Source of the DNA: Trichoplax adhaerens
Lineage: Eukaryota; Animalia; Placozoa
Reading direction: 5' to 3'
Length of the DNA: 31,406 nt
NCBI RefSeq assembly: GCF_000150275.1
Contig: NW_002060944.1
Span: 9,330,704 to 9,362,109 of the forward strand
Shown here: positions 1-31,406 of the stretch, in pieces
Layout of the letters: the number at the start of each line of letters is the position of its first letter
Numbering within the stretch: position 1 is the stretch's first letter
The notes under the pieces: model-generated
The model's input: the letters and a program-made list of their open reading frames with translations, nothing else
The model's database searches: none
What the model was told of the DNA's origin: nothing
Made by a program: the position numbers and the translations under genes

Positions 1-684
1 AACGGTAACGTACCGGTACGACTCCAAAATCGCTCTTGTACAATTCCTGTATTTTCTCAACTGGTCACCCACTACAGTAGTAACCAACCAAACGAATCTG
101 GAGCATCTGTATTACAGTCAATTCAGTATACGAATCTTGAACCATTCTCATACAAATCCTAGTGCAGCTTGCAACTGGTATACGCATGCGGCGTGGCCAA
201 CATTGGTCATGGCAAATGGGTATGGTGTACGACTGTCTGTCTGTACGCATACTCTACTTGACTTGAGTTAATACAGGCTCGAACTTCGTGTTCGAGAAGA
301 CGTCTATCGAATTTAGCGTCGCCATGGTCGCGCATGAACGTCACGTAGACTTGAATTACCGTACTGTACTGTACCGAACTGCGCTCTACGGTAGTCGACA
401 GATACTACACAGCACTGTAGCACTGCACTACTTACTGTAAATTACTGTACCGAACCGGACCGAACCGGACCGTACTCGACTACACTACACAGTACTGTAG
501 CAAAAAGCTCCTCACGTTCTACTGTTGTACTGTACACTGTACAGTAGAAAACCTTGTAGCTCTACACTCTACAGTACCAACAGTACAGCTACACGAGCAC
601 AGTCATGCAGCCGATGTACGACCGTAAAAAAGGTGAAAACCCCTGTCGGATCGTCAGAGATTTTATATCGTACTTCTAGCTACT

Positions 685-728
685 GTACATTGCACGCAGG
701 GTTACAGTACATTGCACGCAGGGCTACA
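685..728. repeat. 22-bp tandem duplication inside a low-complexity GTAC/ACTGTAC-rich tract (~360-780)
   Basis: GTACATTGCACGCAGGGTTACA is followed directly by GTACATTGCACGCAGGGCTACA. A (CCGAACCGGA)x2 repeat also lies near 450-470. Confidence 0.8.
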
Positions 729-1832
729 GTACTCACGTACAGGAACTCGGCTGCCAGTGGTACTGCGCACACTGCAGTCCAGTGTTTAGCATCTGCCACT
801 TCATTTTAGCATTGCAGCGGTCCTCCATTTTGATTTTTACTCGCTAAGCCAATCCAGCCCAATTTGTGTAAGTAGAACTGTATTGAACTAGTCTAATCAT
901 CGATCAAACCGATCGATCTTGACTGAGTTAGAATAGCATTTCTTAAAATGTAAATAGTAGACAACCACAAGCATGTTTGCATGAGTCGATGGCTCTCTCT
1001 CCGTTGCAAGGAGGCAGCCATCTTCGCATCTTTTTCAAACCGACAATAATGATAGGAAGAATCAATCCATCGTTGTTCATTGCAATGCTACAGAATATTA
1101 GCACACTTGAAACGGTCTTACAAGCTTTTCTTCTGGCTTTTCATTCAGTCCATCGTTACGGATACGAAATAAGTTATCAAAGGCAAATGATAGAATTAAA
1201 ATCGCCATCCAGTAAACGACCACTTTGCTACTGATACTAAAGTATTATATTGGAAGCATTGTTACATACAGTGGATAATCTTGTTTTGCTAACCCTTCAA
1301 TGTCAGCAATTTGTAATATTAAACCATTTGAAATGTCCAGGAGGCCTATCAAAACTGGGTTAACTTACTTCATTGATAGACAATACTGCCTGTTGATACT
1401 TTATAGATCATTTGAAAACTAAATGGTTGCATTGAGTGGACGCTTGGTACTACAGTTTCGCTAGCAAACGCAAAACGATAAATTGACATAGCTTTGACTT
1501 GCCTATCTCCATTTTTGTATGGAAATATACGCTTGATAGAAGCAATTTCTTTCACCAGCTATGCCATCAGGTAGAGGAATGGACATGGCTCCAACTTGAA
1601 TGAATAGCATCTCCATTCTTTTCTTCTATTTCAACCGTCATGATTAAAATTGTGTAGTTTTCCAAAGTGCTGCTACATTGTGCTAGTGACAGTAGTGGAA
1701 GGAAGTGTTTACTTCTCGCAAGTGCAGCATCATATTAATATTAGCGTCCTTGGGGTAGTCTAACCTGTGTTTACATTTCTAGCTTGTTTCATGACTTATG
1801 TACTAAATTTTTACGCCTTGGCTCAGTAGATA

Positions 1833-2166
1833 ATGTCGGAAGAGAAAGAAAAGATTGTTTTAAAGACGGCACCTTTTGACAACCGATTTCCCAACACTAA
1901 TCAAACCAAGAACTGCTGGCAAAATTATGTTGACTATCAAAGATGTATTAAGGCGAAAGGAGAAGATTTCGAAGCTTGTCAGTATTTCAAAAGGATCTAC
2001 AGAATAATGTGTCCCAATCATTGGGTAAATGAAAAAATTGATCCTTGTTAGTCAATATGCGCGTAATGGGTGATAATTAACTTTTCTTGTCTTGATACAC
2101 TTGCCGCTATAGGTTGAGCAATGGGATGAACAAGTAGAAAATGGAACTTTTGCTGGAAGAATTTAA
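1833..2166 (+). CDS. COX6B: Cytochrome c oxidase subunit 6B, 81 aa; exons 1833-2024 and 2113-2166
   Basis: Translation contains [54 protein letters not shown], the COX6B signature with twin Cx9C/Cx10C. A GT donor at 2025 and AG acceptor at 2112 restore [23 protein letters not shown] lies near 2356. Confidence 0.97.
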
Positions 2167-4129
2167 GTAAATTGTTTAAAGTAATGTTTGCTGTTGGATT
2201 AGTATGAAGGATATTATATGTGATAACGCCTGTTATCCTTGCTATGCAGTAGCTCACGGTTAAAACTTAGCCTATCTTGTCAAAGTGACGATTTTTTTCG
2301 TTCTATCATGACATCTTATTACTGTATTCTGTATTACATGCTTATGGTATAGAATAATAAATGTTTATTCTATGCATTAGCAAACTTGTAATATTTGAAA
2401 AGTTTATAGTATGATGTAAAAGTAGAATACATAAGCAGACTTGATTCCAAAGAGTAGCTGCAAGAAATAATATAATTACCCGACATTTTCCTGACTACAA
2501 CTTATTGCCGATTGTACTGTACGATTACTCTCGGAAAATCACGTTTTATTTGTTGAGTGAGTATTACTGCTTCTGATCGGCACGTTTATAGATAATGCTG
2601 CTTCTTGGTGGCTACGTCCTTAACGGTATACAGTTTTATCAAGCTGCTAAAATTGTCCATGAAAAACGCTGTACAAGAAAGGCCATTCCATCATATGAGT
2701 CATAACGTACTAATTCATGTGTTGGTAAACAAGCCTGTACTACAGTACTTGCTTGAAATGACAAAACAATAGTTTTTGTTCAGAATCATAAGTTTAGAAC
2801 CCTCATGAAATTGTCAGTTTGATAGCTTACAAGCATGATATAATTAGAAGGCATCGTTATGAAACAACGAAATCAGCAGTCACATATAATATTTGCTTAT
2901 AACCAAGTATCAAATATACGTATAGAAATCAATTTTACAGACGACAGAGAATAGACAATGCAACATTTGGGAAAGGAGAGTAAATTCATACTAATCAAAT
3001 TAGCAATCATACAGGATGTTTATGGTCAGGAAATCTCGTCAGGATATTATTAACTACTGAAGATTAAGAAAAAATTGAGATTAACAGAGGTAGTGGTTTC
3101 CAATACAATATTATTCTGCCACCAAATTTTAACCTGACTGCATTTCTCAACCTACCAAATGCTCAGATTACTCTATTTGTATTTGTAGCGTAGCCTCAAA
3201 TATAGCTTAATAGATTGTGAAAATTGTGAGTAGAAAACCATAGATTGAGAGATTGTAGAGTGATATGATTCTAATTAAGGTCAATGAGCTAAATAAGGCT
3301 AACTAGTTACAGTACTCGTAAATATTGTAGCTCTGCTTAGAAATATCTGGTTAAGGTGCTGTAACACCAATGAATGCAAAGTAAGTTAGAATAATTAACA
3401 AGGTTGATTGGTACAAGACGTAATCCCATATAATAAAGTGAATTAAGTAAATTATTTTCCTAAGATACAGAGGTTTCATTTTTTATTAAACTTACAGTAG
3501 ATTAGACACTTTATCACAATATTATAAATGTTGGTTAAATAGGATTCGAGGCATAAAATTCAGTCTCAGCTTAATATACTAGTTACTATATCTATTGAGA
3601 GTAACATTTCAAGAGTATACCAAAATTTACAGGCGTACTGAAATTTAATCGACTGATTTAAACTCGCCCTTTAATATTTTAATTCTATATAGTACAGATA
3701 CCATCATTCTAAATGAAAACATTGGAAAACGTTTTATTAGGAGAGCGAAAAAAAGAGTTACTGAGTGTGTATATAGATATTAAGATATTGCTTATGTCGA
3801 TGACTATCATCTCGGTGATGGCAATGAAAATATTTTTGACTGCAACTTTAATTATAAATATCGTTGTTTGAATTATTTAGAGATGGAAAATATAAATATT
3901 GCAACACGTATATCTGTATAGTTATATCTAGATTAAATTTTAATTAAAGTTTCAGCCTGCAAGATAAACATTATTTACTTGCTGTACTTATAAATAATTG
4001 TTTCAGAAAAGCAAAGAAAATGATAATGGTATTTATAACATTATGTATTGGAATAGGAACTAAACTATTCGGCTAATAGGGTACGAGTATCATGCCGTTG
4101 ATCACGAGTATTCTTAATTAATAGCTTTG

Positions 4130-5282
4130 CTAGATAGAATATATGGCTTCAAACCATAAATTAGTTGACGTTTCGTCATTCTGATTACATCGGAAGTCAA
4201 GATTGGCACTACTTGAGATGAAATAGCTGAATAGATGCCTTATTTTAGTTAATTCGGCATAATTGCCATCTATAAACGTTATTCCACAAGTTTTAGTTTC
4301 GTAACCACGCTACGTAAGGATGTAATAGAAAAATTGCTGATAATAAAATCTGCAGTCTACACTGCCTGATCCCGGTATGTTAGCGTAGTCGACCAACTGA
4401 CAACGTTAAAATCTCCAGTAGGGAAATCAAAGTTTGCAAATTGACCTCGTACATAATCTCGACAATCAAGTGGTACTGAATCGAAATTACTTGTAAGCCT
4501 TCAGGGAGTTATTCCTGTTAAATCTCGTATTTCTTCCATCCGACTCTTCGACATGCGATAACTAGACCAGTTAGGATTAAACTCATCAATTGGATTATAG
4601 TAGTTATAGCCTAGTATTTCATATGGCTTCATCATCTTATTCCTGTCCTACCATGAAACAACAAGGGTGTACAGTTAATGTACACATATTCTTCCTCCGA
4701 CATAAAGTTGCGGTAGACATGATACGGGCGATCACGTTGTCAAAGACCAAATACTTCCCATTTTAACATAGCCGACACATCGTAAATCATTGAGTACCGT
4801 ATAATATAATTGTCACTGCAAAATTAAGTTGACTTCATATTTATCTATACCGAAGATAGACCAACAACAATGGATGGCTTAAATATCTGTGCATAACATG
4901 CATCAAGTCACTGGAAATGAATTAAAATTTATTTATTTCTGTACGACAGATTTTCATACAGAAGTATTATAAATAAGACTATGATTTACTGCTAATAATA
5001 TTTTATAGTATATGCTCTTTTATTGTATACAACATCAAAATTGATTAAAACTATCGCAATTTGCAAGATTATTACTGATAATATATGTTGATTAAGTTTG
5101 ATATATAATCCTGAAAGATATTTGAGCTAGGCTACATTTACTGTAGTGGTATTCAGGTTAGTCAACTTTATCTTCTGAATAGGTCTCTGACATTAAAGTA
5201 GAAATGATCTTATGATATACGTATATTTCATGAACTTCTGCAGCGACAAAGATAGCAATAAGATTAGCGTCCAAAGTTTCAT
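4130..5282 (-). pseudogene. Decayed gene for a secreted protein with an unnamed Cys/Trp-containing domain (copy A)
   Basis: A frameshifted signal-peptide-like start MKLWTLI(L)IAIFVAAEVH begins at 5282. The domain reads ...YNPIDEFNPNWSSYRMSKSRMEEIRDLTGITP*RLTSNFDSVPLDCRDYVRGQFANFDF...CQLVDYANI...LDFRCNQNDETSTNLWFEA, with in-frame stops and frameshifts. It is clearly homologous to 13183-13818 and 12086-12417. Confidence 0.7.
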
Positions 5283-6506
5283 GTCCTTGATAATAAAATA
5301 GATTATTTAAAAAGAATATATTGCACTGAAAACGAACTAGAAACGATAGAAAATTACTAATATTACGTCGATAGAAGAAAAGCTAGCAGTTGTAGTAGTC
5401 ACAAAATCAACGTTATGCTTTTTAAATATACGCACAAAAGCATAAATAAGAGCCGTGCTGTACGCTATCAACTGTTGGTGTTCTGCCTGTATTTATTTTG
5501 AAATCGATCACGTTTCGTTGATGATGCTAATTGCGCTTTAAGTTCATGCACATAAATTTAATGTATAACCATCCTACAGATAGCTAATATCGATCATTGT
5601 TTAATAGCTTTATGCCAATTAAATTTATTTATTTACAGTGTTACCATGCTAGGTAATTATGTTCTTGTTCTCTTAAGTCGATTAATACAATATTACATCA
5701 TCAAAGAATGCTAATGTTAATCGAAATAATGCAGCTCGGTTTTATAAATAAATGCAAAGATTTAAACCTAATTACATAAACAATCTAGTTTATCTTCATG
5801 TATGGATTTGTACAGGATGAGGATGATAAGTTTGATTTCAATTTAGGGTAAGTAAATGGCGAGAAAAGCTTTAGATAGCTGCAATTGTTGAAATGAATGT
5901 ATATATATATCGCAAACTGAATTAGAATCAGACAGAATCAGCTTCAGACCGATTGAAAATAATTTAGGATCTCATTAGTATGATTTAGTAGTCAGAATGG
6001 TTTCAACAAATATCAGCTACCGTAAAGACTTTCTATCGTATAATATGCAGCTACATTATAAGCATTATATAAAATTAGACTTATAATGGAGCCGATGTGT
6101 ATAATGCTCCTAGTTATACTGACAGGATGCTCCACCAACGCTATATGTGTTTAATATCAGAATGCTTTCATCGCTATCTTGGAACCTGGAAATTTGTCAA
6201 TATAAGTACTAAAATAGATCAATTAATTAATAAGTGATAAGATTAGTAGTACCCTATTCAGACGAATAGAAAGGCTAGTAATCACTATTGGCACTGGCTT
6301 TTCCTGCCACGAAAGTCTTTCTATTTTAATTTTTTCGACACAGTAACGAAGACATTTACTTTTAAACTATATATTATTGTATAGCGCAAGTGAAAGAAAC
6401 TACCAAACTCCCACAAACAATAATTACTCTTTTGAAGAAAATAGGGTGTGTATCGCCGCCCCTTAGAAATCGCTGTCCTCCTATACAAATCATGTAAATC
6501 TTATAT

Positions 6507-6778
6507 TGTCAAGTTAATATGTGTGCACCACAAATTTAGTGGAAGGGTATTTAAGGACGAGCGAATGCTCAGTTCCTGAGTTCATTATAAGATCGTGTAC
6601 GAGAAGGTACTCGGCTACTCTACTAATAACAACTATACTAATCTTTTAGAACAGTCTTATCCCTGTGTGACCGAAAGTAGTAAAGGACTACCATACAGTA
6701 GATCTCAAGGTGTAGTGAAGCAAGGCATAAGTAATCTATTAGTTTAGTGTAGTAGTTCGCAACATAAGTTTTGTGACA
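6507..6778 (+). mobile_element. Solo LTR-like element, 272 bp
   Basis: Termini TGTCA...TGACA are flanked on both sides by ATAT (4-bp target-site duplication). An internal TATA-like GGGTATTTAAGG lies at ~6546. In opposite orientation it shares TGTCACAAAAC and CTTAAATACCCTT with the element at 13858. Confidence 0.7.
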
Positions 6779-6819
6779 ATATGATAAGCCTAATGGCCTC
6801 AATATTATAGATTGTATAG

Positions 6820-7410
6820 CTATTAGGATTAGAAAATTTAAATAAGACAGGACAGGACTGTTGCGGAGTAACTTTTGCGTAGCAGTCATAGTACACGGTA
6901 TACGAGGTATATTCGTACGTATTTGTAATACGCGTATAATTTGGACTAACCTAGTCTATACAGGGCATAAAATTAGACTAGCCCAGAATATTTCCGATTA
7001 TACTTTGGAGTGGATGCAGTCTAAAGAGGTTCATCGATATCTAAGTGCAGCGTCTGATAACTGATATTTACTTTATAATAATATATTACCTAAATATTAT
7101 TAATTGCATCACTGTTAGGATTAGATAACGTAAATAGAGCCAAAAAGGACTGTTACAGAGTTACTTTTAAGTAGCACCCGTAGTATAGGTTTTATAAAAT
7201 AAATTTGCTGGCAATGTATAGATAGTAGTTAATCCACGATAGTTTATATAGGTACTAGTAATATATAACCTAGATTAGAAAAGACTATACCCGTATATAA
7301 ACTAGACTAGCTCAGCACATTTCCGAATTTAGTTTGGAGGAGGTATAATCTGGGCTGGTTCATCGATATCTAAGTATTGATAACGGATGTTTACGTAGCA
7401 ATAACATACT
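6820..7410. repeat. Diverged ~300-bp tandem duplication (two units, ~6820-7100 and ~7110-7410)
   Basis: The shared blocks AGGATTAGA..., AGGACTGTT..GAGT.ACTTTT..GTAGCA, TAGACTAGC.CAG.A.ATTTCCGA.T and GGTTCATCGATATCTAAGT occur in the same order in both units. Confidence 0.75.
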
Positions 7411-9175
7411 AGGATTTGAATATTTAATTACAGATTAATTTCAGTCTGATCATCTAAAGCAATATTAGGACTTTAATAACTTGAAAAATCATTATCTACT
7501 ATCTGCAATTACTACTCGTAGCAAAGTACGGTGCACAAATCTGATAATTTTATAAAATGCTATTAGATTAATTTACGTATATTTCATGTACTGTAAGTCC
7601 GATTTGCACACTCTGCTCTACTTAATATGGCTTAAACGCCAAGCATGTTGAGAAACAATCAAACATAAATTTATTTATTTAACATCTTTGAAGAATGCGG
7701 TATATCAACGAACAACTCTACAAATTGTAAATCGCTACCGTTTGCAAACGAAAAAATAAGAAAACAAAAGACCGAAACAGTCAAAAACCTTACAAAGACA
7801 ACTTGAATTTCACTTGCATTCCACCGGTGACGAATGCTGGCCTTTAAACTCCTAATTCAATCTCAAAAAAATGATTTTTTCCCCTTAATTTCTAACTATG
7901 CCGCCATTTATAGGATTTTTAGAGCTCTTGATCGCCTCTAGAGTAAAACTTAACACATATTGACCTAACATGCCTAAAATTATCTTTAATAATCTGCTTG
8001 ATTTAGTAATTAATTACGCAAAGTCCCGACAAAAATACTTTATGACTTCCTTAAAAAATGGCCATAAAACTAATCAAAAAATCATGAAATACATCAAATT
8101 TTTATATCTCTTATCAATTTTATCTATTAAACAATATAAAAAGCTTATAGTTGATCTTAAAAAGCAAGATTGAACTAAAATACAAAAACTTGAACAATAA
8201 AGATCATTTCCGCCATCTTAATCATTTTAGTTAGGGTTAATGTGCTATATACATTATTATGTTGGACATTATTGGAAGAGTCATTATATATAAAGCACTA
8301 CAACAAGATTCAGATGGTAAGATCTATGGATTAATTATCAATCAGAACGAGACTACTTCTAGTGATAATTTATTCAAGATTGCAGATGACTTGGTTATCG
8401 TGAATTAATGAATTGAAAAACATATTTATAATTAAAAATCGCGCATAGGAGTTTATAAGCTCATGATAATGTAACTTAGGTTCTTGTTTGCTTATTGATG
8501 GTTTATTATAACATTACAGTTCTGAATTATTGCAGTGAAAGTCTTTATTTTCTTACATGCTATCTAGGCGTGAACTGTTGCCAAGCCAGATTTGGATTAC
8601 TTTAAAATCCACCAAATTAATCCGAACTACTATTATCGGAGCCCTCTAAAAAATCTGAAAAATTCGACTAACTGTTTCGTAATTGTGATGGAGGGTCCGA
8701 AGAGTCAGATGTAGTTTTAGTTGCCATGCAGAGAATTGCATAAAGAGCTTAAGAAAGGAGGATACTTTATTGTAGATAGTAGTTAGGTACAATGTGATAA
8801 TTACGGTAGATCAGCGTGGTAGCTGCCGTGAGTAAAGTATGAATACTAACTGTAACTAATAATGCAACTTAAGAAATCTAAGGTAGAAAACGGCGGTATT
8901 TATTGCTATAGCATTAGAATACAGGCAGAGAACATGATTATAGGATTAGATACAACATATACCATAACAGGTTACAACATATCTGATGATTGTAGCAAAC
9001 AACGAGTACTGTAATAACTAAATACAGTAGTCTATATGTGAATGTGAAGTAAGCTGACTGTAGATATGTCTAAATATAAGAGCAATACAACATGTCTATA
9101 TTGAAGAGTAGAATATAGTTACAGTATATTCTAAATACACTACAGTAATCTCATCGCGTTAGTTTATTCTGAGAA

Positions 9176-10156
9176 CTAATTGGCTAGATTGTGCATCATC
9201 TCGGTTAAAAATTCAGTACTAACATCGGTATCAGTGCCGTCACTTGAAATTGCTAAGAAACCAAATATATCTGTATCAGTATCGTTATTAGAATTGCTTA
9301 AAGATACATATGTATGATTGCTAGAACTACTATCATCGTTGCTTGAAGTTATTGAAGACGTGGCAGACTTTGAGTAGCTTGAAGATTCATTATCTGTATT
9401 TCTGGTATAGTATTTCCTTTTTTCTCCATAAAAGATATCAGTTTCGGTATCCTGGTCACAGCAATCCGTCTGATTATCAACCTTAACAAAAACAAACTCT
9501 CTTAACCTATTCGCGGCCAGTGCATTTTCTCTACTTTTTGTTTTTCGATGGCAATAACCAGGATACCTTTCAGGCCCAAAAGATCTTTTAGCACATAAGC
9601 TATAACTATTAGATTCTGCTGCAGCAGTAATATTATAAATATACCCTTGGTAAAATGCCCATTTTTCCTCCGTTTGCGCTAGAGTAATATGAATTCTGCC
9701 TCCTTTATCCTGTACTTTAGATGATGATTCAAAGAATCGCTTGAGTATCAGAGGCAAAGTTTGTTCTCGATAACCTGATCCATCATGAGGGCAATTCCAG
9801 TGGATACGATCAAATTTTTCATTTTTTGTTTGCGAATGCTCATGGATTTTCTCTGCGTCTAGGCCCAAAATTACTGTTACTCCACGACTTTTTAATCCTT
9901 CGATGCGACGGCAAAACTTGCTACAAAATTCACGTTTATAATGCTGGCCATTTTTTTTATCACAATAACCACATGACATTTCATTGCGTTCATTTAGAGG
10001 ATTAATTTCTGAGGCAGTAATAGATTCCCCTAAATTTGGATGGTTACCTTTATGCTTCTTGAGCAATGACCAAATACCGCGAAAAGTATTTTCTCCGACA
10101 AATAGTCTCTTTTTATGATTTCCGCTACATTTGCGGTTTTTTGACTTTGCGGCCAT
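9176..10156 (-). CDS. DUF2431 / BMT5-like (rRNA uridine-N3 methyltransferase-like) domain protein, 326 aa, intronless, with a Ser/Asp-rich tail
   Basis: Motifs LFVGENTF, GVTVILGLDAEKI, FDRIHWNCPHDG, FFESSSKVQDKGGRIHITL, YNITAAA and FGPERYPGY follow the order of the DUF2431 consensus as I recall it (LLVGEGDFSF; GVDAT; FDRIIFNFPH; FF...GEIHVTL; WNI..LA; F....YPGY). It is the only long ORF in the window. Confidence 0.85.
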   Translation of the reverse strand: MAAKSKNRKCSGNHKKRLFVGENTFRGIWSLLKKHKGNHPNLGESITASEINPLNERNEMSCGYCDKKNGQHYKREFCSKFCRRIEGLKSRGVTVILGLDAEKIHEHSQTKNEKFDRIHWNCPHDGSGYREQTLPLILKRFFESSSKVQDKGGRIHITLAQTEEKWAFYQGYIYNITAAAESNSYSLCAKRSFGPERYPGYCHRKTKSRENALAANRLREFVFVKVDNQTDCCDQDTETDIFYGEKRKYYTRNTDNESSSYSKSATSSITSSNDDSSSSNHTYVSLSNSNNDTDTDIFGFLAISSDGTDTDVSTEFLTEMMHNLAN

Positions 10157-12085
10157 CTCCCTAGCTAACTTTATCGCTCGGGTTTAGAATATCGCTTTAG
10201 CTACAGTGATAACTAGAAGATTCTTTTCTGCAAACCCACTGCAGTATTTACTTATCGTTTCTGCTATAAAAATGTAGTATTAATCTTTCTGTTTTATTGG
10301 AAAATAATCGGTACTTTTCTACTCTTCCTACTCATACAGCAAAAACTTTTGCAACTTCTAGAGCTTGATACACTACGCGGCTGCTTTTCATATAAACTGG
10401 TTCTAATACACTTTATTAAACATCGTTCATTAGTACAGGTATGAATACATGACATAATTCTTAGTGAATAGAGTGGGGGTAACTTGTATATTATCTACGA
10501 TAAGGGATACTTAGGAACGCGGAAGTGAAAACTAAAGTAGCTCAGTTGTGAGATAGGTCTTCTCTATCTGTTGTGTCTACAATAGCAGTAATAAGCAAAC
10601 TATGACAACAACAAATACATTTATTCTACCATTTAGGCGGTAGTTTGATTAATTAGAGTAATATTAGATCATTGTTCTAATATGGCAGCTATAACTATAC
10701 ACTAATATACGCGTATTTAATGATTATATACATGCGTGTTTATTTGTATCATTAGAGAGGGTCTTGCAACCGCATGATCTTTAGGCTGTTTTTAATTCTT
10801 AATGATTTAGTAACGACAATTGGCGATAGCGTATATAAAGTACATAGTCTATCGCATTCTGGCAATGGTCAACATATCCATTCATACCCGTACCTTGTTC
10901 TTTATGCATGCTTACTATATATATCTTAGAGGACGTTTGCAATTTTCCGATCTACTCTCTATAAGTTGCCTACACTGGGTGTTTAGAATGAACTTCACTA
11001 CATCTCCTGAAGATAGGAAATTGTCAGCATTTAGAATTGTACTATAAGCTATAGATATTGAGAAGGATAAACCTGAGAGAAGGCATAGATGAGCTCGGAT
11101 AGTAGTATATAACATAAACAATAACATATATAACATATATATATATATATACGATAATTTCTAGTAGTGACTTTAATTTTTTACGTTATAGATTTCGACG
11201 TTCGATTTGGAATTGAGGGATTGCTGTGCGATGTATATTATTACTTTGTAATATCTGCTAATATAGCCTCGTATCATGTATTTGAAAAAGTAGAGAGGTA
11301 ATCAATAATAATCAACATTATAATGATGCTTAATTATATAATTAATTATTCGTATTTCAAAGTGTCCTCCAAATTTTTTTGTAGCTGGCAAAATTGAAAA
11401 TATTGTGCACGTATGTTACTGTATGTTGCGGTTATATACTTTTTCATGAACATTAATTGATGGTGGTGGCTAACCTTGATGAGATTTTTATCAGTCTGAA
11501 GCTAACGCAGTATTCAGATACTTACCTTTATTTGCAAATGAATTGGTTTGGCCAAACTGTTTAGTCAAGCGCTTTATAGGTGTCGGTGATGGAGAAAATG
11601 ATGATGAGATCTTTAAATCTATACATTATTAGATTATTTTATTAGATAGGTCAATTGGCGAAAAAATTTTCTCTAGCTCAATAGAATGATTAAATAATTT
11701 GGTATATAATTGTGAATCATTATATCTTAGCAATGAAATCAATTCCAAACTATTAATCTACTTACATGATCCCAAAATCCATTTTCTATGATATTATTGG
11801 CTGTACTAACATTCGTTACAACTCACGTCCATTTCTTTCGTTATAAAATCATTGGCTACTGAAATAGATATATCTAAGCCGATATTTAATTAACATAGAA
11901 TCAGAATACGTAGTTGTCATTTGAAGAAAGTTCGATAAAATAGGATGATGCTGAAGTTAAAGTTGATTGGAACATTTCATAAAACTACTAGCATACTAGC
12001 GCAGTAGGGCATCCACATCTAAAATTAACAACGGTGATCTTATTATTCTGCCAGTAGAAATTGCTTTAACTATTGCAGGTTAACC

Positions 12086-12417
12086 TTATAGGATTGGATG
12101 CTTATCACCAAACCATAGCTTGGTTATCGAATTTTGATTATTCTGGCATCGAAATTGAGAATTATGTTCATTTACATCGCAATAACCAATAAATTGATTA
12201 ATTATTTTAAATTCTTGCTGATAAACACTACGGAAGGTAATTTCGCAACATTCACGTGTGTGGTATCATAGGGTGGCAAAAAAGTAGCCTAAATGTTGAA
12301 TAAAGTATACTTTACAGTTTTCGCATCCAGATCCCTTCACATTAATATAATCAGCTAATCGAAGACCAATGCGCATCCTCTGTAAGAAAATGAAAGTTTA
12401 CAAATCGATCTTTGTAA
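12086..12417 (-). pseudogene. 3' fragment of the same secreted-domain family (copy C)
   Basis: Reads RFVNFHFLTEDAH / ADYINVKGSGCENCKVYFIQ...*... / NSQFRCQNNQNSITKLWFGDKHPIL*. This aligns with the C-terminal half of copy A (DYANI; FRCNQNDETSTNLWF). It contains frameshifts and a stop. Confidence 0.65.
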
Positions 12418-12704
12418 GTTAAGAAATTAAGTGAATGAAGTAGTATATACTGAAAAGTATACACACACGCGCACAAAAAAATTATTTTAATATATAGATT
12501 ATATAGTATGTAATTATGTAAAGTATAAAGCATACTTAAATGCAGTTTATTAAGCAATTTTACGTTAGTTGTCTTGTATTAAAGCTTATAATAATAATAA
12601 AATATAACTTATTAACTTAAAATTAATAATACTTTGACACAAAATCCTAGTATAAGAATTCTAGTACTATAATTTACCTAGATACTAGAATAATTGTAGG
12701 TTGA

Positions 12705-12789
12705 TGTAGTGCTTGGGTTTTACAACCTCTTAGGTTTGCAATCGACTAACTTAAAACTTGAGTTATTAAAATTGAGCTAATCTCTAATG
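12705..12789 (+). repeat. Truncated copy of the 5' end of the LTR-like element at 15695
   Basis: TGTAGTGCTTGGGTTTTACAACCTCTTAGGTTTGCAATC...GTTATTAAAA..GAG..AATCTCTAA matches 15695-15778. Confidence 0.75.
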
Positions 12790-13182
12790 TGGAACATGTC
12801 TATGTTTGTAGATGATTCTATGTATTTGCTGATATACCGATACCTTACTTATACTAAATTTAGTAAAACTATTATAAGAGTATTTTGATATTAAAATTTT
12901 ATGGTTACATGTTTAAGGTATTAGTCGCCGAATGCTGTTCTATACAAGAGTCTTATAAAAAGTGAGATGACGTAGGAAATCTGTTTACATATTTACTAGG
13001 GTGATGAATATTAAATTAAAAGATAGAGATAGCAATAATATGTTTACGCTTGAACATTTTCTATAGAACCAGAGTTTCTCTTAAAATAAAGATAACTATT
13101 GTTAATGACTTTAGCTAAAAAACTTGACTTAGTGTCTTAAGTTAGCTTGTGTTTTTCTTGTTCCAACTACTGAGTTGTGACA

Positions 13183-13818
13183 CAACCATGACTATCTTGA
13201 GTCAGCACGTCAAAGTTCACGTACTGAAAACGTAGATAGTCACAATTATCGACTTTAATAGAATCGAAACTATAAACCAATCTCTAGAGAGTTATTCCGA
13301 CTGAATCTTATACTTTTCCACGCGACTCTTAGATATACGATAACTCGACCAATTAGCATTGAATTCATTCATTCGCTGATTATAGGTATAGCCTGTATTG
13401 TGATAGCCACTATTGATCATATGATTGCTGAATCTCCATGATGTTACAGGTGTATATATATAGACAAAATTCAATTCAGAGGTTACAACATACATTATAT
13501 ATATTGCAACATGCGTATGAGGGCCAAGTAAAATAAAGTTTCCTTTAAAATGGTAGTGCTAATTTAAATAGTCCGATCAGTCATAATGGCAAGATATCAT
13601 TTTCTCCCCAATCGATTATTCGATAACTGTTCGCATCTCTCAATTCAATATTAACTAGAACATGTTCAGTTTATTGTAAGCAAGTATTTATACATTTGTT
13701 ACGATCCTAATCCTAGCGATCGATAACTGAAATAATTTTTTTGATTTAAAAACTGCAATCTTCGAAAGATGTACTTGCGATGACAATGATAGCAAAATAG
13801 ATTTCGGACTGTCATCAT
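13183..13818 (-). pseudogene. 5' fragment of the same secreted-domain family (copy B), truncated by an LTR-like insertion starting TGTCACA at 13182
   Basis: Reads GYTYNQRMNEFNANWSSYRISKSRVEK.../ITL*RLVYSFDSIKVDNCDYLRFQYVNFDVLTQDSHG, matching copy A (EFNPNWSSYRMSKSRME; RLTSNFDS..DCRDYVRGQFANFD). A degenerate hydrophobic leader lies near 13760-13818. Confidence 0.7.
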
Positions 13819-13857
13819 CGATTAACCAAGTAGTGGCGTAAAATAATAAAAACCATG

Positions 13858-14148
13858 TGTCACAAAACAGCTTTCGTGATCGGGCCTAGTCTATTCTATC
13901 TACTCTATCCGATCACCGACTAACTTCAGGCAATCCTCTATAAGGAAAACTAACTTATTCCAATAGTAAAGAGACTGAGTCAAACGATAGATCTAGGTTA
14001 ATAACTTTATTAACTTCTAGCTACACTAAGGCCTTCTCCTTTACACTAGTCTCAGGAGAACTTAAATACCCTTTCTTATTTACAGTCACTATACTTGTCG
14101 CCAATAATATTAGTTACTCCAGTTAGCAAGTCTAATTATCACACACAA
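13858..14148 (-). mobile_element. Solo LTR-like element (right boundary approximate)
   Basis: Starts TGTCACAAAAC. CTTTATT (AATAAAG on -) and CTTAAATACCC (TATA-like on -) are present. The block GGAAAACTAACTTATTC has similar copies at ~18530 and, inverted, at ~19975. Confidence 0.5.
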
Positions 14149-15694
14149 CAACAGAGAACAATATTTATGTCCTATTTGTTAGACCATAATAATACACGAT
14201 TAATAATCAGTAGCAATAATAATATTAAGCGACCAACAATTTTTGATTGCTAACTGCTTTAATACTGCGTATAGCAATTCCACACTAATAATACTTACTT
14301 CAATTACATGACAGCTATTTTCTACTACTAGGTGCTAGTCAGCATGGTCATACACGATTGTAAACAATTATTAATCGTAAACACGGAGCTACTAGCTCCG
14401 TAACACCATGGATGAAGGTTAAAGCGCGTAAAGTTGTCTATAATAATGGTTGTCGGAGCGTTATCCACAATTTTCACTCGATCACTACTTAGCAATAAAT
14501 TGTCGATATGCAATCACTAACTTAACTAAATTTTCAAGTAATTCGAGATTTCTTAGTACCTTGAAGGAGATACTATAATAAATTTTATATCTTATATAGC
14601 CTATATCCTAACTCCGATACTGTGTGTACTAAGAAATAAACGATATTAAAATTATAGTATTAGGATTGCTATTGTTTTAATAGAAATTGCGTACCTGAAA
14701 TACAAGGAATTGCTCGAACTTTGCTTCGATATCAAGGAATGTTATCATTGTTGGAAAGTAGTTTACTTTACTGATATTTATCGATGAGCAATTGTTATGA
14801 TTTTGTATTTATTATACTACATCACTGAAATTACGGTTGTTACCGTCGGTGTAGTTTAAAGCTAATCACCCAATTCATTGATGTACGAGTTATGTAGATA
14901 TCGGTTTGGTGCAGCATTGAAACCGTATTTAATGCATAGTATACGTCTATAAGAATGCGCATGTTAGTAACGTAGAACTGATTACAACAACTGAATAAAG
15001 AAGTAAAATTGTAAGCGTGTCTAGAACTTTAGTCGGAGTACCTCAAGCAATCAGCAAATACCATAATTAGGTCTTCAGATCTAGGTACTGGAAGGCCCAT
15101 GCATGTTCTCAGTATATAACAGTGTAACAGCATGGTATAAGGAAGCATATGATGCATAGTAAGAGGCTCTAGCTATTAATTTTTCTTTTAATGTATTGCT
15201 TTATGTACGATATGTACTCGCTCATTTTAATGGAAAATTTACTGGCATTTTGCAAGAGTTGCTTTATTAAAATACGAAGTATTTATCCCTTTCTGACATT
15301 GCAATGCATATGCTTATAAAACAGTTAATCATATTGTAAATCAGAAGATCGCCTTATTAACATTAACTAATATTGTTATGGAGTAACTTTTGCATTGCTG
15401 TCGTAACATAATTGGCATGAGATAACTTATCTAGGAATGTATTCATATTAATTTATCTATAATGTTTTACATATTTTTAATAGATTGCTGTATACTTTTA
15501 TAATATTATCTATCAACTGATAATTAATCTTAATGTCGATTTACTATAAATCGATTAATTTTTTAATAAGTTTGGATTCAGTTTTGTCTAATAAGAGACT
15601 AGAGGTATCATTATTCCATATGACGATAGAGGATCGTCAGTATGTAGAATCGTACTATAAGTAGATATCAGGCAAGACGAACCTCATAGTTGGC

Positions 15695-16105
15695 TGTAGT
15701 ACTTGGGTTTTACAACCCCTTAGGTTCGCAATCATCTAACTCAAATCTGGGTTATTAAAATGAGTAAATCTCTAACGCGACACAAGATCAGGCAAACACC
15801 GGGCATAACCTTAAAAGTAACCGTTTATTAATAGAACGCTTGACAAGAGAAGCATTCAGTTTTCTTCCCTCATAATAGCAGTCGAAAGTGGCTAAGATAA
15901 GCCAGATAATCGACTTCGTCTCCACGATAATATATTAAGATATTATATAAAAATATCACCCGGTATAGCTGGTTACTGTGGCCTTATACACATATGAACG
16001 AAAGGTATAAGTGTTCCTTTTCATCATCAGCAATCATGAAATTACCTTATAAATATAGTAGACTATTCTACTTCTTAATGCTACCGTACCGCAATTACTA
16101 CTACA
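15695..16105 (+). mobile_element. Solo LTR-like element, 411 bp
   Basis: Perfect 7-bp inverted termini TGTAGTA...TACTACA. The flanks GTTGGC/ATTAGC may be a degenerate TSD. The 5' end is repeated at 12705. Confidence 0.55.
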
Positions 16106-17232
16106 ATTAGCTGAAACTATTGTATCGGCTCGAAGCGTTTAGATTCTATTATAGTTAAATTTTTCTTAGATTACAAATTTAGATTTGTGACAATAGCTAG
16201 CATGGAAATTAGGCCTTATTAGTATTGTATTATAGTCCAGATTTTATAAAATACAAACATACATATATTGCAAGATATTACCAAGTACAAGAATTAAGCG
16301 TTAAGCTACATATTAAGAATACACAACCTGAAATAATATACCACACAATATCTAGCTCTAATGATTATACGAATATGCATTTCTTTCATCGGTGTCATAA
16401 AAATAATGCTAAGGTAATACTTTGATTGATTTTGGATTATTGTAATTTCCTACTGAAACCTTTTTGGCTAATCATTCTAATAGTACTCCCTATTTGATCT
16501 TTATTTTAACCTTCAAAAAAATAATTAACGTTCTTCCAGTTGCTGAAATAAGATGTAAAGTTATAGTTAATACCATGCTTTGATAGTTATATAAATACTT
16601 AATTGTGCTTTGGCCTTCGATACTGCCGTGTTAGCTATTATTCAGAAATTGTTGATGCTTGCATCATCTGGTATCTACAGCTTGTTGTAATCTCAACATT
16701 CAGTAAGAATGGTAGGGGGCCGATCGTATATATATACAGTAATAATGTTGATTGATTGGCAATTTTGTTTCAGTGTACCAACCGATGCAATCTAATAATT
16801 TATTCAAAGTTAAGAGCGACTACACTATGGATTGCTCATTGATGTCGTTTATTTCTAATTCTACGATCAATGTCGGCACAAAATGCAAGAAAAACTGAAT
16901 TGAATAACACTTTTATTTTTAAACTATATTTCTAAGAAAAGTAGAGGTAATAGAATAAAGAGTTCTGGTACACCATAATTAAAAGATGTATTAAGAGGTT
17001 GTTTGTAACAGTGTAGCACTATAACAGGTATTTTACCCCTATCGGGTAAACGCGCGCTCGCCATTCAATATAGGTCCAATTATAATTATAATCACTTTGT
17101 CATAGTATTGCTCCCGCCTAAATTACCTCTTGTAAATAATTATGCGTACGCACTTGAATAGGTTTATTATCCATTAAAGAATTTTAAAGATTTCTACGTC
17201 AATTCGAAACAATTCGAATGCAAAGATGACAA

Positions 17233-19706
17233 ATGGGAACGAAGCTATTGTTAGTTCTTTGAAGCACATCATTGGAGGGATGGGAAATTTTCGTGTCCCT
17301 TGGGGATGATTACTTTGTATTTCCTCAGGTAGATTGTATTCTAGAATGACATTTATAGGAATAGACTTTCGGTAAAATCTCAAATTCGAACATTTCGCAA
17401 AGTCTGAAGAGTCATTACTTTTTCAAAGAAAACTCAAAGGTGAAAAAAATATTCACAGGTACATTTAATCCTTCTGTAAGGCGGTTAAACATTGATAAAG
17501 TATTGTAATCTTTTTTGAAATAAACACTGACAGTAAAGTTTAAAAGATCAGTTATTGGGTAATTATAAAAGCTCTACTTATCTGCATAAGTGTATAAACT
17601 TTAGCGAGATTATTTTTTTATTTTTCGAAAAATAGCTCGTAAGATTTCAGTCTCTACTGAACCGATTCTTCGAGAAAAATAGCGTGCTTTGTTCTAAACA
17701 ATCTTTATAAGACACCTGCATAGATAATATAATTTAATAATCTATAAATTGCCGGGATTATGGTTAAGATTTCAATTCTCAAAATTAATAGCGTAGATTT
17801 TAACCCTGAAGGCATACTTTAACTATTCCATTAGTAGCAACAGGTTACCACTGATACTCTCATCAACTCTCTTACTCTATGCATCATAAATAGTCTTCAG
17901 TGTTGGTAAATTTGATATTCTTTATATCCATAACATATTCTTTGAAGGGCGCATTTACTTGTACGATATCTAAATCAGTCCTACATAGTATTCATTAGAA
18001 AATATGTTAGGAAAGAGACTATGTTCCTTTGATAGGTGCAATAAGAAGGAAATTAGGGTATTGTAGTAGTCAAGAGGAACATCGTTGTTTCGGAAACGCT
18101 TTCTCTACTTCTTGGTATAGATCTAAATATCACTGCAGTGAATTAGCATAAAGTTGGGCTTACTTGCTACTCTAGTTGATTTTAAATGATCTCATAATTA
18201 TAATTATTTGTATCTTTTGTGAATAAGATAAATGAATGCAATAATCTTGATTTAGTAAGATTTATTGAGATTCCACGAACTATAGCTTTATTCACTATCG
18301 CATCGAAATGCGATTGCATTTTTGTTAGCTATCAATCACAACAGTACAGCTTGATAGCACATTAAATGAGATCACGGTTATACTATCTATTACTACTACT
18401 ACTGCATATCATAACAAGGGTTGTTTCTTTTGTGAAGGATCGAGGCTTCACAATGCAGCCTTGTGACGATCTTCCTATTTGACTACTTTCTCTATAAGAT
18501 CTCCAATTTTCCTCTGAAGACCTTTCGTAGAGGAAACTTACTTATTCTGACTTCGTAATTTAGAGTCAACAAGTAGCAATGTAAGTCGAGGCACTTGACT
18601 AGCAAGGACTTTTAAGCCTAGGAGAGGCTATTGCTTACTGCTACGCCTTCAGGTGGAACTCAAGTTAACAACTTCATATTCATATCTTGAATTGATCCAG
18701 CTTCAATCCGAATTAAGAGCAAAATTCTAGAACTTCGGGCTTTAGCTAGCTATGTCAGTGCTTTAAGTTTAACGCTGATCACATTAATCGTTTTTCAACA
18801 GCCGGAATTCGGGTTTTAGCCGTAACATTTATACTCTTGTCTCAGTCACACAGGATACGGGCAAAAAGCATCCTGCATTTCACGATTCAGTATAGACTAG
18901 TGCAAACTCCCGTCGCTTTGCTGACGGTTTACGATAATGTGCTCATTTAACAGATAGTATTACCATTTGATAGACCTGTCAGATGTAATACTATATACAG
19001 TGTCAGTCAGTAATAGTACGGTTAAGACTGTTTTTGTGTGTTTGCGCTAATTCGATAATACCTAAAGTTAGTACGTTATAACTCGCTACTGTCACAAGTT
19101 ACATAATAATACTTGTGATTGAATAATTATAGTATTCTACAAATGTAACATACACTTGTTCAGTCTACGTGTTAATGGTGGATTGTACTGCGTACATTAG
19201 CGAATTCACTGTTTCACAAACTTGTAATTATAATGCGTTGTAAAAGTCAACGGCGTACGTATATAAGCCGCCACTTTTCAATACAATAAAGAGAGAGCAG
19301 AGTTAGTAGTCAGTTTTACAATAACTTCAATTACGTGTTTAATTTCTTGTCTCTACGCTAAGTGAGAGTGGTACGAACTTTCAATACAGTTGTTAGTATT
19401 AACTCTAGATAGTAATACACAACTGTTACGAAGCGTAGCTCCGTAAATTATAAAATAAGTAATAATAATTGATTAACCCGGGTTGTTTACCGTTTTGGTA
19501 GACAACCGTAGGGCATTAATACTGGTTGTTTACAATTATTATAAACGGAGCAATCAACAAAGGTTTAATTATATCTAGCTGGTTATAATATTGCTTAATA
19601 TAGGATTACCTTATGGGAGCGCACTGCTCTTGCAATTAATTACTCATATTGGTGCTGAGCTCATGCTCATCGATTGACTCATTAATTGGTTGCTATTCAT
19701 TAGTGT
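17233..19706 (+). repeat. Segment duplicated near-identically at 28913-31406 (copy 1)
   Basis: 17233-18308 aligns to 28913-29991 and 18817-19706 aligns to 30521-31405, with only scattered substitutions and small indels. The intervening ~510 bp matches the 529-N gap. Confidence 0.95.
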
Positions 19707-20884
19707 TGTTTACAAACTGAGCCCATACTAAGTGGTATTAATTGTCTGGGAGTATCTACCTAAAGTAACATATACAAATTGTGGAGGGAGCAACTTCCTA
19801 GTATGCCCCACAGATGAGTGGGGATGGTATAAAGACCGAGCGAATTATCACTCGCTAGTAGTAGTTGTTCCGGACTAGGATAATCTAGTAGAGACAAGAA
19901 ATTGGATGGCCGAATAAAAAGTACCAGTGGTTGGAGAGAAACCTTAGTAGTTGTGTAACTGTGTGGAAAGAGTTAGTTTTCACTTAGTAGAAGACTTCCA
20001 AGTCAGTGGAAGACTTACATAATTACTCTAGCACTTGATATAAACGAGTCATAAGAGGGATTTGCGACAACACTAGGCAACAATCTTCTCAATTAAGACC
20101 AAGTTCAGAGCGGGCTTCGTAACAGGCGGATTAGTATTAAAATGTATCCGCTCATCTGAATAAACCATAAAAGGCTTGTACTACTGCTAGTGCAAAAGCA
20201 AGGATAAAACTTACGAAAACCAATGCAGGGTGAATTAATGTAGTCTATACTTTACCATAAGTATAACAATGGGCTTCATACTTGTCACAGTCATCAAAAT
20301 AACTTATATGGATGTGTAATTTATGATAACATTTGGTTTTAAACTATTTAGAAGTATGAACTACTACTTTAGGAATGGTTATTGTTAGTATGTTGGTAGC
20401 ATAGTAAATATGTTTATAACTACTGAAAGAGTATATAAGAAGGACTGCGATCAATAAAAAGTGATTCAGGTTAAGGCTAAGTTGTGTGATAGTTTTATAT
20501 CGTACACTGTGTGGAGCGAGTTAGTACTTCGCAAGGATTCCAGTTACTATATCGTAGGCTAGGGAAGTAGTTCTGCGGATGAACGTAAAGTTTATTATAA
20601 GTACGGTATTGTTTTCTTGTGTCGCAAGGGTAGTTGTGGCAATACTCTATTCTGTTATGAATAGTGATAATAATCAGTAAAACCACTCACCTATTGCACT
20701 TATACTGGTTTTAGAAACGAAAAATCAGTTTTTATAACGTAAACGTATCAATTTAGTGACAATAATAAGCATAGAATAAAAGTTGCATTATTACCGAAGA
20801 ATTTGGGTAACTACGCGTGTTGCAGTACTGAGTTTAAATTAACCACAAATTTTCAACTTCGATCTTATTATTGAAGATTCAGCA

Positions 20885-21085
20885 ATGAAAACTAAGGTTG
20901 CTTTGGTTTCCATTTTATTCCTCGCTGTCGTTGTGGTAGAATGCAACGAAATAGAAGTTTCACTAGATGAGATAGATGAACCAATGATGGAATCGCATCT
21001 TGCAGATAAAGAATTGAATATCATGAACTGTAAGAATAACATCAATAAAGAAGATGCACTGGAGAAATCTATGGATGAGCTGAAT
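20885..21085 (+). CDS. Exon 1: signal peptide and acidic pro-segment (67 codons)
   Basis: The ATG is in a good context (GCAATGA). A basic n-region MKTK and hydrophobic h-region VALVSILFLAVVVV end at a V-E-C cleavage pattern, followed by a D/E-rich segment. A consensus donor AAT|GTGAGT follows. Confidence 0.85.
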
Positions 21086-24000
21086 GTGAGTATATATGCT
21101 TTTAGCATCAATTTCGTTATACCTTACCATTAGCAACTAGCCTACCGTTCAGAAATATTACGTCGTACTTCTCCTTGCAGTCGTAAGCTGCATGATAAAA
21201 ATCGTAGTTGAAGAGATCTCTATTCCTTAAATTATGGTAATTAATCGCTGCCTGGTCTTTAACTGCAAACTAATTTCTGTTTTGTGCAAGAATAAAACGT
21301 CGTTCGTGATATCTTATATGCTTACATGTTAGAAATTCGGCATCGTCGCTGATTTAGAAAGTATACTTAGTCAGATTAATGTAAGCGTATTATACTGTAG
21401 TCCAAATTACAAGTACGCGTATATGTTGCGTGGTGATGCTTTCATAGTCGGTAGCATGAATTACGCTATCGAACTTCAAGCCTTACCTAATTTGAATAAG
21501 TGAGAGGAGGCTTAAAAATATTTAACAATGGAATAGCTATATTGGAAATACTATATTTGAAGAATCATACTCTAGTGAAGGATAATAAATAGACAAGAGC
21601 TGTTTATTTGTAAGGCAAGTCCTATACAAACCAGAATAACTCGATTACAAAAGTACTAAAAATAGTTATCTTTACTGTTCCAAGCTGCGTGAGTATTAGG
21701 TGAGGTAAAGTGTAATTTAAGTCAGCAGATTACTTAAAGGCTTTTACTTTATGTTCTCTTGTTACAAAGATGAATTTGTGACACCTGATTGTGTCAGATC
21801 TAGTTGCGTTAAATATACTTTATTAAATATATTTTATAACTGTTATCGATTTCGATTCTAATTTTTAAAATTTAAACTTTCCGCTTTTATTTGGAAAATA
21901 CGCATTTGCTGTTCATATTGCGGACTGATAGTAATAGTAGTTAAGCAAATAAGATTGATGTTATGATATAAATTTTCTATCGTCATAAATTTATGAAATC
22001 AATATCAAGTTTTCATAGCAAATAATTAAGCAAATAACTCAGTACAATGTTTATCAAAAGATTAGCCTAATTATTACTAAAGTATCAGTGATGTCACTTA
22101 AATTATCTACTATTCTATGTACAGTATGTACCTACGTATTTATATATCTAGATTTTATAAAATATATGTAGGCACACGAATTACTAAGTAATTTTCTTAA
22201 ATTCACGTATCTATGCAATCCATATCGACTTCTTTGGAAAATATAAATCGAATTAAATAGCCCGTAAGTTAATACGTATTTGGATCATATTTACATCAAA
22301 TTTGTTCAATATTGTACTTAATTGAAAGTAATTCATAATTTACCTGCTAATGTCGATCTATATACGTAATATATTGAAAATAATGGCAATTGTGTTTAAG
22401 CAAATCAAAACTATTTATGGCGTAGCTAATTTATAAGTTCAAATTTTTTGATAAAATATACAGTTGACTAAATATAAAATGATTCTTTACTTGCTCTATA
22501 ATGCTTTCACGTTTTTGCATCTAAATGGCTATAAAATGTGGCCTCTTCGCTAATACGAATCAATACTACATAGCGCGTAAGTTATTCACTAGTGGATTTT
22601 ATTAATAAAATAGGTATAGTTATAGTTTAATTATTTTAATTAAAAATGATAAATCCAACAGTGTATTTAAATCACTCTTATTTTGATCTTTGGTATGTAC
22701 TTATACGTTTATATATTACTAAGTAATTTTCTTCAATTAACATGTTTATGCAATGGATACCGAATCCTTCGGCAAATCCTAATCGAATTAAATAGCCTGT
22801 AAGTTTACATTTGCATTTGGATTAGAGTTGTATAGTATTTGACTGAATTTATTATCATCAATAACTTACTTTTAAACGTTCGTACTTCTACAGAACTAAT
22901 CAAAAAATAATAATAACTGATTTAAAAAGATGAATTACTTATATATTTAATTTTAAACAGTTAATAGCTTATTCAAAGATAGTAAGTAGTTTCATGTACC
23001 TGTATTTAGCTACTGCATTCTAATTTATGCATTTACAACCATCGGTATCTAGTTGTGCATTTACGTATGTGTTACTAATTAAAGAAATATTTTTCCAAAT
23101 TCACATATTCATGCCATTGATAACGATTGCTGTGGCAATTCTAAATCAAACCAAATAGCAAGTAAGTTTATATTTATGTTTTGACAAGATTAAAATTTGT
23201 ACGGTGTTCAACTAATTTGAAATACTTTAAACATACTTGTTTGTCCGTACTTCTTCATGATTTATTGAAAATAATCATTTTTGAAATTGTGATTCACTTA
23301 CATAATTTATTTTTAAATAGTTAACGTTTATTTAAAAATTATAAACAATTTTTATATTCTCGTATTTTAAACACTTAATTTTAAAACTACTGTATTTATG
23401 ACCATCGATGAGCACTTGTGCATTCATGTATAACAAAGCGACTTTCTTAAATTTATATATCCATGTGATCAACACGGACTTCTTTGGAAAATCTAAATCG
23501 AACTATGTAGATCGTGAGTTCATATTTGTTCACATTTCATTTATGCAGTATTTGAATTAATTTATAAAATAATGAGAGCATATTTTTAAAATATCTAAAT
23601 ATCGTGTTCAAAATAATAAAAGCATTTATATATGTGAATCATTTATATAATTAATTTTTAAAACAGTTTACAGCTTTTGAATTGATAAATAAATAATTAT
23701 ATTCCCGTACTTTAACGACTGTATTTAAATTACGTATCATTATGATCATCGATGAGTACTTGTGCATTAATAGGTTACTAAGTACAGTAATGCTTTCTTA
23801 AATTTACATATTCATGTATGCGATATCGAATCCTTTAATAAATCTCAATCGAACCAAATAGAAAGTAAGTGCATATTTATATTTTGTTTGGATTAACTTT
23901 ACACAGTAATTGCAATCTAATCTGTAAATATCCGTATTTTTATTTAATCACATTTACAAATATCAAATTACTTACGTAATCAATTTTGAATTAGTTTACG

Positions 24001-27000
24001 ATTATAGAAGATAATAAACAATTTTACCCACTTTTAATAACTATTTAAAATTACTTGCATTTATGATCATCGGAATGTACTCGTAAAATTATGATTTACT
24101 AATTAATTTTAATGATTAATTTTCTTGAATTCTTATATCTTTGCAATCAATATTTACTCATTTGGTGAATCTAAATCGGATTACATAGTTCGTAAGTTCA
24201 TATTTGTATTTTGTTTTGATCAAAATTTGTACAGTATTTGACGGAAGCGAAATAATTAATGAATATCTTATAAATATTCGTACTAATATACGTCTTGCTG
24301 AAGATAATATTAACTAGGTTTGCAAATGTGGATCACTTATATAATTAGTTTTTCAAAGTAGTATATGGCTTTCGAATATATAAAAAATTTCAATATACTT
24401 TAACTACTGCTTTTAAATCATGTCCGTTTATCATTATGATCAGTATTTACTCGTGTATTTATAGTTTGTCAGTTGTCATGGACTAGTCTCCTGATCAGGG
24501 TGAAGTAAAGTATTCTGCTCTTTTAAGATGCTGCTATCAACTACCACTCTAATTTCTGCCTAGGACTACCATACTATACTGCTGTCACAGAGACAAACTA
24601 CACAAACTCAAGCTATTACTCTATTTCAACAACTGATTACAGCTATTTCTACTCGTAAAGCTACGTAAACTGCTAACAACAAACATGTATTTATAATTAT
24701 AAAAGAATCTCAAAAGTTTAGTCAACCTGACCTATAAAGGCGAAATTCACCACCACATTTGTGCAATGCTTTATCTATACTACTAATCACGATTTATTTA
24801 CACCGTGATAGAATTACTCAGAAATTTTCTTAAATTTTTATGTCTATGTAATCGATATCGACTCATTTGGTAAATCTAAATCGAACTAAATAGCATGTAG
24901 GTCTAGAAATGTTTGCATTTTGAAGATAATCAAAAATTTTATATACTTTAACTACATTATCTGTATCACATATATTTATCCTCATTGTCAGTGTATACCC
25001 ATGCAGCTATGCTTTACTAAGTAATATTTTTATTTTTTCATATGAATTCAATTGATATCGAATCATTTGGCGAATTGGAATCGAAATAAAATAGACCGTA
25101 AGTTTACATTTACGTTTTATGTTGATTAAATTTTTGCATTGTTTAGTTGAAATAATAAAACAAGTTTGCAAATACCAATATAATTAAGTTTCTAAGTAGT
25201 TTACAGCTTTTTGAATATAGTAAAGAGTTTTAGCTAATATAGTTCAACGGTTGTATTCCAATTGCATACATTAATCATCATAATCACTAGGTATTTTTGT
25301 TTTCATCTAATAATAAGAAATTTTCTTAAATTCTTCTATATATATATTCAATCGGTATCGACATATTTTGCAAATTTAAATTGGAAAAATAGCGTGTAAG
25401 TTTATATTTGTGTTTAATTTGATTGACTTAGTACAATACTTGATGGAAATAGTTGATAACTTATTTGTGAATGATCATATTTTCTATATACCTTACTAAA
25501 AGTAATAAAATTGTGTTTTTAAATGTTAATCACTTATGTAGTTAATTTTCAAGGCACTTTACGACTATTAAGATATAATGAATATTTGAATATGCAGTAA
25601 TTACTGATTTGAATGACAAGTATTTATGATCATTATCAATGTGCATTTATGTATTTATGCATTTTTAAGTAATTTTCTTAAATTCTATTATCTATACAAT
25701 CGATATCGAATCATTTGGAAAATTAAATCGGATTAAATAGTTCGTAAGTTTGTAGTTGTATTTCATTTTGATTGAATTAAAGGTTTATTTAACTGAAATA
25801 AAAATAATTAATAACTTGTATGCCAATTTTTGCACTCCTACATACCTTACTAAAGATTTTAACTATGTTTGGAAATATCAATCACTTACATAGTTAACTT
25901 TCAAAGTAGCTTGCTATATGACAAACAATTTTAGTATATTTTAACTTTTGTAAATTTCATGTATTTTATCATCATTATCACTGTGTACTTGTGTTTTCAT
26001 ACATTACTAAGCAAATTTTTTTTTAAATCTGATATCTATGCAATCGACATCAACTCATTCGGAAAATTTACTGTGAACTATGTATAGTTCGTAAGTTTAC
26101 GTTGTTTTTCATTAAATTTGCTCAGTATTTGACTTAATTGAAAATATTTAAAGTATTGCTTGTAAATGTCCTTATTTCTACATAACTGACTAAGAATAAT
26201 AACAAATACAGTTGCAAATATCATTTAGCTACACAGAATAATTAATTTTAAAGACGTTCATAGCGTTTTAGAAGAGAACTATATTTTAGATATACTTTAA
26301 CTACAGTAATCAAATTATATGTATTTATCATTATTATCAGTATAGACTTGTATATTTCTATAGTACTAAGTAATTTTCTTAAATTTTTATATTTATGCAA
26401 TCGATATCGACTCGTTTGGAAAATTTAAATTGGACTAAATAGTTCGTAAGTTCATAGTTTTGTTTTGTTTTGTTTTGTTTTAATTAAATTTATAAAAAGT
26501 CTGAATGAACTTATAATAGTTAATAACTTGCTTGAAAATGTTCGTATTCCTACTTGCCTTACTAGAATTAATAATAACTTCGTTTTATAATTAACTTTTA
26601 AAGAACTTTACGGCTTCTAGATCACTATAAACATTTTAATATACTTTAGATTTCGTATTTAAATTATATATATTTAAAATCATCATCAGTGTTTACTTGG
26701 GGATTTATGTATTGCTAAGTGATTTTCTTAAATTCTTATATCTACCTTATCAATACTAATTTATTTGGCAAATTTAAATCGGACTAAAACAGAATGTAAG
26801 TTTATATTTGTGTTTCAATTCTGATTAACTTTGTACAGTATTTGACTAAAATGAAATAATTAATTACTCACTTGTAAATATTCGCATTTCTACATACCTT
26901 ACTTAAAATAATAAAAACTACTTCTAAAAATGCCTATCACTACTATAATTAATTCTTAAAGTAGTTTGTGGCTTTTGAATGTAATAAACAGTTTGAGTAA

Positions 27001-28124
27001 ACTATTGTATTTAAATTATCATCATTATCAGTGCTTACTTTTACATTTATGTATTATTAAGTAATTTTCTTTAATTCTTTTATCTATGCAATCAATATCG
27101 ACTCATTCTTTTAATCTAATCCGAATCAAATAGGCTGTAAGTTTATATCTGTGTATTATTTTGATTAATTTTGGAAATTATTTAACTAAAAAGAAAATAA
27201 TTATTAATTTACTTATAAATATTCGTATTTCTACATTCCTTCTTGTTGTGAGATCCCAAATTAGCTCAGGATAAAAATTATTAGATTTTATATAGAAATC
27301 ATAGAATTTGTTGTAATAATTCAATAAAATGTAGACAGAAGATAGATATTCTTTGTTATAGGTAGAATAATCTGGGCTATGTGATACAGTAAAATTTCAC
27401 TAGGAATACTACAGCATTTATAGTTCTAATATTATTTTAGACAGTCCTACTGAATCTTATTGATTCCAATAACTAATACTTTTATCTTTGTGAATTCTTT
27501 CATCTATAATTAGAAAAATGAACTTTAGCTGAGATAGCATTACATAATTATTATTATTACCCAATATAAGAAATTACAATTTGAACGTAATAAACATCTT
27601 TGCATAATTTTTTCTATGTTAATCTCTGAATCGGCCTTCACCATTCGTTTCGAAATTGGCCAACTTTTTAGGGAGTAAGTTTGCAATGCGGTCGAATTTA
27701 AAATGTTTTAAATGCATAACTATAATTAAAAAAATGAACTTTAGCTATGATAGCATTACATAATTATTATTATTACCCAATACAGGAAATTACTATTTGA
27801 ACATAATAAACGTCTTGCATTATTTTTTTATATGTTAATCTCTGAATTGGCCTTCACCATTCGATTCGAAATTGGCCAACTTATAGGGAGTAAGTTTGCA
27901 ATACGATCGAATTTAAAATGTTTTAAATGCATAACAATAAGTATATACAATTAAAAGAGGAATTAGATTCTAGCGCTTCTAAGATAGATAAAAATAACTT
28001 TATATCTATGAAGTTCTTACTAAATCTTACTTCTAATACCAACATTTATATTTTTGTTAATTTTTTTTCTGTACACCTTCGCATCAACCCTTAGAAAAGG
28101 AAGAAGAAATCAATGCAAATCTAG
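20885..28124 (+). CDS. Predicted micro-exon gene encoding a secreted prepro-peptide: exon 1 (signal peptide + acidic pro-region), 17 three-nucleotide exons, 30-nt last coding exon
   Basis: Exon 1 (20885-21085) ends in phase 0 at GTGAGT. Seventeen AG|NNN|GT cassettes follow between 22261 and 27889, then exon 28095-28124. Phase-0 product: MKTKVALVSILFLAVVVVEC-NEIEVSLDEIDE...KSMDELN-(SQIN/IN?)-PRPQIKFHTRFFFNAGG-KRKKKSMQI*. No transcript evidence is available to me. Confidence 0.7.
22080..27240 (+). repeat. Diverged tandem array of ~350-bp intron/micro-exon units (15 cassettes)
   Basis: Recurring core: TTACTAAGTAATTTTCTTAAATTC..ATATCTATGCAATCGATATCGACTCATTTGGAAAATCTAAATCGAACTAAATAG-NNN-GTAAGTTTATATTTG. 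Triplets are at 22261 CCC, 22574 CGC (divergent flank), 22796 CCT, 23159 CAA, 23511 ATC, 23862 AAA, 24189 TTC, 24894 CAT, 25095 ACC, 25393 CGT, 25741 TTC, 26088 TTC, 26443 TTC, 26793 AAT and 27134 GCT. Confidence 0.92.
24474..24811. mobile_element. Solo LTR-like insertion within one array intron
   Basis: About 338 bp of non-array sequence with imperfect inverted ends TGTCATGG...CCGTGATA. It explains the 705-bp spacing between the TTC (24189) and CAT (24894) cassettes. Confidence 0.55.
27504..27935 (+). repeat. Recent ~215-bp tandem duplication, each unit carrying a GGA micro-exon (27672-27674, 27887-27889)
   Basis: Two highly similar units with ...ATTGGCCAACTT(T/A)TAG|GGA|GTAAGTTTGCAAT. The unit sequence is unrelated to the main array. 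Confidence 0.9.
28095..28124 (+). CDS. 30-nt exon downstream of the micro-exon array (KRKKKSMQI* in phase 0)
   Basis: A poly-T tract and CCCTTAG acceptor lie upstream and a TAG|GTAAGA donor downstream. A further acceptor (TTTTTACTTTGTAG) lies at 28462. Confidence 0.65.
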   Translation, partial: KRKKKSMQI

Positions 28125-28862
28125 GTAAGAATTTGATTTATATTGGCATATTCTGTAATCCAGCTAATCTGGTACCATTTAAAGGTAACCGACAAAGCTA
28201 TGAATAGCCTATTAAAGCATTGTATCATACGAACTGTAAGAGTATGTAAAATACTATATAATATTGCACAACTCATTCAAAGAAATCTAGTACGGATTCA
28301 TTACTCTGCGGAGGCGAAGGATGTTCGTATTTCGTAGTAAATGTTCTAGTGTAACATTGTCACAGCTACTATGCTAAGATAGCAATCAGTTACAATAATC
28401 AGTCATGAAGTATTCTATTAAAGCTAATCTCAAATAATTATCATTGCTTTTTTACTTTGTAGAAAAACAGCAAACCAATGGCTTTCAGTTGAAAAGTAAA
28501 ATTGCAAAAATGATCGATATTTGCTGATTCGAGAATTCTTGTTGCCATGTAGTGCATATTAGGTTGTATTGACAGTTACATTTGATATACCGTGGTCGGA
28601 TTTCTAATAATAGAAAATATTACCGTAATGCTAATATTAGACGATGGCTAATTATTATATTGGAAATTGTTGATGACTATTACTAGTTACTTAAGTATGG
28701 TACAACATTTATATGACGCGATGTACTGCAATTGTAAAGACGCACAACACCTTTACGGTATTGGACAATTGTAGAAAAGTAATGATATTTCAAACAGATT
28801 GGTTCGTACGGTTAAATAGATTGGTTATCTATTTAAGGAAATGTGTTCTATTAGATGACTAA

Positions 28863-28912
28863 NNNNNNNNNNNNNNNNNNNNNNNNNNNNNNNNNNNNNN
28901 NNNNNNNNNNNN
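28863..28912. other. Assembly gap (50 N)
   Basis: Run of N. Confidence 0.99.
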
Positions 28913-31406
28913 ATGGGACGAAGTTATTGTTAGTTCTTTGAAGCCATCATTGGAGGGATGGGAAATTTTCGTGTCCCTTGGGGATGATTACTTTGTATTT
29001 CCTCAGGTACATTGTATTCTAGAATGACATTTATAGGAATAGACTTTCGGTAAAATCTCAAATTCGAACGTTTCGCAAAGTCTGAAGAGTCATTACTTTT
29101 TCAAAGAAAACTCAAAGGTGAAAAAAATATTCACAGGTACATTTAATCCTTCCTACGTAAGGCGGTTAAACATTGATAAAGTATTGTAATCTTTTTTGAA
29201 ATAAACACTGATAGTAAAGTTTAAAAGATCAGTTATTGGGTAATTATAAAAGCTCTACTTATCTGCATAAGTGCATAAACTTTAGCGAGATTATTTCTTT
29301 ATTTTCGAAAAAATAGCTCGTAAGATTTCAGTCTCTACTGAACCGATTCTTCGAGAAAAATAGCGTGCTTTGTCCTAAAAAATCTTTATAAGACACCTGC
29401 ATAGATAATATAATTTAATAATCTATAAATTGCCGGGATTATGGTTAAGATTTCAATTCTCAAAATTAATAGCGTAGATTTTAACCCTGAAGGCATACTT
29501 TAACTATTCCATTAGTAGCAACAGGTTACCACTGATACTCTCATCAACTCTCTTACTCTATGCATCATAAATAGTCTTCAGTGTTGGTAAATTTGATATT
29601 CTTTATATCCATAACATATTCTTTGAAGGGCGCATTTACTTGTACGATATCTAAATCAGTCCTACATAGTATTCATTAGAAAATATGTTAGGAAAGAAAC
29701 TGTGTTTCTTTGATAGGTGCAATAAGAAAGGGAAATTAGGGTATTGTAGTAGTCAAGAGGAACATCGTTGTTTCGGAAACGCTTTCTCTACTTCTTGGTA
29801 TAGAACTAAATATCACTGCAGTGAATTAGCGTAAAGTTGGGCTTACTTGCTACTCTAGTTGATTTTAAATGATCTCATAATTATAATTATTTGTATCTTT
29901 TGCGAATAAGATAAATGAATGCAATAATCTTGATTTAGTAAGATTTATTGAGATTCCACGAACTATAGCTTTACTCTCTATCGCATCGAAANNNNNNNNN
30001 NNNNNNNNNNNNNNNNNNNNNNNNNNNNNNNNNNNNNNNNNNNNNNNNNNNNNNNNNNNNNNNNNNNNNNNNNNNNNNNNNNNNNNNNNNNNNNNNNNNN
30101 NNNNNNNNNNNNNNNNNNNNNNNNNNNNNNNNNNNNNNNNNNNNNNNNNNNNNNNNNNNNNNNNNNNNNNNNNNNNNNNNNNNNNNNNNNNNNNNNNNNN
30201 NNNNNNNNNNNNNNNNNNNNNNNNNNNNNNNNNNNNNNNNNNNNNNNNNNNNNNNNNNNNNNNNNNNNNNNNNNNNNNNNNNNNNNNNNNNNNNNNNNNN
30301 NNNNNNNNNNNNNNNNNNNNNNNNNNNNNNNNNNNNNNNNNNNNNNNNNNNNNNNNNNNNNNNNNNNNNNNNNNNNNNNNNNNNNNNNNNNNNNNNNNNN
30401 NNNNNNNNNNNNNNNNNNNNNNNNNNNNNNNNNNNNNNNNNNNNNNNNNNNNNNNNNNNNNNNNNNNNNNNNNNNNNNNNNNNNNNNNNNNNNNNNNNNN
30501 NNNNNNNNNNNNNNNNNNNNTAGCCGTAACATTTATACTCTTGTCTCAGTCACACAGGATACGGGCAAAAAGCATCCTGCATTTCACGATTCAGTATAGA
30601 CTAGTGCAAACTCCCGTCGCTTTGCTGACGGTTTACGATAATGTGCTCATTTAACAGATAGTATTACCATTTGATAGACCTGTCAGATACTATATACAGT
30701 GTCAGTCAGTAATAGTACGGTTAAGACTGTTTTTGTGTGTTTGCGCTAATTCGATAATACCTAAAGTTAGTACGTTATAACTCGCTACTGTCACAAGTTA
30801 CATAATAATACTTGTGATTGAATAATTATAGTATTCTACAAATGTAACATACACTTGTTCATTCTACGTGTTAATGGTGGATTGTACTGCGTACACTAGC
30901 GAATTCACTGTTACACAAACTTGTAATTATTATGCGTCGTAAAAGTCAACGGTGTACGTATATAAGCCGCCACTTTTCAATACAATAAAGAGAGAGCAGA
31001 GTTAGTAGTCAGTTTTACAATAACTTCAATTACGTGTTTAATTTCTTGTCTCTATGCTAAGTGAGAGTAGCACGAACTTTCAATACAGTTGTTAGTATTA
31101 ACTCTAGATAGTAATACACAACTGTTACGAAGCATAGCTCCGTAAATTATAAAATAAGTAATAATAATTGATTAACCCGGGTTGTTTACCGTTTTGGTAG
31201 ACAACCATAGGGCATTAATACTGGTTGTTTACAATTATTATAAATGGAGCAATCGACAAAGGTTTAATTATATCTAGCTGGTTATAATATTGCTTAATAT
31301 AGGATTACCGTATGGGAGCGCACTGCTCTTGCAATTAATTACTCATATTGGTGCTGAGCCCATGCTCATCGATTGACTCATTAATTGGTTACTATTCATT
31401 AGTGTA
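28913..31406 (+). repeat. Copy 2 of the 17233-19706 segment (contains N gap 29992-30520)
   Basis: Direct, near-identical match to 17233-18308 and 18817-19706. Confidence 0.95.

Follow-up and report, generated by a model that had tools for sequence, protein, structure and literature searches.

A Trichoplax adhaerens gene with seventeen one-codon exons and its predicted trichoplaxin-2-like cationic prepropeptide

In a stretch of 31,406 nucleotides of the Trichoplax adhaerens genome (contig NW_002060944.1; hereafter the window), an open exon is followed by a series of single codons, each framed by splice signals, and by a short exon rich in Lys and Arg. This raises the question whether single codons are spliced into an mRNA here and, if so, what kind of peptide the product encodes. 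From the letters alone, the original prediction had proposed a neuropeptide or antimicrobial precursor ending in Gly-Lys-Arg.

Splicing of the three-base exons

The window contains 18 matches to the pattern AG-NNN-GTRRGT against an expected 2.25, all of them on the + strand and between 22259 and 27895; 18 were reached in none of 100 shuffles. Of these matches 17 spell P R P Q I K F H T R F F F N A G G. Upstream, an ATG at 20885 opens an exon of 201 nt (67 codons) that is followed by GTGAGT. Downstream lies a 30-nt exon bordered by AG at 28093-94 and GT at 28125-26, which is the same in the H2 assembly. The features are listed below, with the three-base exons numbered ME1 to ME17.

20885..20944, + strand: predicted signal peptide, exon 1 codons 1-20; aligned to those of five paralogs
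20945..21085, + strand: acidic pro-piece, exon 1 codons 21-67, 14 D/E vs 4 K/R; from the sequence, H2 model P0001 ending here
21030..21035, + strand: candidate alternative donor GTAAGA inside exon 1, which would give phase 1; sequence only
22261..22263, + strand: ME1 CCC (Pro); opening letters of the X5 overhang preceding 24189
22574..22576, + strand: ME2 CGC (Arg); overhangs in X5 and X7
22796..22798, + strand: ME3 CCT (Pro); overhangs in X5 and X7, CAA directly next
23159..23161, + strand: ME4 CAA (Gln); joint 23161>23511, GT..AG, X9
23511..23513, + strand: ME5 ATC (Ile); X9 joint from 23161, X7 joint to 24189 across the letters AAA
23862..23864, + strand: ME6 AAA (Lys); joint 23864>24189 (X9), AAA enclosed by the X7 joint
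24189..24191, + strand: ME7 TTC (Phe); acceptor in three joints or overhangs, joint to ME8 unlisted
24894..24896, + strand: ME8 CAT (His), donor GTAGGT; joint 24896>25095 (X5), first codon of the X7 30-letter overhang
25095..25097, + strand: ME9 ACC (Thr); joints from 24896 (X5) and to 26088 (X7)
25393..25395, + strand: ME10 CGT (Arg); first half of CGTTTC inside the X7 joint 25097>26088
25741..25743, + strand: ME11 TTC (Phe); second half of CGTTTC inside the same joint
26088..26090, + strand: ME12 TTC (Phe); X7 joint acceptor, X5 overhang beginning past 26090
26443..26445, + strand: ME13 TTC (Phe); opens the X5 overhang behind 26090
26793..26795, + strand: ME14 AAT (Asn), acceptor CAG; X5 overhang and X7 30-letter overhang
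27134..27136, + strand: ME15 GCT (Ala), with GCC instead in X7 mRNA and in H2; H2 assembly comparison and RNA contigs
27504..27940, + strand: tandem duplication carrying both Gly cassettes, period 216, 91% alike
27672..27674, + strand: ME16 GGA (Gly), Gly cassette 1; X7 overhang end GGA GGA, an X5 contig joining ME16 to 28095
27887..27889, + strand: ME17 GGA (Gly), Gly cassette 2; joint 27889>28095, GT..AG, X5
28095..28124, + strand: 30-nt exon, K R K K K S M Q I and TAG (last three bases); joints into 28095, and 28124>28463 (X5, X7)
28463..28759, + strand: last exon, 3' untranslated in phase 0; RNA contigs, continuing past 28759

Positions 22760-28759 were matched to contigs from the RNA-type runs of three studies (X5, X7 and X9, the last with an RNA library on record). 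In these contigs the 17 three-base exons follow one another as they do in the genome, the last GGA is joined to 28095-28124, and this exon is joined to 28463. In the X5 contigs ME1-ME7 are joined in the overhang before 24189, and further joints connect ME8 to ME9, ME12 through ME15, and ME17 to 28095. The X7 contigs join ME2-ME5, ME5 to ME6 and ME7, and ME9-ME12, while joints of ME4 to ME5 and of ME6 to ME7 were found in X9; the step from 28124 to 28463 was seen in both X5 and X7. ME8-ME17 directly precede 28095 in an X7 overhang of 81 letters, a length that fits 51 triplet letters and 30 of the upstream exon, the joint between ME7 and ME8 being implied by the length of this overhang only. Contigs with spliced junctions were far deeper in words than intron contigs, a depth measure that is subject to caveat. 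None of these joints was present in X1, an evenly covered, DNA-like run. The three-base exons and the 30-nt exon are spliced into one mRNA in genome order, as originally proposed. The proposal that the Gly cassettes come last, right before Lys-Arg, was likewise borne out by the adjacency GGA|AAAAGG in X5 and X7. The 18th pattern match, ATA at 22979-22981, was rejected as an exon: it is absent from the RNA chain and must be skipped, because CAA follows ME3 directly in the RNA overhangs.

The number of Gly cassettes is unstable. Both lie in the tandem duplication, the H2 assembly lacks ME17, and forms with one and with two Gly occur among the RNA contigs of X5 and X7. H2 thus keeps Gly-Lys-Arg with one Gly fewer.

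In the literature searched, we found single 3-nt exons as isolated cases only, and no report of nuclear micro-exons in Trichoplax. The micro-exon genes (MEGs) of schistosomes encode secreted proteins whose mature part likewise comes from a large number of symmetric micro-exons that follow the exon for the signal peptide. Their exons are, to our knowledge, 6 nt or longer, against 3 nt here, and the phylum is unrelated.

A family of six genes and the reading phase

With exon 1 as query, paralogs were found in the Trichoplax genome that together with this gene (A) form a family of six: paralogs B, C, D and E and the trichoplaxin-2 gene. The signal peptide of A aligns with the family pattern, in which M-N/K-x-K precedes a hydrophobic run containing L-F-L or L-L-L. 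Exon 1 of A scored 17.1 bits against a profile of D, E and trichoplaxin-2, which none of 1000 shuffles reached; this control is lenient, because any signal peptide with an acidic stretch beats shuffles. Pairwise E-values are weak (1e-3 to 0.5). Arrays of three-base exons, reading as basic peptides, also occur in B and C, while D, E and the trichoplaxin-2 gene carry an ordinary Arg-rich last exon. The triplets of C start with W-S-R-R-R-R, as does the ordinary exon of E. That trichoplaxin-2 itself is written in one-codon exons was ruled out, as it lies in one ordinary exon. A third match to the repeat, on C1402, lacks the array.

The precursor of trichoplaxin-2 (EST GR418172.1; PMC7436000) comes from the same genome and shares with our gene a related signal peptide and acidic pro-piece, an exon 1 that ends in phase 0, and a predicted cationic C-terminal peptide with Gly and one or more basic residues at or near its end. 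It differs in that its cationic part is a single ordinary exon (W-W, 13 Arg, then a 20-residue peptide), whereas in our gene this part is split over 17 one-codon exons and the 30-nt exon. Between the two mature sequences there is no relation, and that of our gene is a prediction from the letters. Taken together, we assign the gene, on sequence grounds, to a trichoplaxin-2-like family of predicted secreted cationic prepropeptides as a new member.

The RNA contigs were matched to 22760-28759, downstream of the exon-1 donor, so the reading phase rests on indirect evidence. If the donor at 21085 serves, exon 1 ends in phase 0, as the original prediction had it. All six related genes agree in this, and the public H2 gene model P0001 ends exactly at this donor. 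In phase 0, none of the 44 triplets found in A, B and C is a stop (P 0.027). Basic codons make up 16 of the 44 against a background of 11% (p 1e-5), and CGN codons 9 of the 44 against 2% (p 3e-7); both enrichments are confined to phase 0. The triplets have 49-59% GC and the surrounding introns 26-29%. The sole triplet polymorphism, GCT/GCC in ME15, is silent in phase 0 only. Phase 0 is therefore well supported, if only indirectly, by the relatives, the triplet composition, the polymorphism and the H2 model. We regard phase 1 as very improbable. In this phase the plausible donor 21029|GTAAGA would be used and the triplets read across their borders (...S-P-P-S-N-Q-I-P-Y-P...) without Gly-Lys-Arg; no stop interrupts this frame in the 30-nt exon or in 21 codons of the last exon, until a TGA near 28526. 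Against it, in addition to the points above, the frame is uninterrupted from 21030 to 21085, and the phase 1 of paralog C contains a stop. Between A and B the last exon is 68% alike, no better than the preceding intron (equally 68%), so this comparison is uninformative on the frame; that the exon shows no excess conservation counts against phase 1.

Public protein sets hold no record of the exact product; exon 1 recovers only the truncated H2 model P0001 from them, and exon 1 of paralog E has no match among public proteins. No orthologue outside Trichoplax H1 and H2 was found with exon 1. In the literature, short peptide strings of either reading frame and the H2 locus tag gave no matches, and a search for the family signal peptides in the supplement of PMC12013895 found none. 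Since the gene models in public sets end with exon 1, placozoan catalogues of peptides and of single-cell data do not include this peptide or its relatives.

Defence or signalling

In phase 0 the mRNA reads ...N-A-G-G-K-R-K-K-K-S-M-Q-I-stop and would encode a protein of about 93 residues. The predicted signal peptide has a basic start, a hydrophobic core and V-E-C ahead of the likely cut, which was placed by eye. The acidic pro-piece fills the rest of exon 1 and is followed by a cationic C-terminal peptide, as in trichoplaxin-2-like prepropeptides. By charge count, an anionic pro-piece of about -10 precedes a tail of about +8, and this charge-balanced layout is common to the six genes. The tail, formed by the triplets and the 30-nt exon, has Lys or Arg at 8 of its 26 residues (3 and one His in the triplets, 5 in the 30-nt exon). 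It is short, without an obvious amphipathic helix, which counts against the host-defence reading below. The originally described layout, in which a signal peptide and an acidic pro-piece precede a cationic, aromatic C-terminal peptide, is found in the sequence.

Our best reading, which we consider modestly probable, is a precursor of a host-defence-type cationic peptide that may be amidated. Exon 1 would supply the signal peptide and anionic pro-piece; the Phe-rich mature part would follow with one codon per exon and then the 30-nt exon with the stop. Judging by the layout, the signal would be cleaved first, the pro-piece would mask the C-terminal peptide, and the latter would be released and secreted as a membrane-active peptide. 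The relationship between exon 1 and the trichoplaxin-2 prepro region lends support to the arminin-type antimicrobial option of the original prediction. Synthetic trichoplaxin-2 peptide is antimicrobial and active at 0.25-2 uM (PMC7436000). Hydra arminins and the putative 'arminin-like' antimicrobial peptides of Trichoplax (PMC12013895) also have a signal peptide and a strongly acidic N-terminal part, followed by a basic C-terminal part whose final Gly is presumed to be amidated. These proteins are longer (150-250 residues), micro-exons are not reported for them, and the likeness is one of layout only. Within the family of our gene, a conserved prepro region precedes mature sequences that differ between members. 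In frog dermaseptin-type precursors, a conserved signal and acidic pro-region is similarly joined to a hypervariable cationic peptide; there Lys-Arg stands ahead of the mature peptide, the exons are ordinary, and there is no homology.

Gly-Lys-Arg occurs once in the whole tail, its Gly carried by ME17 (or ME16) and its Lys-Arg by the 30-nt exon. Given phase 0, it is a candidate amidation site, possible but unproven: cleavage at Gly-Lys-Arg could expose the Gly for conversion to an amide, a step also assumed for trichoplaxin-2, whose precursor ends in G-K, and for paralog E, which ends in G-K-K. Paralogs B and D are without a Gly-dibasic site. The genome encodes PF01082 (copper monooxygenase) and PF01483 (proprotein-convertase P domain) above cut-offs, PF01082 being not specific to the amidating enzyme.

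A live rival, which we think rather unlikely, is an amidated regulatory peptide. Here a convertase would cut at Lys-Arg, the basic residues would be trimmed off and the Gly turned into an amide, to give ...F-F-F-N-A-G-amide with two cassettes or ...F-F-F-N-A-amide with one, perhaps with pyroglutamate at the N-terminus. It draws on the combination of a predicted signal peptide and a Gly-dibasic site, as in amidated neuropeptide precursors, on the retention of this site in H2 and on the processing-enzyme domains. Basic N-terminal sites are often missing in placozoan and cnidarian precursors. Placozoan regulatory prepropeptides, e.g. that of FFNP-amide (bioRxiv 10.1101/360925), are likewise secreted precursors with acidic residues before the peptide, Gly and basic residues after it, and an ending F-F-N-x; the resemblance of F-F-N-A-Gly to FFNP-amide favors this rival over the host-defence reading. 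However, the regulatory peptides tested there are mostly acidic or neutral, and our tail is far more basic. The peptide is present in one copy without repeated units, B and D lack the site, and the nearest characterized relative was assayed as an antimicrobial peptide. Behind the Gly stand five basic residues in a run and then four more residues. Since the cassette number varies, the supposed amidated end would also differ between the one-Gly and two-Gly forms. Of the original proposal of a neuropeptide or antimicrobial precursor, splicing, layout and, given phase 0, the Gly-Lys-Arg sequence hold, while these points speak against a strict neuropeptide reading; the mature peptide proposed with it (cut at Lys-Arg, amide from the Gly, dipeptidyl-peptidase trimming of N-P and R-P, and pyroglutamate from Gln) is a guess.

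Quite improbable, in our view, is a product that is secreted but unprocessed, or a young, fast-drifting gene without specific function, in which Gly-Lys-Arg is a chance by-product of Gly cassettes beside a K/R-rich exon: the single site in so basic a tail, the unstable cassettes and the failure to find an orthologue beyond Trichoplax H1 and H2 would fit, but the depth of the spliced contigs (with the caveat above), the coding-type triplet composition and the layout shared by six genes argue against it.

One residue per exon

In the predicted mature part, the first 17 residues are encoded by an exon apiece, and the use of these exons is seen in RNA-derived contigs. One may speculate that tandem one-codon exons act as an evolvable 'peptide typewriter' and that this gene yields a genuinely amidated F-F-N-A(-G)-amide for signaling or defence, a combination we hold to be doubtful. 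If true, duplication of a unit would add a residue, a triplet change would swap one, and skipping a unit would remove one. As one and two Gly cassettes are both seen, the family could by this mechanism diversify residue by residue. Relatives with ordinary two-exon genes beside those with one-codon exons offer a natural system for the origin and recognition of 3-nt exons. With the corrected gene model, amidation, the producing cell type and the choice between defence and signaling become testable.

Structure and splicing of the three-base exons

Judged by its sequence, the subject gene (gene A) is a placozoan nuclear gene, since a sequence search aligned exon 1 at 99% identity with the NCBI model from the other Trichoplax strain H2, and the H2 locus is 97.5–99% identical to the window. 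A search of the genome with exon 1 found no second copy. Its two delimiting features upstream of the last exon are:

20885–21085, + strand: exon 1, ATG at 20885, 201 nt, 67 codons, followed by GTGAGT (predicted donor), phase 0 end
28095–28124, + strand: 30-nt exon, in phase 0 K R K K K S M Q I with TAG as the final three bases

The pattern AG-NNN-GTRRGT has 18 matches in the window, against about 2.25 expected, and all of them are + strand matches within 22259–27895; none of 100 shuffles of the window reached this number. Seventeen of the 18 triplets (ME1–ME17) translate to P R P Q I K F H T R F F F N A G G. Most are housed in diverged copies of a ~350-bp unit, while the two GGA triplets lie in a separate tandem duplication of 216 bp.

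RNA contigs were compared with the window over 22760–28759 (6,000 letters of the 7.7-kb gene span), a stretch picked because the least certain parts, namely the Gly cassettes and the 30-nt exon with its acceptor, lie in it. Run X9 is recorded as an RNA library, and X5 and X7 behave RNA-like; X1 served as a DNA-like control with even coverage and no splice-type joints. Word depth was read qualitatively only, as expression levels cannot be derived from contigs.

GT..AG joints and overhangs in the RNA contigs
23161>23511: joint, X9, 1457-nt contig
23864>24189: joint, X9, same contig
23513>24189: joint with AAA between the sides, X7
24896>25095: joint, X5
25097>26088: joint with CGTTTC between the sides, X7
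27889>28095: joint, X5
28124>28463: joint, X5 and X7, where word depth peaks within the stretch
Upstream of 24189: overhang ME1–ME6, X5
Upstream of 23511: overhang ME2–ME4, X7
Downstream of 26090: overhang ME13–ME15, X5
Upstream of 28095: overhang of 81 letters, X7, 30 displayed (CAT ACC CGT TTC TTC TTC AAT GCC GGA GGA)

These joints and overhangs in X5, X7 and X9 bear out the original prediction that the triplets are exons spliced in genome order, and its placement of the second GGA directly on AAAAGG of the 30-nt exon is matched by the X5 joint 27889>28095 and by the X7 overhang. The length of the latter is as expected from 51 triplet letters and a further 30 that overlap the upstream exon. 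Among the listed joints of X5, X7 and X9 in 22760–28759 only ME7 to ME8 is absent, the sole such gap within the stretch, and the 18th pattern match, ATA (22979), is unused in the RNA contigs.

In the X9 contig (22921–25053) the ME4–ME5 and ME6–ME7 introns are gone, but the one preceding ME4, the one separating ME5 from ME6 and the one following ME7 are retained; the introns of the array are therefore not removed in strict 5'-to-3' order. One X1 contig jumps back by 4317 bases (27076 to 22760) with 21 other letters between the sides, most likely a chimera of similar repeat units without biological meaning. The ME7–ME8 intron carries an insert (~24440–24790) missing from the other repeat units, with far higher word depth in X5 and X7 and X1 overhangs at 24453, 24713 and 24745; this insert resembles a dispersed repeat or mobile element transcribed elsewhere. 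In 28863–31405, beyond an N run (28863–28912), the window repeats a region ~11.7 kb upstream: 28913–29991 (99%) and 30521–31405 (95%) match the H2 stretch equivalent to window ~17236–19700. Either a tandem duplicate of the upstream part of the gene or an assembly artefact would account for this.

Relatives of gene A

Relatives of exon 1 were found in the same genome:

Paralog B, contig C1394, 621049–625400 (fetched stretch L012, 5050–9400): signal plus acidic exon 1 in phase 0
Paralog C, contig C1385, 30260–34800 (L018, 4261–8791): exon 1 in phase 0
Genes D and E, contig C1411, 8142361 (L028) and 4733370 (L029): two ordinary two-exon relatives with Arg-rich last exons

Together with the trichoplaxin-2 gene, six exon 1 peptides can be aligned across a conserved signal peptide and acidic stretch. 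A profile of D, E and trichoplaxin-2 scored gene A at 17.1 bits and gene C at 22.7 bits, values attained by none of 1000 shuffles; gene B is tied to the family via gene A only (E 1e-3). Because the shuffle control is lenient toward signal peptides, the sequence evidence for kinship of the six appears good but not overwhelming.

On sequence, paralog B would have ten three-base exons (I Q R K T R H R T S) and a last exon with homology to its gene A counterpart; neither a 30-nt exon nor a Gly-dibasic site was seen at its locus. Paralog C has at least 17 (W S R R R R H T G R R Q T I W S A), possibly followed by a 25-nt exon (~L018 8908–8932) adding S-S-T-G-stop. Its start, W-S-R-R-R-R, resembles the ordinary exon of gene E, so that the triplet arrays occupy the place of the relatives' ordinary cationic exon. 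Exon 1 of gene E matched no public protein, and the gene is therefore probably unannotated.

The 21-residue trichoplaxin-2 peptide matches contig C1378 exactly, within one exon and preceded by W-W and 13 Arg. Its authors describe a precursor in which a signal peptide and an acidic propeptide precede a C-terminal antimicrobial peptide, the latter active at 0.25–2 µM (PMC7436000). In gene A, 14 residues of the pro-piece are acidic and 4 are basic; acidic residues are missing from the tail, which carries 8 Lys/Arg and one His.

Reading phase of the triplet chain

The triplet chain is very probably read in phase 0 from the predicted donor at 21085, as five lines of evidence favor this phase. All six exon 1 sequences run from ATG to a GT(A/G/T)AGT donor in phase 0. 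In D, E and the trichoplaxin-2 gene the ordinary Arg-rich exon continues exon 1 in this phase, and the trichoplaxin-2 structure agrees with the EST-based precursor, residues 71–86 covering the junction and Arg run (PMC7436000). Of the 44 triplets of A, B and C, none is a stop in phase 0 (P 0.027), 16 are basic codons where the background is 11% (p 1e-5) and 9 are CGN codons where it is 2% (p 3e-7); their GC content is 49–59% compared to 26–29% in the enclosing introns, and products of the other two phases are not basic. When the window is compared with H2 or with X7 mRNA, the triplets differ only by GCT/GCC, a change silent in phase 0 only. Finally, the public H2 model, marked partial, ends at 21085, exactly on the last codon of exon 1, as expected if alignment of the transcript evidence had failed past this donor. 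A candidate alternative donor, 21029|GTAAGA, would give phase 1; read in that phase, gene C has a stop.

The G-K-R site and the nature of the peptide

For the product of gene A we rank first, by a modest preference, a cationic peptide of the host-defence type, within which amidation is possible. A regulatory peptide, as in the neuropeptide reading of the original prediction, ranks second as a less likely rival. Provided phase 0 holds, G-K-R is encoded in the mRNA. H2 and the window share an identical 30-nt exon. The genome encodes genes with copper-monooxygenase and convertase P-domain matches, and the ending F-F-N-A is reminiscent of the known FFNP-amide. Trichoplaxin-2 (G-K) and gene E (W-G-K-K-stop) end in a Gly with nothing but basic residues behind it. 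Paralogs B and D, however, have no Gly-dibasic site, the H2 assembly has a single Gly cassette, and in one run some contigs splice the first GGA to 28095 and others the second, so that the presumed amidated end varies. The mature peptide proposed originally, pQIKFHTRFFFNAG-amide, with its cleavage, amidation, X-Pro trimming and pyroglutamate, is best treated as hypothetical.

In H2 (L001 ~20600–20640, compared with window 27885–28094) the second-cassette flank abuts the 30-nt exon directly (...CCAACTTAG|AAAAGG); the second GGA and its 205-nt intron are therefore missing from that assembly. Yet a contig of X9, a run filed under the other species label (organism B) and taken here as H2, is colinear with the window across 27811–28270. 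The discrepancy points to an allele difference or to assembly collapse close to a contig end.

On contig C1411 (2806000–2910400), a copper type II monooxygenase gene (PF01082) is present in about 9–10 tandem copies within 105 kb, so that PHM/DBH-like enzymes are greatly expanded at this site.

Our literature search gave no report of nuclear micro-exons for Trichoplax, and for 3-nt exons elsewhere only isolated single cases. The nearest analogy to the architecture of gene A is provided by the schistosome micro-exon genes. We regard the product of gene A as a new member of the described trichoplaxin-2-like or arminin-like precursors, and its gene architecture as a new variant.

Follow-up and report, generated by a model that had tools for sequence, protein, structure and literature searches.

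Can the spliceosome assemble a peptide from a run of exons that each carry a single codon? The question is raised by a locus of Trichoplax adhaerens lying in a window of 31,406 nucleotides (the whole stretch of DNA that was analysed), for which an initial annotation, made from the sequence alone, listed 17 sites where an AG acceptor is followed exactly 3 nt later by a donor and inferred that these are selected, spliced exons. A motif scan confirms the list in full, as coordinates, triplets and donor counts (15 GTAAGT, one GTGAGT, one GTAGGT) all match. Across the whole window, the + strand holds 18 copies of the pattern AG-NNN-GT[AG][AG]GT and the - strand none. When the donor is restricted to GTRAGT, an AG-to-donor spacing of 3 gives 17 matches, all within 22200-27900; every other spacing from 0 to 15 gives 0 to 2. 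The eighteenth site, which the initial annotation had not listed, is AAG-ATA-GTAAGT at 22977, where the preceding AG is only about 12 nt upstream, leaving a short AG-free run.

The reading favoured here is that the locus is a real, expressed placozoan gene whose peptide tail is written one codon per exon. This is very likely (probability about 0.88), and the translation it includes is inferred, because there is no protein or peptide evidence. The RNA evidence consists of Logan assembled contigs from four runs (X1, X5, X7 and X9), not raw reads; X9 is on record as RNA, and the RNA status of the other three is a guess. Contig matching covered a 6-kb stretch, and the junctions from GCT through the two GGA triplets to 28095 lie beyond its limit. 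The gene (hereafter gene 1) is laid out as follows.

17360-17458, + strand: leading 5' exon, likely not translated in this genome; start approximate.
20877-21085, + strand: exon 1; coding sequence from 20885, 67 codons, ending in phase 0.
22261-22263, + strand: 3-nt exon CCC (Pro); RNA, follows 21085 in X5 and X7; AG-free run of 72 nt.
22574-22576, + strand: 3-nt exon CGC (Arg), divergent flank type; RNA, loose ends and joints from 22576; AG-free run of 110 nt.
22796-22798, + strand: 3-nt exon CCT (Pro); RNA, lies within the 22576 to 23159 joint (X9) and, as CCTCAA, within the 22576 to 23511 joint (X5).
22977-22987, + strand: decoy AG-ATA-GTAAGT, unused as an exon; contigs read CCT then CAA directly.
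23159-23161, + strand: 3-nt exon CAA (Gln); RNA contigs.
23511-23513, + strand: 3-nt exon ATC (Ile), donor GTGAGT; RNA, X5 joint and an X7 loose end ...GAGCTGAATCCCCGCCCTCAA before 23511.
23862-23864, + strand: 3-nt exon AAA (Lys); RNA, X9 GT..AG joint from 23864 to 24189.
24189-24191, + strand: 3-nt exon TTC (Phe); RNA, X9 joint and an X5 loose end CCCCGCCCTCAAATCAAA before 24189.
24894-24896, + strand: 3-nt exon CAT (His), weak donor GTAGGT; RNA, X5 GT..AG joint from 24896 to 25095.
25095-25097, + strand: 3-nt exon ACC (Thr); RNA contigs.
25393-25395, + strand: 3-nt exon CGT (Arg); RNA, closes the 30-letter loose end that follows 21085.
25741-25743, + strand: 3-nt exon TTC (Phe); an X5 contig starts exactly at 25741; motif and 71-nt AG-free run; junction not displayed.
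26088-26090, + strand: 3-nt exon TTC (Phe); RNA, an X5 genomic match stops at 26090 and other letters follow.
26443-26445, + strand: 3-nt exon TTC (Phe); RNA, its three letters open the loose end that follows 26090.
26793-26795, + strand: 3-nt exon AAT (Asn), acceptor CAG; RNA, same loose end.
27134-27136, + strand: 3-nt exon GCT (Ala); RNA, the letters GC close the same loose end.
27672-27674, + strand: candidate 3-nt exon GGA (Gly), copy 1 of a 216-bp repeat; motif, 101-nt AG-free run, kept in Trichoplax sp. H2; outside RNA coverage.
27887-27889, + strand: candidate 3-nt exon GGA (Gly), copy 2 of the 216-bp repeat; motif; absent from H2; outside RNA coverage.
28095-28124, + strand: candidate 30-nt exon encoding KRKKKSMQI and closing on an in-frame TAG; donor GTAAGA, AG-free run of 81 nt, kept in H2; outside RNA coverage.
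28463-28520, + strand: candidate last (3'-UTR) exon; end undetermined; sequence likeness by eye, no RNA evidence.

At the 5' end, the upstream exon has its donor at 17458/17459 (cacag/gtacat), a loose end preceding 20875 in an X7 contig matches window positions 17427-17456, and the letters of this exon form an N-terminal extension in the H2 model P0001. A duplicated 5' exon is also seen at 29105; the genome beside the window is mostly N, hiding any tandem sister gene there. At the 3' end, judged by eye and without alignment, the exon at 28463 is similar to the last exon of sister gene 2, and both contain ...AAAAGTAAAA....

Exon 1 is well covered by contigs (depth 1210 in X5 and 219 in X7). In contigs from these two runs, which belong to two studies, the letters after 21085 are CCCCGCCCTCAAATCAAATTCCATACCCGT, that is, the first ten triplets in genomic order (CCC CGC CCT CAA ATC AAA TTC CAT ACC CGT). 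Behind 26090, the contig letters are TTCAATGC, showing the chain TTC-TTC-AAT-GC, and the CGT to TTC to TTC junctions are not displayed. Partly spliced contigs from three studies make single GT..AG joints visible (23864 to 24189, 24896 to 25095), and further joints run from 22576 to 23159 with CCT between and from 22576 to 23511 with CCTCAA between. Assembled RNA contigs thus join at least 13 of the 17 triplets, and do so in the order of the genome. The introns between them are ordinary GT..AG introns of 198-702 nt and are removed in no fixed order, since some contigs keep an upstream intron and have lost a downstream one, and others the reverse. Intron-retaining contigs are plentiful, and the most abundant contigs retain the triplets. 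Run X1 has even, DNA-like intron coverage and none of the triplet joints. No exon skipping was seen in the listed contigs, which show full inclusion in genomic order; contigs drop rare variants. A loose end in X9, CGCCTCTCAAACAC after 22263, is at odds with the triplet chain. An alternative exon at 21181-21300 (TCG TAA, AATAAA) had also been suggested; no joint from 21085 to 21181 is present in the four runs, and abundant contigs pass from exon 1 to CCC. The initial annotation had named exon-1 transcripts without the triplets as its refutation, and the outcome went the other way. Its inference of spliced exons is supported, with both GGA triplets and the 28095 exon left without RNA coverage.

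The array consists of diverged tandem repeats of about 350 bp, comprising 14 main units and the CGC unit, and the two GGA units sit in a 216-bp repeat. In an alignment of 24 units, the AG and the GT are invariant, with no indels between them, and the three triplet columns belong to the six with the least conservation out of 116 (0.32, 0.01 and 0.31 bits; the mean is 1.2). AG-free runs measure 69-178 nt in 26 of the 27 units of arrays 1 and 2 and 67-115 nt in array 3; in the background, gaps of 67 nt or more make up only 1.85% of AG gaps. Within the 70-nt zones before the acceptors, 1162 positions hold no AG where 47 would be expected, and GA occurs 52 times there. A long AG-free run, of at least 67 nt in all but one unit, is a common signature of the acceptors, ordinary Trichoplax introns not having been compared. 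The decoy at 22977, with its short run, is skipped in RNA and serves as an internal control. In arrays 1 and 2, the AG-free run begins at a conserved branch-point-like motif (TACTAAG/C), 72-79 nt from the AG and followed by TAATTTTCTTAAA. By our reading, only some 22 nt separate a CTCTAAC motif from the AG in sister gene 4, so a distant branch point is not a general feature; no branch point has been mapped. RNAalifold found no conserved structure in the 24 units (0 pairs); we therefore interpret the conserved block upstream as a set of linear signals. Rfam, at the gathering threshold, had no matches in the whole window.

Two other satellites with the AG-NNN-GTAAGT pattern, a 64-nt minisatellite at C1394:730 kb and a 313-bp satellite at C1412:3.207 Mb, were considered as exon arrays and rejected, as they have AG-free runs of 3-22 nt or several AGs per repeat unit. 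The C645 and C1411 repeats are pattern matches only and are not counted as exons.

The same genome holds at least three sister genes, whose candidate one-codon exons come in runs of 10, 16 and 4, RNA evidence being confined to gene 1. Sister genes are located at C1394:621049, C1385:30260 and, on the - strand, C1400:797893. Each sister gene has a signal peptide, an acidic pro-region and Arg-rich triplets. In all four genes, exon 1 has 60-67 codons and ends in phase 0, the pro-region carries a net charge of -10 to -16, and the tail encoded by the triplets is basic; across five family members, the pro-region charge spans -10 to -18 and the microexon-encoded segments carry +3 to +6 each. An LFLA core is kept in three aligned exon-1 peptides, and the N-terminus is laid out alike in genes 4 and 5. 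Gene 3 shows the AG-NNN-GT geometry in mostly unrelated flanks. The initial annotation had already noted it in at least two unrelated flank types, the divergent CGC unit being one. There is no stop among the 47 triplets of the four genes.

Comparison with Trichoplax sp. H2 also speaks for the gene as read here. Between H1 and H2, no splice-site change is found in 128 positions, with about 4.4 expected at the array's rate of 3.45%, and the single triplet change is synonymous (GCT against GCC at the 27134 exon). H2 lacks the second GGA exon; there, the intron upstream of it is followed directly by the 30-nt exon. Exon 1 shares 99% identity with an H2 protein labelled 'partial', and the existing H2 gene models either end with exon 1 or run on into intron 1. 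Sequence searches took the spliced model exon by exon; exon 1, its counterpart in gene 2 and a family profile returned only two H2 proteins, both mis-modelled, and a Pfam search gave no match. A literature search (Trichoplax microexons, runs of 3-nt exons, peptide words) found no description of the gene or its architecture. The architecture has been missed by existing gene models, and no description of it was found in the literature searched.

The coding signal is carried by the triplets themselves. GC content is 57% in the 47 triplets of the four genes and 25% in the introns, and 15 of the triplets (32%) encode Arg, against 1.65 expected (p ~4e-11). In gene 1, exon 1 contributes 201 nt of coding sequence, in which a signal peptide (MKTKVALVSILFLAVVVV...) is followed by an acidic pro-region with a net charge of -10; by inspection, without a predictor, the signal peptide reads MKTK, VALVSILFLAVVVV, EC. 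The frame then stays open through the 17 exons of 3 nt and into the 30-nt exon. Translation would continue as PRPQIKFHTRFFFNA, one residue per exon, then probably G(G), and would most likely end in the 30-nt exon with KRKKKSMQI and a stop. The GGA triplet and the 28095 exon together predict a G-K-R, a would-be amidation and cleavage signal whose junctions have no RNA evidence. The product is likely to be a cationic peptide that is secreted and either resembles host-defence peptides or serves in signalling after processing and possibly amidation; this is an inference without activity data.

The proposed mechanism is intron definition, in which every intron would be recognised individually through purely intronic signals: a donor that hardly departs from GTAAGT, and as acceptor the first AG past the AG-free run. 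The long spacing may keep the 3'-side machinery clear of U1 bound 3 nt downstream and would leave the triplet free to encode any residue. The arrays would have grown by tandem duplication of the ~350-bp module of intron plus codon, followed by codon change.

Three rival explanations deserve consideration. The first holds that the triplets are spliced in but not translated, as a non-coding tail, splicing noise or the stepwise removal of a 7-kb intron. The lack of peptide or ribosome data, the abundance of intron-retaining contigs and the likeness to recursive splice sites (AG/GTAAGT) speak for it. Against it stand the phase of exon 1 and the frame left open by every triplet, the GC and Arg enrichment without stops, the synonymous nature of the sole H1/H2 triplet change, the pairing of acidic pro-region with basic tail in four genes and the retention of the triplets in the most abundant contigs. 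We consider this rival very improbable.

The other two are practically ruled out. A plain diverged tandem repeat might have inherited an unused splice-like motif by copying, and the units are clearly homologous ~350-bp repeats whose motif also appears in other satellites of the genome (those on C1394 and C1412). This is refuted for at least 13 of the 17 triplets by the RNA contigs joining them, and it is further opposed by the invariant AG and GT and the AG-less 70-nt zones persisting despite divergence, by the mostly unrelated flanks of gene 3 and by the far shorter AG-free runs of the other satellites. The joined sequence could instead be an assembly artefact or a processed DNA copy elsewhere, given that the evidence comes wholly from de Bruijn contigs and that three runs are merely guessed to be RNA. 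However, the identical 30-letter chain occurs in two studies, with consistent joints in X9; contigs link spliced chains to retained introns of this locus, which is impossible for a retrocopy; and the DNA-like run X1 lacks any such joint.

Beyond the single-codon gene favoured here lies a bolder reading, offered tentatively and a little more apt to be wrong than right. In it, a placozoan family of secreted peptides is assembled, and evolves, residue by residue through duplication of an intron-plus-single-codon module, codon changes, a dedicated splice-site architecture and possible combinatorial variants. Module duplication would add a residue, an example being the GGA unit present in H1 and missing from H2, point changes in codons would re-specify one, and the consensus donor with its long AG-free acceptor region would let the spliceosome handle uninterrupted runs of 3-nt exons. 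If this were true, in-frame skipping of any subset of exons could give residue-level combinatorial variants, which the contigs do not support and cannot exclude.

If the gene is as read here, one codon per exon, 10-17 times consecutively, is compatible with spliceosomal introns. This bears on the minimal exon, on exon versus intron definition and on steric limits between the complexes at 3' and 5' splice sites. The arrays offer a natural splicing system of dozens of diverged units obeying one rule, with the skipped rule-breaker at 22977 as a built-in negative control. They also reveal hidden peptide genes in an early-branching animal, invisible to gene finders and aligners; because both H2 models are truncated or wrong, catalogues of placozoan secreted and signalling peptides are incomplete. 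Where a unit is duplicated or lost, as in the one Gly exon that separates H1 from H2, the peptide would become a single residue longer or shorter.

Several known systems share parts of this organisation. As in recursive splicing, a 3' splice site adjoins a consensus GTAAGT and a long interval is removed piecewise; here, however, the AG does not abut the GT, 3 nt are retained per site in abundant spliced contigs, and intermediates show no fixed 5'-to-3' order. Precursors of cationic host-defence peptides with an anionic pro-piece likewise carry a basic C-terminal peptide behind a signal peptide and a strongly acidic pro-region, and the predicted G-K-R of gene 1 would recall amidated neuropeptide precursors of the cnidarian type. 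Unlike these, gene 1 has no homology to known peptide families, only one candidate processing site (the predicted G-KR) and no repeated peptide copies.

Schistosome micro-exon genes (MEGs), the analogy drawn by the initial annotation, also encode secreted products, with a signal-peptide first exon, many tiny symmetric exons and much longer introns; they too are hard to annotate, and their architecture would permit in-frame skipping. The analogy holds for architecture alone. MEG exons measure 6-81 bp, mostly 15 bp (10.1101/2023.06.21.545858), whereas the Trichoplax runs consist of 10-17 exons of exactly 3 nt, outside that range, in the phylum Placozoa, without sequence homology and without alternative skipping in the contigs. 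Isolated 3-nt microexons of animals and plants, such as the three-base exon of MAP4K5 (PMC8632122), show that the ordinary spliceosome can splice in one codon. Vertebrate neural microexons have an extended, accessible region between branch point and 3' splice site (PMC12871342), and Trichoplax shares an extended region before the acceptor, here a long AG-free run without predicted conserved structure. The neural-microexon UGC enhancer lies near the 3' splice site; the only conserved TGC in our reading of the 24-unit consensus is roughly 50 nt from the AG. Isolated microexons are single cassette exons in large proteins, regulated by SRRM3/4, and the neural type depends on the eMIC domain. In contrast, the Trichoplax exons stand in uninterrupted tandem runs that would build a whole mature peptide.

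Exon 1 of gene 1, the gene of the window, is joined in assembled contigs to a chain of 3-nt exons, each holding one codon. The parts of the gene considered here are:

About 17360-17458, 5' exon, spliced to 20877 (contig evidence and sequence match)
20885-21085, coding part of exon 1, 67 codons, phase 0
22261-27889, run of 17 one-codon exons (array 1)

Logan contigs from four runs, each of a different study (X1, X5, X7 and X9, of which only X9 is on record as RNA) were compared with 20830-26829 (6 kb). The splicing evidence consists of contigs rather than reads and carries no strand information, and no claims rest on depth. Contigs containing exon 1 in X5 and X7 (depth 1210 and 219, respectively) depart from the genome at 21085 and continue with CCCCGCCCTCAAATCAAATTCCATACCCGT, which is triplets one to ten in their genomic order. 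Contigs that are only partly spliced link this chain with the introns of the locus itself. An X5 contig reads 22467-22576, CCTCAA and 23511-23823, and an X9 contig passes from 22576 through CCT to 23159. The joints 23864 to 24189 and 24896 to 25095 are both GT..AG. In one contig, intron 1 is retained as far as 22263 and is followed by CGCCCTCAAATCAAATTC; loose ends (contig letters beyond the genomic match) read CCCCGCCCTCAAATCAAA before 24189 and, in X7, ...GAGCTGAATCCCCGCCCTCAA before 23511. Another contig covers 25741-26090 and continues with TTCAATGC, corresponding to TTC, AAT and GC[T]. Some intermediates retain an upstream intron with downstream introns gone and others show the reverse; therefore, introns are removed independently, in no fixed order.

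Spliced contigs include 14 of the 17 triplets: the first ten after exon 1, the TTC at 26088 that anchors the second chain, the following TTC and AAT, and GCT through its initial GC. One contig starts exactly at the TTC at 25741, with neither junction of this TTC displayed. Both GGA exons and the exon at 28095 lie outside the compared stretch and remain candidates, without contig evidence either way; three junctions of gene 1 lack contig coverage. X1 displays even, DNA-like intron coverage and none of the triplet joints. The triplets read in the initial annotation held, and its refutation test, exon 1 transcripts without them, did not refute the run. Its alternative, transcripts ending via an exon at 21181, failed, as no listed joint in the four runs uses that exon. 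Separately, a low-information loose end in X9 after CCC (22263) reads CGCCTCTCAAACAC, mismatching the triplet chain CGCCCTCAAATC; the contig could be chimeric, or organism B could carry a variant.

The pattern is confined to the array. In this AT-rich window (31% GC), AG-NNN-GT[AG][AG]GT occurs 18 times on the + strand, between 22259 and 27895, and never on the - strand. GTRAGT donors at a spacing of exactly 3 nt number 17, all within the array, against 0-2 at any of the remaining spacings between 0 and 15. The array is built of tandem repeats of ~350 bp that have diverged (spacings 201-705): 14 units are of the main type, one, with CGC, is divergent, and two, with GGA, lie in a separate 216-bp repeat. 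One intron of the array reaches 702 nt through a non-repeat insertion at 24460-24780. Over this insertion X1 and X5 show raised contig depth, and at 24713 and 24745 loose ends continue into unrelated sequence, as a dispersed repeat would give.

Searching the genome with the repeat unit and an exon 1 profile identified sister genes; gene 3 was also recovered by an independent pattern search.

Gene 2, contig C1394:621049, ten triplets (IQRKTRHRTS), repeat units homologous to those of array 1
Gene 3, C1385:30260, 33-nt exon AMKKKSKKAWW, then 16 triplets WSRRRRHTGRRQTIWA
Gene 4, C1400:797893, - strand, four Arg triplets, AG-free runs (nucleotides without AG before an acceptor) of 80-186 nt
Gene 5, C1411:4733370-4733573 (L031 71-274), signal peptide and very acidic pro-region (net charge -18)

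RNA evidence is limited to gene 1, and the triplets of genes 2-4 are candidates from sequence. In genes 1-5, exon 1 has 60-68 codons and ends in phase 0; its product comprises a signal peptide plus a pro-region whose net charge lies between -10 and -18. The segments encoded by microexons are basic. Gene 3 has introns of 120-394 nt and flanks mostly unrelated to array 1. Its triplets are identical in Trichoplax sp. H2, where the model TrispH2_006281 runs on from exon 1 into intron 1. Exon 1 of gene 1 shares 99% identity with "hypothetical protein TrispH2_010977, partial" of H2, a model that ends exactly where exon 1 ends. No 3-nt-exon run was found within 10 kb of gene 5, only one 24-nt candidate exon (AG-free run 67 nt). 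A solitary array-repeat homologue at C1402:353821-353936 (L032 ~1822-1937) carries AG-ATG-GTAAAT after a 74-nt AG-free run; the family profile finds no exon 1 nearby, and the unit is possibly a relic of a decayed array.

Elsewhere in the window, the 5' exon and its upstream region (17240-17560) are duplicated at 28913-29250, ~11.6 kb downstream and directly after an assembly gap (28863-28912). The copy may open a tandem sister gene or may be an artefact of assembly; past the window, the genome is mostly N. An intronless 326-aa ORF at 9176-10156 (- strand), annotated in H2 too, has a BMT5-like rRNA (uridine-N3) methyltransferase domain (Pfam PF10354, E = 4e-23).

One motif in the array serves as an internal control:

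22977, + strand, unused AAG-ATA-GTAAGT within the intron that separates CCT from CAA

It is missing from the RNA contigs, which run CCTCAA, and differs from the real exons by another AG ~12 nt upstream. Satellites or minisatellites with AG-NNN-GTAAGT in every unit (C1394:730011-730364, - strand; C1412:3206820-3207790; C645:737-1579; C1411:3705757-3706271) likewise have a close preceding AG where checked (AG-free runs of 3-22 nt in C1412; several AGs per 64-nt unit in C1394), providing useful negative examples for genome-wide scans. Of the 27 units in arrays 1 and 2 (the runs of genes 1 and 2), 26 have no AG for 69-178 nt before the acceptor AG; among background AG-to-AG gaps, just 1.85% are 67 nt or longer. 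The 70-nt zones before the 17 acceptors contain no AG in 1162 positions, against 47 predicted from the rest of the array, and GA 52 times.

The AG-free run in arrays 1 and 2 often starts in a conserved TACTAAG/C at -72 to -79, resembling the yeast branch-point consensus, followed by TAATTTTCTTAAA. In vertebrate neural microexons, the upstream branch-point-to-3'ss region is reported to be extended and accessible, which is suggested to give physical space (2026 preprint, PMC12871342). We infer that recognition would proceed intron by intron, that a perfect GTAAGT may make up for the missing exon-side donor consensus, and that the AG chosen as acceptor would be whichever comes first after a distant or well-separated branch site; the exon of 3 nt would therefore act as a passive spacer. 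Gene 4 has CTCTAAC ~22 nt from the AG (read by eye from sequence output); thus, what holds robustly and in general is the AG-free run rather than a distant branch point. RNAalifold found no conserved RNA structure in the repeat units.

Across a 24-unit alignment of arrays 1 and 2, AG and GT are invariant, and all three triplet columns rank within the six of lowest conservation out of 116. Relative to H2 (~2.5% different over the window), this genome shows no change at 128 splice-site positions (~4.4 expected at the array's 3.45% rate). Triplets changed at 1 of 48 positions, synonymously (GCT>GCC), and divergence is 2.1% in the 90 nt preceding the acceptors, compared with 3.45% elsewhere in the array. 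The 47 triplets of four genes are 57% GC in introns of 25% GC and include 15 Arg (1.65 expected) and no stop codon. H2 lacks ~210 nt matching 27886-28094 (at L001:~20640 in H2), including the second GGA micro-exon, and the intron preceding that exon here leads directly into the 30-nt KRKKKSMQI exon. The predicted products are therefore ...FFFNAG-KRKKK in H2 and ...FFFNAGG-KRKKK here, making the one-residue H1/H2 difference a whole-unit gain or loss.

Function is inferred without protein evidence. A signal peptide, acidic pro-piece and aromatic/Arg-rich cationic tail may fit a secreted host-defence-like peptide, and the predicted Gly-Lys-Arg of gene 1 could also fit an amidated signalling peptide; the evidence does not decide.

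Single 3-nt exons are already known (e.g. PMC8632122). No description of runs of one-codon exons, or of gene 1, was found in the literature searched, and such runs are of high interest for splicing and early-animal biology. The analogy with schistosome micro-exon genes drawn in the initial annotation held for architecture; the sequences are unrelated, and the schistosome exons range from 6 to 81 bp, most of them being 15 bp long. Recursive splice sites also place an AG beside GTAAGT but, unlike gene 1, keep nothing in the mRNA.

Follow-up and report, generated by a model that had tools for sequence, protein, structure and literature searches.

A placozoan gene that probably encodes its mature peptide region at one codon per exon

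Schistosome micro-exon genes (MEGs) encode secreted products with a signal peptide in the first exon, form lineage-specific families without recognisable domains, and place most of their coding region in very short symmetric exons of 3-81 bp, each a multiple of three, with much longer introns (PMC10526429). They are the closest known kind of gene to the Trichoplax locus described here, which lies in a window of 31,406 nucleotides of the T. adhaerens genome (contig NW_002060944.1, positions 9,330,704 to 9,362,109). All coordinates given below are window positions, and all features are on the + strand. The Trichoplax gene likewise has a putative signal peptide in its first coding exon and very short internal exons in multiples of three (17 of 3 nt and one of 30 nt), but it differs in that each internal exon of the array is one codon, that the units are tandemly repeated with homologous introns, that the sequence is unrelated to MEG proteins, and that the host is free-living rather than parasitic. 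Protein variation made by exon skipping defines MEGs, whereas only full inclusion was seen here among the assembled contigs of four runs.

A three-base exon is the practical floor for in-frame exons, and such exons are known chiefly as isolated, regulated cassettes. Bilaterian neural microexons (3-27 nt) keep the frame, depend on the SRRM4/SRRM3 eMIC, and need intronic sequence just 5′ of the acceptor. The Trichoplax exons share the size range down to 3 nt, the preserved frame and, probably, the dependence on the upstream intron, but neural microexons are single regulated cassettes in large conserved proteins, whereas the Trichoplax exons are 17 in a row and apparently constitutive. The UGC motif of neural microexons is also close to the acceptor (within about 15 nt), whereas the Trichoplax TGC is at about -50. 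Recursive splice sites, also called ratchet points (AG|GTAAGT), likewise set a 3′ splice site against a strong 5′ splice site within a long non-coding stretch and allow stepwise removal of an intron with no residue in the mRNA; in Trichoplax, by contrast, three nt per site stay in the mRNA and removal is not strictly 5′ to 3′. Troponin T mini-exons and Dscam are duplicated short-exon arrays with conserved intronic elements and alternative products, whereas consecutive Trichoplax units co-occur in mRNA and no docking/selector-type pairing was predicted. An array composed of nothing but 3-nt exons seems to be undescribed in the literature searched, which held nothing relevant on Trichoplax microexons, single-codon exons or peptide strings.

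The X5 mRNA contig places a 5′ untranslated exon at 17360-17458 (start approximate; donor GT at 17459), as it carries 99 letters 5′ of 20875 that end in GAAAACTCAAAGGTGAAAAAAATATTCAC, a string found at 17428-17456. The start-codon exon follows at 20877-21085, with a GTGAGT donor at 21086. Its coding part is 201 nt long (67 aa, from the ATG at 20885 to the donor after 21085), so it ends in phase 0 and the triplets downstream are read in that phase. RNA contigs of X5, X8 and X9 stop matching the genome precisely at 21085, and in mRNA contigs from two independent studies (X5, H1-like, and X9, H2-like) this position is followed by CCCCGCCCTCAAATCAAATTCCATACCCGT, whose letters are the triplets of microexons 1-10, in order. 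We confirmed in this way that these ten microexons are truly joined in RNA.

The array itself consists of 17 units of the AG|NNN|GTAAGT type between 22261 and 27889. Sixteen copies of the pattern AGNNNGTAAGT lie in the window, every one of them on the + strand and within 22259-27895, against an expectation of 1.36 +/- 1.23 (maximum 5) in dinucleotide shuffles. One of the 16 exact matches is an unused decoy, and the other 15, together with two units with variant donors, make up the 17 triplets. Microexon 1, CCC (P), at 22261-22263, directly follows 21085 in X5 and X9. Microexon 2, CGC (R), at 22574-22576, has an upstream intron that differs from the common repeat type and is marked by RNA loose ends and by two GT..AG joints, 22576>23159 with CCT in between and 22576>23511 with CCTCAA in between. 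The inserted letters correspond to microexon 3, CCT (P), at 22796-22798, and to microexon 4, CAA (Q), at 23159-23161. The decoy, AG|ATA|GTAAGT (triplet 22979-22981, pattern 22977-22987), sits at another place within the repeat unit, has no upstream element and is unused in RNA, where CCTCAA is read with no ATA in between. The second joint leads to microexon 5, ATC (I), at 23511-23513, which has a variant GTGAGT donor at 23514 and an X5 loose end before 23511. Microexon 6, AAA (K), at 23862-23864, is connected by the joint 23864>24189 to microexon 7, TTC (F), at 24189-24191, before which an X9 loose end reads CCCCGCCCTCAAATCAAA. Microexon 8, CAT (H), at 24894-24896, carries the weak donor GTAGGT (24897) and an mRNA loose end, and the joint 24896>25095 connects it to microexon 9, ACC (T), at 25095-25097. 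Microexon 10, CGT (R), at 25393-25395, supplies the final triplet of the 30 letters that follow 21085.

Further partly spliced RNA contigs support junctions as far as microexon 15. Microexon 11, TTC (F), at 25741-25743, was placed by sequence, and an X9 contig starts exactly at 25741. Microexon 12, TTC (F), at 26088-26090, is followed in X9 by a loose end reading TTCAATGC, so that TTC AAT GC after 26090 gives microexon 13, TTC (F), at 26443-26445, microexon 14, AAT (N), at 26793-26795, and the first two letters of microexon 15, GCT (A), at 27134-27136. Microexons 16 and 17, both GGA (G), are predicted from sequence at 27672-27674, in a different 216-nt repeat unit, and at 27887-27889, in a unit that is absent from Trichoplax sp. 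H2 along with its downstream intron. The last coding exon is predicted at 28095-28124 (AAA AGG AAG AAG AAA TCA ATG CAA ATC TAG, KRKKKSMQI*), with its acceptor AG at 28093-28094, the stop as its last codon and a GTAAGA donor at 28125. H2 carries this exon unchanged, fused to a microexon-17-type intron, and one paralog (C1402) has a homologous but degenerate counterpart of this exon and its donor. An H2-like X9 contig extends 78 letters past the start-codon exon, which equals 16x3+30 and circumstantially fits 16 microexons plus the predicted last coding exon. A 3′ untranslated exon is predicted at 28463-28550, where both the C1394 and the C1402 paralog retain the acceptor and about 90 nt; it runs into a dispersed repeat that begins at ~28555. 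The original prediction, made from the DNA letters, had read the 3-nt units as exons of a secreted-peptide precursor in phase 0, followed by a G-G-K-R-K-K-K tail. The spliced X5 and X9 contigs and the 201-nt upstream coding exon bear out the exons and their phase, and the predicted last exon agrees with the tail; the 17 triplets also held, but the end, put at 28100, moves to the stop codon at the end of 28095-28124.

Splicing of the array appears to be complete and orderly in its outcome. The RNA evidence consists of assembled contigs of four runs, and every interpretable junction listed joins adjacent microexons in genomic order: among those junctions are the start exon followed by 1-10 (X5, X9), 2>3>4, 2>3>4>5, 6>7, 8>9 and 12>13>14>15. 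No contig that skips a cassette was found among them, with the caveat that assembly drops rare variants and may thus miss skipping at a low level or in particular cell types. The X5 mRNA contig (876 nt, depth 219) runs unbroken through the microexon stretch, which weighs against an abundant alternative path. Coverage of the locus in X1 is even, unspliced and DNA-like, indicating that the joined forms occur specifically in RNA. Contigs that keep intron 1 with exons 1-7 already joined, and contigs with the converse, indicate that introns are removed without a fixed order. The tip of one X8 contig after 22263 (CGCCTCTCAAACAC) departs from the expected order.

These junctions bear directly on the idea, put forward in the original prediction, that the 17 cassettes are alternatively included to produce a combinatorial library of amidated short peptides, RFamide-like and IFGamide-like ones among them. 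Any subset of the cassettes would stay in frame, each exon being 3 nt in phase 0, schistosome MEGs do vary their products through exon skipping (PMC10526429), and the odd X8 tip might be counted in its favor. However, that tip matches no simple skip, the interpretable junctions of the four runs are all neighbor to neighbor, and the 876-nt contig spans the whole stretch without a break. Perfect GTAAGT donors in 15 of the 17 units and branch motifs near consensus also suggest that the sites are constitutive and not of the weak, regulated sort. The proposed RFamide, IFGamide and FFG peptides would need skipping that the RNA contigs do not support, and a single dominant isoform, named beforehand as the outcome that would count against the library, is what the contigs of the four runs contain, although contigs may miss minor forms. 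We therefore regard combinatorial inclusion as decidedly unlikely. Microexon splicing would instead be constitutive and in genomic order, with introns leaving in no set order.

The organization of the repeat suggests how such exons may be recognized. Between 22146 and 27148 the array is made of diverged ~350-nt units with a conserved block, TTACTAAG-TAATTTTCTTAAATTC-...-GCAATCGATATCGACTCATTTGGnAAATCTAAATCGAAC-aAATAG|NNN|GTAAGTTTATAT. In each unit a hypervariable triplet stands before a GTAAGT donor and is preceded by an AG-free zone of ~70 nt and, at ~75 nt upstream, by a TACTAAG/C motif. Pairwise identity is 0.22-0.33 in the triplet columns and averages 0.73 in the flanks, and AG and GTAAGT are (nearly) invariant. 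All 17 units have an AG-free zone of 69-176 nt, compared with a median spacing of 17 nt between successive AGs over this region, and in most common-type units this zone begins exactly at the AG of TACTAAG (69-74 nt in the array). The final 30 nt before the acceptor are A-rich (aaatcgaactaaatag), and the only conserved TGC is the one at about -50. We infer that recognition proceeds intron by intron and not by exon definition: each intron would offer a near-perfect donor (GTAAGT) and, ~75 nt upstream, a strong branch motif of the TACTAAC/G type accompanied by a short pyrimidine run, and the AG-free spacer after the branch motif would leave the first AG downstream to be used as acceptor. With branch points assigned by motif, a branch site ~75 nt upstream followed by such a spacer would mean that U2 need not collide with U1, whose donor lies 3 nt past the acceptor. 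A CTCTAAC motif at -18 in the C1400 array suggests that not every member of the family relies on a distal branch point. H1 and H2 diverge by 2.5% both in the conserved block and in the remaining intron, which gives no evidence of recent constraint across the whole block.

The start-codon exon encodes a signal-peptide-like N-terminus (MKTKVALVSILFLAVVVVEC; by inspection, MKTK and then a 15-residue hydrophobic run) followed by an acidic propiece. The counted net charge is about -10 for the propiece and about +8 for the C-terminal part, and the predicted C-terminus of the precursor is PRPQIKFHTRFFFNAGG-KRKKKSMQI. The predicted precursor has the three parts of a tripartite host-defence precursor (signal peptide, anionic propiece, cationic C-terminal peptide), a layout that is shared by host-defence peptide precursors and neuropeptide precursors alike. 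A Gly plus dibasic site, as in amidated neuropeptides, is present (...NAGG-KR here and ...NAG-KR in H2, with KR from the predicted last exon), but no basic N-terminal processing site lies between the propiece (…MDELN) and PRPQ, and the motif is not conserved in the paralogs, in which G-KR is absent (the C1394 paralog ends …HRTS-EKTS…). The product would be a short, secreted and strongly cationic peptide freed from an anionic propiece, possibly C-terminally amidated at G-KR. Searches were run exon by exon. The sole match to exon 1 in 5.8 billion and 1.8 billion proteins was the H2 ortholog, a partial model; Pfam gave nothing above cut-off for three exon-1 proteins, and the Protein Atlas gave no usable match.

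In Trichoplax itself, the trichoplaxin-2 precursor joins a signal peptide and an acidic propeptide to a cationic C-terminus rich in Arg, Trp and His (PMC7436000). The tripartite layout is the same, and the product of the related C1385 array (WSRRRRH...) resembles in composition the WWR13HHWRR... segment of trichoplaxin-2, but the cationic part of the latter is in one ordinary exon (C1378). A microexon origin for its run of 13 Arg was considered and rejected on that ground. No homology to trichoplaxin-2 was detectable, and a profile of three exon 1 sequences missed its locus.

We propose that tandem duplication of an "intron + one codon" unit built up the array and that point changes then altered the triplet, which would let the peptide grow or shrink by one residue per step. 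Units 16 and 17 form a 216-nt tandem pair that is 90% alike, and H2 has one unit fewer (16 microexons) and one Gly fewer, as it lacks one of these two. Identical codons also stand side by side (TTC x3, GGA x2, CGC x2), and in a tree of units the members of each array group together. A mobile element of the introner type, inserted repeatedly between codons, would also account for homologous introns that each carry their own splice signals. However, a genome search with the repeat-unit model R1 gave 24 hits inside arrays, plus a degenerate unit and a weak hit in the C1385 array, and found no dispersed copies; introners would be marked by such copies in unrelated genes, by terminal repeats or by target duplications. 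The regular period and orientation, the codons common to neighboring units, and an H1/H2 difference of one whole unit also argue against insertion, which we consider very improbable. Scarcely more probable is that the peptide is incidental and the array a non-coding host or regulatory device (with introns that each yield a small RNA, like those of snoRNA hosts, or as a splicing "timer") in which minimal exons act as spacers. Most of the conserved sequence is indeed intronic and the exons are at the minimum size that preserves the frame, but no Rfam family matched across 20500-29000, the conserved block gave no consensus RNA structure (0 pairs), and it adjoins the splice sites. Moreover, the array is in frame after a signal peptide and propiece, with no stop triplets in it or in the candidate arrays elsewhere; basic residues occur in all paralog arrays, and the single triplet change between H1 and H2 is synonymous (microexon 15, GCT to GCC in H2, both A). 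The last possibility, a satellite repeat with spliced contigs as assembly artefacts, takes some color from other genomic tandem repeats that match AG|NNN|GTAAGT (C1407 and C1394:730k) and from the 4 hits of a backwards control for the double pattern, but an identical spliced string of 30 letters recurs across independent runs and strains, and several distinct partly spliced contigs have GT..AG borders, which leaves this reading almost no credence. Taken together, a real, expressed protein-coding gene with a mature-peptide region of one codon per exon, spliced constitutively and derived by tandem duplication, is the joint explanation that we consider likely.

A run of 17 such exons, whose splicing is apparently efficient enough to yield a well-covered mRNA, suggests that the spliceosome of an early-branching animal copes repeatedly with an acceptor and a donor 3 nt apart, and the array offers a natural system in which to study intron definition, distal branch points and AG scanning. 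Unit duplication would also be a route for the gain or loss of single residues, as in the Gly unit by which H1 and H2 differ. Spliced-read aligners are unable to place 3-nt exons, and the H2 gene model (TrispH2_010977, "partial") ends at the residue where the start-codon exon ends, so this gene and its relatives are likely missing from the gene sets, single-cell atlases and peptide databases of placozoans. More broadly, placozoans may own a dedicated route to write and evolve short cationic secreted peptides, with a separate exon for each residue, through a tandemly duplicating "intron + codon" module (distal branch point, AG-free spacer, read without exon definition), with subsets of modules skipped in some cell types or conditions to give a peptide family per gene; in this full form we think the proposal unlikely.

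The combination of a signal peptide, an acidic propiece and a single-codon exon array for a basic peptide is predicted from sequence at three or four other loci of the same genome. A genome census with the double pattern as a clean count was rejected, as plain tandem repeats were also returned. The C1394 paralog, with an exon 1 that is 35% identical, has 10 predicted units encoding IQRKTRHRTS; the predicted C1385 array has 17 units encoding WSRRRRHTGRRQTIWSA, with introns of 125-400 nt and AG-free zones of 65-115 nt; the predicted C1400 array has four Arg units, and C1402 is a predicted degenerate copy. At least 65 AG-free nt lie upstream in 47 of the 48 units across arrays. The paralog arrays are all basic, with charges of +4 and +6, and one encodes RRRR.

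Scanning both strands of the 31.4-kb window with AGNNNGTAAGT gave 16 matches, all on the + strand within 22259-27895 and with no exact match outside it, against a chance level of 1.36 ± 1.23 (maximum 5) in shuffled sequence. With two variant donors added, GTGAGT and GTAGGT, the 17 triplets of the original prediction were recovered in full, in the order CCC CGC CCT CAA ATC AAA TTC CAT ACC CGT TTC TTC TTC AAT GCT GGA GGA (PRPQIKFHTRFFFNAGG). Their position is constant within a diverged tandem repeat whose introns span 198-702 nt, the majority being 338-360 nt. A decoy at 22977-22987, with ATA between AG and GTAAGT, lacks the upstream repeat block and is absent from the spliced RNA contigs. One repeat unit is broken, in the 702-nt intron downstream of microexon 7, by an insert of higher GC content (24440-24800), probably a dispersed repeat or a piece of a transposon; contig depth there is high, and loose ends at 24713 and 24745 enter other sequence in three runs.

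Splicing was assessed in four sequencing runs (X1, X5, X8 and X9), all as assembled contigs with spliced overhangs shown to 30 letters. X1 behaves like DNA, as its coverage of the region is even and unspliced, and X5, X8 and X9 represent RNA because exon 1 is deep, intron depth is low or nil and GT..AG joints are present. Position 21085 is joined directly to CCCCGCCCTCAAATCAAATTCCATACCCGT both in X9 and in an 876-nt X5 contig of depth 219; all 30 letters of this string correspond to microexons 1-10, ordered as in the genome. Independent junctions come from partly spliced contigs, with joints at 22576>23159 with CCT between (microexons 2>3>4), 22576>23511 with CCTCAA between (2>3>4>5), 23864>24189 (6>7) and 24896>25095 (8>9), and loose ends reading CGCCCTCAAATCAAATTC after 22263 in contigs that keep intron 1 (1>2...>7), CCCCGCCCTCAAATCAAA before 24189 (1...>6>7) and TTCAATGC after 26090 (12>13>14>15). 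Microexons 1-10 and 12-15 are thereby RNA-verified. At position 20954, X5 and X8 carry the window allele, and X1 and X9 that of Trichoplax sp. H2, so the array is spliced in both lineages, in at least three studies.

It had been proposed that skipping of the 17 cassettes generates a combinatorial peptide library. No contig of the four runs skips a cassette, although assembled contigs tend to drop rare variants, and the joined microexons follow genomic order; these data do not bear out the proposal, and microexon splicing is apparently constitutive. Some contigs keep intron 1 yet have exons 1-7 joined, and another has lost the first five introns and kept the one after microexon 5 (ATC), which shows that removal follows no fixed order. 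One X8 contig reads CGCCTCTCAAACAC in place of CGCCCTCAAATCAA after microexon 1 (22263), which fits no simple skip and may be a contig-tip error.

Read 5′ to 3′, the repeat unit carries TTACTAAG (TTACTAAC in the paralog on contig C1394), a textbook branch-site motif ~73-80 nt before the acceptor, followed by a short pyrimidine-rich run, TAATTTTCTTAAATTC, then ATATCTAT-GCAATCGATATCGACTCATTTGGnAAATCTAAATCGAAC-aAAT, and then AG, the triplet NNN and GTAAGT-TTATAT. AG and GT are invariant across units, and the remaining donor positions of GTAAGT are nearly so; mean pairwise identity of the flanks is 0.73, whereas the three exon columns, at 0.32, 0.22 and 0.33, are approximately random. No AG lies between branch motif and acceptor, and the AG-free zone measures 69-74 nt in 12 of the 17 units, the other five having 99-176 nt, compared with a median AG-to-AG distance of 17 nt in the same region. 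The 3′ exon acceptor (28463) is conventional, with a pyrimidine tract that abuts the AG, while the last 30 nt before the microexon acceptors are A-rich. No consensus secondary structure was predicted for the conserved block, and no Rfam family matches the locus. Between H1, the window-type lineage, and H2, the block and the remaining intron sequence have diverged equally, by 2.5% each. Since the block is the only portion alignable between the window and C1394 arrays, whose units have long terminal tree branches (0.06-0.33 changes per site), at least part of it seems to be under long-term constraint.

Because 3-nt exons rule out exon definition, each intron would have to be recognised by its own signals. 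The unit suggests AG-independent early recognition, in which a perfect U1-complementary donor would act with a far-upstream putative branch point, its adjacent pyrimidine run and an AG-free spacer, and the second step would take the first AG downstream. Such a layout could keep U2/U2AF clear of a U1 site only 3 nt past the acceptor. In the array on C1400, a CTCTAAC motif at -18 argues against a distal branch point there.

Exon 1 (20885-21085) opens ~1.2 kb upstream of the array with a signal-peptide-like N-terminus and an acidic stretch, and its 201 coding nt end exactly at a GTGAGT donor, hence in phase 0. Its sole protein relative, "hypothetical protein TrispH2_010977, partial" from Trichoplax sp. 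H2, is 99% identical, which marks the assembly as that of a Trichoplax adhaerens-type placozoan. As this partial model ends at the same residue, the H2 annotators evidently missed the remainder of the gene. Among the junctions listed, 10>11 and 15>16>17>terminal exon do not occur, so two exons are predictions: a last coding exon at 28095-28124 (+), which encodes KRKKKSMQI-stop, and a 3′ exon starting at 28463 (+). Both are conserved among paralogs, and the former is identical in H2. An H2-like X9 contig running 78 letters past exon 1 (78 = 16 × 3 + 30) lends the terminal exon weak support. The sequence that follows the predicted 3′ exon (28555-28860) belongs to a dispersed repeat found at least 40 times in the genome, at 68-78% identity. 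The 5′ part of the locus (17233-19706), including the 5′ UTR exon (17428-17458), recurs ~11.7 kb downstream at 28913-31406 (on into L014 to ~2509; exon copy 29106-29136) at 97-98% identity, interrupted by N runs and then >9 kb of N, reflecting either a tandem duplication of the gene's 5′ region or a haplotype or assembly artefact.

The predicted precursor joins an acidic propiece (~14 D/E versus 4 K) to a strongly basic part (+8) comprising the microexon-encoded residues and predicted tail; the predicted paralog arrays are basic too. This tripartite layout is shared with the trichoplaxin-2 precursor (PMC7436000), but the cationic part of the latter occupies one ordinary exon instead of microexons. 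The gene of that published antimicrobial peptide lies at C1378:35695-35757 (-) (L022), where an acidic upstream exon precedes the single exon for WW, 13 Arg and HHWRRYARIGFRAVRTVIGK-stop. Both H1 and H2 keep a G(G)-KR site that would permit C-terminal amidation by analogy with neuropeptides; it is missing from the paralogs, and the predicted precursor has no N-terminal basic site. From composition and family pattern we lean slightly towards a defence-type role, a signalling role being plausible but less probable.

The 105.6-Mb assembly (1414 contigs) was searched with unit model R1, which found 14 units in the window and 10 at C1394, as well as a degenerate unit at C1402 and a weak match at C1385, and with a profile of three exon-1 proteins, which added C1400 and C1411. 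At C1394 (L012), exon 1 (5050-5235; MKAYISLIALLFLAV... plus an acidic stretch, phase 0) precedes 10 predicted single-codon exons, ATC CAG AGG AAA ACC CGC CAT CGT ACC AGC (IQRKTRHRTS), and a conserved 3′ exon. C1385 (L016) has exon 1 at 3261-3446 and 17 predicted single-codon exons (WSRRRRHTGRRQTIWSA), with introns of 125-400 nt that are far more diverged yet retain AG-free zones of 65-115 nt. C1400 (L020, minus strand) combines a distant exon 1 with four predicted exons (CGT CGC CGT CGC), beyond which lie a single broken unit and a gap in the assembly, and C1402 (L013) has two degenerate units and a degenerate terminal exon. Of the 48 units in the four arrays, 47 are preceded by an AG-free stretch of 65 nt or more. 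RNA supports the window array, the paralog arrays being predicted; an X8 contig derived from a C1394 intron (loose ends 22183 and 22225) hints that this paralog is transcribed. An exon at C1411:4733370-4733549 (+) (L021, 1371-1550), encoding a signal peptide and very acidic propiece (MNMKLALIASLLLLAVIVNAEEEK...), is weakly related to family exon 1, with no microexon array visible in the next 8 kb. Near-identical tandem repeats at C1407:2034798-2035365 (-) (L019) and C1394:730011-730358 (-) (L018) carry, respectively, CCC (period ~140) and AAA or AAC (period 64-75) between AG and GTAAGT; they could be additional arrays of single-codon exons or simply satellites.

Units cluster array by array, a sign of independent expansion or of homogenisation. 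The last two units of the window array, 16 and 17, both have GGA and form a 216-nt tandem pair 90% alike. Microexon 17 together with its intron (27884-28089) is missing from H2, with a clean breakpoint at CTTA, and so H2 reads …NAG-KR instead of …NAGG-KR. The sole H1/H2 triplet change, GCT>GCC, is synonymous. Adjacent units often share a codon (TTC x3, GGA x2, CGC x2, CGT/CGC x4), as duplication with later divergence would produce. Taken with the unit missing from H2 and the GGA pair, these runs indicate that the peptide changes length by one residue per unit gained or lost.

Among known systems, schistosome micro-exon genes come closest, with a signal-peptide exon, symmetric 3-81 bp micro-exons, long introns and secreted lineage-specific products (PMC10526429). 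Sequence homology is lacking, and the window gene differs in that its microexons are exclusively single-codon, lie in a tandem repeat with a common intronic module and are apparently constitutive. Neither arrays of this kind nor the peptide itself turned up in full-text literature searches. Single-codon arrays are of high interest for splicing and early-animal biology, and genes of this type escape annotation and read mapping, which gives them practical weight. Elsewhere in the window, a 72-aa ORF (1833-2051, +) presumably resembles cytochrome c oxidase subunit 6B. An intronless 326-aa ORF lies at 9176-10156 (-), and its H2-locus counterpart has PF10354 (BMT5-like methyltransferase).
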